Translations under genes and position numbers: made by a program | In this document: in pieces, positions 1-41,446 of the stretch | Layout of the letters: each line of letters starts with the position of its first letter | Position numbering within the stretch: position 1 is the stretch's first letter | The notes under the pieces: model-generated | What the model was told of the DNA's origin: nothing | Database searches by the model: none | What the model saw: only the letters and a program-made list of their open reading frames with translations | DNA from: a virus | Taxonomy: Duplodnaviria > Caudoviricetes | IMG/VR virus record: IMGVR_UViG_3300024275_000016 | Coordinates: 1-41,446 of that record | Length of the DNA stretch: 41,446 nucleotides | Direction: 5' to 3' (one strand)

Positions 1-14
1 AAATCTTCCATATT

Positions 15-140
15 GGGCCAATAAGCTTTTTCAGCGGAAGCTGGACCAATATGGAAGATTTATCCTTGCGTACCAAAAGTGGCTTCTCGCGACACAAGGC
101 CCAGGCGGATTCAGTCCTCACGTCCTTCGCGAACTAGGCT
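15..140 (+). repeat. 126-bp direct terminal repeat, left copy (circular contig overlap)
   Basis: GGGCCAATAAGC...GAACTAGGCT at 15..140 is identical to 41321..41446. Confidence 0.95.
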
Positions 141-319
141 GGAAGGGGGAGGTTTGATTGGCGGAAACGGCCAACCCGCCGGGGACATGCTCCATCAGGC
201 ACTATTGCGGCAGATTGCCCGTGACAATGCCCGCCTGGCCTCCTGGGAACGTCCCCACAAGATTAACTTGGCCAGGGTGAAGGGTATACTGCCGTCGGGG
301 GTTCGGGCGCGGCTGCGGG

Positions 320-592
320 GTGCTAGAGGGCAAGATGACGCTAGATGAAGCCTTCGGACGAGCGCGGGACCGGTGCCAAGGCAGCGACCGCGGCGACCCT
401 GTCCTAACCCTCATGCCATTCGTAGAGGCGCCGAACGTCACAGCGCTGGTGGATACGGCCCTAGAGACGATCGTCAATAAACTGGTGAACGATCCCGAGG
501 AAAAGCTCAGTGTCTCGCAGTTGATCGAGGGGGCGCTGCTGGCTGTAATTGTGCGAGCCTACAACGCTGGACTTGCCGCCGGCAGAGACTGA
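320..592 (+). CDS. hypothetical protein
   Basis: 90-aa ORF with protein-like helical composition; start uncertain. Confidence 0.5.
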   Translation: MLEGKMTLDEAFGRARDRCQGSDRGDPVLTLMPFVEAPNVTALVDTALETIVNKLVNDPEEKLSVSQLIEGALLAVIVRAYNAGLAAGRD

Positions 593-870
593 CAGGTTAC
601 TGGCAAAGTTCTGTCAGTTGAAGTAGACCCGGACTGAACCATCCCCTCCCACGGACTGACATCGCATTCCGTCGCATTCTGTCGCTGCGAAAATCGCACT
701 TCTTCGCACTTCAAAATCCTTAATAAAAGAGCCGGTTTCGCGCCGGTTCGGTCCTAAGTTCTTGAATTTTCAAGGCCGAAAGCCCACAGCGGAGTACCCT
801 TTTATGCGCGCGCTCGCCGCGATCAGTGCGTTCGCGGTGATCGTGGCGAAATCCGGGAACCGGTCCCTTC

Positions 871-980
871 TGAGTTGGACAAAATATCCATAATGTCCAA
901 CTCGGGCTTTTAGGCGCACGAGGAATCAACGGGTTACAGACACGTCTTTGGCGCTATCGGTCACTGTAATGTCCAACTCG
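871..980. other. putative tyrosine-recombinase core site (13-bp arms, 6-bp spacer) plus a downstream direct-repeat half-site
   Basis: GAGTTGGACAAAA-TATCCA-TAATGTCCAACTC at 872..903; TAATGTCCAACTCG repeated at 967..980; lies directly downstream of the recombinase gene. Confidence 0.65.
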
Positions 981-1012
981 CGCGATGCGCCGTTGGCGAT
1001 AAGTGCTTGAAT

Positions 1013-1576
1013 CTATCGCCAGTCCGAGTGCCGGCCGGCGAACTGCTCGCGCCTCTTATTGGTGACCTGGACGTAGATCATGGTGTTCTGGATGTTGGAA
1101 TGTCCCAGATGGTCCTGGATGGCCACAATATCGGTGTCATGGGCAGACAGGTAGGTCCCACACGAATGCTTCAGCGCATGCATGTGGGCCCTCTCAGGAG
1201 CGATGTGCGCTTTCGCGCAGTAGTCCTTCATCAGCTGGTCAAGGCGCGATCGGGAGACGCGGCCGTGCTGCCGGGTGGTGAAGAGCGGCCCTGGCGCCAT
1301 GCCCCGTATCCGGAGCCAGGCGCTGATCGCCAGGCGCTCCGACCGCACCAACGGGAACTCGCCCGAGTTCGATCCCTTCAGCCGGCGGATCATGATCCGC
1401 TGGGCCTTCTCCCGGTAGTCGCCAATCTGGATCATCCCCAGCTCGCTGGCGCGCAGGCCACGGTGGTACGCCAGGCGAAACATGGCTGTATCCCGGGGCG
1501 ATTTGATGACCGCGAACAGGCGATCGATCTCTTCCTCGGTCAGGTATTCGGGGATTGTCTTAACCTTGCGTTTCAT
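1013..1576 (-). CDS. tyrosine recombinase, FimB/FimE/Xer-like, catalytic domain only
   Basis: 187 aa; RDTAMFRLAYHRGLRASE (Arg), RRLKGS (Lys), HMHALKHSCG (HxxK/R), LGHSNIQNTMIY (His, Tyr). Confidence 0.92.
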   Translation of the reverse strand: MKRKVKTIPEYLTEEEIDRLFAVIKSPRDTAMFRLAYHRGLRASELGMIQIGDYREKAQRIMIRRLKGSNSGEFPLVRSERLAISAWLRIRGMAPGPLFTTRQHGRVSRSRLDQLMKDYCAKAHIAPERAHMHALKHSCGTYLSAHDTDIVAIQDHLGHSNIQNTMIYVQVTNKRREQFAGRHSDWR

Positions 1577-1880
1577 CCTTCAATTCTGCTCGTTCTTTGG
1601 ATTCTCCCTCTTGCAGTTGCGCCGGACCAAGGGCTGGAGCCAACTCCGCCAGCAATGGCCTGAGCTCGGGACCCTTCATGCCCGAGTGGCGCGCGATCGC
1701 AAATTGCAGCGATAGCAGCTTCAACCGGTTCGCGTCATTGCCGTTGATTCGGGACAGTACCTTCAGCGCCATATTCGCTCGCCCATTGGCGTTGTCGCTG
1801 CCCGTTGTAAAGTAATCCTTGATTGACTCGAGCGCCTGGGGCGCCAGATCATTCAGTGCTTTCGATGCTTCGGTATCCAT
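1560..1880 (-). CDS. hypothetical protein between array and recombinase
   Basis: 106-aa ORF; ATG directly follows the last array repeat, which supplies AGGAG; overlaps the recombinase start. Confidence 0.7.
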   Translation of the reverse strand: MDTEASKALNDLAPQALESIKDYFTTGSDNANGRANMALKVLSRINGNDANRLKLLSLQFAIARHSGMKGPELRPLLAELAPALGPAQLQEGESKERAELKDETQG

Positions 1881-2340
1881 TCTTCAGTTCTCCTTTTCCT
1901 TGTATCGAATGCTCCTTCAGTTCTCCCCGCGTCTGATTGCACACCGCCTTCAGTTCTCCCCAAATCGATTGCTCCCGCGCGCGACGATCGAGCATCGGGA
2001 AAATCTGGCGACCTTCAGTTCTCCTCGGCTATTCCCCAAATCGATGCTCTCTCAGTGCGCCGCAGCGACCTTCAGTTCTCCTCCGCGTCTGCTCACGACT
2101 GCGCCCTTCAGTTCTCCTCGTTCCGTTGTTCCAAATGCTACAACGCGCACGGATTCTCCCATGCGAATGAGATCAAGCCCTTCAGTTCCCCTCGCCAAAT
2201 TCACAACGCAGCGCGACCTTCAGTTCTCCTCGCCCTTATCCGCTCTGAGGACCTTCAGTTCTCCCCGCCCTTCCCAGAAAGGAGGAACCATGCCTTCAGT
2301 TCTCCTCAATTCTTGCAGTAGCACCACCTTCAGTTCTCCT
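1881..2340 (-). CRISPR. atypical CRISPR-like mini-array, 11 short repeats (minus-strand consensus RGGAGAACTGAAGG)
   Basis: CCTTCAGTTCTCCY on + strand starting at 1881, 1914, 1947, 2012, 2069, 2105, 2179, 2217, 2252, 2293, 2327; intervening unique segments mostly 19-27 nt (three longer: 43, 51, 60 nt); begins 2 nt after the stop codon of the Cas12f-like gene. Confidence 0.8.
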
Positions 2341-2342
2341 CG

Positions 2343-3461
2343 CTATTCCCCGAATCGATGCTCCAGCTCGCGGATCGCCGCGCCGGCCTTCGTGGCCTGC
2401 TTCCGTTTGCGGTCGATTTCCCGCTTAACGGCACGCTCCGTTCCGGCATCCGCCAGGTCTGCCTCCGTGTGGACGTTCATTGCCAGCATATCGCCTTTAT
2501 CCTTCAGCATTTGTGTGAAGCGAAACGCCGGCCAGTCCGCATTTTCCAGCCCAACCACTGTCAGATCCCCTATCCCCTGCCCCTTCAGCCAGTCGATAAT
2601 CTCTCGAGACCACTGGTGCAGCCAATTCGTGAGCCAGCCGTCCCAGGTCATGTTGGCGAGCGTCTGACGCTTGCTGCGGGCTGAACCCTTGCGCCGGCCG
2701 ATCTGACACAACACCCGGCGCCGTATCGCATCCCACTCCTGTTTCCGCTTCAATAGCGTGACCAGCCGGCCGGTGAAGTCCCGGGACTCGAATTCCGTCC
2801 GCAGCCACAACCTATTGTTTTGTCCAATTGGGCCCAAGGTGGCCTTACGCTGGCCGAACGTGCCAAATTGTACCGCTATGGGGTAGGCCAGCCGGACTAT
2901 GACCTGGCGCCGTTCCGGCTTGACGACGATCGCGGCCTTGCGAATCGATATCTTCCCGGCCGCCATGTCATCCAGCAGGGGGCCCTGCCAGTCTTTGACT
3001 GTCCCGCACGCGAGGGGAATTTTAAGCCACGCCCCGTCCTCACATTTCGCTGCCTGTGCCTGTAATTCAATGACATAGCGGTCACCGTCTCGAGTCAGAC
3101 GGACCCCTGATTCCTTCCGGTCCTTGTTGCCGCGGATGGTGAGGGCGGCTGTGGTTTTCCACTCAGGGAGAGGGGCGCCGGCCAGGATGCGTTTGGCGTG
3201 GCGCCGCCAGGTCATCAGAACTTCGCGTTCTGCGGCCGTATAGGCATTGCTGCCCAGTTCCATCTTCTCGTCGTGCCGGATCCACCGGGTCACATCGTGA
3301 GGGATGTTTTTGGTGGGATCGACGCAGAGATTTTTGGATTCAGCCCAGAGCGCGCGCAGGAACAGGTTCCGGTAGCGTGCTGCCTGCCATGAGAGGTCCT
3401 TGAGGCGCTGGAAGAGTTCCCAGTCTCCCCGCAGATCGAGTTTAACGGCGAGCACGCGCAT
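2343..3461 (-). CDS. Cas12f/TnpB-like RNA-guided protein, predicted nuclease-dead and C-terminally truncated
   Basis: Blocks resembling Cas12f1 (recalled alignment): DWELFQRLKDLSWQAARYRN, LGSNAY..WRRHAKRILAGAPLPEWK, LLDDMAAGKISI..VIVRLAY, NWLHQWSREIIDWLKGQGIGDLTVVGL, WPAFRFTQMLKDKG. RuvC-I GIDLG reads LGPIG, RuvC-II MEDL reads VVGL, no CxxC ribbon or RuvC-III. Start ATG 3461 (372 aa) or GTG 3485. Confidence 0.8.
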   Translation of the reverse strand: MRVLAVKLDLRGDWELFQRLKDLSWQAARYRNLFLRALWAESKNLCVDPTKNIPHDVTRWIRHDEKMELGSNAYTAAEREVLMTWRRHAKRILAGAPLPEWKTTAALTIRGNKDRKESGVRLTRDGDRYVIELQAQAAKCEDGAWLKIPLACGTVKDWQGPLLDDMAAGKISIRKAAIVVKPERRQVIVRLAYPIAVQFGTFGQRKATLGPIGQNNRLWLRTEFESRDFTGRLVTLLKRKQEWDAIRRRVLCQIGRRKGSARSKRQTLANMTWDGWLTNWLHQWSREIIDWLKGQGIGDLTVVGLENADWPAFRFTQMLKDKGDMLAMNVHTEADLADAGTERAVKREIDRKRKQATKAGAAIRELEHRFGE

Positions 3462-3489
3462 ACGCTCATGCTCGCCGTCTGCCACTGCC

Positions 3490-3625
3490 TCTGACGCTGT
3501 ATGCGGCACCACGACCGGAGAACTGGGGCCGTCGCCGTTGCCGGCGTGAAGAGTGCCTCGTGCGAGATTACGAGGAGATTCAGCCGAAGCAGTAGAATCG
3601 GACATTCCAATCCAACTGTACGCTA
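3490..3625 (-). ncRNA. putative tracrRNA/scaffold RNA
   Basis: Intergenic; minus strand has CAGTTCTCC (3525..3517) complementary to repeat GGAGAACTG and CTTCA (3551..3547) complementary to repeat TGAAG; several hairpins including a GCAA tetraloop; ends approximate. Confidence 0.6.
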
Positions 3626-3631
3626 AAAGCC

Positions 3632-3778
3632 TCAGTCGGTGGTGACCAAGCATTTTATCAATGCATAGGCCAGCACCACGTTCAGAGCCATCGACAAAAG
3701 CAAAAGACGCCGGTACCGCATTACTTCGCGGTACGGCGTCCACGCCCGCTCTTTGAGCATGTCGTCATGATGCTTCAT
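3632..3778 (-). CDS. small membrane protein
   Basis: MKHHDD... 48 aa, one hydrophobic helix, ATGA overlap with the upstream gene. Confidence 0.5.
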   Translation of the reverse strand: MKHHDDMLKERAWTPYREVMRYRRLLLLSMALNVVLAYALIKCLVTTD

Positions 3779-3999
3779 CTGTCGCCCAGCGTCCATGCCA
3801 CCAACATGATCAGTAGGAACAGCACGAGGCCAGGCCAGCCGCCGGCGATCGCACGCACATAGGCTAGTATGAAGTCGTGGGGGCCGGTAATACGGCGTCC
3901 GTTGGTATACGGGGGCAAGACCGGGATTCGCCACCCGGTGCCGGATGAAATACGCCGGGAGACCAATCCAACACGTGCGCGGAGGCGGGCGTACATCAT
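3775..3999 (-). CDS. small membrane protein
   Basis: 74 aa with C-terminal hydrophobic helix; ATGA-coupled on both sides. Confidence 0.55.
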   Translation of the reverse strand: MMYARLRARVGLVSRRISSGTGWRIPVLPPYTNGRRITGPHDFILAYVRAIAGGWPGLVLFLLIMLVAWTLGDR

Positions 4000-4370
4000 T
4001 CCTGCCCCCTAGAGTATTCCGCCATCCCGGCGTAGGTGTCGTTGAGCCGCGCCACCAGGGCTGCGAAGTCGATGCCCATTGCCTCCCGGTTGCGGTGGTA
4101 GCTCACCGGGTGAGCCTGGTGGCAGTCATGGCACAGCGGAACTGCGGTCGTATCTGATGCCTTCTGGCGCATGCCGCCGTCTGAGCCCGTGTGGGCTGCT
4201 TCTACCTGGTGGGTGGTCCCGCAGGCTGCGCAGGGTAGCGTGCGGATCCAGGAGAGGTACTTGCGATCGCGGACGGGCCCGCGGCGGCCGATGCGTGGCC
4301 GGCGCCGCGGTTTCCTAGGGTGCACGGTCTCTCCATGCACCGCATAGCGTAGGTATCGGATTAAGCTCAT
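3996..4370 (-). CDS. DUF968/HNH-like zinc-binding phage nuclease
   Basis: KYLSWIRTLPCAACG..EAAH..DTTAVPLCHDCH motif; start placed at ATGA overlap 4370. Confidence 0.75.
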   Translation of the reverse strand: MSLIRYLRYAVHGETVHPRKPRRRPRIGRRGPVRDRKYLSWIRTLPCAACGTTHQVEAAHTGSDGGMRQKASDTTAVPLCHDCHQAHPVSYHRNREAMGIDFAALVARLNDTYAGMAEYSRGQE

Positions 4371-4624
4371 TGTTGGTATCCAGTGCACTCGGGGCACGGT
4401 GAGACGATTCCCTCGATTTGTGAGACGATGACCCGGGCGCCCGGCACGTCCTCCCCATCGCGCAGGGCCTTGCGGATCGCGGCGTAATCCGGCGAAGTCT
4501 TCACCAGCCCCGCTGCGGTAATGGCCGCCTGGTCGGTGATTTCGATGGCCTCGTAGCGGCTGAGAGCCAGACCCAGATTCTCGGCCAGTCGGCAGACTGC
4601 CTCGTCTTCGTTGAAGGGGCTCAT
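4367..4624 (-). CDS. Gp157-like protein (short)
   Basis: PDYAAIRKALRDGEDVPGARV resembles the Gp157 C-terminal motif; adjacent to the annealase. Confidence 0.6.
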   Translation of the reverse strand: MSPFNEDEAVCRLAENLGLALSRYEAIEITDQAAITAAGLVKTSPDYAAIRKALRDGEDVPGARVIVSQIEGIVSPCPECTGYQQ

Positions 4625-5499
4625 CGGCCCCTCGCTTCGCGTTTCTGCAGATCCATCTTCATTGCGGCATAGCAGGACCGCGCCTCTTCCAGCCCTTCCG
4701 GAGTCTCCTGAAATTCGGAAGCGTGCCGAACTCCGAACTGCCCCAGCATCGCGTAGTAGGTCCGGGTGAAAGAGATTGCGGTGTAGCGGCGCTTCAGCTC
4801 CGCGAAGGCATCCAGACGCTTAATGCGTTCGGCGTCCAGGGAGTATTGAAGCTGCTCCTCCACCGTGGGCTGTTCGTCTTCCGGCGCGTCCACATACTCG
4901 TATTCCACTTCCTGCGTCTGCTCGATGAGGGCGGCGACGGGCTGCGGGCCGCGGGTCATGGCGGCGATCTTCGCCTGGGCCACCTCCTGCGCGGCGGCCG
5001 CCGATCCCCTCAGTGCCGTGCCCATTTCCTCTTCCGTGACTACCCCGTTTATCGCAAAGCTGCGTTTGAGTGCCAGGACCTCGGCAACCTTGGAAATCAT
5101 CGCCGAAGGGTACTGCGACCACACCGGCCCCGGCTTCTTGTATTCGGAGTAATACGCTTCGCAGGTGATGGCATGGGTGCGGTCCTTGCGCCACACGGAG
5201 CACGTCGCCTTGACCGGCACGTTGCGGTCATCCCGCTCCACCCGCGTCTCCATGCCATCAAACTGCGGGTGCTCGTTGGCCACCCGGAGATACCCGTCAC
5301 GCGAGGCCATGATGATCGATTTCTCTGACACGAAGTAGATCTCCTTCAGGAACGGATCCAGGCCCGTGGACCGGCAGACCTCCAGGAACATGCGGAGTTG
5401 GGCGTCCGTCGCGCCCCTGGCCACCGTCTGCTTGATGACGTTGACCATTTCCGGCTGGTCATAACGGCTGGAGCTGGATAGTGCGAGTGCGGTAGCCAT
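4621..5499 (-). CDS. bet: phage single-strand annealing protein (Red-beta/RecT family)
   Basis: FLEVCRSTGLDPFLKEIYFV, SRDGYLRVANEHPQFDGM, WSQYPSAMISKVAEVLALKRSF. Confidence 0.88.
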   Translation of the reverse strand: MATALALSSSSRYDQPEMVNVIKQTVARGATDAQLRMFLEVCRSTGLDPFLKEIYFVSEKSIIMASRDGYLRVANEHPQFDGMETRVERDDRNVPVKATCSVWRKDRTHAITCEAYYSEYKKPGPVWSQYPSAMISKVAEVLALKRSFAINGVVTEEEMGTALRGSAAAAQEVAQAKIAAMTRGPQPVAALIEQTQEVEYEYVDAPEDEQPTVEEQLQYSLDAERIKRLDAFAELKRRYTAISFTRTYYAMLGQFGVRHASEFQETPEGLEEARSCYAAMKMDLQKREARGR

Positions 5500-5766
5500 T
5501 TACTGGATCTCCTTGTATGCGATTCCGTCCCACTCGAGGCGAACCTCGATAAACTTCTGTCCGTCCCAGCGTTCGACCACGGTGAATCTCGCGGGCTCCC
5601 GGAAGGTCAGGAACTGCGCCTTGCAGGCGTCGGAGCAGTAGATCGAATCCCAGCGTGCGGGCTTCGTGCTGCAGTTGACGCAAAGCTCGGCGGTGATGCG
5701 TCCCGCGGCTGAGAAGGACGCCATGACCGCGGCGGCCGGGATGCCTTTGCGCTTGTTGGTGTTCAT
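5500..5766 (-). CDS. hypothetical zinc-ribbon protein
   Basis: MNTNKRK... 88 aa with CVNC..YCSDAC; GAGG upstream; true start within the longer called ORF. Confidence 0.55.
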   Translation of the reverse strand: MNTNKRKGIPAAAVMASFSAAGRITAELCVNCSTKPARWDSIYCSDACKAQFLTFREPARFTVVERWDGQKFIEVRLEWDGIAYKEIQ

Positions 5767-5939
5767 TAACTCAATACCTCCTCGGTGGCGTCGGCCATGA
5801 CGTCGGCCAGCTGCGAGGGCGTGAGGTCTTGAAGCCTCGCGCCGTTGTAGCGTTCCTCGGCCAGGGTCGCGGCCCAGCGTCTGATCTTCAGCGCATTCAG
5901 CGCCTTGCGGTTTTTCCAGTACTGTTCGTATGCCGTCAT
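5766..5939 (-). CDS. hypothetical protein (57 aa, not in ORF track)
   Basis: MTAYEQYWKNRKAL...; GGAGGT RBS; fills the gap between neighbours. Confidence 0.55.
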   Translation of the reverse strand: MTAYEQYWKNRKALNALKIRRWAATLAEERYNGARLQDLTPSQLADVMADATEEVLS

Positions 5940-5942
5940 GGC

Positions 5943-6266
5943 TTAAGCCACCTCCCCTTCCATCTCTTCGTACATCTGGACAGCCGTCACGGCCCGGAGC
6001 CTGACATTCCAGGGCGAATTCGGATCGTGTACCGGGCAGTCGAAAGCATCGAACAGATCCACGTCCGTTTGATGGCATTCGCAGTCCGGCTCCTTCAGTT
6101 CCAGGCAGCCGGCACACACCAGGGTGCGGCAGCCGGCACACACCAGGGTGCGTTGAGTGGCCCACGGGGCCTGGGTCAATTCGAGGCAGTCGTCACCACA
6201 CTCCCAGCAGTTCAGGACGTGGGTTTCGGCTTCTTCTCGCGTGGTTCGTTCTTGCATTCGGTCCAT
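5943..6266 (-). CDS. Cys-rich hypothetical protein, first gene of the leftward early operon
   Basis: 107 aa with several CxxC pairs; leaderless start 7 nt after a -10 box. Confidence 0.65.
   Translation of the reverse strand: MDRMQERTTREEAETHVLNCWECGDDCLELTQAPWATQRTLVCAGCRTLVCAGCLELKEPDCECHQTDVDLFDAFDCPVHDPNSPWNVRLRAVTAVQMYEEMEGEVA
6104..6151. repeat. perfect 24-bp tandem duplication (RTLVCAGC x2)
   Basis: GGCAGCCGGCACACACCAGGGTGC twice. Confidence 0.9.
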
Positions 6267-6272
6267 GTAGAA

Positions 6273-6332
6273 ATCTTAGCATCCGTGCGCACGGATGGCA
6301 AGAGAAATCTGTACGCACGGATATGTTATTAT
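6273..6332. promoter_or_regulatory. divergent promoters with palindromic operators
   Basis: Leftward TTGCCA-17-TAAGAT enclosing perfect palindrome CATCCGTGCGCACGGATG (6280..6297); second copy ATCTGTACGCACGGAT (6307..6322) next to rightward extended -10 TGTTATTAT. Confidence 0.75.
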
Positions 6333-6338
6333 CGGGGC

Positions 6339-6500
6339 ATGTCAGATGAAGAGAAGGACGCCGCTGCGCAGAGCATGGCCGCGAAACGGTGGGCGAAGAC
6401 GACGCAGAATCAGCGGTCTGAAGTTGCCCGCAAACTAAATGAGGCGAGATGGGGGAAAAAGAAGAAGACGAAGAGCAAGAAGAGTACTACCGGCACTTGA
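6339..6500 (+). CDS. small basic protein, candidate repressor/regulator
   Basis: 53 aa MSDEEKDAAAQSMAAKRWAK..ARWGKKKK; flanked by operator copies; function inferred from position. Confidence 0.6.
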   Translation: MSDEEKDAAAQSMAAKRWAKTTQNQRSEVARKLNEARWGKKKKTKSKKSTTGT

Positions 6501-6526
6501 CTACCGTGCGCACGGACTGCTAGTTT
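6497..6526 (+). promoter_or_regulatory. sigma70-type promoter with operator in the spacer
   Basis: TTGACT-18-TAGTTT with CCGTGCGCACGG (6504..6515) between the boxes; ATG at 6533. Confidence 0.65.
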
Positions 6527-6532
6527 CATCGC

Positions 6533-6955
6533 ATGATCAAATACGGTTTATTAATGGTCCTGTTGCTGGCCGTCGCGCCGGCGTTCGGACAGACTCCCGA
6601 TGTGCAGTGGACTGATGGGGCCTTTAATGGCCGCTGGTGGCAGGAACACTCCGACCCCATGCAGCGGTATGCATACCTGGCCGGTATGCTTCAGGGTCTC
6701 GGGGCTGCACAACCGGAGAGCAAACTCTACGATTTGGTGGTGCCGGGCGGGTTGACTTATGGGGAACTTATAAAGGCCGTCGATGCCGTTTACCAGGAAC
6801 CACTGAACGGGCGGCTGCCGATCCTGGGGGCACTGCAAATCGTGAAGGCGAAGGCGGCGGGAGGCGACCCGGAGGCTATCGAGGGGCTCACGCGCATTTG
6901 GCGCAAGGGATTTTCGGACGTTAAGCCAGCAACTCCGGAGGTGACGAAGCAATGA
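6533..6955 (+). CDS. exported protein (Rap1a/Tai immunity-like fold possible)
   Basis: Signal peptide MIKYGLLMVLLLAVAPAFG; AYLAGMLQG..LTYGELIKAVDAVYQEP pattern. Confidence 0.6.
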   Translation: MIKYGLLMVLLLAVAPAFGQTPDVQWTDGAFNGRWWQEHSDPMQRYAYLAGMLQGLGAAQPESKLYDLVVPGGLTYGELIKAVDAVYQEPLNGRLPILGALQIVKAKAAGGDPEAIEGLTRIWRKGFSDVKPATPEVTKQ

Positions 6956-7200
6956 GCATGGATCACCAGCAGTGGCTCGAACAGCACGACCGCATGATCG
7001 CGGATATGAACAACACCCTGCGGCGTGCAATCCGCATGGGGGTGCAGGATGCGCGGAGGCAGCGAAAGCGGAACGCGGAGTTTGACGAGAAGATGACGCA
7101 GATCGCGGCGGCGCAACTGGTCAATGAGGAGCTACTGAAGCAAAACGAGGGGTTGTTGAAGCGGTTTCTGGAGCGCGGCGGGAACGGGGCGGCGAAATAG
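6952..7200 (+). CDS. coiled-coil hypothetical protein
   Basis: 82 aa; GGAGG RBS; ATGA overlap. Confidence 0.65.
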   Translation: MSMDHQQWLEQHDRMIADMNNTLRRAIRMGVQDARRQRKRNAEFDEKMTQIAAAQLVNEELLKQNEGLLKRFLERGGNGAAK

Positions 7201-7207
7201 AAATGAC

Positions 7208-7375
7208 ATGACTCCCGAAGAGCATGAAATAGCGAAGCGGCTCTTCTGGGAGAAGACTCTACTGGCGATGCTCCCTGATCCGCGTATGACAGTCAAGCAT
7301 GCGGCGGAACTTGCAGACGAAGCAGTCAAAGAGTGGAAGCAGCGCTTCGAGAAACGTTTGGGAAGGGGCAAATGA
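7208..7375 (+). CDS. hypothetical protein (55 aa)
   Basis: MTPEEHEIAKRLFWEK...; in operon orientation. Confidence 0.45.
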   Translation: MTPEEHEIAKRLFWEKTLLAMLPDPRMTVKHAAELADEAVKEWKQRFEKRLGRGK

Positions 7376-7424
7376 CCGTAGAGGAACGGCTAGGACGGGA
7401 AATGATAGAGGGGATGGAAGCCTA

Positions 7425-7592
7425 ATGTTTCAACGCTTGTGGTTGGTACTCTCGATTATCTGGGCGGGGTTGATATTCCTCGCCGGCAATGGTGACGCAC
7501 CCATGGAGAAGATGGTGGCCCTGGCCTTCGGGCCGGCTATTGTGGTGGCCGTGCTGTGGCGAGCGGGCCGCTGGGTTGGTTCAGGTCGTTAG
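7425..7592 (+). CDS. small two-helix membrane protein
   Basis: MFQRLWLVLSIIWAGLIFLAG..LAFGPAIVVAVLW. Confidence 0.5.
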   Translation: MFQRLWLVLSIIWAGLIFLAGNGDAPMEKMVALAFGPAIVVAVLWRAGRWVGSGR

Positions 7593-7636
7593 AGTCTGCC
7601 AATTACGGTAAGACGCGCGGAAGGGATAAAATAAAC

Positions 7637-7840
7637 GTGAAACTCGAAAAGGGACGCAGCTACGATACAGTCGGCCTCCAATTTGAGGGTTGGACTGAGG
7701 GTGATGGCAGTGGGCACGAGGGTTACCACGTTGCTGATTATTTCACTGATGACGGTATCTACCTTGGACCCGATGAGTATGGCGTAGAACCGCTATTTTG
7801 CAACGAGCCGCGCGAGTTTCTCATCAAAAAGGAGCGTTGA
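7637..7840 (+). CDS. hypothetical protein
   Basis: Acidic 67-aa ORF (YHVADYFTDDGIYLGPDEYGVEP); GTG start uncertain. Confidence 0.5.
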   Translation: MKLEKGRSYDTVGLQFEGWTEGDGSGHEGYHVADYFTDDGIYLGPDEYGVEPLFCNEPREFLIKKER

Positions 7841-8776
7841 CGCTGCGGATTTTCCAGTGTCGGCCACGTGCTCATTGATTTTGGCGCTGTCGTACCCGGC
7901 TTTCTTCAGCGCATTGACGAGCCGAGACTTCCCGAACTGGCCAAAGTACTGCAGCAGTTCACCACCGGCGTCTTCCGCGCCGCGGAAGCTCTGCGCTAGC
8001 TGATCGGAGACTTCAACGCCCTTGGCTTTCAGAAAGTTGGTCATGTCCTCGGCACTGACGCCTTCATCAGCAGCAAAATGAGTAAGATCCAAAGTTCGTT
8101 TAGGTGCAATGATCAGGCGCTGCGTGTGCGGGCCAAACTCTTTGCTGTATTGCTCATCTGGCGTGGTGTAGAGGATCCCCTGATCGTTCAGAGCAAGTGC
8201 ATCCGCCGGTTTTTGCATCGAACGGAAGGCGATCATTTCCTTCCCCGCAAGAAGTGGGGCCGCCGCCTCTCGCAACACGTCCTCGCCGGTAAGGGCCATG
8301 CCGCGGCTTAACGCCCCCACTTCCGGCGCCGCGCCTTCCAGCATGCGTGTGCCGGCCCTCACGGCTGCCTTGGCTCCGGCGGCCGCCTTTGCCGGGGGAA
8401 TTAATGCCCCTGCCGCCAGAAGTGCTGCCTCGGTCTTGCTCTGCGGTATTACCGGTGCCACGTCCGCCAGGCTGCCCACCGGGCCACCGGTGACTCCCAT
8501 CGAGAAGGGCTGGTTGAGCCGCCTCTCGGCGCCCTGATACCAATCGGGCATCGGGTTGGCCTGGTTCACTGCCCCGCCGAAGCTGGTGTCGGTTGGCATC
8601 CCGATGGCCCTGGGTGCCTCGGGTGGTCCCATCTTCTCCCGGGGCGCGGTGTTGACCGACTGAATGGCTAATGCCGGCGGGTATCCCAGTTCTTTCATCA
8701 GGTGCCACTGGATCTCCGCGCCGCTGTAGCCTGCGTCGCGGGCCCCCTGCACGTCGAACTGTTTCAGCTCCGCCAT
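7793..8776 (-). CDS. putative injected virion protein with C-terminal ADP-ribosyltransferase-like (ART-PolyVal-like) domain
   Basis: Last gene of ejection cluster; FDVQGARDAGYS N-terminus; AFRS..LYTTPDEQYSKEFG..LDLT..LKKAGYDSAKI. Confidence 0.55.
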   Translation of the reverse strand: MAELKQFDVQGARDAGYSGAEIQWHLMKELGYPPALAIQSVNTAPREKMGPPEAPRAIGMPTDTSFGGAVNQANPMPDWYQGAERRLNQPFSMGVTGGPVGSLADVAPVIPQSKTEAALLAAGALIPPAKAAAGAKAAVRAGTRMLEGAAPEVGALSRGMALTGEDVLREAAAPLLAGKEMIAFRSMQKPADALALNDQGILYTTPDEQYSKEFGPHTQRLIIAPKRTLDLTHFAADEGVSAEDMTNFLKAKGVEVSDQLAQSFRGAEDAGGELLQYFGQFGKSRLVNALKKAGYDSAKINEHVADTGKSAASTLLFDEKLARLVAK

Positions 8777-8779
8777 GGT

Positions 8780-10618
8780 TTATTGCTCCAGAGGCGCGCG
8801 CTCAAATGCGGATAGCTGCGGACGGTCGCCACCCGCGTCCGCGGCTTTCGGCAGGCTTACAGGCGTCACGTCACTCCCCGCCATCTTGAGGATCTGGCCT
8901 GCCGTGAGAGCCCTTGCCGGCGCACTCAGGGGCATGCGCAGTCCCCTCGTGAGCAACTGGACTCCGGCCCTGGTATGCATCATCTTGGAGAGCGCGCCTG
9001 CGCCGATAGCCAGCGGAATTCCGGTTGCCGGGTGGTTAACGAGCAGGTTCCCTGAGCCCGCGGCTACCGCCAGTACGGCGCTGCCCGAGGGGTTCGGGTT
9101 CTCCGCCAGTTTTTTCGCTCCGAGGAAGAACTTATCCAGGTCACTCACCAGGCCCGGGTCATTCTGGAAGATGATCTTCTTAGTCTCTGGCCCGAGCGCC
9201 TGCCACTTAGCGTACATCCCGTCGGCACCGGTAAATCCACCCTGAGCCTGTGCCTTGGTGAACAGGTCCTCGAGCCACGCGCGGCCAACTTTCGGCATTT
9301 CGTCGGGCGCCTCCTGCGCCACCTGGCGCAGCCGCTCGATGCCGGCGTCCTTCGCGTACGTCATCTGGCCGAAGGTTTGCACGGGCTCGTCGCGCAGTTG
9401 CTTCAAAATACCCTTGACGCCGTACGCATCCGCGGTGAGGGACCTTCCATCCTTCAGGGCCTGTAGCGCCCGGGCGTCGTTGGCGGCCCCTACCGCCTTG
9501 TCCACCTGGTCCTGCAATTGCTTCACGATGAGCTTCGCGATGCCGGCATTCCTGCCCTCGCCCTCGCGCGCCAGGGCCTTCATGCCGCCCAGTCCGTCTT
9601 CCGCCACGCTGGCCTGAACGTAGTCGGGGCCGTTCAAGAGGCTCTTGGCTGCCGTATAGCCTGCCGATGCGTTGCGTTTCGCCGGCTCCATCCACTTGTC
9701 CATCTGGGTCACGATCGGCGCCAGCATTCTCTTGATCGCCCGCACGTCCGTGGGGAGCGCCACGTCCTCCATCACGGGGACCGGGTTGCCTTGGGCGTCT
9801 AATTTGGTCCCCTGCTGCACCGATCGCACGTTAGCGGGGTCGGCCTCGATCTTTCGGAAATCTTCGTATGCCGTGTCCGCGTCCGCGTGAAAGCCCTGCA
9901 TCTTCTGCCGCAGTGAGGTGGAGACGCCTTCGCCGGCCTGCTCTGGGACGATAGGCTGCGCGTGCGCGCGGGTTGCCAGGGCGTCGGCTTCCGCCTGGAG
10001 TGCCGCGGTCGTTTGCTTGGCGGCGCCGTGGGCGACGGCCGCCCCGAGGGGCGTGGTATCCACCGCCTTCTGGATGTTCTTGACGTACAGGTTGTCGGTG
10101 CGCGCCGCTGCGTTGGGAGCCGCGCCCTTGCTCTCCACGTAGTCCAGGGCGGCATTTACCTGCGGGGTCGTCTTTGCAATTCTGGGCGTTAAGGGGATGC
10201 TGCCCTTCAGGAGTTCCGGCGCGGCCAACTGCAGGGCCATGCTTGTGGTCCCGCCGAGAGCCCCGGATACGTCGCCAGATTGCGCCTGGTCGCCCCGCGC
10301 GTCTAGCGCCGGCCCGACCATCGGGATGGCGTAGTTCAGGGCATGGCGGGCCGCCTCCACGTAATCCCCGCGCTTCAGCGCTTCCTGCGCCTTCAGCCGT
10401 ACTGCATCCTGGGCCGCTCCAATCCCCTGGATGGTGTCGATCGGGTGCGCCACCGTGTGTATCAACGCCTGCCCGCTGTTGGCTAGGTCGCCCCAGAAAT
10501 TCTTGGCGAAGTTGGCCACGTGATCCATCGGGCTCTTGGGCCGGTCGGCCGGCTGGTCAACTGGGACTCCACCGAATTGCGACTGGGTTTCGATTCCACC
10601 GAATTGAGAAGCCATCAT
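8780..10618 (-). CDS. DNA ejection / internal virion protein
   Basis: 612 aa, Ala-rich helical; NPSGSA motif near the C-terminus; position in a P22-like late operon. Confidence 0.65.
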   Translation of the reverse strand: MMASQFGGIETQSQFGGVPVDQPADRPKSPMDHVANFAKNFWGDLANSGQALIHTVAHPIDTIQGIGAAQDAVRLKAQEALKRGDYVEAARHALNYAIPMVGPALDARGDQAQSGDVSGALGGTTSMALQLAAPELLKGSIPLTPRIAKTTPQVNAALDYVESKGAAPNAAARTDNLYVKNIQKAVDTTPLGAAVAHGAAKQTTAALQAEADALATRAHAQPIVPEQAGEGVSTSLRQKMQGFHADADTAYEDFRKIEADPANVRSVQQGTKLDAQGNPVPVMEDVALPTDVRAIKRMLAPIVTQMDKWMEPAKRNASAGYTAAKSLLNGPDYVQASVAEDGLGGMKALAREGEGRNAGIAKLIVKQLQDQVDKAVGAANDARALQALKDGRSLTADAYGVKGILKQLRDEPVQTFGQMTYAKDAGIERLRQVAQEAPDEMPKVGRAWLEDLFTKAQAQGGFTGADGMYAKWQALGPETKKIIFQNDPGLVSDLDKFFLGAKKLAENPNPSGSAVLAVAAGSGNLLVNHPATGIPLAIGAGALSKMMHTRAGVQLLTRGLRMPLSAPARALTAGQILKMAGSDVTPVSLPKAADAGGDRPQLSAFERAPLEQ

Positions 10619-12495
10619 GGTTTCCTGTAGGTCTTGCCGTTCGACTCCGTGTATACCGCGCCGGACGGCAATTGATCATATTCCGCTTTGGTTTTTATCA
10701 AAGGAGGAGTGCCCCCGCCTCCTGTCCCGGCGCCCGTTTTCTTGAGCGTATCCGGATCGATTCCATGCCGCTGGAATACTGCTCTAGCGGATGGAAGAAC
10801 CGGGCTCCATTTCCCCACGTCTTGCTGTTGTGCCCGCTCCAGGTACGTTTTCAACTTTCCGGCAATAGACTGGAGGTCTTCCTGTACGACGCCCGCTAAT
10901 TGTTCTGGAGACTTAGCGCGGTCGAGCGTTTCGTTGATATGGGCGATTTCCGGGTCCGTCGCCACGCCCTTCAATGCGTTCGCCATCTCGCCCGACACCG
11001 TCACCTTCAGAGCGTCGAAGTTGGTGGGCATACTTGATCCGAAGATTGTGCTCAGCTTATTCCATGCGGCGTTGCCCGGCTGGAACGTCCCGTTCTTCAT
11101 GGCCATTGCGGCATCGTAAAGCTGATCCAAATGCACCGGGGCAGTATTCAAATTTCCGATATTGCGCCCGTCCGGGCCTGTCGTAAACGCTTTCCGAATC
11201 TGCGCTCTCTGCTCATTGAACGTCGGATCAAATTTGAAGACCGCGTCACGCAAAGCGAGCGCTGCGGGCTGCCGGGAGGTGGCAGGCGGCATGTTAGTCC
11301 GCCCTTCTGCAATTGCTCGAATCTGGGCCGCGGTCGCTTGCGGCAGACTGGACAGGTATTCCTCTCCGGTCGATTGAGAGGCCCCGCCGCCAGCCTGTCC
11401 CCCCTGTCCCCCCAATCCCGGTATCTGGAATGTGTTCACCGGACGAGACGCCATCTTTGATTGATCCAGGCGTTTCAATGCAGCACCCGCCGCGGCTCTC
11501 CTTTCCGGAGTCTCGTTCGGATTGGTGGCGATAACGGCCAGTTCCGTTTCCGAGTTCCCCATGTTTGCCGCGTCCACCTTCTTCTTCTCAGCCAAGGCGT
11601 CGGCCGCCTGCTTCGCCTGTCGCTGTTGGTCTAACGTCAGGCCCTGGCTCTTGACGAGTGCAACCGCGGCGGGAGAGAACATCGGCGGAATCAGCGGCTT
11701 CACAGTGTCCGGCAATTTGTCGCGCCAATCCGTCCATGCCTGCTGGTTCGAGTCCTCGCCGGGCGCGGTCTGGCCGGCCAGTTCCAGTTGCTTCTGCTTC
11801 GTCGTGGCGTCTGCTGCGCCGGCCTGCGCCGTATTGCGCTGGACAGTGGAATCCGAGGTCCGCTTTGCCGTGGCCAGTTCCCGTTCCTTGGGACTGGCCT
11901 GTATCATCTGGGTGGTGATTTGCCCTACCAGGGCACGAGCCTGCTCTCCGGTAGGGTCCGCATCCAACGATGCAATCACGGGATCCGTTAGGGCCTTCGC
12001 GTGGGCGGGTGTGATTGCTCCGCTGTCCACCGCTTGCCTCACGTGAGTCACGAAGAGGTGGGCGTCATTATTTCCGGCCTGGACGCCTGCAGCCAGGTGG
12101 CCCGCGGCGTCCTGCTCGAGAAGCGCGACCTTGCTTCGCGTGTCCGCCAGGTCGGCCAAGGATTTTTGGTATTTTGTATGGGCCTCGAGGATTGGGGTGG
12201 CCGCGGAGCCGAAGCCGGCGAGCGACAAATCCTTGGTGAGCCTGCCCTCGTCCAGTTGCGGCCTGCCGTTCTCATCGACGGTGTATGCGTTCTTAAACGC
12301 GGCGTCGGTGGCCTGCTGCCGCGCGAGTGCCCGGTTGTGCTCGTCTATGTTTAACTTCCCTAGCTGTAACTGCTGCTGTCCTTCCTGCTGTTGCAGGGCG
12401 AGGTTCTGCAGGTTCATCAGCTTGGCGCGGGCGTCGAATGGGGAGTAGTATTTTGGTGGCTCGAGCGCCGGTAATTGCATGGGAGTCGTAGACAT
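10615..12495 (-). CDS. DNA ejection / internal virion protein
   Basis: 626 aa, Gln/Ala-rich; synteny after the gp7-like gene. Confidence 0.65.
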   Translation of the reverse strand: MSTTPMQLPALEPPKYYSPFDARAKLMNLQNLALQQQEGQQQLQLGKLNIDEHNRALARQQATDAAFKNAYTVDENGRPQLDEGRLTKDLSLAGFGSAATPILEAHTKYQKSLADLADTRSKVALLEQDAAGHLAAGVQAGNNDAHLFVTHVRQAVDSGAITPAHAKALTDPVIASLDADPTGEQARALVGQITTQMIQASPKERELATAKRTSDSTVQRNTAQAGAADATTKQKQLELAGQTAPGEDSNQQAWTDWRDKLPDTVKPLIPPMFSPAAVALVKSQGLTLDQQRQAKQAADALAEKKKVDAANMGNSETELAVIATNPNETPERRAAAGAALKRLDQSKMASRPVNTFQIPGLGGQGGQAGGGASQSTGEEYLSSLPQATAAQIRAIAEGRTNMPPATSRQPAALALRDAVFKFDPTFNEQRAQIRKAFTTGPDGRNIGNLNTAPVHLDQLYDAAMAMKNGTFQPGNAAWNKLSTIFGSSMPTNFDALKVTVSGEMANALKGVATDPEIAHINETLDRAKSPEQLAGVVQEDLQSIAGKLKTYLERAQQQDVGKWSPVLPSARAVFQRHGIDPDTLKKTGAGTGGGGTPPLIKTKAEYDQLPSGAVYTESNGKTYRKP

Positions 12496-12499
12496 GTGA

Positions 12500-13489
12500 T
12501 TAACCTCCTGGGTTCCACTCGCCGCTGATGGGCTGTTTCTTCTTCATTGGGTCGGTGCTGCCAAATGCCCCCGCCCAATTGAACCCTCCGGTGCCGCCAG
12601 ACAGGCCTCCGGCGAGTAGATCAGTAACACCGCTGCCGATGCCGCCCAACATGCCGTTCCAGGCGTTGGCGGCGTTCATGTTGCCTTGCGCCTCGGCATT
12701 CCCTGCCCCCACCTGGGTATCCGCCAGATACTTGCCGGCATTCATCGTATTGGCCGCCGCCAGATTTTCGGCGTTGATTTTTGCATTGCTTCCGTACTGC
12801 TGGCTGTTCGTGCGCATGTTGCCCGCGTACTCTTCCCCCTGCATGCCAGCGGTGCCGGCGTATCGCTCGGCTTCTGTCAGGTTGGTGCCGGATTGTCCAG
12901 CCGCCGTGAGGCCTCGTCCGGCGAGTGTCCCCAGCACATCAGCCTGTCCCTTGTTCTGGGTGTCCCACCTATTGAAGGCGGCGCCGTACTCGCCCGCCGC
13001 GGCGTTCTGGTTGTAGTTGCTGAGTGCCTTTAGGGTGCCGCTAGAGACGCCCATTGCCTGCGCTTTCGCCTGCATGGCACGTTGCCCTTGGTCCAATCTA
13101 AATTGATAGCCAGGGTCATACTTCACCATGTCCGAGGCGGTGAAGCCCTTACCCATCGTGTCGGCCAGCGTTGCCAACTTTCCGGTGGCGTCGGCGCCCG
13201 CGGTGGCGTACGGGGAGAGCATCCCGTTGGCCTCGAGGGCCGCATTCCTGACGCCGGCCTGGGCCGATTTGTAGGCGTCCGTTACGCCCGTCGCCGCGGC
13301 CTCGCCGGCAGCCATCACGGGCTTGATGGCTTCGTCGGTGGTGGTGCGGATGCCGGTATTGACATCTTTGGCTGTGTCTTGGACGGTTTGTCCCGCCTGT
13401 GCCAGGCCCTTTTTCTGCGCGTCGGCGGCGTTGTGCGCTGCACTAGCTCCCTGTACGCCCCCAATCACCGAAGTCACGATACTGGGCAT
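12500..13489 (-). CDS. DNA transfer protein (P22 gp7-like)
   Basis: Gly/Ala-rich; LSPYATAG, DPGYQFRLDQGQRA, SGTLKALSNYNQNAA motifs. Confidence 0.75.
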   Translation of the reverse strand: MPSIVTSVIGGVQGASAAHNAADAQKKGLAQAGQTVQDTAKDVNTGIRTTTDEAIKPVMAAGEAAATGVTDAYKSAQAGVRNAALEANGMLSPYATAGADATGKLATLADTMGKGFTASDMVKYDPGYQFRLDQGQRAMQAKAQAMGVSSGTLKALSNYNQNAAAGEYGAAFNRWDTQNKGQADVLGTLAGRGLTAAGQSGTNLTEAERYAGTAGMQGEEYAGNMRTNSQQYGSNAKINAENLAAANTMNAGKYLADTQVGAGNAEAQGNMNAANAWNGMLGGIGSGVTDLLAGGLSGGTGGFNWAGAFGSTDPMKKKQPISGEWNPGG

Positions 13490-13965
13490 AATTCCTCTTT
13501 ACTGAGGCCGAATAACACCTGGTCCTCGAGTTTGCCGTGTTTCATAAAACTCCCGGGGTTCGTACCGTATTGCGTCATCCCCGCCCGCTGTACCAGCTTC
13601 AGAGCCAGCCGGGCGTACGCCGGGATGGCGCCCGTGATGCGTCTCGCTGGCGTATTCTGAAACATCCACTCGAGGGCCCCGCGCAGGATGACGTGTCCGC
13701 GTGTCTCGCGCCTGGGAAGCAGGATGATATGGCCTTCCCAGCAAATCATGCTCTGCGGCAAAAACGTGAACAGACCGACAAGTGACTCCCGCTCCCAGAC
13801 GGGGAGGTACACGATGCGCGGGTCATCGTTCGGCTCGAACGTCTCAGGGTCTCCGGCATAGTCGTCCCCAATCCATGGCCAGATGCGAGGCAGCGTGTAG
13901 ATCCCGCGCACCAGGCGCAGGTTGCGAGTGCGTTCAAACCTTATTCCGGCACCGGCCATAGGCAC
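13474..13965 (-). CDS. GNAT-fold phage protein (P22 gp14/DUF2824-like)
   Basis: CWEGHIILLP, ALEWMFQNTPARRITGAIP, SFMKHGKLEDQVLFGLSKEE; typical position before the ejection genes. Confidence 0.7.
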   Translation of the reverse strand: MPMAGAGIRFERTRNLRLVRGIYTLPRIWPWIGDDYAGDPETFEPNDDPRIVYLPVWERESLVGLFTFLPQSMICWEGHIILLPRRETRGHVILRGALEWMFQNTPARRITGAIPAYARLALKLVQRAGMTQYGTNPGSFMKHGKLEDQVLFGLSKEELCPVS

Positions 13966-14375
13966 ATGGTGATGAGCGGGTACTCGTTGTTGTTGTAAAG
14001 CACGAGCGGCTGCAGGGCCTGAGATCCCTTCTCCATCACCTGCGCGAATTCCTTGGACGAGACCAGCTTCAGCGCCTTGCGCAGGCCCAGCTGCGGGTCG
14101 TCGTAGATTACGCCGGCGCTTTGAATCTTGACCGGCCGCTCCGTGTTGAAGTCCGCGGACGGGCTGGGGCCCATCGTGTAGCAGGCCTTTCCGGACTGCA
14201 GCTGGAATTGCTTCTGGTCGATGATGTAAACCGCCCTATGCTGTGTACTCATCTCACCGAGCAGATCGTTCAATACGCCTAATGCCGTCGCGGACTCCTC
14301 AGGGTTCGGTAGCTGCCCGTGCCGTAGTTCTCCCGTGGCCCTCATGGCGCTGTTGATCAGATCCTGTACCGTCAT
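13941..14375 (-). CDS. N-terminal half of head-tail adaptor paralogue (stand-alone)
   Basis: Aligns to the N-terminal ~140 aa of 23100..23786 (MTVxxLIxS, DFxTxRPVKIxSAGV, EKxxQAxQPLVLY) and stops at WPVPE. Confidence 0.8.
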   Translation of the reverse strand: MTVQDLINSAMRATGELRHGQLPNPEESATALGVLNDLLGEMSTQHRAVYIIDQKQFQLQSGKACYTMGPSPSADFNTERPVKIQSAGVIYDDPQLGLRKALKLVSSKEFAQVMEKGSQALQPLVLYNNNEYPLITMCLWPVPE

Positions 14376-15388
14376 GCTGACACCTCCGGCGGGTCTTCAA
14401 TGGCCAGGTCATTCGAAGCGTTCAGCCCCCCGATCGCGGTCATGGCGTCCTTCGCGAGGGCTTCCTGGATTACGGAGTCGCGCCCCTGCTCGATGGCCAG
14501 TTGCGCTGCCAGCGCGTACCGCAGGGCTTTTTCGTACCCCGGGGGGAAATTGATCTCCTCATCGAGACTCGAGAACTCCGTGAGCAGCCGCCACACCCAC
14601 AGTTCCAAAAAGTTCACTGACGGGCCGGGCGGCGGGGTGGTAATGGGGATGTCGATCACATCCTCGGCAAGCCCGAGGGTAAAGTCGAAAAACTGGTCGC
14701 CCGGGGATATGTCATAGATGCCGACCCGCAGGACGCCCGACAGCAATGCCTGGTAGAGGTCGAACAAGCTGGCGGGCGGCACCCGGAACCAGCCAGTCAC
14801 CGCGAAGGGGGGCATGTAGGCCGGGCTGGGGAATCGAGGAGGGCCGCCGGGATAGATGGCATTGTCGTCGGTCTCCCCGAACACTCCGGGGAAGCCCATG
14901 AAGGTATCTATTGTGACGTCGGAGCTATTCAGGCGGTACGTGGTGGTTTCTCCCATGTAGCCGCAATTGACGGGCGTCCCGAAGACATCCAGAAAGCCGA
15001 AAAAGAGGTTCTGCCCGCCATCGAAGTCGAAGTCCCCGGGCTGCGGGGTGCTGCGCAGGTAGTAGAAGTTACCGGCACCGAACTGCGCGACGTAGACCGG
15101 GTTGGGCGAGCCCGAGTCTCCGTCATAGAGTGTGATACGAAGGTTGGCCGCCCCGAGCCCTCCCCCCAGGAGTCCCGCAAAATCGATGCCCGCGAGGTCG
15201 TCCGCGATGATGGTCAGCCAGTTGGTTCCCGCGGGCGTCCACCCCTTGAACAGGCGCGCCGCCGAAATCTGCTGGACCAGCCTCTGCCCGTTCGATCCCA
15301 CCATGTCGATAATCAGCCCGCCCATGACGCTGAACGCAGGCGGCAGCAGGCCGATGCCAGGGCTGGTCTGGGTGTCAAGGTTGCTCAC
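14372..15388 (-). CDS. unknown beta-rich domain fused to C-terminal half of head-tail adaptor
   Basis: Ends LELWVWRLL..FPPGYEKALRYALAAQLAIEQGR..GGLNASN..EDPP, matching the C-terminus of 23100..23786. Confidence 0.75.
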   Translation of the reverse strand: MSNLDTQTSPGIGLLPPAFSVMGGLIIDMVGSNGQRLVQQISAARLFKGWTPAGTNWLTIIADDLAGIDFAGLLGGGLGAANLRITLYDGDSGSPNPVYVAQFGAGNFYYLRSTPQPGDFDFDGGQNLFFGFLDVFGTPVNCGYMGETTTYRLNSSDVTIDTFMGFPGVFGETDDNAIYPGGPPRFPSPAYMPPFAVTGWFRVPPASLFDLYQALLSGVLRVGIYDISPGDQFFDFTLGLAEDVIDIPITTPPPGPSVNFLELWVWRLLTEFSSLDEEINFPPGYEKALRYALAAQLAIEQGRDSVIQEALAKDAMTAIGGLNASNDLAIEDPPEVSA

Positions 15389-16719
15389 AGTTCCCTCACG
15401 CCTTCCTTCCGGATGGAATCGTTAGATTGCTCGAGCTCCCCCATGGCCTGGTTTGCCTGCTGCTCCACGACCGCTGGATCACGTCCGTACTCCTTGCATA
15501 GCTCTCTGGCCAGGCCCATCACCAACGCCCGGAGGTAGACCGGGGGGAAGGTCGCCGCGTCCGTCAGGGCATCGAAATGCCACATCTGCCTCCACACCCA
15601 CAGGTCCAGCCAGATGCCCGTGGGCGTGCCCAAAGCCGGAGGGATGACGATAGAGCAGGTGGCGCTGACAGTGGAAGTGGCGCCGCCGCCGCCGATACCA
15701 ACGGGGGTTCCGGGAATGATGAACGTGCCGGGGGAATTCTGGTTGTGGTACTCCGTTGTGATCCAGTTGGCGGAAAGCTCGACGTTCAGGATATGCAACT
15801 CATCGACGTTGCCCGTTTTAAATCCGATATCAAAAAACTTGGCTACCCGCCCTGTAGTGGAACCGCCGTTATCGGCTGTCCAGCCACCGGATACCGCCGT
15901 GCTGCCATCACTGTAAACCCGGCCAGTTGCCGCCGGTGGAGTGCTCTCTGTCCCTGCCACATAGTGCCAGCTTCCGTTCGTGATATTCGTGGCGGTGGTT
16001 GCGACGGTCTCGCCCGCTCCGTTCGTTGAGTAAATTTTAAACTTCCCGTCCACGTCCGTATAAAACACGCATCCAAACCCGTCCGCACGGCGTGGATCCC
16101 ATATCGGAAACATTCCAGTGGTCTTCACCCATGCCGTGCATGAAATCTGGCCGAAAGGCTGCTGCGCGGGAATTGCGAGATTCTCACTGCTGGCAGCGGT
16201 GAAGGATTGCCCGTTGCCAATCTTTCCCGCCGTCTGAGTTGAGAGGTTGACCGTGCTGTGATAGCCGTGCGAGGTCGAGTCGAGCGCCTGCGCGTTGCTC
16301 GCTTCGTTCAGGTGGTAGACCGCGACGAACTGGGATCCCCACACCGCCTGGGAACCGAACGCCGCGTTCGCCGCGGGCTGGGTGATGCCTCCGCCAGCCT
16401 TGTACCAGACGTAGATCGTCACGTCCGATGCCGTAAGGACGTTGACGGGAACCCAGATCTCCGCAGAGGCTAAAGAGGGGTTGGCGTTTTGAGCCCAGGT
16501 AACGATCTCGCACGCCAGTTGAGAGGCTCCGGCGCTATCGGATGAGAAGCGGATATCCCCGCCATCGGACTGCGCGGCATTGCTCCCCCCTGCCGTCACC
16601 ATTTCCGCGGGGAGACACGCTGCCGTGATTAAGACAGGGAATGCCGTCTGGTCCGCCGGGACCTGTCCATGCTGGACGACCAGGGCGCACTGTCTTGTCC
16701 ATCCCGTTGGAAATGCCAT
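15385..16719 (-). CDS. DUF2341 + LamG/concanavalin-like protein fused to adaptor C-terminal half; probable receptor-binding protein
   Basis: AQSDGGDIRF, VTIYVWY, AVYHLNE, WHYVAGT, VDELHI, WITTEYHNQNSP; tail LDLWVW..FPPVYLRALVMGLARELCKEYGR. Confidence 0.75.
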   Translation of the reverse strand: MAFPTGWTRQCALVVQHGQVPADQTAFPVLITAACLPAEMVTAGGSNAAQSDGGDIRFSSDSAGASQLACEIVTWAQNANPSLASAEIWVPVNVLTASDVTIYVWYKAGGGITQPAANAAFGSQAVWGSQFVAVYHLNEASNAQALDSTSHGYHSTVNLSTQTAGKIGNGQSFTAASSENLAIPAQQPFGQISCTAWVKTTGMFPIWDPRRADGFGCVFYTDVDGKFKIYSTNGAGETVATTATNITNGSWHYVAGTESTPPAATGRVYSDGSTAVSGGWTADNGGSTTGRVAKFFDIGFKTGNVDELHILNVELSANWITTEYHNQNSPGTFIIPGTPVGIGGGGATSTVSATCSIVIPPALGTPTGIWLDLWVWRQMWHFDALTDAATFPPVYLRALVMGLARELCKEYGRDPAVVEQQANQAMGELEQSNDSIRKEGVREL

Positions 16720-16725
16720 ATATGT

Positions 16726-18816
16726 CTAGGTAATCGTCGCCGTGACAGTGAAGTGGTAGTGGCCGTCGGTCGTCGGGGTGCCGGTCACCTGACCTGTCGC
16801 GGTGTTCAGCGTGAGACCCGGGGGGAGCGCTCCGCCTGTGATGGAGTAGACGACGGTCGCCCCCGAGGGAATGTCGGTTACCGGAAAGGTGTGGCTGTAG
16901 GGTACTCCAATCTCGCCCCCCGGCGGGGACCCGCAGCCTATGCCGGACGCCGGTAGGTCCGTTACCGTGATGGTGATGTCGCAGGTGCCGACTGTGCTGC
17001 CGGAGTCGTCGCTCACCTGGACCGTGAATTCAAAGGCACCCGCCAGTGTGGGGGTGCCCGAGACCTCGCCGGTCAGGGAGTCGAGCGTGAGGCCCGGGGG
17101 GAGAGTTCCGTCGATAATGGCGAACGTGAACGGTGGCGTGCCGCCGGATACCGGGAACGCGTGATGGTATTCGACCCCCACCACGCCGTTCGGGGGACCG
17201 CCGCAGCCGAGTCCCAGAGTGGAGGCGATGACGGTGATGCTGCAGTCCGCCGTGCCGGTAGCATGGTCCGCGTCCGTTACCGTTATGGTGATGGGATAGC
17301 TGCCTGCCAGTGTGGGGGTGCCGGAGACACTGCCCGTGCTGCCCGTGAGCGTGAGTCCGGGGGGAAGAGTTCCGGCGGTCACGGTGAAGACATAGGGCGC
17401 GGTTCCTCCGGTTGCCGGGAAAGTATGCGAGTAGGCTGTCCCGACCACGCCACCGGGAGGGGACCCGCAGGTTACTGCAGGAGCGCCGCCGCCGCCCCCG
17501 CCTGACGGGGGGAAGACAAGCAGCTTGGATGTCTCGATCGGGAGTCCAGTGCCTCCATCATCAACGCCCTCGAAATTACCCAGCACCCCCAAACCGATTC
17601 CCGGCCCGGACCAGACCCCTACTTGACCGGCTCCCCAGTGCACGGTGCCGCCATCAAACGGTCCCATGACGCTGGTCTCTGCCGTCCAGGTGGTCAGGTC
17701 GCTGGCCGCTGCGGTGGAGCTGCGGATCTCGCCCAGTTTGCCGTTGATATTCCAGGTGTGCGGGACACCCGTCTGGGTCCAGAAAGCATGGAGGGTTCCG
17801 TCCAGAATGTTGAGGGCGGCGAGCCAGTCCGGGGCGATAACCGGATCTTGCACCACGTTTGCCGTGGAAGGCAGATTATGGAATGTCCAGCCGGGGCTTA
17901 GGGTGCCGCCGGCAGCGGAGTAGATGACCAGGTCTCCGTTATCTCCGTCGCTTGACCGGTTGCGCACGCCGAGGAAAGCAATCGTATCGGATGGGGCCGG
18001 GAAGTCCAGCAGGTTGCTTGTGTCGTTCTGAAAGTATGCATTCGTCTCAATTGTCTGGAAGGTCCCAAAGCTTCCAGCGGGGGACATTCCCACGTGATAC
18101 CAGAAGTGAAAGTCGTTGCCGGCCGACAGGATTACATGCAGGTTGCCTGACGCATCGATGCCGGCGCAGCGCTCGAGATACGCCACCGACGCCCCCGCCT
18201 GGCCGGCGAGTGCTATCCCGGCACCGCAGGAGGCACCGTTGAAGGGCGCGACAAAGATCCTGGAGTATTTGTTCGCGCCGATGGCCTCCACGCCCGTATA
18301 GAGAAGCAGCATGTCACCGGGGCCCCTGCGGAGCAGGTGCAGGCAGATGCCAGAACGGATCGGATAAGAGGTGCCGCTCCAGCCCTTCCAGACGGTGGGG
18401 GCCCCGCTGAGTGGACCGCCCGCACCAAAACTGCCGGCCGCCAGGTTGTAAGTGAATAGCAGAAGCGGACCCGTGGTTTGATCAGCGGAAGTCGCGCCAG
18501 TGCCATCGATGTCAACCGCCATCAGGTAGACGGTACTGCCATCCATGCAAGTCGTATAAGTGGGTACGGCATTGGGGAGAACGCCGGCAATCGGAGGGAT
18601 ATTGATATTGCCGGTGTCGGTCCAGGTGGCGCCCAAGTCGGTGCTCTTCAAGGCGTGGATACGAAGATCACCGACCCCAAATTCGGACCCCTGATAGAGA
18701 AACAGGTATTGAGCCCCTGCGTACTCATAGCCGCCGATGGCGCCGGGGATAGGAGCATTTGGACACTGGCGGAAATCCCAGCCCAGGCCCGAATTCGGCA
18801 GATTGATTACACTCAT
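16726..18816 (-). CDS. tail/virion protein with BNR-like N-terminal region and three putative Ig (He_PIG) repeats
   Basis: KSTDLGATW Asp-box; three repeats of PxGxVGxxYxHxF..GxLPPGLTLxxxTGxVSGTPT. Confidence 0.75.
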   Translation of the reverse strand: MSVINLPNSGLGWDFRQCPNAPIPGAIGGYEYAGAQYLFLYQGSEFGVGDLRIHALKSTDLGATWTDTGNINIPPIAGVLPNAVPTYTTCMDGSTVYLMAVDIDGTGATSADQTTGPLLLFTYNLAAGSFGAGGPLSGAPTVWKGWSGTSYPIRSGICLHLLRRGPGDMLLLYTGVEAIGANKYSRIFVAPFNGASCGAGIALAGQAGASVAYLERCAGIDASGNLHVILSAGNDFHFWYHVGMSPAGSFGTFQTIETNAYFQNDTSNLLDFPAPSDTIAFLGVRNRSSDGDNGDLVIYSAAGGTLSPGWTFHNLPSTANVVQDPVIAPDWLAALNILDGTLHAFWTQTGVPHTWNINGKLGEIRSSTAAASDLTTWTAETSVMGPFDGGTVHWGAGQVGVWSGPGIGLGVLGNFEGVDDGGTGLPIETSKLLVFPPSGGGGGGAPAVTCGSPPGGVVGTAYSHTFPATGGTAPYVFTVTAGTLPPGLTLTGSTGSVSGTPTLAGSYPITITVTDADHATGTADCSITVIASTLGLGCGGPPNGVVGVEYHHAFPVSGGTPPFTFAIIDGTLPPGLTLDSLTGEVSGTPTLAGAFEFTVQVSDDSGSTVGTCDITITVTDLPASGIGCGSPPGGEIGVPYSHTFPVTDIPSGATVVYSITGGALPPGLTLNTATGQVTGTPTTDGHYHFTVTATIT

Positions 18817-18980
18817 TTAGGGGTCAATTTCAAGGCCTGGTTCAACCGCTCGCGCCGCTTCTGGCAGGGGCTGCAGGGTTTGATGCCTAGTTTGGTGGTT
18901 ATTTTGGCTACCAGGTCGCCGGCGCCGGTCTCTTCCTTGAGGCCGGGTACGCGGAGGGTTAGTTTTGGCTCTTCTCCCAT
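18813..18980 (-). CDS. small CxxC protein (55 aa, not in ORF track)
   Basis: MGEEPKL..GAGDLVAKITTKLGIKPCSPCQKRRERLN; fills the gap with an ATGA overlap. Confidence 0.6.
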   Translation of the reverse strand: MGEEPKLTLRVPGLKEETGAGDLVAKITTKLGIKPCSPCQKRRERLNQALKLTPK

Positions 18981-18981
18981 G

Positions 18982-19866
18982 TCAGGGAACCATTACCACA
19001 GTGATAAGGCGGTCCTGCGCTCCCGTCGCAATAAACCTCAACGTAATGACCGACCCGTTCAGATCCGATGCGCTGAGATCGATCTTGTAGAGCCCGTTGG
19101 ATAGCTCGGCGGCAGAGTTCGTGCAGGGCCCAAATACCCCGCCGTCAATACTCCGCTGCCCTGTCACCGCCAGGCCTGTCCTGGGCGCGCCGGATGTGTC
19201 CACCATCGCGAACTCGAAGTTATTCAATCCGGTATTAGTGACTGTGTTACTTCTGATGGCGACCCGGCCGCTCAACAGGCTCACCTGGCCGGCGCCGGTG
19301 CCCGAAGAAAGCAGCACGCTCGCGCCCAGGTCACGGGCGGTCTGCGAGGTCCCGTTGACCTTGAGCACGTCCACCCGTCCCGAGGAATCGACCGCCAGCG
19401 GAAGGCCGCCGCTTGCACCCGCCGCCACATTGGGCAGGGCCGTGAGCCCGGCGCGCACCGCGTCGTATGGGTTCAGGCTGGTGAGCGGGATCAGCGCGTC
19501 CGTCTCAGCCGCTCCCGTGGCTCCCAAGATCGAGATCAGCAGGCTCTTCGCGTTCGACACCGCGAAACGCGCGTCCGCGATCTGGATTTCGTAGACGCCC
19601 TTGTGGTTGGTGGCATCCACCTCCTTAAACCGGCATTTCGTTGCGGTGGGCGCGGCATACGTTCCCAGAGTCGTGATGGTTTCGATGGTGGAACCTGCCT
19701 GCGTGTAGGACGTCGCGGTTGCTTCGTTGTCCGCGATGGTCGAGATGATCAGGCCGGAGCTTGAAAATGTGAGTCCGGTTTTCCCGGCGCCCGTGGTGGC
19801 GGCGGAGTCGAGGATCTTGACGCGCAGGACGATCGAGGTCTGCCCTCGCGCGAAGCTGATAAGCAT
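18982..19866 (-). CDS. virion structural / tail-fibre-associated protein
   Basis: 294 aa Thr/Ala/Gly-rich beta protein with internally similar ends (TGLT..GVYEIQI / TGLA..GLYKIDL). Confidence 0.6.
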   Translation of the reverse strand: MLISFARGQTSIVLRVKILDSAATTGAGKTGLTFSSSGLIISTIADNEATATSYTQAGSTIETITTLGTYAAPTATKCRFKEVDATNHKGVYEIQIADARFAVSNAKSLLISILGATGAAETDALIPLTSLNPYDAVRAGLTALPNVAAGASGGLPLAVDSSGRVDVLKVNGTSQTARDLGASVLLSSGTGAGQVSLLSGRVAIRSNTVTNTGLNNFEFAMVDTSGAPRTGLAVTGQRSIDGGVFGPCTNSAAELSNGLYKIDLSASDLNGSVITLRFIATGAQDRLITVVMVP

Positions 19867-21051
19867 TCAGAGTAATCCTCCTGATTGCGTGGGTATTCCG
19901 CCCGAGAGAATGCGACGTGTATATTGCGGGGCTGGCCCGCCCGAAGGCGTGACATCAGTCCGCGTGCCTGCGACGATAAACGTACTTGGCGAGTGCTCGT
20001 TGTTGTATGCAGTAGAAATCCAGGAGGCAGACCGAGCAATCCCTTTTGAGATTCGCAATTCGTCCAGATCCGCTGCCAGGAGCAGAGAGTTTGAACTTCG
20101 GCGGCGACCAATATTAAACTCCTGCGAATTGGCAATCGTGTTCGCGCCGAGGTTGTTGTCTCCTGTTGTGGTTGCTGTGGATGACCCGTTCAAGTACGCC
20201 GTCACCCCGCTTGCCAGGTGATTGCCGCTATACGTAAATACGATATGCTTCCAGGTGCCGTCGTTGATGGTTGAGTTGATATGTACATCCATATCAACTG
20301 CCCCGGCATTGTTGCTTAAGAGCGCAAAGTTGATCTGCCCGCCTGAGACAAAGACTTGATAGCCTCGAAAAGTAGAACTTCCGTCCATCTTCTCAAAGAC
20401 CATTCTCGTCCCTGTATCGGTGAACAGTATCCAAAATTCAAAAGTGAATGAGTCTGAATACTCCAGTTGGAGCGCGGCGACATCCGCTGTGTGAACGTAC
20501 GGGCCGACATTGAAAAAGGCGTACCCATCGATAACCCCAGCGGTAGAGCCGTCCACTGCTCCAGGAGGGCCGACTGCGATGGGAGAGTTTTTCCCGGTGG
20601 AGTCAGCTACAGACAGCGTTGATCCATTCGGGAAATGCTGCACCAAGCTGTAGTTGGTGTCCCACACCGCATTAGCCCCAAAGGATGCGTTGGCCGCTGG
20701 CTGCGACAGACCGCCGCCGCCACTCCACCATACATAGATGGTTACATCCGATCCGGTCAGCACGTCGCGCGGAACGTGGATCTCGGCTCGCGCACTTGAA
20801 AAGGTAGCATTCTGGGACCAGCGCACCACCTCGCAGGCGATCTGCGTAGCGCCCGCGCTGTCCGTCGAAAAGCGCAGGTCTCCGCCGTCCGACTGCGCCG
20901 CGTGCGGATCGCCCGTGGTGAGGATTTCAGGGCAGTTGGTGGCAAAGCTCGCCTCGGTGATAAGCACGGGAAACGCGGTCTGATCGGCAGTCACCTGCCC
21001 GTGCTGGACAACCAACGCCGCGCGACAAAGCCAGCCTGTAGGGAATGCCAT
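19867..21051 (-). CDS. DUF2341 + LamG/concanavalin-like protein (paralogue of 15385..16719)
   Basis: MAFPTGW..ALVVQHGQV.ADQTAFPVLIT shared N-terminus; FTFEFWI, NDGTWKHIVFTY, LDELRIS. Confidence 0.8.
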   Translation of the reverse strand: MAFPTGWLCRAALVVQHGQVTADQTAFPVLITEASFATNCPEILTTGDPHAAQSDGGDLRFSTDSAGATQIACEVVRWSQNATFSSARAEIHVPRDVLTGSDVTIYVWWSGGGGLSQPAANASFGANAVWDTNYSLVQHFPNGSTLSVADSTGKNSPIAVGPPGAVDGSTAGVIDGYAFFNVGPYVHTADVAALQLEYSDSFTFEFWILFTDTGTRMVFEKMDGSSTFRGYQVFVSGGQINFALLSNNAGAVDMDVHINSTINDGTWKHIVFTYSGNHLASGVTAYLNGSSTATTTGDNNLGANTIANSQEFNIGRRRSSNSLLLAADLDELRISKGIARSASWISTAYNNEHSPSTFIVAGTRTDVTPSGGPAPQYTRRILSGGIPTQSGGLL

Positions 21052-21055
21052 AGCC

Positions 21056-21343
21056 CTAAAATCCTATGTCCCCCACACCGAACCCGATAAGTTGCCAGGG
21101 GCCGCCCTTGCCGGTCACCCCCCCTCCCGCCCCCGCTCCCGGTGCACTTTCACCAGCTGCTGCACAACACTCTTCCAGGGCTTTCTCGGTGGCTGCCACC
21201 GCTTGCCGCACGGCCTCTTTGACCGCGAGGTCGAAGAGGCTCTGGAAATACATGATCCAGGTGCGGGTCCACCGGCCGTCGGCATCGAATGCCGGCGACT
21301 CCTTCGGGATGCGCGGTTCCCGGGGTTCGCGGGGCTCCGCCAT
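21056..21343 (-). CDS. hypothetical tail protein
   Basis: MAEPREP..DADGRWTRTWIMYFQSL; follows the gp10-like gene with TAATG overlap. Confidence 0.6.
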   Translation of the reverse strand: MAEPREPREPRIPKESPAFDADGRWTRTWIMYFQSLFDLAVKEAVRQAVAATEKALEECCAAAGESAPGAGAGGGVTGKGGPWQLIGFGVGDIGF

Positions 21344-23103
21344 TACTTGCCTACCTTCGCGGTGATATCGGCCCCCAGCCACGGGCCGTTGTCCGTGCCC
21401 TGCTGGGTGATGCGGAACACCCTGCCGCGGGCACACCCCAGGCGCCACCACTGCACCCGCTTCAGGAAGGCGCCAGTGGCCCCCCCGGTTGCTGTGCGCG
21501 GCGTGCTCCAGGTGTGCCCGTAGTCGTCGCTGGTTTCCAAGGTGAAGCTGGGCTCATCTTCCGCCGTGCCGGCCTCGCGGTCAAGGAAGAGGCGGGAGAA
21601 GAAGAAACGCTTGTTGTCGGCGGCCACGTGCGGCGTGGTGCGAATGTAGCGGATGTCCGTTCCGTCATCGTCCGGGAAGTCGAAGGACATCTCGTAGATT
21701 TTCCCGGTGGTGCGATCGCCAACGAAGTGCCGCGGCTGCAATTTCTCGCCTTCCCCCACCGGCAACAGTCCGGTATAGGCGTGGCACCTCCCGCGGAACT
21801 GGTGCAGTTCCTGGGCGTCGAGGGCGCCCTCGAGCGAGCCCCACTCGTGCCAGAAGCCCGTTGCCTCGTCGTATACCCAGGTGACCCCGAGCGGGGTGTC
21901 ATCGTCGGCTAAATCCGCGGTCGGAAAGGTGAGTACCCAGAACGAATGCCTGTCGATAACTACCGGATAGCCGATGGCATCGTCCACCCGTTTGTACGTG
22001 CGCCATACCTGCTCGATCGCCGGCGTGGACACCGGCTTAGGGACGAACCCCTGCGCCTGCCAGGCTGTCAGCGCGCCGCGGGCGTCACCGCCCAGCCAGT
22101 AGACGCCGCCGGGCAGCTGCGACAACGACCAAGTGGCCACGCAGCCCTGGTGCATGAAGGCTCCCTTGTCGCTCGCGAAGGGCGAGTTGGAATCCCCGGA
22201 GTCCCGATATACCTCTGAGGTCTGCCGGCCCATCACGTAGAGTTCTTCATGGTCTGCGATGATACTGGCCACCGAGTCCGGGTAGCCGTCTTTCACGAAA
22301 AAGTCTCCGGCCTCCCAGATCAGCCCGTTATTGGGGGTGCAGAAGCGCACGATCTTGCCGTCAATCCCGTAGTTCCCGGTTTTTGGTTGCTGCGCGATGA
22401 AATATCCGTCGAGATATGCACCCGTCACCGCCACCAGGAATTCGGTGCCGCTGTACTCCTCCGCGGTCCCTCCCGTTGCACCGAGGAGTCCGGCGGGGAC
22501 GTTGAGTACCGCGCTTGCCGGTGTCGTGTCGGTCGCCGGCATGAACGCGATAATCTTGACGAGCTGCAAAGTGAACCCGGTTCCGCCGCCGGTGATGAGC
22601 AGGTAGCTGCCAACATCGGCTTCCGTGAATGGGGTCAGTACGGAACTGATGACGGTATTATTGACGGCTGAGATTGCGAGATCAGTGTAGGTGCCGATCT
22701 GCAGTGGCGGCTGAACCATGGCCGTGCCATTGGCCACGAACCCCTTGCCCGCGGAGACCACGAATAGCTGGTTGCCGTTGGCGAACATCTGCACCGGCGT
22801 GTGGTCGTCGTCGTCGCCAATCTCGTTATCCGTGACCGGGGAGGTCGCGGTGCCGTCCGCGAAGATCTCGTACAGTTTGCTACCGCCCGCGGCAAATAGA
22901 CGGTCCTCTCCAGCCCAGAGGCCTCGGACGGGGGCTGTCGGGAGCGTACAGAACAGCTTCAGCCCGGGGCGCGCCCGCAGGATGGTCTTGTTGGGCTCCG
23001 TGCCGGTGTTCGCCTCAACAAAGCGGTTCAGCGACTGCTGGCACGCCACGTTGATGGAGCTGTGCTGGTAGCTGCCTCCGATGAATCCCTGAAATTCACT
23101 CAT
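21343..23103 (-). CDS. tail hub / packaged-DNA stabilisation protein (P22 gp10-like)
   Basis: 586 aa; RPGLK, YLDGYFI, TWVYDEATGFWHEW, SDDYGHTWS, WWRLGCARGRVFRI. Confidence 0.85.
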   Translation of the reverse strand: MSEFQGFIGGSYQHSSINVACQQSLNRFVEANTGTEPNKTILRARPGLKLFCTLPTAPVRGLWAGEDRLFAAGGSKLYEIFADGTATSPVTDNEIGDDDDHTPVQMFANGNQLFVVSAGKGFVANGTAMVQPPLQIGTYTDLAISAVNNTVISSVLTPFTEADVGSYLLITGGGTGFTLQLVKIIAFMPATDTTPASAVLNVPAGLLGATGGTAEEYSGTEFLVAVTGAYLDGYFIAQQPKTGNYGIDGKIVRFCTPNNGLIWEAGDFFVKDGYPDSVASIIADHEELYVMGRQTSEVYRDSGDSNSPFASDKGAFMHQGCVATWSLSQLPGGVYWLGGDARGALTAWQAQGFVPKPVSTPAIEQVWRTYKRVDDAIGYPVVIDRHSFWVLTFPTADLADDDTPLGVTWVYDEATGFWHEWGSLEGALDAQELHQFRGRCHAYTGLLPVGEGEKLQPRHFVGDRTTGKIYEMSFDFPDDDGTDIRYIRTTPHVAADNKRFFFSRLFLDREAGTAEDEPSFTLETSDDYGHTWSTPRTATGGATGAFLKRVQWWRLGCARGRVFRITQQGTDNGPWLGADITAKVGK

Positions 23104-23786
23104 GCGGGCTGTTGTGGGGGAGCCGGAGGAGGTGGCGGATCTTCCTGCGCCGCGAAGTTGGCAATATTCAGACCGGAGACTGCCCCCAGCGACTTCTGCG
23201 CCTCGGTGATGACAAGCGGGGAAGGCTCGCGTTCGTATTCCGGCGCCAGGTCCACCGCCAGGTTGTAGCGGATGGCCTTGAGGTATGCCGGCGGCAGATC
23301 GACGTCATCGTCGAGGGCGAACGTCGGCAGATCCAGCCACATCACCAGTTCCAGCGTGGTTGTGCTGAGCTTGGGCACGGGGTTTAGCTGAATCTTCGCG
23401 AGCGGCCAGTCGTTGTCTATGTACAACACCAGCGGCTGCTTCGCCTGCGCTGATTTCTCGGGGATACTCGCGAACATCTTGGACGTGACCAGGGCCAGGT
23501 CGGTGCGCAGTTCGTTTTCCTGGATGACGCCGGCGCTTTCGATCTTGACCGGCCGTCCAGTATCGAAGTCGCCTCCGGTCCCTATCGTGTAGACCGCCTG
23601 GCCCGCCGTAAGAGGGAAGGTCTCCGTCCTCTTCGTGTAGACCAGAGGATGCAGGGCACGCCAATTGTCGATCAGCGTGTTCAGCGTGATCAAACCATCG
23701 GTCAGCTCATCGACGTTAGGTGTCTCGCCCGGCTGCCCGACGTTGATCAGCCGGAGGCTTGAGGTAATGAGTTCGGTGACCGTCAT
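23100..23786 (-). CDS. head-tail adaptor (P22 gp4-like), copy 2
   Basis: Paralogue of 23783..24508 (LRL, YTIG, RPV.I, LELxxW, LPxxYxxAIxYNLAV); synteny. Confidence 0.75.
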   Translation of the reverse strand: MTVTELITSSLRLINVGQPGETPNVDELTDGLITLNTLIDNWRALHPLVYTKRTETFPLTAGQAVYTIGTGGDFDTGRPVKIESAGVIQENELRTDLALVTSKMFASIPEKSAQAKQPLVLYIDNDWPLAKIQLNPVPKLSTTTLELVMWLDLPTFALDDDVDLPPAYLKAIRYNLAVDLAPEYEREPSPLVITEAQKSLGAVSGLNIANFAAQEDPPPPPAPPQQPA

Positions 23787-24508
23787 GTGGGCATCCCCGT
23801 GACGTAGTTGAATGAGCCGCCCCGGCCGCCCCCCGTGCCGAAGTCTGCCGAGGGGACCGCCGGCGAGGGGGCGTTGTTGCCCTTCACCCAGGCCATCGTG
23901 CGCCGGGCCGTGGCCAGCACGTTGGGTCGGATCGGCGTGCCGAATTGATCGTTCAGTTGCACGGCGAGGTTATAGGCGATCGCATTGGCATAACCGAGGG
24001 GCAGCGAGACCGCGGCGGCCTGCGAGGGGAAAGACGATAGCTGCTGCCACGTGAACAGCTCAAGGTCATTGGCCATGGTGGGGTAGCCCCACAGGTATAG
24101 CCGGGAATTCGGGAAGGCGCAGTCGTTGTACAGGTCGGTCGGCACGGACGTCGGGATCACGGTCACACGCCGGCGTGACCACTGTGTGTCTGTGAGCAGG
24201 TTCAGGGGAAGGTGAACCTCGCTCACACCCAGCAGCACCAGGTTGGCCTGGGTGATGCGAACCGGACGCGGGGCAATGAAGTCCGCGCCGGACGGCCCGA
24301 TGGTGTACGAGGTCTTTGACGGACTCAGGTTGTAGCGGGCCGCCTGGATGGTGTAGATCAGCTCGTCCTGAATCGTCCACGAGCCCAGCATGCGGTTGAG
24401 GGCGTCGAACGCATCCGCGAGTTCGGAGGTACTCGCGGTGCGCCCGGGCGCCCCCAATATGCCGGCCAGGCGCAGGGCCGGGTACAGCAACTCCGTCGCT
24501 ACCGACAT
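23783..24508 (-). CDS. head-tail adaptor (P22 gp4-like), copy 1
   Basis: ALRLAGILG..DALNRMLGSW..LPLGYANAIAYNLAVQL; between coat and gp10-like genes. Confidence 0.75.
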   Translation of the reverse strand: MSVATELLYPALRLAGILGAPGRTASTSELADAFDALNRMLGSWTIQDELIYTIQAARYNLSPSKTSYTIGPSGADFIAPRPVRITQANLVLLGVSEVHLPLNLLTDTQWSRRRVTVIPTSVPTDLYNDCAFPNSRLYLWGYPTMANDLELFTWQQLSSFPSQAAAVSLPLGYANAIAYNLAVQLNDQFGTPIRPNVLATARRTMAWVKGNNAPSPAVPSADFGTGGGRGGSFNYVTGMPT

Positions 24509-24516
24509 GGGTTACC

Positions 24517-24951
24517 TCACTTTTTGCCGGGGTGTTTCTTCAGGTGTGCGTCTACCGCCGAGGCCTCTTCCTTGGCCTCGGGGTCGAGTTCGATTTCAGG
24601 TGGCGGATCCGATTCGACCGGCGTGTGCGCCCAGCCTTCGGCCAGGGCCTTGTCGAGGGCCTCCTGGTCGGGAACTATCTTGTTGCGTTTGGTTGCGTGG
24701 TGGTAGACGGTTGTCGGGAATGGCTGGTACACGTATGGCGGGGTCACGGGATTATTCAAGTCAAACTCCTTTATGGCGCCTTGTGCGTCGTTTTGAGCGA
24801 CAAGCGTCCGCATGCGCTCGATTTCTTCTTGGGTTAATGCGTTCGGTGGCATGGTTGGAACGGACTGGCCGTAGATTGCGGCCTCGGCAGCCCGCTGCTG
24901 CTCCTTGGTTAGATTCGATCGGTGGAAGCTGTGGGCTTCGTTGAGGGGCAT
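24517..24951 (-). CDS. hypothetical virion-region protein
   Basis: MPLNEAH..YQPFPTTVYH..ALAEGWAHTP; start chosen at internal ATG. Confidence 0.6.
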   Translation of the reverse strand: MPLNEAHSFHRSNLTKEQQRAAEAAIYGQSVPTMPPNALTQEEIERMRTLVAQNDAQGAIKEFDLNNPVTPPYVYQPFPTTVYHHATKRNKIVPDQEALDKALAEGWAHTPVESDPPPEIELDPEAKEEASAVDAHLKKHPGKK

Positions 24952-24982
24952 AAAACTGGGCCGGCTGTTTGAGGCCGGCCCA
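24952..24982 (-). terminator. putative intrinsic terminator after the capsid genes
   Basis: TGGGCCGGC-8-GCCGGCCCA followed by GTTTT on the minus strand. Confidence 0.55.
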
Positions 24983-24997
24983 AGGGAGAAGGAATCG

Positions 24998-25420
24998 CTA
25001 CACGGCCACCGACCCGAGGCTATAGCACGTGTACGCCTCGCTGCCGACAGTGACGTTGGTGAAGACGATCGTGAACGACTTGGCGAAATTCTGCGCAATC
25101 GTCATGGTGCCTGAAGCCGTGCCGCCCGTCCCCACCGCGATCGTGATAGCGATGGCGGTTGAGGATGTGTTGCGGACATGGAAGGTGAAACTCGTGCCCA
25201 CCAGGCATCCCTGGATTGCTTCCACCAGGTCTGAGGCGTTGGGCAGGGTATCGGTACGCGCGCCGCCATTGCCATCGCGCAGGAGGAGGCCGCCCAGCAC
25301 CTGGTCGGTGGTGAGGGTGACCGCTCCCGCGGTGCTGTAGGTGGCGGGAACGATCAACGGGAAGGTCAGGGAAGCGAAACGGCCGTCTTTGAGGGCGAAA
25401 TGACTGGATACTCTTGGCAT
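24998..25420 (-). CDS. capsid-associated (decoration-like) protein
   Basis: 140 aa Thr-rich beta protein directly after the coat gene; AGGAG RBS. Confidence 0.6.
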   Translation of the reverse strand: MPRVSSHFALKDGRFASLTFPLIVPATYSTAGAVTLTTDQVLGGLLLRDGNGGARTDTLPNASDLVEAIQGCLVGTSFTFHVRNTSSTAIAITIAVGTGGTASGTMTIAQNFAKSFTIVFTNVTVGSEAYTCYSLGSVAV

Positions 25421-25433
25421 GTCGTTGTCTCCT

Positions 25434-26678
25434 TTATGCTCCGGCCACGCAGACCGCGCCGTTGTCCTGATACAAATTCCCGAAGCCTAAGAGACTGTCC
25501 ATACGGTTGATCTGCATCGACCGTACCGGGTCCCAGGCCTTGACCTTGCGGACGCTGATTCCCGTCTCCGGGTCCTGCGCCGCGCCCGAGTTCTCAACGG
25601 CCGTGGGCACGAAGAGCTTGGCCCCGACCAACGCAAAAGCAAATCGGGAGAGGCCGAGCCCGACCGTCCCTACCTTGCCGTTGGGCGACGTCGTTCCGGG
25701 CCACAACGTGAGGGCCGCGAGGTCCTGCGGGAGGGCGTCCACGTTGGCGTACTGCGACGTGGGCCCGTAGATCGCCGGCAGGATGCTGATCACGTCGGCC
25801 GCATTGCCGGCGCCAACCGCGGTCAGGTTGGCGGTGACGGTGAATGTTTTTGCCGTCGCCTTGCCGGGGATGCGCCTGGTCATCGGATTGACCTTGTTCA
25901 CATTCAGGATGCTGAATTTGTCGCCGGCCTTGAATGTGTCGCCTGCGGTCGCGTTGACCCAGAGGCGGGTGCCGGTCTGGTTGCTACCGTGGATCGTGAC
26001 GGCTCCGGCCCAGGTGCCCGCGGTGTGGGAGTACAGCGAGTTCGACTCGTAGAAGTCGAAGCCCGCGAGCTTGCCCAGGAACCCTTCCTTGAACATCTGC
26101 GAGACCTCGTCTCCCGGGTGGAAGATATTGGTGATGTTGCTGCCGATAGACGTCATCATGCTCGAGCTGGTCAGCATGCAGCGTTTACCCGGGGGACAGG
26201 CGTTTTCCATCAGGGCCTGGCGGGCCTGGTAGTAGGTGTTTACGGTGGTCGGGTCCGTGCCCAGAACGCCCACGATGTTGGACGCATTCTGATACGCGAA
26301 CTTCGCGCACCTGCTGTCGATGTCCTGGGCGATGGCCGCGGCGGCCGGGTCCAGGTACTGCTCGCGCAGTTCCGCTTCGCTGCGTTCGAGTTTGAGGGCG
26401 GCTTCGTAATCGTCCCATTCGAACGCGCACTGGATCCATTGATCCAGCACGATTGGCGTCGAGATGCGCGAAATGCCTTGCGGCGCGTATCCCATGCCGT
26501 CCGTGGTTAACATCCTCTGCGGGAACTTCACCTGGATGGTGGAGCCCGGCGCGAATTCTTTGCGGTAGTCTTTCTCCCAGCTGCGGTTGAAATACTCCGC
26601 GCATTCCAGTTTGTTGAGCAGGAGGCGTAATACCTCCATGCTCACCCAATTCGTGTTGACGAACGTGTTGGTTGCCAT
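25434..26678 (-). CDS. major capsid protein (P22 coat family)
   Basis: 414 aa; GSTIQVKFP, EQYLDPAAAAIAQDID, GKLAGFDFYES, KAGDKFSI.NV..VNP.T, RMDSLLGF. Confidence 0.9.
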   Translation of the reverse strand: MATNTFVNTNWVSMEVLRLLLNKLECAEYFNRSWEKDYRKEFAPGSTIQVKFPQRMLTTDGMGYAPQGISRISTPIVLDQWIQCAFEWDDYEAALKLERSEAELREQYLDPAAAAIAQDIDSRCAKFAYQNASNIVGVLGTDPTTVNTYYQARQALMENACPPGKRCMLTSSSMMTSIGSNITNIFHPGDEVSQMFKEGFLGKLAGFDFYESNSLYSHTAGTWAGAVTIHGSNQTGTRLWVNATAGDTFKAGDKFSILNVNKVNPMTRRIPGKATAKTFTVTANLTAVGAGNAADVISILPAIYGPTSQYANVDALPQDLAALTLWPGTTSPNGKVGTVGLGLSRFAFALVGAKLFVPTAVENSGAAQDPETGISVRKVKAWDPVRSMQINRMDSLLGFGNLYQDNGAVCVAGA

Positions 26679-26681
26679 CTA

Positions 26682-27704
26682 TCAGAGTCCCTTGCGTCGG
26701 GCGATTTCCCTGCGGTTCTGCTCTGCGCGGTAGGCAGTGAAATCGTCCTCCTTCACTGCGCGGTCCACTGCGTCGGGGGGCGGCGAGCTGCGTCCGCTGG
26801 TCTCCCTCGGTGGCGGGGGCGCACTGGTTGTCTTTTTGGCAGGTAGAAACTTTCCGGTCTCATCGCGCTGGGCCGATTCACCGTTACTGGAGGCCTTCGG
26901 AGTGCCACCCTTGGCGAGCTCCTCCTGCACCAGTTTTTCGACCAGCACCAATTTGCGGATCGCCGCGCCAGGGTTGCTCTTGGCGAGCGACACAAATTCG
27001 GCCAGTTCGTCGGCATTACTCCCCATCACATACATGAGATCGACTAACACGGGTGAGTCATTGGCCAGAGCCTTGACCGCCAGGGGGATTCCGTCGTCAT
27101 TGAAGACATCCCGGGCGGTGCTGCGGATCTGATCCTCGGCGTCGTCGCCGTAGCGTTTCTTCGCGTCGGCGAGTTTATCCGAGATGACCTTCTGCTCGGC
27201 CTTCTGCCGCTCCTCGGCACGGTAGGCTTCCAGCCTCTGGTTGGCCTTGGTATCGGCCAGGTCCTCCAGGTAGGCCTCGATCGAGTCGTAATCTTCAAGC
27301 TTTTTGACTTGGGATGCTGGCGGCTTTACGGGTGGCTCCGGTGCTGCTTTCGCCTGCTCCTGCTTCACTTCACGCTTGAATGATTTAAGCTCACTGGGGG
27401 TTAGTCCGGCCGTGCGGAGGTCGGCTAGAAGTTCCTCTAGCCTCGACTCTGCGTTAGATCGTTTCTTTTCCTGCTGTGGTTTACCTGCTTCCGGGGCAGG
27501 GGCGGCTTTTTCAGGCTTATCGCCATCGGATGACTCTTTTGCGGGTGCCGATTCCGCGGACGGCAGTTTCCCGGTCTTGCGCCATTCCGCATAGTCCTTT
27601 GGATCGGTAGGGACCGATATAGGCTCTGCTGAAGGCTTAGACTCGGGAGTACTTGGTGGTGGTGCCGCGGGTGACGATTCCGCGGGTATCGCTACGTCTG
27701 GCAT
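26682..27704 (-). CDS. capsid scaffolding protein
   Basis: Charged, Pro-rich coiled coil between portal and coat; KLEDYDSIEAYLEDLA. Confidence 0.8.
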   Translation of the reverse strand: MPDVAIPAESSPAAPPPSTPESKPSAEPISVPTDPKDYAEWRKTGKLPSAESAPAKESSDGDKPEKAAPAPEAGKPQQEKKRSNAESRLEELLADLRTAGLTPSELKSFKREVKQEQAKAAPEPPVKPPASQVKKLEDYDSIEAYLEDLADTKANQRLEAYRAEERQKAEQKVISDKLADAKKRYGDDAEDQIRSTARDVFNDDGIPLAVKALANDSPVLVDLMYVMGSNADELAEFVSLAKSNPGAAIRKLVLVEKLVQEELAKGGTPKASSNGESAQRDETGKFLPAKKTTSAPPPPRETSGRSSPPPDAVDRAVKEDDFTAYRAEQNRREIARRKGL

Positions 27705-27707
27705 AAA

Positions 27708-29903
27708 TTATTCCTGTGAAGGTTCCTGTGGAGCCGCGGCCTGCTGCTCCATGGCGGCCTGTTGCTGTTGCTGCGCCATATCCTGTTCGTGGGCCTGGCC
27801 CTGGTCCTCTAAACCCTGTTCGTGCTCCTGCTGGGCGCCTTGCTGCTCCATGCCCTGCTGGTGCTCCTGCTGCGCCATGGCCTGTTCATGCTGCTGGTCT
27901 ACTACTTGCATGCCGTGCTCGTGGGCCTGGTCATGCAGTTGCGTCCACAGGTCATTGATGAATTGGGCGCGCTCACTCAAAACCTGTGCCTTAGTCGTAA
28001 TTTCTGCCTTCGTGATGTCGGCATCGATTTTCATCTTCTCGATGCGCATCTTGTACTCGTTGTCCACGATCTTGCTCTGCTTCTCCTGGAATAACTTCGC
28101 AACCTCCTGCTGCAGTTGCTGGTTGGTGGCCTGCAGCTGCTGCATCTGCGCCTGTGCCTGCTGCACTGCCTGCTGAGCCTGAGGGGGCAGTTGTGGGCCT
28201 TGCTTCGGAGGGCTGATAATCTCCGCCATCTGATCGCCCTTGGGGCCAAGCTGTTTCATCTGGATGGCGAGCGAGAGTAGTTCGGCGGCCTGCGGCGGAG
28301 CGACGGGGAGCTTGCCGAGGTTGGCGACCAGCGTGTCCAGGAAATCGGACGCCGCATCACGCTGTGATTCGTTAGATGGCCCGGTCGAGATGGTGATATC
28401 GTGCCGGCCCTCTTCGACCTTGTACTGCTCCTGCTCGCCTTGGGGAGTCTGATATGGTCCCTCTGTGTTGATGCGGACTACCTTGTGGGTGTCGTCCGGG
28501 TGACGGATTGCCACTGCCCTCTCGGTGTCATAGACCACCGGAATCCATGAGTCGATGACGCGGCCCGCGAAACACAGGGCGCGCTCGAAGTTGTCCACGA
28601 AGTGGAAGCTGCCGATGGCCTGCTGTGCCTGGATCTTCTCGAGAGCAATGCCGGACTTCTGGCTATCGCGCTGCATGGCGGTCGGTAACGGGCTGATTCC
28701 CATGGCGCTCTGGATGGCACGCCGGCAGGAGTCTTTGGCCATTTCATACGCCGCAAAATTCGGGGTGAAGGATTCGCGCCGCGGCGCCGGCAGGATCTGC
28801 CCGTTGGCAGAGTCCGGTATCGGGTCCACCTGCAGGTAGGCATGCGGGACTTTCGTGGCCGTGTCCCACGCTTCCTTGTCGGTCTCAAATTGCCCGACGT
28901 ACCCGACGTATGGAGTTTTCGGCGTGAGGCCGGCCTCTTCCATCTGCTGGGAGACAAGGTAGGCCAGGGACATCTGGGGGTCGCGCGCCAGGCGCACCAT
29001 GGAGAAGAGACGCCGCTCAGGGCCGCCGCCCTCGTCCACCCAACGCTCGAGGCCCACGAAGGGAATCACCGGGATATGCTCGCCGGGCTGCGGGTTGGTC
29101 TCGAGGATCTCAATTCCGTTGGTGATGTATTGGACTACCGTTTTCTTCTCGATCTTCCGGGTGTGGGCCTTGTTCCACTCCCGCTTGGTCTCGACCTTCC
29201 AATATTCGGCGACCAGGATGGTCTTGTCCTGGATCCAGTCCTTGGCGATGCGCCGGTCCTCTTCAGAGAAGTCGGTGGTTTCGGCGTCTGGGTACTGTTG
29301 TTCGAAGTCTTCCTTGCGCAGCGGGTCCAGCACGAAGACTCTTTGCGCGTCGGACCAGTCGGCCTGCTTGCAATCCGGGTCATATAAAACAGACTCCGGG
29401 TTGGGGATGTTCGCAATGTAGATTTCCTGGTCGTCGGGTCCCTCGGGGTCCTGCGAGATGTACCGCCTGCCGATGCGGATGAACCCGTAGCTGCCCTCGA
29501 GCATGGCCTGGAATGCCGTGACGTAGGAGCTTTGCGCCTGGCTCTTATACTCGATGCCGCGGATCAGGTTCTGCCGGAACTCGGCGCTCTTGTCGTCGGC
29601 CCCGTCGCCGCCCGGCTCGACCTTGATGCCTCGCTTATTGGATCGCAGGTTGCCGCATGCGGAGTTGACATACTGTTGAAGTTCGTCATGGTTGATTGCC
29701 GGCCGGCCGGCCTTTTTCCGGGCGTCGAAGTCTTCCTTGCTCCACGGCTCGCCGCAGATGTAGCGCATATCGGTGCGCCGCTCGTCGCGGATCTTCCTCC
29801 ACCGGTCCTCAAAGTACTGATAGGTGTCCCTAATTTCTTTGAGCAGGGCTTCGTCGCCGCGCGTCGATTCTTCGCGGCCGGTGTCGTATGCTGTGGCAGG
29901 CAT
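27708..29903 (-). CDS. portal protein (P22-like)
   Basis: 731 aa; GRPAINHDEL, SVLYDPD..DWSDA, IPVIPFVG, SGIAL, VYDTER, DITISTGPS..QR; Gln-rich tail. Confidence 0.9.
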   Translation of the reverse strand: MPATAYDTGREESTRGDEALLKEIRDTYQYFEDRWRKIRDERRTDMRYICGEPWSKEDFDARKKAGRPAINHDELQQYVNSACGNLRSNKRGIKVEPGGDGADDKSAEFRQNLIRGIEYKSQAQSSYVTAFQAMLEGSYGFIRIGRRYISQDPEGPDDQEIYIANIPNPESVLYDPDCKQADWSDAQRVFVLDPLRKEDFEQQYPDAETTDFSEEDRRIAKDWIQDKTILVAEYWKVETKREWNKAHTRKIEKKTVVQYITNGIEILETNPQPGEHIPVIPFVGLERWVDEGGGPERRLFSMVRLARDPQMSLAYLVSQQMEEAGLTPKTPYVGYVGQFETDKEAWDTATKVPHAYLQVDPIPDSANGQILPAPRRESFTPNFAAYEMAKDSCRRAIQSAMGISPLPTAMQRDSQKSGIALEKIQAQQAIGSFHFVDNFERALCFAGRVIDSWIPVVYDTERAVAIRHPDDTHKVVRINTEGPYQTPQGEQEQYKVEEGRHDITISTGPSNESQRDAASDFLDTLVANLGKLPVAPPQAAELLSLAIQMKQLGPKGDQMAEIISPPKQGPQLPPQAQQAVQQAQAQMQQLQATNQQLQQEVAKLFQEKQSKIVDNEYKMRIEKMKIDADITKAEITTKAQVLSERAQFINDLWTQLHDQAHEHGMQVVDQQHEQAMAQQEHQQGMEQQGAQQEHEQGLEDQGQAHEQDMAQQQQQAAMEQQAAAPQEPSQE

Positions 29904-29906
29904 TTT

Positions 29907-30095
29907 CTAACGGTGGGGGCCGATGCGGTAGCCGCTCATGAGCCCGGAGAGTTGCAGTAGCCAGATGCAGAGGAACAGCACCACCACGATCGTGATGATC
30001 GTTTTAATGGGCGCCGCCATCGGGATATAGGTCTGTATTAACCAGAGGACTACTCCCACGATGACCAAAATAAACAGCACTTGAATGATGTCCAT
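29907..30095 (-). CDS. small two-helix membrane protein (holin candidate)
   Basis: IIQVLFILVIVGVVLWLIQTYIPMAAPIKTIITIVVVLFLCIWLL. Confidence 0.65.
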   Translation of the reverse strand: MDIIQVLFILVIVGVVLWLIQTYIPMAAPIKTIITIVVVLFLCIWLLQLSGLMSGYRIGPHR

Positions 30096-30097
30096 TG

Positions 30098-30616
30098 TCA
30101 GTCCCTCACAGCGGGGCAATCGGGACAGATTTCCAGCCCGTCCCCGCGCAGTTCGTCCCAGGTCCAGCCGGCATGGCGAAGCTTCCAGACGGCATCGCGT
30201 TTACTGTGACCATGGAAGGTGGCAGCCTTCGTACACTTCCTGCAGGTAACCGAAAGCTCGAATTCGGATAGGGCCTCATCCACCAGGCGCTCGATTGTGC
30301 GGAGGTCCTGCGCCAGGTAGGGGTGCAGCTTTCCCTCGGCGTCTATCGTGGGGAGTTGCTGGGCTTCGGCCTTGGCGCCGGCCTCGGCCAGGTATACGTC
30401 CAATGGCCGCGGTTCGAAGCCTAGATGCGGACGCAGCGCCTCGTACATATTTCGCCTCTCACCTGGTTCGCACTTGATGAGCGCCCGCCGGAACTGGTCG
30501 TGCCCTTCGATCAGAAAGCCAAGGTGCGCCGCCATCCCCCCCGGGTCCTCCAGGGTCGCCAGGCCGCGCGATCCCAGGTAGCGGTTGATTGCCTGGCGCT
30601 CACCCGAGGATGGCAT
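30098..30616 (-). CDS. hypothetical protein with C-terminal zinc ribbon
   Basis: CRKC..AGWT..CPDC; GGAGG RBS before ATG 30616. Confidence 0.65.
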   Translation of the reverse strand: MPSSGERQAINRYLGSRGLATLEDPGGMAAHLGFLIEGHDQFRRALIKCEPGERRNMYEALRPHLGFEPRPLDVYLAEAGAKAEAQQLPTIDAEGKLHPYLAQDLRTIERLVDEALSEFELSVTCRKCTKAATFHGHSKRDAVWKLRHAGWTWDELRGDGLEICPDCPAVRD

Positions 30617-30824
30617 CGGCCTTCCTCCGGATCTTCGCTGCCTGTGCCGCGGATAGCTTGGCCTCATGCTTCTTCTGCATGGCCTTCCCCTTGAGGGTTT
30701 CCTGGTTGCCCTTCATGGCGCCCATATTGTTGAGGGCTCCGTAGGTGTATCGGTCGGCCGCGTCACCCTTCAGTCCCTGCGCCGCGGCCGCTTTTTGCAG
30801 TACGTTTTCCAGAAATTTAGGCAT
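30600..30824 (-). CDS. small basic hypothetical protein
   Basis: [20 protein letters not shown]; GAGG RBS. Confidence 0.6.
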
Positions 30825-30884
30825 GTCACCTCGTTGCGTGGCGTTGCATGGCGTTGCATGCAGATCGTGGTTATTTGACAACGG

Positions 30885-31241
30885 TCAATTCACCGTGAAT
30901 CTCAACCCCGCAGATGTCCCGCCCCCCGGAGCCGGGTTGAAGACCGTTACCGTGGCCGCACCGGCCACTGCCACGTCTGTCCTTGTAATCGCTGCTTTCA
31001 ACTGCGTTGCGCTTACGTAGGTGGTCGGCCGCGGCGCCCCGTTCCACTTCACCACCGACCCGCTGATGAAGCCCGTGCCGCCCACTGTCAGCGTGAGGGC
31101 CGTGCCGCCGGCCGTCGCCGTATTGGGCACGATTGACGTGAGACCAGGCGCGGGGTTGGGATCGGGAACTGTTCCGGCAGGCAGGTAAGCGAACCCTTCA
31201 CCGCCCCCCTTCTGCGTAAAGGTCGCCGGCGTGGGGGTCAT
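30885..31241 (-). CDS. IPT/TIG Ig-like domain protein
   Basis: [54 protein letters not shown]. Confidence 0.8.
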
Positions 31242-31525
31242 TTTGCGCGCACGCCGATGGTGGTGTCCGCACTGGCGAACACGCCCAGCCCGGTGTTACT
31301 TTCCACGTTCAACCCGTTTGCCGACCAGTTGGCCGGTAACTGTAGTGAGTTGGGGTCGGTGGCGGTTGGATCCTTGTCTGCCCGGATAAAGACCGCGCCT
31401 GGTCCGAGGTTCAGGACATCGACCTGCCGGAGTCCCCCGGCCCCGGGAGGCAGCTTGAGACGGTACACTCCGCTTGCGGCCGTGATGGCCACCGTGTTGT
31501 ACAAACTGAGAATCACGTTAGGCAT
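31238..31525 (-). CDS. hypothetical beta-rich protein
   Basis: 95-aa ORF coupled in the late operon. Confidence 0.6.
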   Translation of the reverse strand: MPNVILSLYNTVAITAASGVYRLKLPPGAGGLRQVDVLNLGPGAVFIRADKDPTATDPNSLQLPANWSANGLNVESNTGLGVFASADTTIGVRAK

Positions 31526-31700
31526 CTACTCACCTTTATTGCTCCTGTCCCACAACTCCCTGGTGGGACAGGAGCAACTCAGCATCGCCTCTTCCTTGAG
31601 CCAGTCCTGCGCCCCGAGACGCAAGCCGAATTCTTCGGCGCCGGCACGTATCTGGTCCCCGATGGCCGACTCTTCCTGAGCGCACCGGGAGCGGCCAATG

Positions 31701-31907
31701 TCAGCCGGCATCGCTCTCTTCAATCGGCACACATTCGAAATGCGCGTAAAACTCTGCGGTGTCCGAGTCCATCTCGCGGCACACGTCGCGCAGCCTGAAC
31801 CACGTCTCGGCCTCGTCGCCGTCATCGTCAGTCACCGGACCGATTACGATGATTTCCAGGCCGTCGTCAAGCGATTCGAGCTGTTTCTTGAGTTGTCCTA
31901 CCGTCAT
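31701..31907 (-). CDS. small acidic hypothetical protein
   Basis: MTVGQLKKQLESLDDGLEI, a common phage N-terminal motif; ATGA overlap. Confidence 0.55.
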   Translation of the reverse strand: MTVGQLKKQLESLDDGLEIIVIGPVTDDDGDEAETWFRLRDVCREMDSDTAEFYAHFECVPIEESDAG

Positions 31908-32377
31908 CGCCTGCGGGCCGCGGTGCTCTGTGTGACCGTAAACGTTTTGCCGTTGACATAGAAGTGGGCCACTCGCTCCGCTCCGGCATTGGCCGCGACA
32001 TTGTAATTGACCTGGCCATCCGTGGATTGGGGCGTCAACGGTGAGGTGAGCGTGAGCCAGGTCGCGGAGGCGTCCTTGTCCACGGTCCATGTGCCACTCG
32101 TACCCGGCCCGGTGATTGTGACGGTGAAGTTTCCCGTTCCGCCGGCCGCGTCCACCGTATCGCTGGTGGGCGATATCGTGACCGGGGGCACACCGGGCAG
32201 CGGTTCCTCGGGTATATCCTCAATCTCGGAGCGCTGCCTGGGGTCCTCAAGGTTCCAAATCATGGCCCGATCCTGGTTGATCAGCGCTACAGCGTCCTGG
32301 TCCGGGGCGTCGAGAAGGTCCTCCGGGGCATACACTGTTCCGCCGTACTCGAATCTGGTTCTCGCTTTCAGTCGCAT
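31904..32377 (-). CDS. BACON-like Ig domain protein
   Basis: ISPTS.TVDAAGGTGNFTV..WT...WLTL..VNYNVAAN.GAER....VNGKTFTVTQ. Confidence 0.75.
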   Translation of the reverse strand: MRLKARTRFEYGGTVYAPEDLLDAPDQDAVALINQDRAMIWNLEDPRQRSEIEDIPEEPLPGVPPVTISPTSDTVDAAGGTGNFTVTITGPGTSGTWTVDKDASATWLTLTSPLTPQSTDGQVNYNVAANAGAERVAHFYVNGKTFTVTQSTAARRR

Positions 32378-32465
32378 AAAATTACCCTCCGGGGTTGCGG
32401 GTGGGCAGCACTTTGCCTTGGCGTAGCGGGCGGTGCTACGTTACTGCTGCCCCCGGGCATCTCAA

Positions 32466-32996
32466 TTACTTGGGTTGCGGCTGGGGAGGCCAAATGTCGG
32501 CTCCCTGTACGACCAGCCAGCGGTAGCCGACTCCTACCACCCAAATTAAAATCAGGGCTTTCCCGCTGATCCCGGCTCCCGGCGGCAAGGGGGGCCAAAT
32601 GGTGGCCGGCGGCATCGGTAGCGAATTGTCGATCGCCGGTGGCGTACCCGGCAGATCGTGGTCAATCTCCGGCTGCTCTTCCGGCAAGCCATGACTCGGA
32701 TATCCCGGCGAGCCAGGTAGCCCCTGATCAGGATGTCCAGCGGTAGGAGGCAAACCATGACTGGGCCGGCCGGGATAAATCACGATGGGGTGCGATGGGA
32801 CCGTGGGCCGGGTCGGGGGCCAGACACCTACCGGGGGGCTGGGCCACACTCCAGGCGGTAGCGGAGGAAGCGAATCCGGGGGCCAGATAGCAGGCGGTGT
32901 GGGAAGGCCCTGGTCAGGCGCGCCGGGAACGCCCGGCGGCAGGCCCTGGTCGGGATGGCCGCTACTGAGCGGCGTGATTAATGCGAGTTGTGACAT
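32466..32996 (-). CDS. proline-rich repeat protein
   Basis: Repeats PDQGLP / PSHGLP / IWPP; GAGG RBS. Confidence 0.7.
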   Translation of the reverse strand: MSQLALITPLSSGHPDQGLPPGVPGAPDQGLPTPPAIWPPDSLPPLPPGVWPSPPVGVWPPTRPTVPSHPIVIYPGRPSHGLPPTAGHPDQGLPGSPGYPSHGLPEEQPEIDHDLPGTPPAIDNSLPMPPATIWPPLPPGAGISGKALILIWVVGVGYRWLVVQGADIWPPQPQPK

Positions 32997-33057
32997 TTTA
33001 TGTTTCCTCTCTTTTTGTTCGTAAAACTTTAGCGGACAGGATCACCCTGTGAGCCAC

Positions 33058-34371
33058 TCAACTCCAAACGGTGGTCGGGATCCGCGGCTTGGGCACCGCC
33101 GCCGGAGGGGCCTTGGGCTGCCGCACCGCTACGGCAGCCCCACAGAAAGCACTCGAGGCATGAGAGGCCCAGTTGTGTAAGGGTTTCCTCTGCGCCACTC
33201 CCTCAGCGCTCAGGGCCGGCCACTGGTAGTGGCGCAGCGCCTGCAGCCCGTCTGCGCATTTCTGTTCGTCCCATCTGCATTGCGGGAATATGGTGCGTGC
33301 CGCATTGATCTGGTCGGTGATCAGCATTTTGGGCACGATCCGCGGCTTGCGGCCAGCCTGGCGCATCAGCATCTCGATCGACATCGAACGGTCGCCCTGC
33401 ATCTTGTGGTGGATGATCGTGTCCACGCCGTCATGCGGCAGCCAGTCGGTGCCGTAGACATAGCCCTTGTTCTGCAATTGGATCAGGTAATCTGAGATCT
33501 CGAGCTGGTCGCCTTCCAGGTAGTCGATGAAGTTGTACCAGCCGTCGTACACCTGGATGAACCAGATGCTCGTCGGGTCGCCAAATCCCAAGTCCCACAC
33601 CGTATGCACTGGGTGGGCCCGGTTGTAGGGAACCTGGCCGATCCGTCCCGCGGCCGTGGCGGCTTTCATGTGCGGCCCGAAGATGGCGCCCTCCACATCG
33701 CTTGTGGGGTCGCCCTCGTAGATGTGCCGGTAGGCTGCCTCGTCGGAGATCCGCAGGTGCTCGATGCGGGCCTTCGATATCTCCGAGAGCCAGAGGTTAT
33801 CGCGGTACGACGTCTTTACGACGACTGCGCCAGGCGGGGGGTCCAGCACCCAGCGCTTCCAGGTCTCGTCCGTCACCAGCTGCGGGTTGAAAGACAGCCA
33901 CACCTCGGAGCCCTCGGTGCGGATGGTGGGCAGGACCACCTCCCACGAGTCGCGGGACACGTTGTCTGCCTCCTCTACCCACACCCCGTTTAAACCCTCG
34001 TAGCTCTTGATTTGGGTCACGTTGTGGCGCAAGCCTGCGAACACGAACTCGCTGATACCCGGGTGTTGCATTGGCCGGCCGTACATGGCGTCCTGGTGTA
34101 GTTTCGTTCCGATGATGCGCGCCTTCTCCACCCGGTAGTAGTCCGTCAGGCCCAGCCGGACAATCTGTTCTCCGAGCAAGTGGTGGACGGATTCAGCGAG
34201 GCTCTGCATGGTTTCTCTGGCACACAGCCAGCGCACCCTGTTCTGGGCCCCCAGGATGAGCAGGGCCTGCGCCATGCTCCAGCTCTTGATGCCGTCCCTG
34301 CCCCCATAGAGAACTTTGTACGGCGCCGGGTCCATCAGGAATCGGAGCTTCTTAGGGAACTCAATCGTCAC
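33058..34371 (-). CDS. terL: terminase large subunit (PBSX family)
   Basis: YKVLYGGRDGIKS Walker A-like, WVEEA Walker B, SFNP, WDLGFGD nuclease motif. Confidence 0.93.
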   Translation of the reverse strand: MTIEFPKKLRFLMDPAPYKVLYGGRDGIKSWSMAQALLILGAQNRVRWLCARETMQSLAESVHHLLGEQIVRLGLTDYYRVEKARIIGTKLHQDAMYGRPMQHPGISEFVFAGLRHNVTQIKSYEGLNGVWVEEADNVSRDSWEVVLPTIRTEGSEVWLSFNPQLVTDETWKRWVLDPPPGAVVVKTSYRDNLWLSEISKARIEHLRISDEAAYRHIYEGDPTSDVEGAIFGPHMKAATAAGRIGQVPYNRAHPVHTVWDLGFGDPTSIWFIQVYDGWYNFIDYLEGDQLEISDYLIQLQNKGYVYGTDWLPHDGVDTIIHHKMQGDRSMSIEMLMRQAGRKPRIVPKMLITDQINAARTIFPQCRWDEQKCADGLQALRHYQWPALSAEGVAQRKPLHNWASHASSAFCGAAVAVRQPKAPPAAVPKPRIPTTVWS

Positions 34372-34811
34372 GACTGGATGCGTTCGACAAAAACGACCTC
34401 AAGTTTACTTTCGATAGGTCCACCGGCTGGACCGGTGTGCTCGTAACGCTCCCGGTATTTCTCCGGCCTGGCGCCGCGGAGCAGGAACTGGAGCAGGGAG
34501 TCGGAGTACTTGCGGATGGCCAGCGGCTGGTCGGAGCGCTTCATCCGGCCGTCTTTCCCCTTCACCTTGTCGTAGGTGAATTTGCCCTTGAAGACCACAG
34601 GCTCATCCACCCCGTAGACCGCACGCCGCAGGGCCTCCTCTTCCAGCACTCCGATCGCGACTTCGGTCGCTTCGGCGAATGCCGCGGCGTACTTCTTGTC
34701 CTTCCGCAGTCGTCGGTAATGTTGATCTCGGCAGATGCCGGCCGCTTCAGATGCCCTGGCGATGCTGCCAGTCTCCTGGTAGCACTTCAGGAATACGCTA
34801 GAGCGATTCAT
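34368..34811 (-). CDS. terS: terminase small subunit
   Basis: N-terminal HTH-like segment; LEEEALRRAVYGV, KYSDSLLQFLLRGARPEKYR, EHTGPAGGPI. Confidence 0.8.
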   Translation of the reverse strand: MNRSSVFLKCYQETGSIARASEAAGICRDQHYRRLRKDKKYAAAFAEATEVAIGVLEEEALRRAVYGVDEPVVFKGKFTYDKVKGKDGRMKRSDQPLAIRKYSDSLLQFLLRGARPEKYRERYEHTGPAGGPIESKLEVVFVERIQS

Positions 34812-35287
34812 CGTGTCAGGGATTCGGCGTCTACTTCGGCAGACACGGCCTGGTGCAGCATCTCGATCGCTACCACCACCCGGGCCTGGCTTTTCACCCA
34901 GACGATGACACCCGAGACGCCGGCCAGCGGGCCGCTGCCAATCCGCACCGGCTGCCCGACAGTGTAATCGTGGACCGCCAGGCCTTTCCCGGATTCGGTG
35001 AGTTGCCGCACCGCATCAATCTGGGCGTCGGGGATCGGCTCCGGTTGGGTGCCACAGCCCAGGATCCGGATCACCTGTGAGATCTCCACGACGGGCTTCC
35101 GGCCGGCCAGGTCGAATCGGCCAAACACGTAGCCCGGCATCAGCACCTCGTCTACGTCCGGACGGTATCTGCGCAGCGATCGCCGGCGCAGGGTCGGGAC
35201 ATAAGACTCCACCCCGCAGGCTCGGAGCCGAGCCGCAACCAGAGCCTCAGAGCAGGAGGCCACGTGCAATGCGTACCAGGGGGGCAA
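34808..35287 (-). CDS. NusG/RfaH/UpxY-family transcription antiterminator
   Basis: WYALHV, LMPGYVF (NGN domain), PIPDAQI, GQPVRIGSGPLAGVSG (KOW); TTG start. Confidence 0.9.
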   Translation of the reverse strand: MPPWYALHVASCSEALVAARLRACGVESYVPTLRRRSLRRYRPDVDEVLMPGYVFGRFDLAGRKPVVEISQVIRILGCGTQPEPIPDAQIDAVRQLTESGKGLAVHDYTVGQPVRIGSGPLAGVSGVIVWVKSQARVVVAIEMLHQAVSAEVDAESLTR

Positions 35288-35374
35288 CGGTGAATTGTCG
35301 AATTGGGAATTTCGACGGCCTACGGCCCCTGCCCGTCATATTTGACAGGAAGGGACTGTTCGCCGTTCGAGGTT

Positions 35375-35800
35375 CTAGACCGCGGTCGGTTTCAGTATAC
35401 CCGCGGTCATATCCCGCGGGCCGGAGCGTTGGGTCACGACAAATGGCTGCTTGTCTTTGTCGATCGTAGTGTCCAGTAGCTTGAAACTGATTGTAACCCG
35501 CTCCATTAACGTGGCCAGCCCCAGGATCCTCTGCAGGGCCCTGAAGGCAGCCTTCTTGTCCTTGATTTCGCGCCTCAACTCCCGCGGCGCCAGGTCAACG
35601 TAGTACTTCGCGCCCCGCAATCGGATGGGGGCGTCGGCCGGCTGGTGGTCGCAGTGGGTCCTTAACTGAGACTTCAACTGCGCCAGTTCATCCAGCCAGG
35701 CCTTGGCTTTCAGCTCTTGTGCGATGAGATAGCCGCACCTGTCGATGGTCGCCACAAGGCCCGGCGCGATGTCCATAGCAGGCATAGCCATTAGTTTCAT
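35375..35800 (-). CDS. hypothetical protein
   Basis: 141-aa ORF with an AT-rich upstream region. Confidence 0.6.
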   Translation of the reverse strand: MKLMAMPAMDIAPGLVATIDRCGYLIAQELKAKAWLDELAQLKSQLRTHCDHQPADAPIRLRGAKYYVDLAPRELRREIKDKKAAFRALQRILGLATLMERVTISFKLLDTTIDKDKQPFVVTQRSGPRDMTAGILKPTAV

Positions 35801-36296
35801 TCATATTGGCGCACATTTGATATAAAACGCAAATCTTTATCCATGTTCCGCCGCAACGGGATTAAGATGGCTGACAGGAAATAAATCGAAAGCGCAGGGA
35901 ACCCCTCCCTGGCCGTGTTACAGATTTAAGGGTTTCCGAGCCCCAGGTGAATCGTTAGCAGCGGTGAAACCCGGGTGCGCGATTGTCCCTAAACGCTGTG
36001 TCACGGGCCAGGAAGGGCTGACGCTGGAAGGACAGTCCAGTGACATTTGCATCCTATACCATATCTACTGTTAAATCCAACACGAATGTGTGCTCGCGTG
36101 CACTCGGGAAATTACTTTGGTGGTATGCTGGCAGAGTCCGACTGATCCTCGGGCAATGGTTTGAGAACTCGGCTGCAGGTGGTGCCGCCAGGCACCCGCT
36201 CACTGCAGCCGGTTCTCAGCACTCTTTGAGCGGAGTGGATACGAGAAAACCCTCACGATCTCGACAACCCGGCGCCGGTCGCAACATCATCGCGGA

Positions 36297-36689
36297 ATGC
36301 TCTCCCCCGATGAAATGCAGCTCCTCGAGTCCATCCTCAAGCGCGCCCGCCATGCCGCAGCCGCGCCCGCCAACGACACGATCGCGCCCGGCGACGTCGT
36401 CCAGCTTCGCCCCGGTGCTGATCCGCACTGGGAAACCTCTCTCCTGCTGGTTTGCCGGGTTCGTCAGGACGGTTCTATCAGCGGCCAGATCCTGCGCCCG
36501 CATCGTGGCGGCCATGCTGTGGCCTGGTACACGTACCGCCCGCCGGCAATCGCCAAAGTCGGGAGTACCCCATTCCCCGAACCCACGATGCGCGTCCGCG
36601 CATGGGGGTACGACGGGCCGAGTTTACATAATCCTGAGCGCAAACCGCCTGGACGCGAGGCGAGAAGTGCTAGGAAAGAAGCTAAATAG
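36297..36689 (+). CDS. hypothetical protein (possible SH3-like)
   Basis: IAPGDVVQLRP motif; 130 aa. Confidence 0.55.
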   Translation: MLSPDEMQLLESILKRARHAAAAPANDTIAPGDVVQLRPGADPHWETSLLLVCRVRQDGSISGQILRPHRGGHAVAWYTYRPPAIAKVGSTPFPEPTMRVRAWGYDGPSLHNPERKPPGREARSARKEAK

Positions 36690-37018
36690 GCAGGACGTGG
36701 GGTTTACCAGCTATTCGTTATCGGAACCTAGGATCCACGGTTCCAAAAACTGTTGGCTACCGGGATTCTCCAGGCCCGATAACGAACATTATGCCGCGCC
36801 TTGCCGGTCCCCTTAAAGATCTGCACCGAACGTTCGCTGTGACGCTCTGCCAAGAAAACCACAGCGGCGCAAGGTGAGAACTCGCATCTTGTCGAGGTTA
36901 AGGAAACCGGACAACCGCTGAATCCAGCCTACCTGTAGTCCTTCCCCGACGCAACAACTAACCCTTCAATTTTTTTGCGTGACAGTGTGCGCCGGAACGC
37001 ACGGGAAGGAATTCCAGG

Positions 37019-37216
37019 ATGAAATTGGACGCTGATACAGACTACAGGCGGATCACCCTCAAGCACGGCCCCCTCACCAGAAAGTACGTATTGGTTGCCC
37101 CTCCCTACCCTGAGGTAGGAGATTGCATACAAATTGAAGATGAAGGCGTGTCCTGGACGGTGACCGACGTCCGGCGTTGCGCTGCCGGCAAGTTATCAGC
37201 GGGGGGTGCGCAATGA
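37019..37216 (+). CDS. small hypothetical protein
   Basis: 65 aa; ATGA overlap with the next gene. Confidence 0.5.
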   Translation: MKLDADTDYRRITLKHGPLTRKYVLVAPPYPEVGDCIQIEDEGVSWTVTDVRRCAAGKLSAGGAQ

Positions 37217-38421
37217 GTAAGGCGAGGAACGGTAGCGGCCGCATCGCAAAATATAACCGGCTTGTGGCCCAGAAGGCGAGCCTGAAGAAAGGCGAGCTCC
37301 TTCCTTATGCGCCAGATTTCCTGGATTCCCTTGTTCGCCGGATGGCTATCTCAGTACCTGGGGACTCAGCCGAACGTTGCCTGGCCTGGCTCATCTACCG
37401 GGCCAACGGGAACCAGTCCCTAAAGGCTATCCATTTATATAGCCACAATGGCGAGCCGCCCGTCGAAACAGAGCTGGAGCAAAAGGACTGCGCCCTGGAA
37501 TTGGCGTGGGTAGAGGCCGGCCATCGTGTGGAATGGTTGGACGCACCGCTCAAACTCTTCCGGGAGGAAGCGGCGAACCGTGGCGTTAAGCCGATCGACA
37601 AAAGTACGGTCTCTAGGGGCTTTCAATTTAACCGTGACCGGGGTAGTATGGAGTCCGGAACCGGCTTCTCCCTGGTCTACGTTCCCGCCCCAGATGATAC
37701 AAGATTCTCAGACGCCAGAGAATCTTGCAGAAGAAAAGGCGAAAACGTACAAAATACCACAAAGTTCACAGAATGGGCTAAATTCTCATACGCCAGAGAA
37801 TTTCAGGAATATCAAGTTGTACGCGCCAGAGAAAGAGAGCTCCTGAGATTCTTAACCGCCAGATACAAAAAAGCGAACGGTTCTCAGGCGGTCGAGACAA
37901 ATGGGGGTACTTCTTTAGAAGCCTTAGAAGCTTTAGAAGCTTTAGGAGCTCCGCCGTGCGCGCCGACTCCCGTCCCTGCCCCACCTATTAAGAAGAGCGA
38001 GCCGGCGGGCGGGCGGGCCTCTTCGGCTGTTGCGAATGATTCGAGAACGGAAGACCCGCCCGCCCGCCCGCCGATCGTCTCCATATCGAAACCACCCGCC
38101 GCCGATCCGCCCTGGTACGTAAAGCTCCGCGTATTGCTGGCGGACAAGCAGATATTCCGCTGTGGCGTTCCCCTGGATGAACCGATGTTCCGGAGGATCG
38201 CCAGCCATCTGACCGAAGAACTCCTGCCGCAATTTAAGACCGAATCTGAGAAGGCAACCAATATCCGGAAATGGGCAGGATACGAGTCGATTGCTAAACA
38301 AGTAGCCGCGTGCGGCCTGGTCCCGGCCGCCGCCATGAAGCCGCCGCAGTCCGCCAAAAAAAGCTTCGCGGAGTCAGTGATGGAAGAGGCGCAGCGGCGG
38401 TTCAACAACGGGACACTCTAA
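37213..38421 (+). CDS. putative replication initiator (lambda O-like organisation)
   Basis: 402 aa; HTH-like IDKSTVSRG; contains iterons and a Pro-rich linker; coupled to the next gene. Confidence 0.6.
   Translation: MSKARNGSGRIAKYNRLVAQKASLKKGELLPYAPDFLDSLVRRMAISVPGDSAERCLAWLIYRANGNQSLKAIHLYSHNGEPPVETELEQKDCALELAWVEAGHRVEWLDAPLKLFREEAANRGVKPIDKSTVSRGFQFNRDRGSMESGTGFSLVYVPAPDDTRFSDARESCRRKGENVQNTTKFTEWAKFSYAREFQEYQVVRARERELLRFLTARYKKANGSQAVETNGGTSLEALEALEALGAPPCAPTPVPAPPIKKSEPAGGRASSAVANDSRTEDPPARPPIVSISKPPAADPPWYVKLRVLLADKQIFRCGVPLDEPMFRRIASHLTEELLPQFKTESEKATNIRKWAGYESIAKQVAACGLVPAAAMKPPQSAKKSFAESVMEEAQRRFNNGTL
37704..37950. other. putative replication origin (iterons plus AT-rich 9-mers)
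   Basis: ATTCTCANACGCCAGAGAAT at 37704 and 37782, degenerate copies at 37816 and 37848; TTAGAAGCY-like 9-mer x4 at 37915..37950. Confidence 0.7.
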
Positions 38422-38978
38422 TGGACCCCAAAAAAGTGCTCGATCTTTTGGGCGGGCTCACCCTGTTGAAGTTCTTCCCGTCCGAATCAGCGGCGCGCCT
38501 CGAGTTGGTAAACCTCGTTCTGCGCATGGCGGCAACCTACGAACAAATCGAATGGCTTGTTACCCGCACGATGGCGGTCTGTAACGAGTGGCCCGGCCCA
38601 TTGGTGCTGCGCCAGATCTTCTGCTCCAAATTCAAGCCGCGCGATGGGATCGAGGCCGGATCGACCTCAACCTTTCCCGATGGACTGCCACCAGAGCGGC
38701 CGATACAGGCGCCTGCGATGAGGGCGCTTCCGGCAGGTCATACGGCCACGTTAGACGCCGGTCTGGAAAAGGGACTCCAGGTAGTGGCCGCGGCCAAAAC
38801 CCTAGAAGTCGCGGCTTATGCGCCCAATTACGCCCACCTGGAGGAGTTGCGCCGTGCCCGATTGCGGCGCCAGCACCGGGAGGTTATGGACGCGATGGGT
38901 TTGAAGCCCATCACCCAAGCAGATATTGACCGTGCCGTAGAAGAGGCGCGGGCGAAGAAACGGAGTGAAAGCGCATGA
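38421..38978 (+). CDS. putative helicase loader / replication accessory protein
   Basis: TAATG-coupled to the initiator; call rests mainly on position. Confidence 0.45.
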   Translation: MDPKKVLDLLGGLTLLKFFPSESAARLELVNLVLRMAATYEQIEWLVTRTMAVCNEWPGPLVLRQIFCSKFKPRDGIEAGSTSTFPDGLPPERPIQAPAMRALPAGHTATLDAGLEKGLQVVAAAKTLEVAAYAPNYAHLEELRRARLRRQHREVMDAMGLKPITQADIDRAVEEARAKKRSESA

Positions 38979-39178
38979 TCAGCACGCCATCACGCCCGAC
39001 GGAGAAGTATATACTGGGCAGGCTCTATTTTCACGAAACGCAGGCCGAATGGTTCAGCGATCACGGTCAGGACGCGTTGGCCGTTTGGGCTGCATCCTGC
39101 GTCGATATGTGGCGCGGCCGCCTGGAAGCTCTGCGAGGCACCCCGGAGGTTAAATCAAAGGAGGGTCACTCCAGATGA
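38975..39178 (+). CDS. hypothetical protein
   Basis: 67 aa; ATGA overlap. Confidence 0.5.
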   Translation: MISTPSRPTEKYILGRLYFHETQAEWFSDHGQDALAVWAASCVDMWRGRLEALRGTPEVKSKEGHSR

Positions 39179-39447
39179 TCGACGTAGATATCCCCGCCAA
39201 TGTAGTCCTCCAGTTTCATACTGGCCTCAAACAGAATTCGGCGTGCAATTTCGATCCGCATGGCTTCCGCCGGAAGAAAGGCGCGCAATTGGTCTGCTCG
39301 GGAAAGAAAGGCATGGAGAAGACAGTTCAACACTACGTGCGGCCCTTGGGTTTTCAGTATGGATTCAATCGCGTCAATCAGGTCGGCGTGCGTGTTGATG
39401 TCTCGGGTGTAGGTATTCGCGTGCGTTGTGGTTTCGATGTTTGGCAT
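39166..39447 (-). CDS. hypothetical protein (counter-oriented)
   Basis: AGGAGG RBS before ATG; helical 93 aa. Confidence 0.6.
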   Translation of the reverse strand: MPNIETTTHANTYTRDINTHADLIDAIESILKTQGPHVVLNCLLHAFLSRADQLRAFLPAEAMRIEIARRILFEASMKLEDYIGGDIYVDHLE

Positions 39448-39560
39448 AAACCCTCCTATCCAGGTCGCGGGAGAGCGGGAGGGATAGGCAACCCGCTCCG
39501 GCCCGCAAAAGACGCCGGTAGCTACCCGGCAGAATCGATTCTAAACCATAGGGGAGCCGC

Positions 39561-39740
39561 ATGAACATGTCTGAATATTCCATCGCGCGGCGCTACGCCC
39601 AACTGATCGAGGCCCAGAAAACCCGCACCCTGACCGATCGTGAAGCCCAGGTGCTGGCAATTCTGCGCGATTGTGTGGAACGCTACGAGCTGGAAGAGAT
39701 GCCCACGAGGAGGACGTATGTGCCCAGCGTGCGCGAATAA
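39561..39740 (+). CDS. hypothetical protein (59 aa)
   Basis: GGGGAG RBS; MNMSEYSIARRYAQL... Confidence 0.5.
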   Translation: MNMSEYSIARRYAQLIEAQKTRTLTDREAQVLAILRDCVERYELEEMPTRRTYVPSVRE

Positions 39741-39912
39741 ACGCCTGCACGGTCCCGAAGACTGGGCGCGCCATCCCTACGCCGGCCACGGGTACAACGG
39801 CCAGGCGTGGACGCATCCGGATCTACCAACAAGTTCTGCCGGCGCCGCCTCGCTTGGGAAAATCTCGGGGGAGATCTCCGGAGCCGCGGCGCCGGTGGGA
39901 GGGGAGGCATGA
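39718..39912 (+). CDS. small hypothetical protein
   Basis: GAGGAGG RBS; MCPAC..HPYAGHGY. Confidence 0.5.
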   Translation: MCPACANKRLHGPEDWARHPYAGHGYNGQAWTHPDLPTSSAGAASLGKISGEISGAAAPVGGEA

Positions 39913-40166
39913 GGTTGCAGTGTTATTTCTGCGGCAAATCTGTATCGAATGAAGTGCCGCAAGATACCGTCATTCGCGCCGTGCTGGTCTGCCCGGAATG
40001 CATTGAGGCACACAAGATCGAGATTCCCGAGCCGCCACCAGATAAACCCTGGCCGGTCTGCCGTGTATGCGGCATCCGGTCGAACTACATGCTGGATGGG
40101 GTAGCGCAGCCCACGTGCTACGCGCATCGGAATATTCATGAGGCGCCGGTGGGAGGGAAGGCATGA
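39909..40166 (+). CDS. small zinc-finger protein
   Basis: CYFC..CPEC..CRVC..CYAH; GGAGG RBS. Confidence 0.6.
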   Translation: MRLQCYFCGKSVSNEVPQDTVIRAVLVCPECIEAHKIEIPEPPPDKPWPVCRVCGIRSNYMLDGVAQPTCYAHRNIHEAPVGGKA

Positions 40167-40327
40167 AAGTCGAATACGATCCCAAGTGCGTCGAACTGGC
40201 ACAGTGGTTCCTGGATGACGCCTACGGGACGGAATACGACGAGAGGCTGGTCAACGCGCTGGCCGGCGTGATCCAGACGGCCATTGAGGGCTGGTTTGAA
40301 GACCAGGGGGCGGGAGGGAAGGTATGA
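40163..40327 (+). CDS. small hypothetical protein (54 aa)
   Basis: MKVEYDPKCVELAQWFL..LAGVIQTAIEGWF; ATGA overlaps. Confidence 0.55.
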   Translation: MKVEYDPKCVELAQWFLDDAYGTEYDERLVNALAGVIQTAIEGWFEDQGAGGKV

Positions 40328-40617
40328 AGACCGGTGATAGCGTTCGCGTCTGGCCGTATGCCCACCCGGAAAAGACGGCGATGGGGAAGGTGGTGATCGC
40401 TTCGTCCAATGAGCGCTCGATCGGTATTGCTTTCGGAGAGGACTACGTCCCGTTTATTACCGCGGCTACCGGCATGGCAATCCACCCCCAGCACGGAAAG
40501 ATGCTTCTATTGAGTTGGGAAACGCAGTTAGGGTTCTGGCGAGACGTTTTCGGTGACGGTTATTTTGAGGTCGGCCCGCCGGCGGCGCCACAGCGTGGCT
40601 TCGGTCCTGAGGAGTGA
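40324..40617 (+). CDS. hypothetical protein
   Basis: MKTGDSVRV, SH3-like start. Confidence 0.6.
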   Translation: MKTGDSVRVWPYAHPEKTAMGKVVIASSNERSIGIAFGEDYVPFITAATGMAIHPQHGKMLLLSWETQLGFWRDVFGDGYFEVGPPAAPQRGFGPEE

Positions 40618-40623
40618 AGGAGT

Positions 40624-40866
40624 ATGAGATTCAAACGCCTGAGCCATCGTTTTCAATGGGCTGGCCTGTGTGCGTCGCTCTTTATGCTCGGCATATTCGT
40701 GGGCCGCGTGTCGGTCAAGAACGAATGGCTGAATTGGGTCGCGGTGGCCTCCTATGTGTTCACTTGCACCGTTTATTTCCTGCCTCTGTACCGCCAATAC
40801 AAGCGAGACGAGCAGCAGTTCAGGGAAGCCATGCGCCAGCTCGAGAATGAGATACGCGATAGATGA
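40624..40866 (+). CDS. two-helix membrane protein
   Basis: AAGGAG RBS; two hydrophobic helices plus a charged tail. Confidence 0.6.
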   Translation: MRFKRLSHRFQWAGLCASLFMLGIFVGRVSVKNEWLNWVAVASYVFTCTVYFLPLYRQYKRDEQQFREAMRQLENEIRDR

Positions 40867-41168
40867 GCGGCCTACTGCCGCCTGACCATCCCCAGGCGCC
40901 GAAATACTGGCGCCACGAAATCGGGGGTGAACTGCGTCCGGCGATGGAGCGTTACCTGCTGGACGAGCCGTTCCCGCCTGGCGATATAAGCCTGATTCGG
41001 GCCTATCTTCGCCAGTGGATCGATTCCCCGGTATGGGATGTCGGAGTCGATGGCGAAACTCGGAACGCGCTGGACGGGTTACGTACCAGAGTTCACGATT
41101 TACACAACCGCCACCAGGTCGAGATGTGGCTCGAGTTGGCGCTGGATCTGGGGATCGACCCCTTATGA
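40863..41168 (+). CDS. hypothetical protein
   Basis: PKYWRHE.GGELRPA...RAYLRQWI...GIDPL; ATGA overlap. Confidence 0.65.
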   Translation: MSGLLPPDHPQAPKYWRHEIGGELRPAMERYLLDEPFPPGDISLIRAYLRQWIDSPVWDVGVDGETRNALDGLRTRVHDLHNRHQVEMWLELALDLGIDPL

Positions 41169-41320
41169 CGTCCGTGGCGACAGGAACAGCGGAGACTGTA
41201 TGAAGAGGCCGAGAAAGCCCAGGATGCCGGGAGCAACGATAACTGACGGGAAAATAGAGTTTCCCCCGATAGTGTTCCCTGCCTCTAGAAGGCCGGAAAC
41301 GCGGGAAGAGCTTAATGCCC

Positions 41321-41446
41321 GGGCCAATAAGCTTTTTCAGCGGAAGCTGGACCAATATGGAAGATTTATCCTTGCGTACCAAAAGTGGCTTCTCGCGACA
41401 CAAGGCCCAGGCGGATTCAGTCCTCACGTCCTTCGCGAACTAGGCT
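41321..41446 (+). repeat. 126-bp direct terminal repeat, right copy
   Basis: Identical to 15..140. Confidence 0.95.

Follow-up and report, generated by a model that had tools for sequence, protein, structure and literature searches.

Truncated CRISPR repeats at the gene junctions of a Cas12f-like phage module predicted not to cut DNA

Introduction

When a CRISPR repeat directly touches the start codon of a gene, it may serve as a ribosome-binding site (RBS), act as a regulatory switch, mark the boundary of a mobile cassette, or simply be a scar. This question is raised by a locus of a soil phage, IMG/VR record IMGVR_UViG_3300024275_000016 (Duplodnaviria; Caudoviricetes). The window, i.e., the whole stretch of DNA analysed (41,446 nt), is a complete tailed-phage genome of 41 kb, with portal, terminase, and capsid genes and overlapping ends. 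An inverted repeat lies at the assembly end (positions 1-61), and palindromic operator-like repeats are located at 6281-6322 and 6496-6517, around the divergent genes 6266/6533. On the minus strand, an effector gene (3605/3461..2343) is followed by the array, a 106-aa open reading frame (ORF), and a recombinase gene. The features considered in this study are as follows.

872..903, no strand assigned: 32-bp palindrome, likely the recombinase's own binding or recombination site (comparison with L012 and L093)
1013..1576, minus strand: tyrosine recombinase, 187 aa, catalytic domain only (Pfam PF00589, E 1e-29)
1560..1880, minus strand: conserved 106-aa partner, predicted four-helix bundle of no known family (locus comparison, structure model)
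1577..1592, minus strand: degenerate twelfth repeat, within the partner's last codons (14-mer and 16-mer matching)
1881..1894, minus strand: repeat 11, touching the partner ATG (match 13/14; Shine-Dalgarno sequence AGGAG)
1881..2342, minus strand: array, 11 truncated repeats (14-16 nt) separated by spacers of 19-60 nt (repeat search)
2343..3605, minus strand: Cas12f-like effector without RuvC catalytic residues and zinc finger (Foldseek, motif columns, HMM alignment to Cas12f chains)
3485..3592, minus strand: predicted tracrRNA, about 110 nt (DNA conservation, covariation, repeat pairing)

The genes flanking the effector are RecT, Gp157-like, HNH-like, partner, and recombinase genes. Since tnsB, tnsC, and tniQ are not among them, a type V-K CAST was rejected.

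Results

Two repeats directly abut start codons

Repeat 11, AGGAGAACTGAAGA (1894..1881, minus strand), is followed directly, with no gap, by the partner ATG (1880). The degenerate twelfth copy, AGCAGAATTGAAGG (1590..1577, minus strand), matches the 14-mer repeat at 12/14 positions and the 16-mer repeat at 14/16, and the recombinase ATG (1576) is likewise next to it with no gap. The adjacency to both downstream start codons, reported in an earlier note on this DNA, was thus confirmed. Besides the array and copy 12, no repeat copy with fewer than three mismatches was found in the 41,446 bases on both strands. A null set of about 100 other Shine-Dalgarno (SD)-bearing ATG starts of long ORFs was compiled from the window and 11 related loci. 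Their best match to the repeat was 10/14, except for one unrelated start (L002:8604) at 12/14. The adjacency of copy 11 exceeds chance. By score alone, copy 12 is a marginal case, yet it is placed where relatives have a true repeat.

The proposal that the repeat doubles as an RBS fits the 106-aa gene, in which the AGGAG sits 9 nt before the ATG. It does not fit the recombinase gene: in copy 12, the AGGAG core has changed to AGCAG, which makes it a poor SD, a point absent from the earlier note. Also absent from it was a third junction, at which the effector stop codon (2345..2343) abuts repeat 1. Two of the window spacers are copies of the effector 3' end.

The effector is predicted to bind without cutting

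The effector is 420 aa long from the ATG at 3605, and its folded core begins at the ATG at 3461. The structure model (pLDDT 79.7) shows the compact WED/REC/RuvC fold of Cas12f proteins (400-500 aa), and its top Foldseek matches were AsCas12f (E 1.8e-15, probability 1.0) and dCas12f 9n9c (1e-12). A comparison of 69 effector homologues revealed no intact RuvC D-E-D triad: the RuvC-I strand shows no conserved acidic position, and the column aligned to the RuvC-II Glu by HMM alignment is acidic in 10/69. The RuvC-III region and the zinc finger are replaced by a helix, and the last 120 aa hold 0-3 Cys in 69/69 homologues, with no C-terminal zinc finger. The effector thus has the features of a nuclease-dead, C-terminally truncated Cas12f. 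Because the RuvC-I and RuvC-II acidic residues are not conserved and a helix stands in place of RuvC-III and the zinc finger, it is predicted to be a binder and not a cutter. No effector relatives were found in GTDB genomes or cultured phages.

A predicted tracrRNA is nested in the effector gene

The effector coding sequence has a disordered 5' extension, and within it lies the predicted tracrRNA, whose 5' and 3' ends pair; residues 1-42, encoded by the same codons, have a pLDDT below 50. This region is kept at the DNA level across effectors that are just 40% identical, and double-sided changes were seen in 12 of 31 predicted pairs among seven close loci. It contains two anti-repeats (3578..3571 and 3552..3547) that can base-pair with the two halves (5' and 3') of the short repeat and covary with its sequence. 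When 12 tracrRNAs were paired with 12 repeats, the cognate pair ranked first in 9/12 cases, second in two, in which it was beaten by near-identical sister repeats, and third in one. The repeat variants of the window array are mostly G-U-tolerated in tracr pairing. Computational covariation therefore points to a tracrRNA that would pair with the repeat. Rfam gave 0 matches, and the promoter search gave no useful signal. L012 has an additional array of seven repeats on the other strand, just upstream of the tracr region (L012:1701-1960).

The 106-aa ORF is the conserved partner of the effector

A helical protein of 93-133 aa without Pfam or NCBIfam match is the conserved neighbour of the effector. 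The partner follows the effector in 22/22 distinct loci with enough downstream DNA, several of them near-duplicates; tblastn or a profile built from these same proteins recognised 20, and inspection added L126 and L129. The sequence of five other loci stops within the effector or the array. A search with the partner profile retrieved 95 proteins (clusters at 50% identity), 93 of which are 79-175 aa long, and 73 family members scanned against Pfam gave 0 matches. The partner model is a four-helix bundle (pLDDT 63). A fold search returned only generic helical bundles (best Z 8.5), and the Atlas matches were nameless. The effector-partner co-fold score of 0.00 is evidence neither way. The 106-aa ORF, and not the recombinase, is the module's real partner.

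The recombinase is likely a passenger

The recombinase ORF overlaps the partner end by 17 nt, and its second catalytic Arg is a Lys (HxxK), as in 27/35 relatives. A further palindrome half-site lies near 967-983. The 32-bp palindrome occupies the same position in L012, and identical 10-bp outer arms are found beside the recombinase of L093, a locus without the CRISPR module.

The earlier note had tied the recombinase to the array. The link was tested in both directions and rejected. Of 15 effector loci in which the sequence extends 1.3 kb or more beyond the partner or the genome is complete, two (the window and L012) carry the recombinase. Conversely, neither effector nor partner occurs within up to 5 kb of the recombinase relatives at 33 phage loci (0/33; some flanks are shorter). 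The L012 recombinase (59% identical) starts without a repeat, and a 56-aa ORF stands between it and the array. Related contigs speak on both sides: in X10 (depth 3), the repeat 3' end stays at the recombinase ATG despite a 9-nt deletion, which favours a link, whereas the close recombinase of X9 has unrelated upstream DNA and the partner of X7 ends without copy 12.

These results bear on an integron-like arrangement, in which the recombinase would shuffle spacers and genes through the CRISPR repeats. Dead TnpB proteins with tyrosine recombinases are described in the accessible part of PMC10691335, repeat-bounded genes exist (the partner; an HTH gene in L001), and identical units occur in different half-arrays of L011 and L013. 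The 13/15 loci without recombinase, however, include shuffled short-repeat arrays and the complete genome G003, and the CRISPR repeats are asymmetric, whereas the recombinase family has its own palindromes of 28-32 bp. Despite the downstream position of the recombinase in the window and L012, we regard this arrangement as very improbable. Since repeats are found 3' of the partner in all nine related loci that show the region (L001, L005, L008, L009, L011, L012, L013, L035, and L129), copy 12 is best read as the presumed 3' boundary repeat of the partner, and the recombinase is likely a passenger. The idea of repeat-bounded genes, also raised earlier, held up: the partner is flanked on both sides in 8/8 related short-repeat lineages or loci examined.

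Short repeats invaded the junctions more than once

In the loci without repeats between effector and partner, the partner start lies -20 to +15 nt from the effector stop (11/11), with a 4-nt overlap in six. Most of these loci carry ordinary full-length repeats of 35-37 nt downstream. The gene arrangement indicates that effector and partner are translationally coupled where arrays are full-length. A conserved long hairpin leader stands directly before the full-length arrays of L002, L004, L014, L015, and L017-L019, between the partner and the first repeat. Unscored inspection of L002, L018/L019, and L020, which have full-length repeats, showed that the final repeat is degenerate and extends into the following start.

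The window's clade (support 100/99) shows short-repeat invasion of the junctions, and so do L035 and L129, which fall outside this clade; the invaded state therefore appears to have arisen at least twice on the midpoint-rooted tree. In the invaded lineages, the repeats have shrunk to 11-16 nt that pair with the tracrRNA, and eroding repeats are visible in L005 and L035. Units are inserted between tracr and effector (L009, L010, L035, and L129), between effector and partner, and 3' of the partner. Repeats often supply stop codons, and close partner homologues end in repeat-encoded residues; 9/69 effectors and 5/98 partners end in residues matching repeat-encoded ones. Identical spacer units stand after the partner in one of the phages L011 and L013 and before it in the other, indicating that units move between half-arrays. 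A 120-aa HTH-like gene lies between repeats in the effector-partner interval of L001 (L001:7403-7765).

A repeat forms the partner start region in four of the eight lineages with repeats before the partner; L007, which ends in the array, was left out of this count. The four are the window (13/14), L011/L013 (12/14), L035 (10/14, inside a recognisable full-length copy), and L129, in which an intact repeat lies 10 nt 5' of the partner ATG. L012 is borderline (9/14). In L001, L008, and L009, the partner start is not repeat-derived, and 29-32 nt of other sequence follow the last repeat. In the strain contigs of X2 and X10 (depth 2-4), the ATG is still next to repeat 11. Two contigs of X7 (depth 2-4) have an intact repeat whose 3' end, GGAGG, lies 5 nt before the partner ATG. 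The repeat-to-ATG spacing varies (0, -2, 0, and 10 nt; 5 nt in X7), as expected from repeated recruitment. The earlier note had proposed to check whether the junction is conserved in homologues: the repeat-at-start trait recurs in independent lineages, but it is neither obligatory nor fixed in its geometry.

Repeats are also dispersed beyond the module. In L001 (L001:2896-4520, G001), single near-perfect repeats occupy four successive junctions of a replication-region operon, 1.5-3 kb upstream of the effector. Two of these repeats contain the stop codon of the preceding gene, and the next gene begins 1-2 nt beyond them. Behind some of the L001 junction repeats stands a diverged copy of the end of the preceding gene. 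Other single repeats (G003:12025, G003:15989, and G001:5943) lie after stops or between genes and not at starts. At L077:6090 (G003:15989), 22 kb away from the module, an isolated spacer-plus-repeat has a 12-nt direct duplication on its flanks, which resembles the scar of an insertion. A pattern search for full-length repeats gave three single matches, the chance level. One repeat-pair scan gave 0 matches; another gave 50 stretches, with the effector on three contigs only and the rest being chance or simple repeats.

Ribosome-binding role, regulation, or scar

The strength of tracr-repeat pairing was calculated as simple duplex sums, with the protein ignored. On this scale, the two ATG-adjacent copies are the weakest tracr binders of the 12 copies in the window (-15.0 and -14.4 versus a median of -19.8 kcal/mol). 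The ATG-adjacent copies of L035 (-12.4 versus -24.7 kcal/mol) and L012 (-4.8 versus -17.6 kcal/mol) are weakened as well. In L001, two junction repeats are intact with full tracr pairing (-23.9), and the L129 copy is about median. Since ATG-adjacent copies mostly pair more weakly with the tracrRNA, SD recruitment is favoured over a regulatory switch. On balance, SD recruitment with partial escape from processing would explain most cases.

The rival view is that the junctions are regulatory: the tracr-effector complex would bind repeats over the RBS and stops, or trigger processing there, and so control translation or mRNA cutting of the partner, and sometimes of other genes, in an operon feedback. 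Such control is feasible, because repeat 11 retains 6/8 and 6/6 pairs with the two anti-repeats, and this pairing would cover the SD. The trait has appeared convergently in separate lineages, and the intact L001 junctions and the median L129 copy fit regulation better than escape; true regulation is most plausible in L001, with its near-perfect repeats at four successive junctions and full tracr pairing at the two stop/start ones. However, the weakened copies of the window, L035, and L012, the absence of the trait in 3/8 lineages, its unfixed geometry, and the dispersed repeats that are not at starts render regulation rather unlikely. We are similarly doubtful of its broadest form, in which tracrRNA and dead Cas12f would bind or process repeats over stops and RBSs, a single complex would both target rivals and set translation or mRNA cutting of its own genes, and the four-helix partner would represent a new class of Cas12 co-effector.

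A third view holds that the repeats are neutral scars, which reach gene ends by homologous or slippage recombination and survive where genes stay unbroken, their SD function being incidental. Local duplications flank several dispersed repeats, spacers copy neighbouring gene ends (window, L001, L035, and G003), the phage encodes a RecT-like annealing protein, and purine-rich repeats resemble any SD, as the single 12/14 chance match illustrates. This view nevertheless has to accommodate that, in the window, the partner gene, kept in 22/22 loci, has no SD-like sequence other than repeat 11 at working distance. Repeat 11 is therefore unlikely to be dispensable, and we consider pure scarring improbable.

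One spacer has a recognisable target

Among 205 spacers, one has a target in 1.4 Mb of related DNA: the related phage L018/L019 carries, in its replicative helicase gene and behind TTTC, a match of 30/32 nt to an L015 spacer. This single protospacer is the one candidate example of a T-rich 5' PAM. For the window's own spacers, no target was found in their own genome or in the 1.4 Mb of related DNA, and the spacers of two arrays gave no targets in phage or plasmid collections. A test of 11-nt seeds plus TT showed no seed enrichment (10/213, versus 4-12 of 141-161 in shuffles). The L015 match behind TTTC suggests that the module may serve cut-free interference between phages; from the same spacer case, a T-rich PAM would keep a guide composed of repeat plus gene start off the phage's own DNA.

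Discussion

The junctions are real and recurrent, and they are part of an undescribed dead Cas12f variant; the role of repeat 11 as the RBS of the partner is likely. The account that we on balance find probable, judged from sequence comparison, is a dead Cas12f module whose eroded repeats spread into gene junctions, with one repeat recruited as the partner RBS and the recombinase as a passenger. The full-length-repeat relatives show the first step, with the partner coupled to the effector stop and the array after it. In at least two lineages, repeats then shrank to 11-16 nt and units were inserted at the tracr/effector, effector/partner, and post-partner positions. Insertion may have broken translational coupling, so that variants with the last repeat as an SD at working distance were kept. 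The kept repeats, usually altered and pairing more weakly with the tracrRNA, would spare the start of the partner mRNA from being consumed as a guide. Copy 12 would be the 3' boundary repeat of the partner, next to which the recombinase gene may have replaced the downstream half-array; the recombinase is likely translated by coupling to the partner. Finally, the module would bind sites behind a T-rich PAM in rival phage DNA and block this DNA without cutting, with the partner as a co-factor.

Cas12m silences its targets without cutting; it is larger and is not known to use a tracrRNA. The effector family could be one of the 40 candidate subtypes V-U6 to V-U45 (PMC10691335, accessible part). 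The module resembles dCas12f-sigmaE, as presented in the available portion of PMC13472631, in its Cas12f fold, lost RuvC residues, C-terminal truncation, and dedicated neighbouring partner gene. The same portion mentions CRISPR-linked dCas12f without rpoE. The partner here is, however, a 106-aa four-helix protein and no sigma factor, and rpoE (sigmaE) was not found as an effector neighbour in the part of the ORFs scanned across loci. The guides differ as well: here an upstream tracrRNA with a multi-spacer array, borne by a phage; there a chimeric RNA downstream. Given the upstream tracrRNA and multi-spacer arrays, the guide type of dCas12f-sigmaE and TldR (a single chimeric RNA downstream, no array) was rejected.

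Cas12f1 proteins (AsCas12f, SpCas12f1) are the best structural matches, and further likenesses are a tracrRNA with two anti-repeats and, from one protospacer, a possible T-rich PAM. In contrast to Cas12f1, the present module lacks the catalytic triad and the zinc finger, has its tracrRNA inside the 5' coding region of the effector, and has repeats that are shortened to 11-16 nt and scattered between genes. A tracrRNA encoded in a disordered tail of the effector ORF is shared with Cas12n (10.64898/2026.03.27.714800, available part), but the tail is N-terminal here and C-terminal in Cas12n, which is an active nuclease. The inactivated TnpB with phage-integrase-like tyrosine recombinases in the accessible text of PMC10691335 likewise combines a dead TnpB-family protein beside a recombinase with inverted repeats, an association that is not conserved here (2/15; 0/33). 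Cas12r of Thermus Lalka phages (10.64898/2026.04.20.719267) is also a phage-borne type V module directed against other mobile elements; it interferes stand-alone, and the portion of that source at hand mentions neither a helical partner nor junction repeats.

The Start-Associated Sequences of Cluster K mycobacteriophages, asymmetric 13-bp repeats immediately upstream of starts, are proposed in the accessible part of PMC3203893 to act in translation initiation or regulator binding. The repeats described here differ in being CRISPR repeats with a covarying tracrRNA, which names a candidate regulator. Membership in that group, which calls for many copies per genome with nearly all of them next to starts, was rejected: 2/12 window copies are at starts, and a partial resemblance exists only in L001. 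The available part of a paper on standalone repeats (10.1101/2023.03.03.530964) does not mention translation, ribosome, or start codon. In the literature covered, largely outside subscription journals, neither the partner family nor CRISPR repeats at start codons were described.

The Cas12f-like proteins of these phages would thus form a family of compact binders that naturally do not cut, have an obligate partner, and keep their tracrRNA hidden in the 5' coding region. They may be of use as a small scaffold for DNA binding and for modelling conflict between phages. CRISPR repeats would have been co-opted as stop codons and RBSs, with erosion intermediates visible, and the repeat junctions provide a candidate case of RNA-guided control at translation starts that can be tested directly. 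The guides appear to be naturally minimal, and the tracr-repeat-spacer runs of L009, L035, and L129 resemble natural single guides. Such runs lie before the effector start at L009:440-710, L035:10001-10215, L129:7578-7990, and L010:1506.

Follow-up and report, generated by a model that had tools for sequence, protein, structure and literature searches.

What is a row of short, unevenly spaced repeats doing at the end of a Cas12f-like gene on a phage genome, and how did its units become so short? The question was raised by the minus strand of a viral DNA stretch of 41,446 nt, which was analysed over its whole length and is referred to here as the window. The window is a soil phage with P22-like capsid, portal and terminase genes, and its virus record is rated 100% complete. 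Acidobacteriota as a candidate host received no support, with the terminase matched in 0 of 201 genomes.

A 12-nt core was found in 11 minus-strand copies at positions 1881-2338, nine of them exact and two with one mismatch. Counting of core matches with up to two mismatches over the whole window gave 17 against 3.1 expected, and none of 100 shuffles attained 17. The periods of the array are, in order, 34, 41, 35, 38, 74, 36, 57, 65, 33 and 33 nt (window median 37). The first-pass annotation had described 14-nt core repeats in units of mostly 33-41 nt, and seven of the ten periods do fall in this range, the other three being 57, 65 and 74 nt. Repeats are indeed present where the 14-nt core had been seen, but the conserved stub comprises 16-17 nt of the repeat 3' end, not 14. 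Likewise, the full repeat of about 37 nt that had been placed over the effector stop codon does overlap the last seven codons and the TAG (2343-2345), while its length was refined to 38 nt. The further details that had been described were all present: a near copy at 2012, a copy with a deletion at 1947, and flanks shared pairwise at 1914/2069 and 2217/2252. Two intervals hold spacers of 34 and 35 nt, each followed by a repeat start; two others appear to be repeat halves without a spacer. For the repeat next to the 34-nt spacer (2105..2144), the 5' half gave no significant match among the repeats of relatives. The purine-rich core of the last repeat lies at the expected ribosome-binding position of the following partner gene and may serve in that role. 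All coordinates are collected in the table.

Table. Features of the locus in the window (positions on the 41,446-nt stretch)
Feature	Coordinates	Strand	Basis
Small tyrosine recombinase, catalytic domain only	1013..1576	-	
Conserved partner gene, 106 aa, four helices predicted	1560..1880	-	
Collapsed CRISPR array, 11 repeat stubs (16-17 nt conserved) and 10 intervals	1881..2364	-	
Last repeat, probably without spacer	1881..1915	-	
Copy of the gene-end repeat with internal deletion	1947..1976	-	
Spacer, full-length, 35 nt	1977..2011	-	
Full-length copy of the gene-end repeat, preceded by a 19-nt spacer	2012..2049	-	17/22 to L026
Probable full repeat without spacer; interval resembles a repeat 5' half	2069..2105	-	Start motif at 37 nt
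Repeat, near full-length, 40 nt, canonical-type start	2105..2144	-	Start motif 40 nt before stub end
Spacer, full-length, 34 nt	2145..2178	-	Canonical spacer length of relatives
First repeat, full-length, 38 nt, over the last 7 codons and stop of the effector	2327..2364	-	L026 match; same overlap in L250
Effector, 420 aa, Cas12f fold; residues 1-40 predicted disordered	2343..3605	-	
Predicted tracrRNA, in frame in the N-terminal extension of the effector (ends approximate)	3480..3591	-	
Anti-repeat 2 (predicted), in the loop of the covarying stem; complement of the last 6 nt (6-8) of the repeat	3547..3553	-	
Anti-repeat 1 (predicted), complement of repeat positions from about -16 or -17 to -9	3571..3578	-	

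As a control for assembly artefacts, contigs were taken from three runs, none of them the possible source. No differences were observed over 1762-1946, 1885-2035, 1996-2436, 2071-2241 and 2322-2499, although these runs may belong to one campaign. Because the contigs agree letter for letter, the array is not an assembly artefact. Spacer turnover was not detected across the three runs (possibly one campaign), and the array was unchanged. A 282-aa plus-strand ORF that covers the array was considered as a gene and rejected, since the array periods of relatives are irregular and their spacers are not shared. The Rfam search returned nothing, and a scan for promoters and terminators gave results at chance level.

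The array was then compared with those of related phages. Locus searches yielded 19 and 9 loci (the window among them and some duplicates), and a pattern scan for the scaffold added three distant loci. Canonical arrays (50 intervals) have a median period of 71 nt, with repeats of 36-37 nt and spacers of about 35 nt. Intermediate arrays (18 intervals) have a median period of 55 nt and ragged repeat 5' halves. In compact arrays (141 intervals) the median period drops to 36 nt, and 125 of the 141 units hold at least 14 unique nt. Loci with eroded arrays reach 11-28 stubs each and keep intact effector, partner and tracrRNA frames. In the tree, the canonical locus L028 branches first and eroded arrays appear in two places; a single clade of eroded arrays was rejected (p-AU 0.0017, two changes; the style labels were set before the first tree). 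Array collapse arose at least twice independently, and recombination between phages could blur this.

Remnants of longer repeats were looked for in the flanks, with 11 window flanks compared against 181. The 22 nt on the 5' side of the stub at 2012 agree with the full repeat of L026 at 17 of 22 positions (0 of 300 shuffles as good), and those of the stub at 2327 at 16 of 22 (4 of 300 shuffles as good). A repeat-start motif lies 35-40 nt 5' of the stub in 4 of the 11 window stubs. By our own reading of the flank comparison, a stub overlaps or abuts the effector stop codon in 9 of 10 eroded-array loci. The distant outgroup L250 has an effector whose final 10 residues are encoded by an intact 37-nt repeat, and the copy that comes next has the same sequence. 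Since the family profile aligns these repeat-encoded residues to the C-terminal motif of the effector, the motif may have originated as a repeat.

Within the effector gene, a predicted tracrRNA was found that would account for the boundary of the stubs. The element of about 100 nt lies 5' of the conserved core of the effector and can be aligned over 20 loci. Its stem comprises five pairs, three of them with compensatory changes. Anti-repeat 1 begins at one column in 16 of 16 loci and the register of anti-repeat 2 is constant in all 16, with repeat ends that vary widely; L250, which is outside this set, keeps the same register. Cognate tracrRNA-repeat combinations scored 14.1 vs 9.1 for the others, and none of 200,000 permutations over 10 repeat types reached the observed sum. 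Repeat positions -17..-13 are conserved even though they lie outside the search motif, and conservation drops at -18. An anti-repeat of more than 8 nt to the repeat 5' half was found in none of nine canonical loci. The retained part of the repeat, its final 16-17 nt, would therefore appear to base-pair with two segments of the cognate tracrRNA, and the repeat 5' half would be free to be lost because the tracrRNA never reads it. A 9-nt complement of the stub at about 3516-3527 was rejected as anti-repeat, because it falls within an insertion specific to one clade and lacks conservation. In plain co-folding, which does not model pseudoknots, the stub 3' end of the window clade pairs with an alternative 5' segment of the tracrRNA instead of anti-repeat 2. 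The single-strand fold of the tracrRNA had only a modest advantage over shuffles (z -1.95, -1.12, -2.84 and +0.57 in four loci).

The core motif of the tracrRNA was detected in 23 of 24 loci. It falls within the effector open frame in 19 of these 23, always at the same two codons, and in three of the four exceptions the array is inserted between tracrRNA and gene. Spacing between the tracrRNA and the effector core takes 12 different values, all multiples of three, the loci being related and not fully independent. Translation probably runs through the tracrRNA, and any autoregulation would follow from this arrangement. A tracrRNA in frame within its own effector gene is an unusual case of dual coding and suggests built-in autoregulation.

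The effector belongs to a family of 63 proteins (E<=0.001), and a profile search extended this to 190 representatives that grade into intact Cas12f-like proteins. Homologues at 85% identity are P0002-P0004. Its structural model has a pLDDT of 83.8, with residues 1-40 below 50. The best Foldseek match was AsCas12f (E 8e-16). In VIA the model gave Z scores of 18.0 to 8dzj (rmsd 18.3 over 332 residues), 16.4 to the dCas12f 9n9c, 14.3 to the N-lobe of 9nzp (rmsd 3.3 over 174) and 12.0 to the TnpB 8h1j. The fold thus bears out the link to Cas12f that had been suspected from the repeat 3' end. The RuvC-I Asp is absent at positions 255-259 in 62 of 62 family rows, the RuvC-II column holds Glu in only 5 of 62 and is mostly lost, and the zinc finger CxxC is present in 0 of 62, with zinc finger and RuvC-III absent; a C-terminal truncation removes part of RuvC. 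The TNB zinc finger was detected in the intact relatives P0182 and P0195 and not in the window protein. PADLOC called Cas12f (E 3.7e-10) for the family member P0038 and made no call for the window protein P0001, which scored 19.5 bits against the NCBIfam TnpB model (cut-off 100). Because the RuvC-I Asp and the zinc finger are lost in all rows and the RuvC-II Glu in most, we predict from these alignments with high confidence that the effector does not cut. Cellular copies of the effector were detected neither by one peptide pattern in GTDB contigs nor in 401 genomes of one phylum, and an array pattern scan over 31 of 64 parts of the genome contigs returned unrelated repeats only.

With duplicates counted, 27 of the 32 locus entries have a helical partner gene of about 100 aa, which follows the effector or lies within the array; translational coupling is frequent. 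The five entries that lack it are ended by contig ends or by the limits of the fetched stretch. The partner profile was built from 18 of the 32 entries; the window protein alone recovers seven other loci. No Pfam, NCBIfam or PADLOC family and no sigma, HTH or enzyme signature was found for the partner. Its model (pLDDT 64) gave no fold match with E<=0.001, and its Atlas neighbours are unnamed. In the three distant tracrRNA-bearing loci, one of which ends at the gene end, no partner match was obtained. The small tyrosine recombinase is probably not a core part, because only two loci, the window and L007, have one beside the array. For the same reason it was rejected as a universal acquisition enzyme.

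For targets, the 209 spacers of the family were searched in 373 kb of related phage DNA, leaving out an L020 spacer that matched its own unmasked place. One spacer, from L011, matched L017/L018 over 30 of 32 nt (48.1 bits; best of 20 shuffles 32.2) within a dnaB-like helicase gene. The match has a 5' TTC flank, so that this one protospacer suggests a candidate T-rich 5' PAM. The spacer comes from a canonical, not a compact, array. L017/L018 themselves have this system, a finding consistent with competition among relatives. None of the ten window intervals gave a convincing target in any search. Against the own genome the best matches were 12-13 nt, the 14 records obtained from INPHARED phages all had E>=0.6, and the fetched phage DNA (373 kb and 318 kb) gave none; no compact spacer matches a phage. 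In 301 genomes of one candidate host phylum (that of G006), which may not be that of the host, 24 matches had E<=0.05, a chance level, and the 14 of these that were inspected lay in unrelated ORFs, out of register. Exact 16-nt seeds of three window spacers gave 29, 40 and 120+ matches in viral contigs, with the two long spacers extending at chance level; for the first window spacer, six matches of 19/19 had no TT flank, and the 120 match loci average 40% GC. The L028 array had no match in plasmids. Since the window spacers are without a target, the function proposed below would rest on the single L011 match and on precedent.

Our preferred reading, which we consider reasonably probable, is of a phage CRISPR locus whose guide array has been trimmed down to these repeats, with stubs that pair with the in-gene tracrRNA and dead Cas12f-fold complexes that bind the DNA of rival phages without cutting it. 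Such a locus would combine the predicted dead effector, the conserved partner gene, the array and the tracrRNA-like element, which co-occur. Comparison of the loci shows that full repeats eroded from the 5' side along with the 3' part of the spacer, down to a median period of 36 nt, and that this happened at least twice independently. Covariation points to a stub-tracrRNA duplex of 6-9 bp and a loop duplex of 6-8 bp. Host Cas1-Cas2 would insert spacers of about 35 nt at a full repeat, here probably the one at the gene end, and later deletions or duplications between stubs would trim the units to a guide of about 14-25 nt. The one spacer match and the precedent of Cas12m and TldR suggest that the complex would bind TT-flanked targets and block transcription or replication. 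The partner putatively works with the effector, and an effector bound to the tracrRNA within the mRNA that encodes it would dampen its own production. Against this reading stand at least two of the ten window intervals, which look like repeat halves and not like guides; the single target, which belongs to 1 of 209 spacers; the constancy of the array in the three other runs; the deviating co-fold and weak tracrRNA folding; and the distant loci in which the partner is missing. A wider proposal we hold tentatively, at somewhat below even chances, namely a distinct phage subtype. In it one transcript would be at once effector mRNA, tracrRNA (first ~45 codons) and pre-shrunk multiplex array (from the last codons), with no long duplex for maturation, self-regulation via the tracrRNA, spacers gained at a repeat pinned to the C-terminus and a new helical partner, amounting to a natural CRISPRi of about 36 nt per guide.

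The stubs had been proposed to be trimmed from a repeat of about 37 nt; the L026 flank matches and the intact L250 repeat agree with this, and trimming through deletion and local duplication is supported. The first-pass annotation went further and had new units arise by recombination or duplication of short pieces of stub and adjoining DNA, without Cas1-Cas2, which we regard as rather unlikely. Neither cas1 nor cas2 was found in any of five phage records (two complete; controls were detected), exact duplicated units occur in L024 and L028, stub arrays can precede the gene, separate the two genes or follow the partner, and some are even on the opposite strand, and no full-repeat start was seen among the 27 stubs of L007 or the 25 of L020. 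However, sister loci contain canonical spacers of about 35 nt with repeats of 36-37 nt, two such spacers are present in the window, intermediates still hold repeat 5' starts at 35-38 nt (L026, 5 of 11; L006, 5 of 12), and the single target has a PAM-like flank. The claim on origin was therefore half right: the trimming is supported, the exclusion of a Cas1-Cas2 step is not. Because regular spacers of about 35 nt occur here and in the sisters and the phages carry no cas1/cas2, established CRISPR biology indicates that spacers were presumably acquired by host Cas1-Cas2 in trans, with deletion afterwards. Acquisition seems to have gone on after erosion began, since compact loci at 69-75% effector protein identity have no spacer in common, and it may occur at a full repeat held in place by the coding sequence. 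For loci such as L007 and L020 a route without Cas1 is possible.

Other functions were weighed on the same data. The same binder could carry compact guides frozen onto host genes (defence or physiology promoters) and act as a multi-target, TldR-like repressor, which appears unlikely to us. Short fixed guides and a lost nuclease would fit a regulator; a prophage TldR is described to repress host fliC (10.1101/2023.11.30.569447), and guides of array-linked dCas12f are described to match efflux promoters in some cases (PMC13472631). The invariant array and the lack of phage matches for compact spacers point the same way. Since compact arrays have no common spacers, however, there is no conserved target among them; moreover, the one real match is in a phage, and the matches in the candidate host phylum, possibly not the host's, were at chance level and in unrelated genes. 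That the array has lost its function and is simply decaying, with at most a few guides still working, is very improbable in our judgement, although irregular periods, spacer-less repeats, degenerate copies, mini-genes inserted between the stubs of L020 and window spacers without targets would be expected from it. Loss is one-sided and halts at the tracrRNA-paired boundary, most compact units retain a unique part of guide size (125 of 141 with at least 14 nt), and eroded loci with 11-28 stubs keep all their frames, in a pattern that arose at least twice. Highly unlikely, too, is a dead effector that guides the partner (or the tyrosine recombinase) to a target in order to activate, recombine or disturb packaging. 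The frequent and often coupled partner gene would suit this role, as would the dCas12f-sigmaE system (PMC13472631) and the association of dead TnpBs with tyrosine recombinases as described in PMC10691335; yet sigma, HTH and enzyme signatures are absent from the partner, three distant loci gave no match to it, and the recombinase stands by the array in two loci only.

We compared the preferred reading, a trimmed guide array serving a non-cutting Cas12f-fold binder, with known systems. Type V-F Cas12f1 (AsCas12f1, SpCas12f1; PDB 8j12, 8dzj, 9i8y) has the same fold and an effector within about 400-500 aa, and shares tracrRNA-repeat pairing in two segments as predicted computationally here. In Cas12f1, crRNA and tracrRNA are described to pair in two segments, including a short duplex of 5-7 bp in a pseudoknot (PMC11246509); the mature crRNA is reported as part of the repeat plus spacer, guides of 16-18 nt suffice, and the PAM of SpCas12f1 is TTC (PMC8548392). 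In contrast to type V-F, the catalytic residues and the TNB zinc finger are lost here; the tracrRNA of about 90-110 nt lies in the effector 5' coding region, whereas that of V-F measures 153-169 nt and lies between gene and array; the long repeat/anti-repeat stem is absent; and the window array is collapsed to mature-crRNA size, with the canonical form of V-F arrays found only in sister loci. A dedicated partner gene and the location on phages are further differences. Type V-F effectors also work as a homodimer on one guide and bind dsDNA. The locus thus resembles a dead, tracrRNA-dependent Cas12f, and falls outside type V-F in catalysis, tracrRNA position and array form.

The dCas12f-sigmaE system (Hoffmann et al., PMC13472631) shares the C-terminal RuvC truncation and predicted binding without cutting; as far as described there it has a sigmaE/HTH partner, single guides and no tracrRNA, whereas the window has none of these features but a tracrRNA and an array. 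The same source mentions an array-linked dCas12f cluster, with a Chitinophagaceae example and gRNAs upstream of arrays. The half-DR stage between Cas12f and RpoE-TnpB (Altae-Tran et al. 2023, PMC10691335) shares the loss of RuvC-III followed by a repeat cut to its 3' half near the tracrRNA; in that account one half repeat fuses to the tracrRNA and the fused RNA duplicates, whereas here the tracrRNA is single and 10-30 half repeats stand in tandem with distinct spacers. In type V-K, the delocalised homing crRNA (13-nt repeat and 17-nt spacer) is likewise described as a truncated unit used with a tracrRNA and a dead Cas12, but as one unit against a tRNA gene for a Tn7-like transposon (PMC12719977), in contrast to a whole array; a general PHROGs scan of 41 ORFs detected no Tn7-like transposition genes. 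Viral mini-arrays, as described in PMC11656645, have 1-2 spacers, repeats identical to those of the host and no effector of their own, unlike the 11 repeats with cognate effector and tracrRNA found here; their spacers are aimed at related viruses, in competition among relatives (PMC11656645). Interference without cutting is described as established for V-C and V-M (PMC12669027). TldR and Cas12m (V-M), in their published descriptions, share repression that is borne by mobile elements, non-cutting and RNA-guided. TldR and the omega-RNA of TnpB use one fused scaffold-guide RNA without an array, in contrast to the separate scaffold and 11-unit array of the window. Cas12m is larger and is not known to need a tracrRNA. 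The analogy with omega-RNA drawn earlier is loose: an RNA element does overlap the gene 3' end, but it is a crRNA repeat, and the scaffold lies at the gene 5' end. TIGR-Tas is described with a Nop-domain protein, in contrast to the Cas12f fold found here. TIGR-Tas arrays consist of dual-spacer repeats.

In a literature search that covered few subscription papers, neither a whole array made of half repeats nor a tracrRNA in frame in its effector gene was found described. The effector family may stand unremarked among the published V-U groups. The locus contributes the graded erosion series, the exact pairing boundary, the dual-coding tracrRNA and one target, and it is placed as a new V-F-derived variant. 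In summary, a CRISPR array has been reduced stepwise, and more than once, to the minimum that its effector needs, with predicted pairing to the tracrRNA setting the boundary. The published half-repeat path, which leads from CRISPR back in the direction of single-guide systems, is thereby extended, with multiplexing retained here. Such arrays would probably escape finders tuned to longer repeats, and RNA-guided systems of phages may be undercounted for this reason. If it works, a core binder of about 375 aa with a tracrRNA of about 100 nt and guide units of 36 nt would make a very compact scaffold for multiplex CRISPRi.

Full repeats and the end of the effector gene (encoding a dead Cas12f-fold protein) were found to overlap in L250, a distant relative of the window's CRISPR locus, in which the first of three repeats encodes the effector's last 10 residues. 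The partner, a conserved gene of ~100 aa next to the effector, had no match in L250. The full repeats of L011 had a fixed first ~10 nt and last ~14 nt and a variable middle. This pattern is consistent with separate constraints, which would come from acquisition and from the predicted tracrRNA (tracr). The canonical arrays of L013, L016, L017 and L025 have a ~70-nt leader in common, which follows the partner stop codon and carries an inverted repeat just 5' of the first repeat.

Effector, partner and a tracr-like element were present in L009 and L014/L015, and an array was not detected in the available DNA, a negative that for L009 is limited by the contig end cutting the locus. The in-frame tracr motif was kept in the distant dead Cas12f-like genes of L238 and L255, one of them on a 241-kb contig. 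No array was seen near these genes.

In the window, the complementarity between spacer and repeat in the inverted pair I15 is possibly due to chance. The recombinase beside the array was polymorphic among runs, whereas the array was not. The 17-nt direct repeat pair and the 20-bp inverted repeat are possible recombinase or regulatory sites.

Coordinates of array, recombinase and repeat features
Feature	Location	Remark
Inverted pair I15	window:1979-1997 / 2042-2060	short stretch of 35-nt spacer complementary to repeat 5' half
Tyrosine recombinase	window:1013-1576	catalytic domain only; weak FimB/E-like and Xer matches
17-nt direct repeat pair	window:891-907 and 967-983	downstream of recombinase
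20-bp inverted repeat	window:1-61	at window start
37-nt full repeats	L250:4598-4790	
Full repeats	L011:7665-8320	
HTH gene	L020:8172-8640	120 aa; Pfam HTH_23/28
Tandem duplications	L024:9628-9822; L029:18-227	exact copies
Second stub array	L007:1700-1960	minus strand
Array between tracr and effector	L005:440-710; L021:7576-7987; L024:7746-7959	

In L020, two stubs (repeats cut down to 16-17 nt) flank the HTH gene, which resembles a giant spacer. Stub-spacer units were duplicated in tandem in L024 and L029, and in their terminally repeated record the array spans the record ends. In L007 the second stub array is upstream of the tracr; it runs along the other strand and diverges from the effector. 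Where the array precedes the effector in L021 and L024, the first stub comes no more than about 10-20 nt after the tracr, an arrangement close to a natural single guide.

Follow-up and report, generated by a model that had tools for sequence, protein, structure and literature searches.

Genes and features at the locus

The window, i.e., the whole stretch of DNA analysed here, is an entire virus record of 41,446 bases. Portal, capsid, terminase, head-closure and DNA-ejection genes (PHROGs scan of 39 ORFs), a set that we take to be P22-like, identify it as a tailed phage. The following features, all on the minus strand, make up the locus and its surroundings:

2343..3602, minus strand: gene of a Cas12f1-like effector, predicted to be nuclease-dead, probably of 419 aa from the ATG at 3602; the folded part starts at about the Met at 3461
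3481..3595, minus strand: predicted tracrRNA-like scaffold, within the in-frame 5' extension of the effector gene
3570..3578, minus strand: anti-repeat segment A, with 9 bp of complementarity to the mini-repeat's 5' part
3547..3552, minus strand: anti-repeat segment B, 6 bp (one G-U) with the last 6 nt of the repeat
2838..2840, minus strand: position of the RuvC-I catalytic Asp, here Thr (T223); T in 45 and V in 7 of 54 alignment rows
2553..2555, minus strand: position of the RuvC-II catalytic Glu, here Val (V318), by hhalign and MAFFT
2352..2447, minus strand: predicted basic C-terminal helix (residues 354-385) in place of the zinc ribbon and the RuvC-III motif
1881..2342, minus strand: array of 11 repeats and 10 spacers; repeats of 14-16 nt with the core AGGAGAACTGAAGG and 0-1 mismatch
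1577..1590, minus strand: a twelfth, degenerate repeat with 2 mismatches, abutting the start codon of the recombinase gene
1560..1880, minus strand: conserved four-helix partner of 106 aa and of no known family, present in 18 of 18 loci
1013..1576, minus strand: tyrosine recombinase of 187 aa, catalytic domain only; a neighbour rather than a conserved part of the module

Four sequencing runs that matched the locus came from soil metagenomes, and no relative was found in the GTDB genome scan or among cultured phages. Related loci were collected from IMG/VR (10 loci) and from JGI metagenomes (12 loci; 27 of 64 parts); they include duplicates or near-duplicates (L018, L021 and L007, as well as L003/L019, L012/L016 and L005/L020). 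No Cas1 was found in any of five related records, two of which are complete. Elsewhere in the window, a Bet/RecT annealing protein is encoded 1 kb upstream of the effector (4621-5499), and RecT-like genes are located near the effector in five other loci. Candidate recombinase sites were observed as a 20-nt inverted repeat at the start of the record (1-61) and as a pair of 17-nt direct repeats just downstream of the recombinase gene (891-907 and 967-983). Five ORFs (13941-16719 and 23100-24508) represent a paralogue expansion matching phrog_12985, an unknown virion family.

Predicted fold of the effector and loss of the catalytic triad

Residue numbers refer to an alignment (A1) in which residue 1 is the codon at 3506; its 54 rows include the window protein twice (P0001 is the protein itself) and exclude the fragments P0042, P0048 and P0056. 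The effector falls in a family of 56 close homologues (40-100% identity), and a profile search returned 163 proteins at E ≤ 0.001. Profile matches to AsCas12f/SpCas12f1 had E-values from 8e-7 to 2e-5. When the effector was compared by hhalign to 16 RuvC-bearing Cas12f1-like proteins (probability 99.7%, E = 2.5e-26), the alignment stopped at effector residue 347, just before the zinc ribbon of these proteins. The AlphaFold model (pLDDT 84.5) matched 8j12_A in Foldseek (E = 4.9e-17) and was aligned by VIA to 9i8y_A (Z 19.9, rmsd 19.6, 338 aligned), 8j12_B (Z 19.8, rmsd 6.0, 325 aligned) and 8dzj_B (Z 18.9, rmsd 2.5, 182 aligned). By sequence, profile and comparison of the modelled structure, the effector is nearest to Cas12f1 and has a compact REC-WED-RuvC fold, in agreement with the original prediction, which had described REC/WED-like blocks as retained. 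In a tree of 76 of 149 proteins (quick method), the dead clade was separated from the RuvC-bearing set with 99 SH-aLRT, and no closest active ancestor of the dead clade was identifiable in this tree. A sister clade of dead Cas12f-like proteins (P0109-P0165) has shorter, unconserved tails.

MAFFT placed the RuvC-I catalytic Asp on T223 (A-T-L-G as compared to V-D-L-G); hhalign gave another RuvC-I register, and still none of the 54 rows had D or E in columns 220-227. At column 318, the position of the RuvC-II Glu, E was found in two and D in four of the 54 rows. None of the 53 near-full-length close homologues contained the motifs G-x-D-x-G, CxxC or N-A-D-x-N-A, all three of which are carried by nine distant matches, and none of the 53 had the C-terminal four-cysteine zinc ribbon. 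The D-E-D triad of RuvC is thus missing (T223, V318 and a RuvC-III motif that is gone), and the loss is family-wide. The absence of all three catalytic positions had been part of the original prediction; the hhalign and MAFFT alignments and the scan of 53 homologues bear it out, and structure-based comparison by VIA and Foldseek likewise gave a Cas12f1 fold, with no intact triad in the alignments. The predicted three-strand RuvC-I sheet and the bridge helix are still present in the effector model.

The further proposal that a new basic helix replaces the zinc ribbon held in part. A C-terminal helix of 32 residues is predicted, with a net charge of +3 to +8 in all 54 rows, an invariant R358 and near-invariant A377 and R379. 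The helix is not wholly new, as MAFFT aligned its distal half with the RuvC-III helix. VIA reached effector residues 376-379 as compared to 396-403 of As, Sp and OsCas12f (ranges, not residue pairs), and stopped at effector residue 348 when dCas12f (9N9C) was used. Alignments and models led us to infer a deletion of the zinc ribbon together with a lengthening of the RuvC-III helix, with the distal half of the basic helix probably representing the old RuvC-III helix.

The minus-strand ORF ending at 2343 was found intact, as originally described. Its dN/dS was 0.078-0.193 in six of six homologue pairs and 0.07-0.35 over the C-terminal helix in the four computable pairs (rough values, as dS is near saturation), showing no pseudogene-like decay. 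Sequencing run X6 contains a gene 97% identical to the window effector gene over 652 bases; the 16 changes that affect the folded part among 40 of 145 difference rows were all synonymous. These comparisons indicate that the effector is under purifying selection and is therefore no pseudogene. Overall, family-wide loss of the triad, low dN/dS, synonymous changes and retention of the guide-RNA parts argue, at the sequence level, for the earlier claim of selection for binding without cutting.

Mini-repeat array and spacer content

The array begins right after the effector stop codon, and its last repeat doubles as the ribosome-binding site of the 106-aa partner gene. The window spacers are 17, 17, 18, 19, 20, 22, 25, 41, 49 and 58 nt long; outside the array, the same strand has one 2-mismatch repeat (at 1577) and four 3-mismatch matches. 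Among 16 characterised loci, seven have arrays with 36-37-nt repeats and nine, including the window, have 14-17-nt or mixed repeats. The array of L004 contains both full-length and mini repeats, and that of L008 contains worn 5' repeat halves. Median spacer length was 22 nt in mini arrays (n = 107) and 35 nt in full arrays (n = 41), calculated from 148 unique single spacers of 163. In the long array units, remnants of full repeats may survive as worn 5' halves. The effector gene's last codons (2342-2363) recur at 21 of 22 bases in the 3' half of spacer 7 (2028-2049) and resemble the end of spacer 8; these copies are possibly either worn 5' halves of full repeats or a duplication of the gene end.

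Contigs from run X6 join the repeats differently and have 28 other letters between two repeats. Array content thus changes while the effector gene stays 97% identical, which fits changing targets. As to the origin of new mini units, our guess is either that host Cas1 acquires them and they are then trimmed, or that phage Bet/RecT generates them by recombination. Searches for targets gave no match of the spacers within the window above shuffles, only matches with E ≥ 0.2 when three arrays were compared to cultured phages or plasmids by blastn, and repeat matches only when arrays were compared to five related records each. Exact IMG/VR scans with three of the 10 window spacers returned 0, 0 and 4 matches and no convincing target; the four matches were ruled out, as they represent generic ribosome-binding sites (18-21 of 25 matching) with no shared flank.

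Several other repeat and spacer arrangements were observed. Spacer 2 of the window (2268-2292), read as its reverse complement, gives a strong ribosome-binding site followed after 5 nt by an ATG. In L001, lone repeats occupy gaps between phage genes, 1.5-3 kb upstream from the effector (at 1810, 2026, 2754 and 3419), some of them shortly before start codons, and the array contains a 120-aa ORF with a putative HTH-like product; in L015, a further mini array is located upstream of the effector and runs on the other strand (1701-1964). Repeat-pattern scans for orphan mini arrays (the one of GTDB over 39 of 64 parts) recovered known loci only, and the 24 repeat-richest other loci were ruled out as protein-coding or tandem repeats. 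A cluster of approx. 67-nt REP-like repeats with the scanned motif was seen in Terriglobus roseus (L118, 6433-7260), with no effector nearby.

A predicted tracrRNA-like scaffold within the effector reading frame

In 12 loci, two segments of the scaffold pair with the repeat, one with its last 5-8 nt and the other with the preceding 4-11 nt, so that the paired stretch is exactly the mini-repeat. Both segments co-vary with the repeat across eight repeat classes (e.g., CCATGA/TCATGG as compared to CCACGA/TCGTGG). The pairing score was 13.6 for cognate pairs (12 loci) as compared to 8.9 for 124 pairs from other classes; the cognate pair topped its row in 9 of 12 loci, and at most 6 of 300 shuffles matched the cognate pairing in 9 of 12 loci, with weak results in the other three (14, 14 and 31 of 300), the anchors and windows of this test having been picked after inspection of the sequences. 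RNAalifold identified compensatory changes in 12 of 33 scaffold pairs (five loci) and, in nine loci, a hairpin of 5 pairs surrounding the short anti-repeat. Segment B is a candidate for a short repeat/anti-repeat pseudoknot. Cas12f1 is described as having long and short (5-7 bp) repeat/anti-repeat duplexes (PMC11246509), and the predicted pairing gives the scaffold the same two duplexes, i.e., those of a Cas12f1 tracrRNA. A GNRA-capped hairpin insert in the scaffold (3533-3546) shows compensatory changes in L011, L013 and L001 and is absent from shorter scaffolds.

The scaffold forms an open stretch of the effector's reading frame in all 15 loci, with a start codon just upstream of it, while 22 of 30 other frames contain stops. 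The phase is the same in 13 of 15 loci (L005 is mis-anchored and L010 differs). A purely non-coding 5' extension was rejected on account of this open frame. Because the scaffold lies in an open in-frame extension in every one of these loci, it is probably dual-coded, with the effector gene starting at 3602; this ATG is likelier than the start at 3461 noted originally. In L004/L007 and L006, an array rather than the scaffold is located directly upstream of the effector, and a motif search detected no scaffold equivalent in L004. A scaffold motif scan returned seven loci, none with effector or partner, Rfam gave no match, and no clear promoter or terminator was seen.

Partner protein and neighbouring recombinase

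A helical protein of 93-120 aa is encoded after the effector or inside the array in every locus that has downstream sequence (18 of 18; three others break off too early, and two duplicates were not counted). Its family, with 57 homologues, is similar in size to that of the effector. Pfam gave no match at E < 0.01 in 17 members, and PHROGs, NCBIfam, PADLOC, Foldseek PDB/BFVD and ESM Atlas provided nothing usable. The partner model (pLDDT 64) has approx. 85 folded residues, and the N-terminal helix was acidic in 15 of 15 proteins. Effector and partner identities are correlated (rho 0.66; 0 of 2000 permutations), a correlation confounded by descent.

The recombinase gene has the same orientation as the effector gene and overlaps the partner gene. 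A recombinase (59% identical) was found in one of 20 other loci, L015, many of these loci being short, and four of five related records have longer integrase frames (337-418 aa) away from the effector; the recombinase was thus rejected as part of the module. RNA polymerase, the 106-aa protein and the recombinase had all been proposed as partners recruited by the C-terminal helix. We found nothing in favour of RNA polymerase (no sigma-factor gene is located beside the effector), and the rarity of the recombinase speaks against that version; judged from sequence, only the 106-aa protein is a plausible candidate.

Proposed mode of action and alternative explanations

We are confident that the effector is nuclease-dead and binds, in one way or another, under RNA guidance, and consider it probable, with moderate confidence, that it acts as an RNA-guided DNA roadblock, binding without cutting. 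In such a system, the predicted tracrRNA would be derived from the 5' end of the effector's own gene and the short guides from the adjacent mini-repeat array. Guide RNAs would be expressed and processed, and a mini unit (approx. 15-nt repeat and 20-nt spacer) would already have the size of a mature crRNA; if the tracrRNA is excised from the effector mRNA, less effector would be made, which might provide feedback. The effector would assemble as a dimer, as in Cas12f1, its complex would bind DNA in a PAM-dependent manner, and the output would be repression, silencing genes of competing mobile elements or of the host. The acidic helix of the partner would dock on the basic C-terminal helix of the effector. 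The roadblock reading draws on the fold, catalytic loss, purifying selection, array, co-variation, partner co-occurrence and spacer turnover, all as seen in sequences, and for the blocking itself on analogy with V-C, V-M and TldR. Spacer turnover favours shifting targets (e.g., rival elements) over fixed regulation; as no target was found, the target might also be RNA and the output something other than repression.

The dead effector could alternatively serve as an address label, with the approx. 100-aa partner providing the output, as sigmaE does for dCas12f; we regard this recruitment as possible but rather unlikely, with an output that would be transcription activation or the bringing in of a host or phage machine. 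A partner present in 18 of 18 loci, with a family of 57 proteins matching that of the effector in size, would fit such a role, as would the correlated identities (subject to descent) and the pairing of an acidic partner helix (15 of 15) with a basic effector helix (54 of 54); in dCas12f-sigmaE, the C-terminal domain of the partner is reported to bind the truncated RuvC (bioRxiv 2025.06.10.658880). However, the partner has neither a Pfam match (E < 0.01, 17 members) nor a fold match (model pLDDT 64), its approx. 85 folded residues are too few for a sigma factor, and the role of a chaperone, clamp or inhibitor would suit it just as well. Action at the RNA level, i.e., control of translation or processing by binding to repeats before phage genes or by guides against mRNA starts, appears improbable. 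The repeat has the purine-rich make-up of a ribosome-binding site and is found right before the partner and recombinase starts, L001 has its four lone repeats between genes, and spacer 2 of the window is antisense to a strong ribosome-binding site and ATG; yet spacers of this kind are not enriched (2 of 148 as compared to approx. 1.0 expected), and no part of the fold is better conserved than the lobe for DNA recognition (rmsd 2.5 over 182 residues).

That the effector is still a nuclease, with an active site rearranged from other conserved acids, is very unlikely. Near-invariant E238 (51 of 54 rows), D243 (51 of 54) and D324 (50 of 54) could supply such a site, and rearranged RuvC sites are described as common in TnpB (PMC10691335), but D324 falls on the Asn of the N-W motif in the hhalign alignment, E238 and D243 belong to strands that come later and are remote from the strand-1 position (predicted secondary structure), and both the zinc ribbon and the RuvC-III Asp are missing. 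We give slightly less credence still to RNA-guided recombination, in which the effector would steer the adjoining tyrosine recombinase: co-orientation, overlap with the partner gene, the degenerate repeat before the start codon and the 59% identical recombinase in L015 would suit it, whereas occurrence in one of 20 other loci (many short) and longer, non-adjacent integrases in four of five related records argue against it. A decaying relic of a CRISPR locus, to which irregular unit lengths and worn repeat halves might point, is extremely unlikely given purifying selection, compensatory RNA pairs, repeats trimmed to the paired part and spacer turnover.

We tentatively put forward, as a broader proposal that is rather unlikely to hold in full, that these loci form a distinct phage class of programmable DNA binders, with a tracrRNA dual-coded in the effector frame, whole arrays of approx. 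15-nt repeats that consist of ready-sized crRNA units and gain spacers without a phage Cas1, and an orphan four-helix partner whose docking on the remodelled RuvC end yields a new RNA-guided output beyond blocking. A binder of 370-420 aa with a scaffold of approx. 115 nt and guide units of approx. 35 nt would represent a very compact multiplex CRISPRi tool.

Comparison with known systems

The window effector resembles Cas12f1 (AsCas12f 8J12/8DZJ, SpCas12f1 9I8Y and OsCas12f) in fold, size and predicted long plus short tracrRNA pairing, and part of its family shares 36-37-nt repeats with approx. 35-nt spacers. It differs from Cas12f1 in lacking the catalytic residues and the zinc ribbon, as well as in having a dedicated partner, mini-repeat arrays, a phage as host genome and no Cas1 (five of five records). 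Moreover, the tracrRNA of Cas12f1 is described as located between gene and array (PMC7229846), whereas the tracrRNA-like element of the window is upstream, within the effector ORF. An IS200/IS605 TnpB or TldR, which would have an omegaRNA at the 3' end of its gene and no CRISPR array, was ruled out, as the array directly follows the stop codon and NF040570 scored 19 bits against a cut-off of 100.

The dCas12f-sigmaE system (PDB 9N9C) shares with the window a dead Cas12f whose RuvC site is partly lost at the C-terminal end, as well as a partner gene. Conversely, 9N9C lacks the C-terminal helix and aligns only as far as effector residue 348, and dCas12f-sigmaE has a single chimeric guide, a lost array and a sigma factor, while the window has a putative dual guide, made up of an array and a separate anti-repeat element, and an unrelated partner, in a phage. 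No sigmaE gene with a C-terminal extension is adjacent to the effector, the neighbours being the 106-aa orphan and the recombinase. A repression role has been proposed for an array-associated dCas12f cluster (Hoffmann et al., Nature 2026, PMC13472631), with which the window family may overlap. Array-associated Cas12 branches with altered catalytic sites (V-U43, V-U44 and V-U24) have been described by Altae-Tran et al. (PNAS 2023, PMC10691335), where V-U40-43 lie near Cas12f1; the window effector is possibly among the V-U43/V-U44 branches. As the array finders described in that paper required repeats of at least 22 nt, mini arrays would have been missed, and arrays below standard CRISPR-finder limits are probably under-counted.

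For Cas12k, truncated units with the approx. 13-nt 3' end of the repeat (the tracr-paired part only) and a 17-nt spacer have been reported (bioRxiv 10.1101/2021.02.06.429022, Hsieh and Peters). The likeness is that only the tracr-paired part of the repeat is kept, for a dead Cas12; Cas12k, in contrast, has one fixed att-site guide per transposon, whereas the window family has whole arrays of 10-26 units that turn over. No TnsB, TnsC or TniQ gene was found among the 39 window ORFs (PHROGs), and the VIA Z of the Cas12k fold was approx. 12 as compared to approx. 20 for Cas12f1. The proposed likeness to Cas12m (V-M) and TldR lies in RNA-guided binding to DNA, by which transcription is blocked and no cut is made; such blocking has been shown for V-C and V-M (PMC12669027). 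The fold of Cas12m is more distant (Z approx. 12 as compared to approx. 20 for Cas12f1), and TldRs are TnpB-derived.

Dead Cas12f proteins and single truncated repeat-spacer units were thus already known separately, and we found no published description of a dead Cas12f combined with a phage, a dedicated partner, an in-ORF tracrRNA and whole mini arrays. The family represents a natural series from full to mixed to mini arrays, in which array shrinkage and later spacer change become testable. By analogy, the effector would work like Cas12m, TldR or dCas12f, yet it belongs neither to Cas12f1, given its missing triad and zinc ribbon, nor to dCas12f-sigmaE.

Follow-up and report, generated by a model that had tools for sequence, protein, structure and literature searches.

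The 5' end of a phage gene for a Cas12f-like effector carries what we regard, with high confidence, as a genuine tracrRNA-like scaffold, as indicated by comparison of its sequence with that of related loci. Less firmly, we favor a fuller model in which this element is the tracrRNA of a nuclease-dead Cas12f-like phage system, also serves as the first 40-50 translated effector codons, and supports DNA binding without cutting. The window, that is the whole stretch of DNA analyzed, is an entire virus record of 41,446 bases with P22-like portal, coat and terminase genes.

The locus lies on the minus strand in the order scaffold region, effector ORF (ending at 2343), array, 106-aa gene and short tyrosine recombinase gene. 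The predicted scaffold covers 3483..3600, with approximate ends. A candidate upstream ATG of the effector (3603..3605), with a weak ribosome-binding signal, is found directly 5' of the closing stem and would give a 420-aa form, so that the effector gene (2343..3605) comprises a Cas12f-like core of 372 aa (2343-3461) and a low-confidence N-terminal extension of 48 codons over the scaffold. The array (1881..2342) contains 11 minimal repeats with the core CGAGGAGAACTGAAGG; it begins directly after the effector stop codon, has units of 33-74 nt, and its last copy stands directly 5' of the ATG of the conserved partner gene (1560..1880, 106 aa). The recombinase gene (1013..1576) has a degenerate solo repeat (1577..1591) directly 5' of its ATG. 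Elsewhere in the window a NusG-family gene was noted at 34808-35287 (minus strand), upstream of the terminase genes, together with a 20-bp inverted repeat at 1-61 and a short direct repeat at 892/968.

A total of 22 related loci came from the first collection, and L151, whose record lacks the 5' part of the effector gene, and L152 were added later. For the pairing test, duplicates or near-duplicates (L003, L008, L019, L020 and L021), loci without upstream sequence (L012 and L016) and loci without an array (L013 and L022) were dropped, which left 13 loci and the window (n = 14). Genes neighboring the related loci include RecT, terminase and integrase. The effector had no match among INPHARED phages, the GTDB genomes gave 30 and 9 pattern matches with no relative among them, and none of the 101 matches of the scaffold DNA pattern in viral contigs adjoined an effector. 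P0096 as scan query yielded no usable locus, and a sequence look-up for windows resembling this one found none.

All segments named in a sequence-only reading of this DNA were present on the minus strand where it had placed them; the element, at about 3483-3600, extends beyond the limits given there, and its long closing stem was absent from that reading. This head-to-toe stem, P1 (5' arm 3581..3595, 3' arm 3483..3499), joins the 5' and 3' flanks, and a stem of this kind was predicted for all 16 loci compared (p <= 0.07 vs. shuffles). The GGCAC/GTGCC stem that had been read as closing a junction is real and corresponds to P2 (5' arm 3553..3557, after a conserved CGA; 3' arm 3505..3509), a 5-bp stem that follows GAGG in each locus with upstream sequence. 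In the alignment, where L010 is misaligned at this place, 95% of P2 cells are paired and three of the five pairs show two-sided changes. The hairpin CCTCGT-AATCTCGC-ACGAGG exists at about 3556-3575, but as a conserved element it did not hold up, with three consensus pairs in five close loci; it arises because the repeat of this clade happens to begin CGAGG, and it competes with P2 because two G residues are common to both. When the free RNA of the window is folded, most of the upstream anti-repeat described below is buried in this hairpin. A GNRA hairpin occupies 3533-3546 and a second hairpin 3511-3532, with its loop at 3517-3526. The fold of the region was better than that of shuffled sequences (z = -2.45; 2 of 200 shuffles as good). 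The scaffold measures about 115-120 nt in the window and about 95 nt without the insert, within an overall range of about 95-130 nt. No Rfam match was obtained over 1500-4200 at E <= 5, and a promoter scan gave chance-level hits only.

Evidence for an RNA comes from its predicted pairing with the repeat. Anti-repeat B (CTTCA, 3547..3551), which sits at a fixed position in the P2 loop, is the complement of the repeat 3' end TGAAG and would pair in pseudoknot fashion, as the sequence-only reading had proposed; this proposal was supported. With the anchors placed by eye on an intramolecular motif after the sequences had been viewed, the loop 5-mer and the last five conserved bases of the repeat were fully complementary in all 14 loci (70 of 70 Watson-Crick pairs), and the five loop/repeat types (CTTCA/TGAAG, CCTCA/TGAGG, CTGCA/TGCAG, CTCCG/CGGAG and TCGCA/TGCGA) matched at 1/120 in an exact permutation. 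Since the 14 loci are related, independent changes are few, the loop/repeat pair changing four or five times on the tree. A short repeat 3'-end pairing of the pseudoknot type known from tracrRNAs (5-7 bp) is present, as is a second repeat/anti-repeat duplex, shorter than in Cas12f1. The latter is formed by anti-repeat A (TCTCCTCG, 3571..3578), which complements the repeat 5' half CGAGGAGA; across loci it lies 17-37 nt upstream of the loop 5-mer and complements the repeat 5' half after two skipped bases. It makes 4-10 Watson-Crick pairs with the cognate repeat (sum 103) vs. a non-cognate mean of 3.96 (1/40,320 by eight types), and in 13 of 14 loci at most one of 20-21 control windows reached the cognate score; that of L005 is weak, with 4 pairs and a score reached by 12 of 21 control windows. 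No further conserved anti-repeat was seen in the scaffolds compared.

The L006 loop was anticipated from the repeat and then found, and L152, about 30% identical and out of sample, matched at 5/5 loop positions and at 6 of the first 7 positions of anti-repeat A. Among repeat-copy variants in all loci, 47 keep the pairing and 59 break it, 41 of the latter in L006, where the repeat 5' half is barely conserved and the partner positions of anti-repeat A vary freely among copies. In the window copies, each of the 4 variant positions scored has A replaced by G, so that a G-U pair remains. The scaffold of L004 and L006 is set apart from the ORF by intervening repeats, and both the stems and the repeat match are still kept; the predicted RNA role persists without translation through the scaffold. 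The co-variation of anti-repeat and repeat in homologues that had been named as a check was found at two sites in 14 loci, which supports the idea of one scaffold RNA and the suggestion that pairing explains why only a 15-16-nt repeat core was kept.

A clade-specific 36-nt insert (3511..3546) contains the GNRA hairpin and the CCAGTTCTCC hairpin, whose loop is complementary to the repeat middle. Inserts of this kind, 30-36 nt long, occur in 5 of 16 loci and are missing from the other 11. Three of the five carry an 8-9-nt repeat complement, that of L001 has 4 nt, and in L013, which has no array, none was seen by inspection. Of 11 matches to the repeat-core 9-mer in the 41-kb window (0.30 expected over its whole length), 10 belong to the array and the remaining one is the complement at 3517-3525. 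The sequence-only reading had CTTCA and the CCAGTTCTCC loop together cover almost the whole repeat core; the complementarity is there, but the two cannot both pair fully because their targets overlap on the repeat. Nor is CCAGTTCTCC supported as the main second anti-repeat, given the 11 loci without the insert; the conserved one is TCTCCTCG, which that reading had put inside its first hairpin and not recognized as an anti-repeat. In its clade the insert may aid crRNA capture or provide an accessory site outside the scaffold core.

The scaffold region also has features of coding sequence. The effector frame through it is stop-free in 14 of 14 linked loci vs. 13 of 28 off-frames (Fisher p = 5e-4), and in 10 of 10 vs. 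6 of 20 when relatives are collapsed (p = 3e-4). All inserts are multiples of three. Among the database proteins, 29 of 53 were scored with an extension of 30 or more residues, and in 28 of these 29 the scaffold codons, by a loose pattern, are in the same frame. The extension itself is modeled with pLDDT < 50. The sequence-only reading had treated translation of the region as a refutation of the RNA; this either/or looks false, since the region is an open in-frame extension that shows RNA co-variation. Because the extension is open in all 14 linked loci, coding and RNA roles likely coexist, and translation through the scaffold is likely in most of the clade, though not universal.

For the effector core, 56 homologues (41-100% identity) were obtained, and a profile yielded 162 representatives. 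Its model shows the WED/REC/RuvC fold, with AsCas12f as Foldseek top match (E 3.8e-16); AsCas12f1 and SpCas12f1 were the best solved sequences in the profile search (E 1e-6), and the solved dCas12f scored weakly against the effector profile (E 0.007). Among the matches listed in a 160-protein alignment, distant relatives still possess the zinc finger and the RuvC motifs with D and E, while TLGP and VxGL replace the D/E motifs in the effector family. At the C-terminus a basic helix replaces the zinc finger and RuvC-III, and all RuvC catalytic residues are absent. The D-E-D triad and C-terminal zinc finger that mark Cas12f1 are lacking, and loss of cutting is predicted because the catalytic motifs are absent; the effector is predicted to be a C-terminally truncated, nuclease-dead Cas12f-like protein. 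The NCBIfam Cas12c model did not match it, and a TIGR-Tas identity was rejected, the protein having a Cas12f fold.

The partner gene was found 3' of the effector in every locus with enough sequence. Its product, a predicted four-helix bundle, has no Pfam or PHROGs family, matched only generic four-helix bundles in Atlas, BFVD and PDB (Z <= 9.2), and showed no similarity to the effector; no longer fused form was present among 7,998 scored candidates. Neither the 54 window ORFs nor 77 neighbor ORFs contained a sigma family member. The recombinase was not accepted as belonging to the core system, since only the window and L014 have a short one beside the array (1013-1576, minus strand, and L014:4806-5411, respectively); these proteins of 187-202 aa consist of the catalytic domain only and are encoded downstream of the array.

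Repeats and unique spacers are present in the arrays, which form a graded set. Regular repeats of 35-37 nt were found in L002, L005, L009, L010, L015, L017, L018 and L152, worn forms in L004, L007, L012 and L016, and cores of 11-16 nt in the window, L001, L006, L011 and L014; the minimal arrays retain unique guides of about 18-20 nt. Searches of 203 guides against the window and the 22 loci and of 107 guides against nine records returned only the arrays themselves, one gene-start duplicate and chance-level matches, no match better than E 0.2 emerged when arrays were compared with phages and plasmids, and one exact 20-mer scan for guide targets had 0 matches.

Several further features of the repeats were recorded. 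The window repeat cores at 1577-1591 and 1881-1896 (minus strand) include an SD-like purine run directly 5' of the recombinase and partner ATGs, respectively, and in L006, L011, L012 and L016 the TGA stop of the effector is supplied by the repeat. Solo cores away from arrays, mostly at gene boundaries, were noted in L124, L125 (L001 record), L129, L130 (L004 record) and L134. In the window, the last codons of the effector (2343-2364) recur almost exactly before another repeat copy (2028-2050); these and other spacer tails seem to be what is left of the 5' portion of an older repeat of about 36 nt. The extensions of P0012, L001 and L013 contain repeat-like units inserted in frame, three of them, with ELK, in P0012. 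A further array in opposite orientation lies 125-334 nt upstream of the scaffold anchor in L014. In the array leaders of L002, L005, L017 and L018 the repeat 3' end recurs in inverted orientation and might pair with a degenerate first repeat; in L005 and L018 a stretch of 11-13 nt complementary to the repeat also lies some 138 nt upstream of the anchor. The L009 array includes several spacers of about 20 nt rather than 35 nt and one that occurs nearly in duplicate, which suggests spacer shortening inside a full-length array. In L151 an array (840-1390) lies between the effector and a partner-like gene, and its repeat ends TGCGAG, like that of the unrelated-looking L002 group.

From these observations a mechanism can be proposed. 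The operon transcript would be either translated or folded in its 5' part over the start region, in which case the effector would bind and trimming would release the tracrRNA. Each repeat-plus-guide unit would dock on both anti-repeats, and the complex, probably with the four-helix partner, would bind matching double-stranded DNA without cutting it and thereby keep competitor elements or host genes from being transcribed or replicated. As only the paired 15-16 nt of each repeat would be needed, arrays could wear down from repeats of 36 nt to minimal cores. The likely function is RNA-guided DNA binding without cutting; as the guide searches gave no target, binding and silencing are postulated from what is known of the family and of other inactive type V effectors (PMC12669027; PMC13472631).

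Other explanations of the scaffold region were weighed. The most serious places the tracrRNA of this phage in an untranslated leader, or under its own promoter, with the effector starting at the in-frame ATG at 3461 and the open frame as a relic. The Shine-Dalgarno (SD) energy of the upstream ATG (-3.1 kcal/mol) is weak and no better than that of the downstream ATG (-2.8 kcal/mol), stronger starts lie downstream of the scaffold in L010 and L013, and in L152 the scaffold motif is read in another frame and followed by an SD-GTG; the scaffold is detached from the ORF in L004 and L006, and 24 of 53 database proteins were not scored with an extension. All of this would suit a leader, but scaffold-to-core distances keep phase in 11 of 12 distinct values and so do the five inserts, the downstream Met is not conserved, and start codons that immediately precede the closing stem, 46-61 nt upstream of GAGG, have SD energies <= -6 kcal/mol in 7 of 14 linked loci, so that we hold this explanation to be rather unlikely. 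That the region is a poorly conserved protein extension only, its complementarity being a coincidence or a set of relic repeat fragments, could appeal to the open reading frame and to inverted repeat copies near some loci (L014); it is contradicted by position-fixed, two-sided co-variation at two sites and by compensatory stems, and is scarcely credible. A very improbable variant takes the CCAGTTCTCC hairpin loop and CTTCA as the working anti-repeats. Although CCAGTTCTCC is a perfect 9-nt complement with a duplex energy (-15.1) near that of anti-repeat A (-13.9), and 8-nt versions occur under different stems in L011 and L014, such a complement is absent from 13 of 16 loci and overlaps both conserved pairing sites on the repeat. 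Nine base pairs inside a 10-nt loop are, moreover, sterically unlikely.

The target, too, could be other than DNA: the scaffold-effector complex might act mainly on RNA, docking on repeat cores at ribosome-binding sites or gene junctions of phage mRNAs and controlling their translation or processing. Such a role would fit the SD-like cores directly 5' of the partner and recombinase ATGs, the solo cores at gene boundaries in L004, L006 and L001 (in the last, 4 of 6 copies occupy junctions elsewhere than at the effector gene), and the lack of DNA targets in the guide searches. We consider it improbable, as seven related loci have regular 35-37-nt repeats with diverse spacers of about 35 nt and the minimal arrays keep their unique guides, both of which fit guide-directed targeting, and as the junction placement may only mirror where insertions are tolerated. 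The preferred model remains that of a tracrRNA, also translated, for a non-cutting DNA-binding effector. A broader reading that joins these elements is possible but, as a whole, rather unlikely: a distinct two-protein, nuclease-dead type V phage system in which the effector mRNA start would be a permuted miniature tracrRNA and the transcript would be translated or consumed, a built-in feedback. The four-helix partner would replace the second Cas12f subunit or recruit a host machine, and the 11-16-nt cores would be natural multiplex guides that spread to gene junctions, turning gene starts into guides or docking sites.

Among known systems, the likeness to type V-F1 Cas12f1 includes the effector fold, the best sequence and structure matches, two duplexes with a pseudoknot, and the closing stem; Cas12f1 is described as having two repeat/anti-repeat duplexes, one of them a 5-7-bp pseudoknot (PMC11246509), and a head-to-toe stem is predicted for SpCas12f1 (PMC12255294). 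Known Cas12f1 tracrRNAs are 153-169 nt long and lie between gene and array (PMC8548392), whereas the present scaffold measures about 95-130 nt and, in 16 of 16 loci, precedes the folded core on its 5' side. The longer anti-repeat (6-10 nt) is located 5' of the pseudoknot loop here, while the design of Cas12f1 tracr-GAAA-crRNA fusions implies a position at the tracr 3' end, so the anti-repeat order appears permuted. Unlike Cas12f1, the effector is devoid of active site and zinc finger, and it is accompanied by a partner protein.

C-terminal truncation and a RuvC predicted to be dead recall dCas12f, which is C-terminally truncated and RuvC-dead; for one dCas12f cluster, which retains CRISPR arrays, a repressing role has been proposed (Hoffmann et al., PMC13472631), and an array is present here too. 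Characterized dCas12f uses single guides without a tracrRNA and pairs with sigmaE (PMC13472631), whereas no sigma factor was found here, scaffold and arrays are separate, and a four-helix protein acts as the candidate partner. The scoutRNA of Cas12c/Cas12d likewise pairs with the repeat in short, discontinuous segments (PMC9522604), but those effectors are far larger, about 1,200 aa (PMC11641405). The proposed mode of action, binding without cleavage, is that of Cas12m (PMC12669027) and TldR (PMC13472631), although Cas12m is described as needing no tracrRNA (PMC11641405) and TldR as using single guides.

Within the parts of the literature compared, which also included bioRxiv 2026.04.20.719267 and PMC10691335, a 5'-coding tracrRNA with a dead Cas12f and a small partner is not described; the cluster lists (PMC10691335, PMC12669027, PMC13472631), the V-O/V-P paper and the bioRxiv supplements could include the family. 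The partner hints at a new effector function in phages, and a 372-aa dead effector with a scaffold of about 95 nt and guide units of about 33 nt would make a very compact multiplex DNA-binding platform. Across the loci, repeats range naturally from 36 nt down to cores of 11-16 nt, and the bases retained are the ones complementary to the scaffold; this match makes the minimal Cas12f tracrRNA-crRNA contact directly testable. The tracrRNA of Cas12n (V-N) and the omega-RNA of TnpB overlap a disordered terminal part of the ORF (PMC12216341; PMC11641405; bioRxiv 2026.03.27.714800), and the scaffold here is likewise written over such a part of the effector ORF. In Cas12n, a DNA-cutting enzyme, the overlap involves the C-terminal tail, whereas here it is N-terminal, beside the start codon of a predicted dead effector, a 5'-end mirror that offers an obvious route to self-regulation. 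Precedent exists separately for the two-duplex tracrRNA, the head-to-toe stem, the ORF-overlapping tracrRNA and the dead Cas12f.

What the first reader, a model, noticed from the sequence alone, without database searches (positions are those of the whole stretch)
13941..16719. Split head-tail adaptor: a free N-half gene plus two cargo proteins each ending in the complementary C-half
Seen: the intact adaptor 23100..23786 reads ...LNPVPK-LSTTT-LELVMW...LPPAYLKAIRYNLA. ORF 13941..14375 reproduces everything up to WPVPE and stops. ORFs 14372..15388 and 15385..16719 each end with the remainder (LELWVW..FPPGYEKALRYALA; LDLWVW..FPPVYLRALVMGLA) fused behind unrelated domains, one of them DUF2341-LamG. 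The halves are complementary and in permuted gene order. Inference: a natural split-protein docking system in which the N-half complements either C-half, inserting different receptor-binding domains into the neck ring. This would be a modular display mechanism.
Basis: partly seen in the sequence, partly recalled or inferred. Interest (0 to 1): 0.75.

Follow-up and report, generated by a model that had tools for sequence, protein, structure and literature searches.

The report
Split phage tail adaptor carrying cargo
A group of uncultured soil phages keeps a spare copy of its head-to-tail ring protein cut in two, one gene for the front half and two genes in which the back half is fused behind other domains, and the halves likely snap back together to hang those domains, one of which differs between relatives, on the virus tail.

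Summary
The split is real and conserved. In this P22-like soil phage the free N-half and both cargo-fused C-halves match complementary parts of one adaptor family. The cut lies in the loop before the last strand of the beta-dock domain. One contig spans the region and other runs bridge each junction. The order cargo A+C, cargo B+C, N-half recurs in four other loci. All three pieces are under purifying selection and each side has one origin. Slot A changes cargo between relatives (LamG, discoidin, Ig repeats, almost none); slot B does not. A second split sits upstream: an Ig repeat lacks its last strand, which cargo A carries. Best reading: the halves complement in trans and build extra adaptor ring(s) that display the cargo. 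Closest precedents: the split nozzle of phage A1002 and the multi-ring barrel of crAss001. I found no split adaptor in print. This scan noted analogous splits in other phage parts on other DNA, not this one.

The parts
13941..14375 (-). Free adaptor N-half, 144 aa: two helices and the beta-dock domain without its last strand; ends one residue after W-P-x-P
14381..14387 (-). Shine-Dalgarno-like GGAGGTG upstream of the N-half start, inside the end of the slot-B gene; the two genes also overlap by 4 bases
14372..14608 (-). C-half B (residues 261-338): last dock strand and two C-terminal helices
14609..15388 (-). Cargo B (about residues 1-250) and proline-rich linker: conserved domain of no Pfam family, predicted beta-rich
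15385..15609 (-). C-half A (residues 371-444)
15640..15678 (-). Lone last strand of a He_PIG-type Ig repeat (residues 348-360), just before C-half A
   Evidence: weak profile score; motif in 16 of 18 slot-A proteins
15679..16719 (-). Cargo A: DUF2341-like region (below cut-off) and LamG domain; 40% identical to the protein of 19867..21051
16726..18816 (-). 696-aa fibre-like protein with three He_PIG Ig repeats; the third (16726-16935) stops before its last strand
23100..23786 (-). Intact adaptor 2 (228 aa), the paralog type closest to the split halves
23783..24508 (-). Intact adaptor 1 (241 aa) with a longer C-terminal arm
21343..23103 (-). P22 gp10-like head-closure (nozzle) protein, context
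   Evidence: phrog_578 E 4.5e-80

Best explanation
A duplicated head-to-tail adaptor gene of this phage clade is split in the loop before the last beta-dock strand, and the free N-half likely pairs non-covalently with either cargo-fused C-half to rebuild adaptor subunits that would form one or two extra tail rings displaying a fixed cargo B and a variable cargo A. Shown: complementary halves, conserved cut point and gene order, purifying selection, retained core residues, one origin per side, variable slot A. Predicted: the position of the cut in the fold (model of the intact paralog). Inferred: physical pairing through the donated strand and the four-helix bundle; assembly as rings stacked with the two intact adaptors (one mixed ring or one ring per C-half cannot be told apart); outward display; binding of host surface sugars by the cargo. 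The likely origin is tandem duplication followed by replacement of two N-halves by cargo and loss of one C-half, which explains the permuted order.
For: Profile positions 2-143 against 148-213. AlphaFold model of the intact paralog, pLDDT 93.8: strands end at 135, last strand 144-151, helices 168-184 and 190-209, so neither half has a whole beta-dock or a whole helix bundle; the model matches solved podophage adaptors (Foldseek E 7e-10 to the A4 adaptor; Z 12.9, rmsd 3.6, 198 aligned). All 18 N-half proteins listed end 1-5 residues after W-P-x-P and the stop is seen in 7 of 7 loci, window included. Order A-B-N in L002, L003, L005 and L008, B-N at the edge of L001. dN/dS 0.07-0.20 in the 12 within-subclade pairs and below 0.6 in all 35 pairs. 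Split N-halves (13 of 68 rows) one clade, 100/98; split C-halves (41 of 94 rows) one side of a branch, 99/98. The donated strand L-[DE]-[LI]-W-V-W-R is kept in 41 of 41 split C-halves, while intact adaptors vary there (for example Y in 70 of 127 at the first W). The C-half alone models at pLDDT 35-53 beside a cargo at about 90. Precedents: strand complementation between two nozzle fragments in A1002 (PMC13730344) and stacked paralogous rings in crAss001 (PMC10172136).
Against: No virion, expression or binding data; the host is unknown. The strand motif was used to find and cut the slot-A rows, so its invariance is partly selection (less so for the 24 slot-B rows, found by their cargo). The eight window-type N-halves replace the near-invariant W42 by M. 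The low confidence of the lone C-half may only reflect a shallow alignment. The C-half tree has 83 columns, its bootstrap did not settle, and the midpoint root lies on the branch in question. In L006 another element, not a C-half gene, lies directly upstream of the N-half, and the contig ends there. Cargo B has no significant fold match.
Confidence: 0.62

Rival explanations
1. The halves do complement, but the rebuilt unit is not a ring of the DNA channel: it sits on the side of the tail or neck as a collar or fibre anchor.
For: Two intact adaptors already exist. Accessory collars on the adaptor periphery are described for A1002, DEV and GP4 (PMC13730344, section read). Slot-A C-halves depart from the intact consensus in the helices (for example Y174 to L or M, A196 to L in 11 of 17).
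Against: The helix-bundle residues P166, Y168, A171, L176 and N207 are kept on both C-halves, and related phages carry three or four intact paralogs, as expected of stacked rings (L008, L011-L016, L093).
Confidence: 0.14
2. The pieces are joined covalently: a frameshift at the B/N overlap makes a circularly permuted cargo-C-N protein, or readthrough and protein splicing join them.
For: The B/N overlap is 4 bases in 6 of 6 loci that hold both genes. The fibre stop and the slot-A start are in frame and 6 bases apart in the window and L002.
Against: The N-half has a start codon of its own and GGAGG upstream in the window, L001, L002 and L003. None of the 35 split C-half hits runs on into an N-half. 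No intein family hit and no H-N-C/S/T motif. C-half A would still lack a partner in cis. The stops differ (TAG, TGA), TAG ends 11 of 45 ORFs checked, and L003 has about 1.5 kb between the Ig pieces.
Confidence: 0.1
3. The C-halves are tags that swap into the intact adaptors, displacing their own C-terminal part, and the N-half does something else or is only a chaperone.
For: C-half B is 43% identical to intact adaptor 2; only one N-half serves two C-halves.
Against: The N-half is as constrained as the C-halves, travels with them in every locus long enough to tell, and both trees show the same two subclades. Displacing a covalently attached strand and two helices is unlikely (inference).
Confidence: 0.08
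4. Decaying fragments or a misassembly.
For: L003 has many frameshifts.
Against: Those frameshifts hit all genes of L003 alike. Junctions are bridged in four other runs; dN/dS near 0.1; the cut point holds down to 47% identity.
Confidence: 0.02

Closest known systems
Split nozzle gp39/gp42 of Pseudomonas podophage A1002 (PMC13730344; abstract, first part of Results, nozzle section and Discussion read)
   Same: A core tail protein is divided between two genes; the C-terminal fragment carries added domains at its N-terminus; the fragments fill each other's missing beta-strands (shown there by cryo-EM).
   Different: There it is the only nozzle and one partner; here it is a spare adaptor paralog, one N-half has two alternative C-halves, the C-half genes come first, one cargo varies across a clade, and complementation is inferred.
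Podophage head-to-tail adaptors with a beta-dock (Pfam SU10_adaptor PF24175, phrog_12985; A4 gp32, A1002 gp47, GP4, VP1, SU10; P22 gp4 lacks the dock)
   Same: Same fold in the intact paralog; the dock domain anchors fibres in known phages (PMC13730344 section, PMC12002296 passages).
   Different: Known members are single chains to which fibres bind from outside; here the cargo is fused to the dock's own last strand.
Multi-ring tail barrel of crAss001 (PMC10172136, passages read)
   Same: Several paralogous adaptor-fold genes; five stacked dodecamers from four genes, one gene building two rings.
   Different: All ring proteins there are whole and fibres attach through separate hub proteins; this phage has P22-type coat and portal families.
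Donor-strand complementation in chaperone-usher pili and engineered split Ig tags (recalled, no call)
   Same: An Ig or beta-sandwich domain lacking one strand is completed by a strand from another chain, as proposed for both splits here.
   Different: No chaperone or covalent bond is evident; the adaptor split also divides a helix bundle.

Membership tests
SU10-type / phrog_12985 podophage adaptor | Helix bundle from N- and C-terminal helices plus beta-dock domain | tested here: met
   Intact paralog model and fold matches; the halves together cover profile positions 2-213 of 238
SU10-type / phrog_12985 podophage adaptor | One polypeptide | tested here: not met
   Separate ORFs in permuted order in the window and four other loci; 81 other loci hold only whole adaptors
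SU10-type / phrog_12985 podophage adaptor | Dodecameric ring on the tail axis | not testable with these tools
   Needs cryo-EM
SU10-type / phrog_12985 podophage adaptor | C-terminal arm that hooks onto the portal or ring above | tested here: inconclusive
   Split C-halves end like intact adaptor 2 and lack the longer arm of adaptor 1; what the short arm binds is not shown
A1002-type split tail protein | Complementary fragments of one core fold on separate genes, cargo N-terminal to the C-fragment | tested here: met
A1002-type split tail protein | Fragments physically complement | not tested
A1002-type split tail protein | The split protein is the nozzle | tested here: not met
   The nozzle-type gene 21343..23103 is whole (phrog_578 positions 8-471 of 486)
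Fractured genes with split inteins | Intein halves on both fragments | tested here: not met
   N-half ends one residue after the adaptor motif; no intein family; no H-N-C/S/T motif
crAss-type multi-ring barrel | Several paralogous ring genes | tested here: met
   Two whole plus one split set here; three whole plus the split set in L008
crAss-type multi-ring barrel | Rings stacked in the virion | not testable with these tools
   Needs cryo-EM
Carbohydrate-binding module (cargo B) | CBM jelly-roll fold | tested here: inconclusive
   Best CBM rows Z 4.4-4.8, rmsd 2.9-4.0, 99-118 aligned, at background level; no Foldseek match

The most novel reading that the evidence does not exclude
These phages build their tail appendages as a chain of plug-and-socket joints: one shared N-half socket takes two different plugs in a mixed adaptor ring, and plug A in turn donates a strand to the unfinished Ig repeat of a separate fibre, so any domain dropped into either hairpin is displayed without touching the DNA channel. 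This would be a natural, evolvable display scaffold built into the tail axis itself.
Probability: 0.3. Interest if true: 0.85.

Novelty: new variant of a known kind. Interest (0 to 1): 0.7.

Why it matters
The adaptor is treated as an indivisible core part of every short phage tail. A clade that has kept it in two pieces, with two alternative back halves, shows a route by which phages add and exchange surface domains: fuse them to a strand of the ring itself instead of evolving a new binding site. It gives a concrete prediction for structure work (extra rings, two cargo types, two strand-complementation joints) and a candidate natural split-protein pair for protein assembly. It also means annotation of such phages misses adaptor fragments hidden at the ends of 'lectin' or 'Ig-domain' genes.

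Tried and rejected
Co-folding of the halves was not obtained: the complex predictor was not available, so pairing stays open. Scans of viral contigs with single proteins or the first alignment found nothing; the genome collection gave one weak unrelated hit, L007; the genome search draws no relatives for a virus, so host and prophage state are open. Cultured phages: 26 records match the N-half at 26-41% identity; none of their regions was opened, and the one phage (2 records) matching the slot-B protein does so only through its C-half, so no cultured carrier of the split was seen. Cargo B: no Pfam family, no fold match (the whole 338-residue model was searched, not the domain alone), Atlas hits under 0.8. 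Sequence search of solved structures gave only weak Sf6 gp7 rows. DNA repeats that could rejoin the halves: none links the N-half end to a C-half start among the 20 largest direct families and 21 inverted pairs shown. Stop-codon reassignment rejected. Paper searches listed no split adaptor; only listings were seen for all but three papers, subscription papers such as the GP4 structure were not in the library, and no supplements were read. Rows dropped: 8 intact adaptors without a detectable cut site from both trees, 2 more with an insert from the C tree; L004 (the window's own sequence) and L010, L090 (same contig as L008) from locus counts; L003 from the N-half and C-half B dN/dS sets (frameshifts).

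Full report
Setting. The window is a 41.4-kb phage contig whose ends share a 126-base direct repeat, with P22-type portal, coat, head-closure and ejection genes on the minus strand. The 15 runs that hold parts of the region are all labelled soil metagenome. The host is unknown.

The observation. ORF 13941..14375 matches positions 2-143 of the 238-position adaptor family phrog_12985; the ends of ORFs 14372..15388 (slot B) and 15385..16719 (slot A) match positions 148-212 and 151-213. Pairwise E-values against the intact adaptor 23100..23786 are 6e-35, 1e-12 and 2e-9. A second intact adaptor lies at 23783..24508. One 15.5-kb contig of the possible source run covers the region without a difference, and four other runs bridge the junctions: N/B in X2 and X5, B/A in X2, X3, X5 and X12, A/fibre in X2.

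Where the cut lies. The AlphaFold model of the intact paralog (127 sequences, pLDDT 93.8) has helices 3-13 and 25-43, a beta domain from 51 to 151, and helices 168-184 and 190-209. It matches the adaptors of A4, VP1, GP4, DEV, SU10, P22 and the crAss001 rings. The N-half stops after strand 130-135; both C-halves begin with strand 144-151. So the N-half lacks one dock strand and half of the helix bundle, and each C-half supplies exactly these. In A1002 the same fold is described as a helix bundle from both ends of the chain plus a beta-dock that anchors fibres in most podophages (PMC13730344, Results section read). That the cut loop points outward is my inference from that; I had no coordinates.

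Relatives. One search found 12 proteins among 22 candidates of 79-252 residues: 10 of 144-148 aa at 47-97% identity and two partial ones. All 18 N-half proteins I listed end 1-5 residues after W-P-x-P. The order A, B, N recurs in L002, L003 (frameshift-rich), L005 and L008; L001 shows B, N at its edge; L006 shows the N-half behind another element at its edge. As a control, profiles of each half were run over all 93 loci and the window: apart from these and duplicates, 81 loci hold only whole adaptors, one is cut by a contig end and two have no hit (many of the 81 are near-copies). dN/dS is 0.07-0.20 in the 12 within-subclade pairs and under 0.6 in all 35 pairs, where distant pairs are near saturation. 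The 13 split N-halves form one clade (100/98) beside the paralog type of intact adaptor 2; the 41 split C-halves lie on one side of a branch (99/98; short alignment, unsettled bootstrap). Both trees hold the same two subgroups. Core residues are kept, except W42, which is M in 8 of 13 N-halves; the donated strand is fixed in 41 of 41 C-halves, partly because it was used to pick the slot-A rows.

Cargo. Slot B is constant: 24 of 37 hits to that protein end in a C-half; in the other 13 the same domain is truncated, fused to Ig or other domains, or follows a signal-peptide-like start. It models well (pLDDT about 90 over most of residues 1-250) but has no significant fold match; its best domain rows are carbohydrate-binding modules at Z 4.4-4.8. 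Slot A varies: of the 42 hits to the C-half profile, 21 were slot B, 14 slot A-like and 7 whole adaptors, and slot-A proteins carry LamG, F5/8 discoidin, one to four He_PIG repeats, or next to nothing. A contig in run X12 skips the 1,068 bases of cargo A, as L002 does.

A second split. The 696-aa protein upstream ends in an Ig repeat that covers only positions 1-64 of an 82-position profile, and cargo A carries positions 68-80 just before its C-half. The profile score of that strand is weak, but its motif stands within 25 residues of the C-half in 16 of 18 slot-A proteins, against 5 matches in 58,747 other residues. Of those 18, 8 have a whole Ig there, 3 have an Ig with a domain inserted in this hairpin in the same chain, 5 have the lone strand and 2 none. 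P0221 joins a homolog of the 696-aa protein (43% over 227 residues) to a C-half in one chain. So this hairpin is a recurring insertion site and has been cut in the window's subgroup; completion in trans is likely but a remnant or readthrough is not excluded.

Mechanism. Most likely the N-half and either C-half re-form an adaptor subunit, and such subunits make one mixed ring or two further rings beside those of the intact paralogs, as paralogous rings stack in crAss001 (PMC10172136, passages read). The N-half has its own ribosome-binding site and overlaps the slot-B stop by 4 bases in 6 of 6 loci, which fits separate, coupled translation. Covalent joining is less likely: no intein signs, no fused C-N protein among 35 split hits, no recoding of TAG. 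Pairing itself was not tested.

Comparison and verdict. The nearest case is the split nozzle of A1002, where a cargo-bearing C-terminal fragment fills missing strands of the other fragment (PMC13730344). Eight paper searches listed no split adaptor, within a library that lacks most subscription papers. Earlier notes of this scan describe analogous splits in other phage parts and none for this protein or genome. The feature is a real, clade-wide, selected split of a core virion fold with two alternative partners: a new variant of a known kind, interest 0.7.

Noticed in passing
L009:999-7676: An unrelated, baseplate-bearing phage has three adjacent Ig-repeat genes broken in the same way: one ends before the last strand, the next carries a spare strand and ends at profile position 31, the third holds a piece starting at position 32.
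   Followed up: partly
L009:9995-11221 (P0191); P0184, P0189, P0192, P0200, P0202: The cargo-B domain also occurs fused to a PF10934 domain, to He_PIG repeats, and behind signal-peptide-like N-termini: an unnamed mobile surface domain.
   Followed up: partly
L006:2-454: An ORF on the opposite strand that looks like an IS605-family TnpB (recalled likeness, not scanned) lies directly upstream of an intact N-half.
   Followed up: no
window 2343..3743: 466-aa ORF with a weak OrfB_IS605 hit below cut-off.
   Followed up: no
ESM Atlas: Clusters of 132-148 aa adaptor-like proteins (67, 66 and 100 members) resemble the N-half; they may be this family, independent splits or cut gene calls.
   Followed up: no
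P0021, P0022, P0023, P0026, P0035, P0048, P0058, P0084, P0131: Adaptor relatives with internal duplications or many fused helix modules, up to 958 aa: tandem duplication is common in this family.
   Followed up: no
L011-L016, L093, L008: Phages with three or four whole adaptor paralogs, suggesting multi-ring tails outside crassviruses.
   Followed up: partly
window 13474..13965: The acetyltransferase-like head-morphogenesis gene starts across the N-half stop in the window, L001, L002, L003 and L008, and is absent in L005 and L006.
   Followed up: partly
window 19867..21051: Stand-alone LamG protein 40% identical to cargo A over 338 residues, the likely source of that cargo by duplication.
   Followed up: yes
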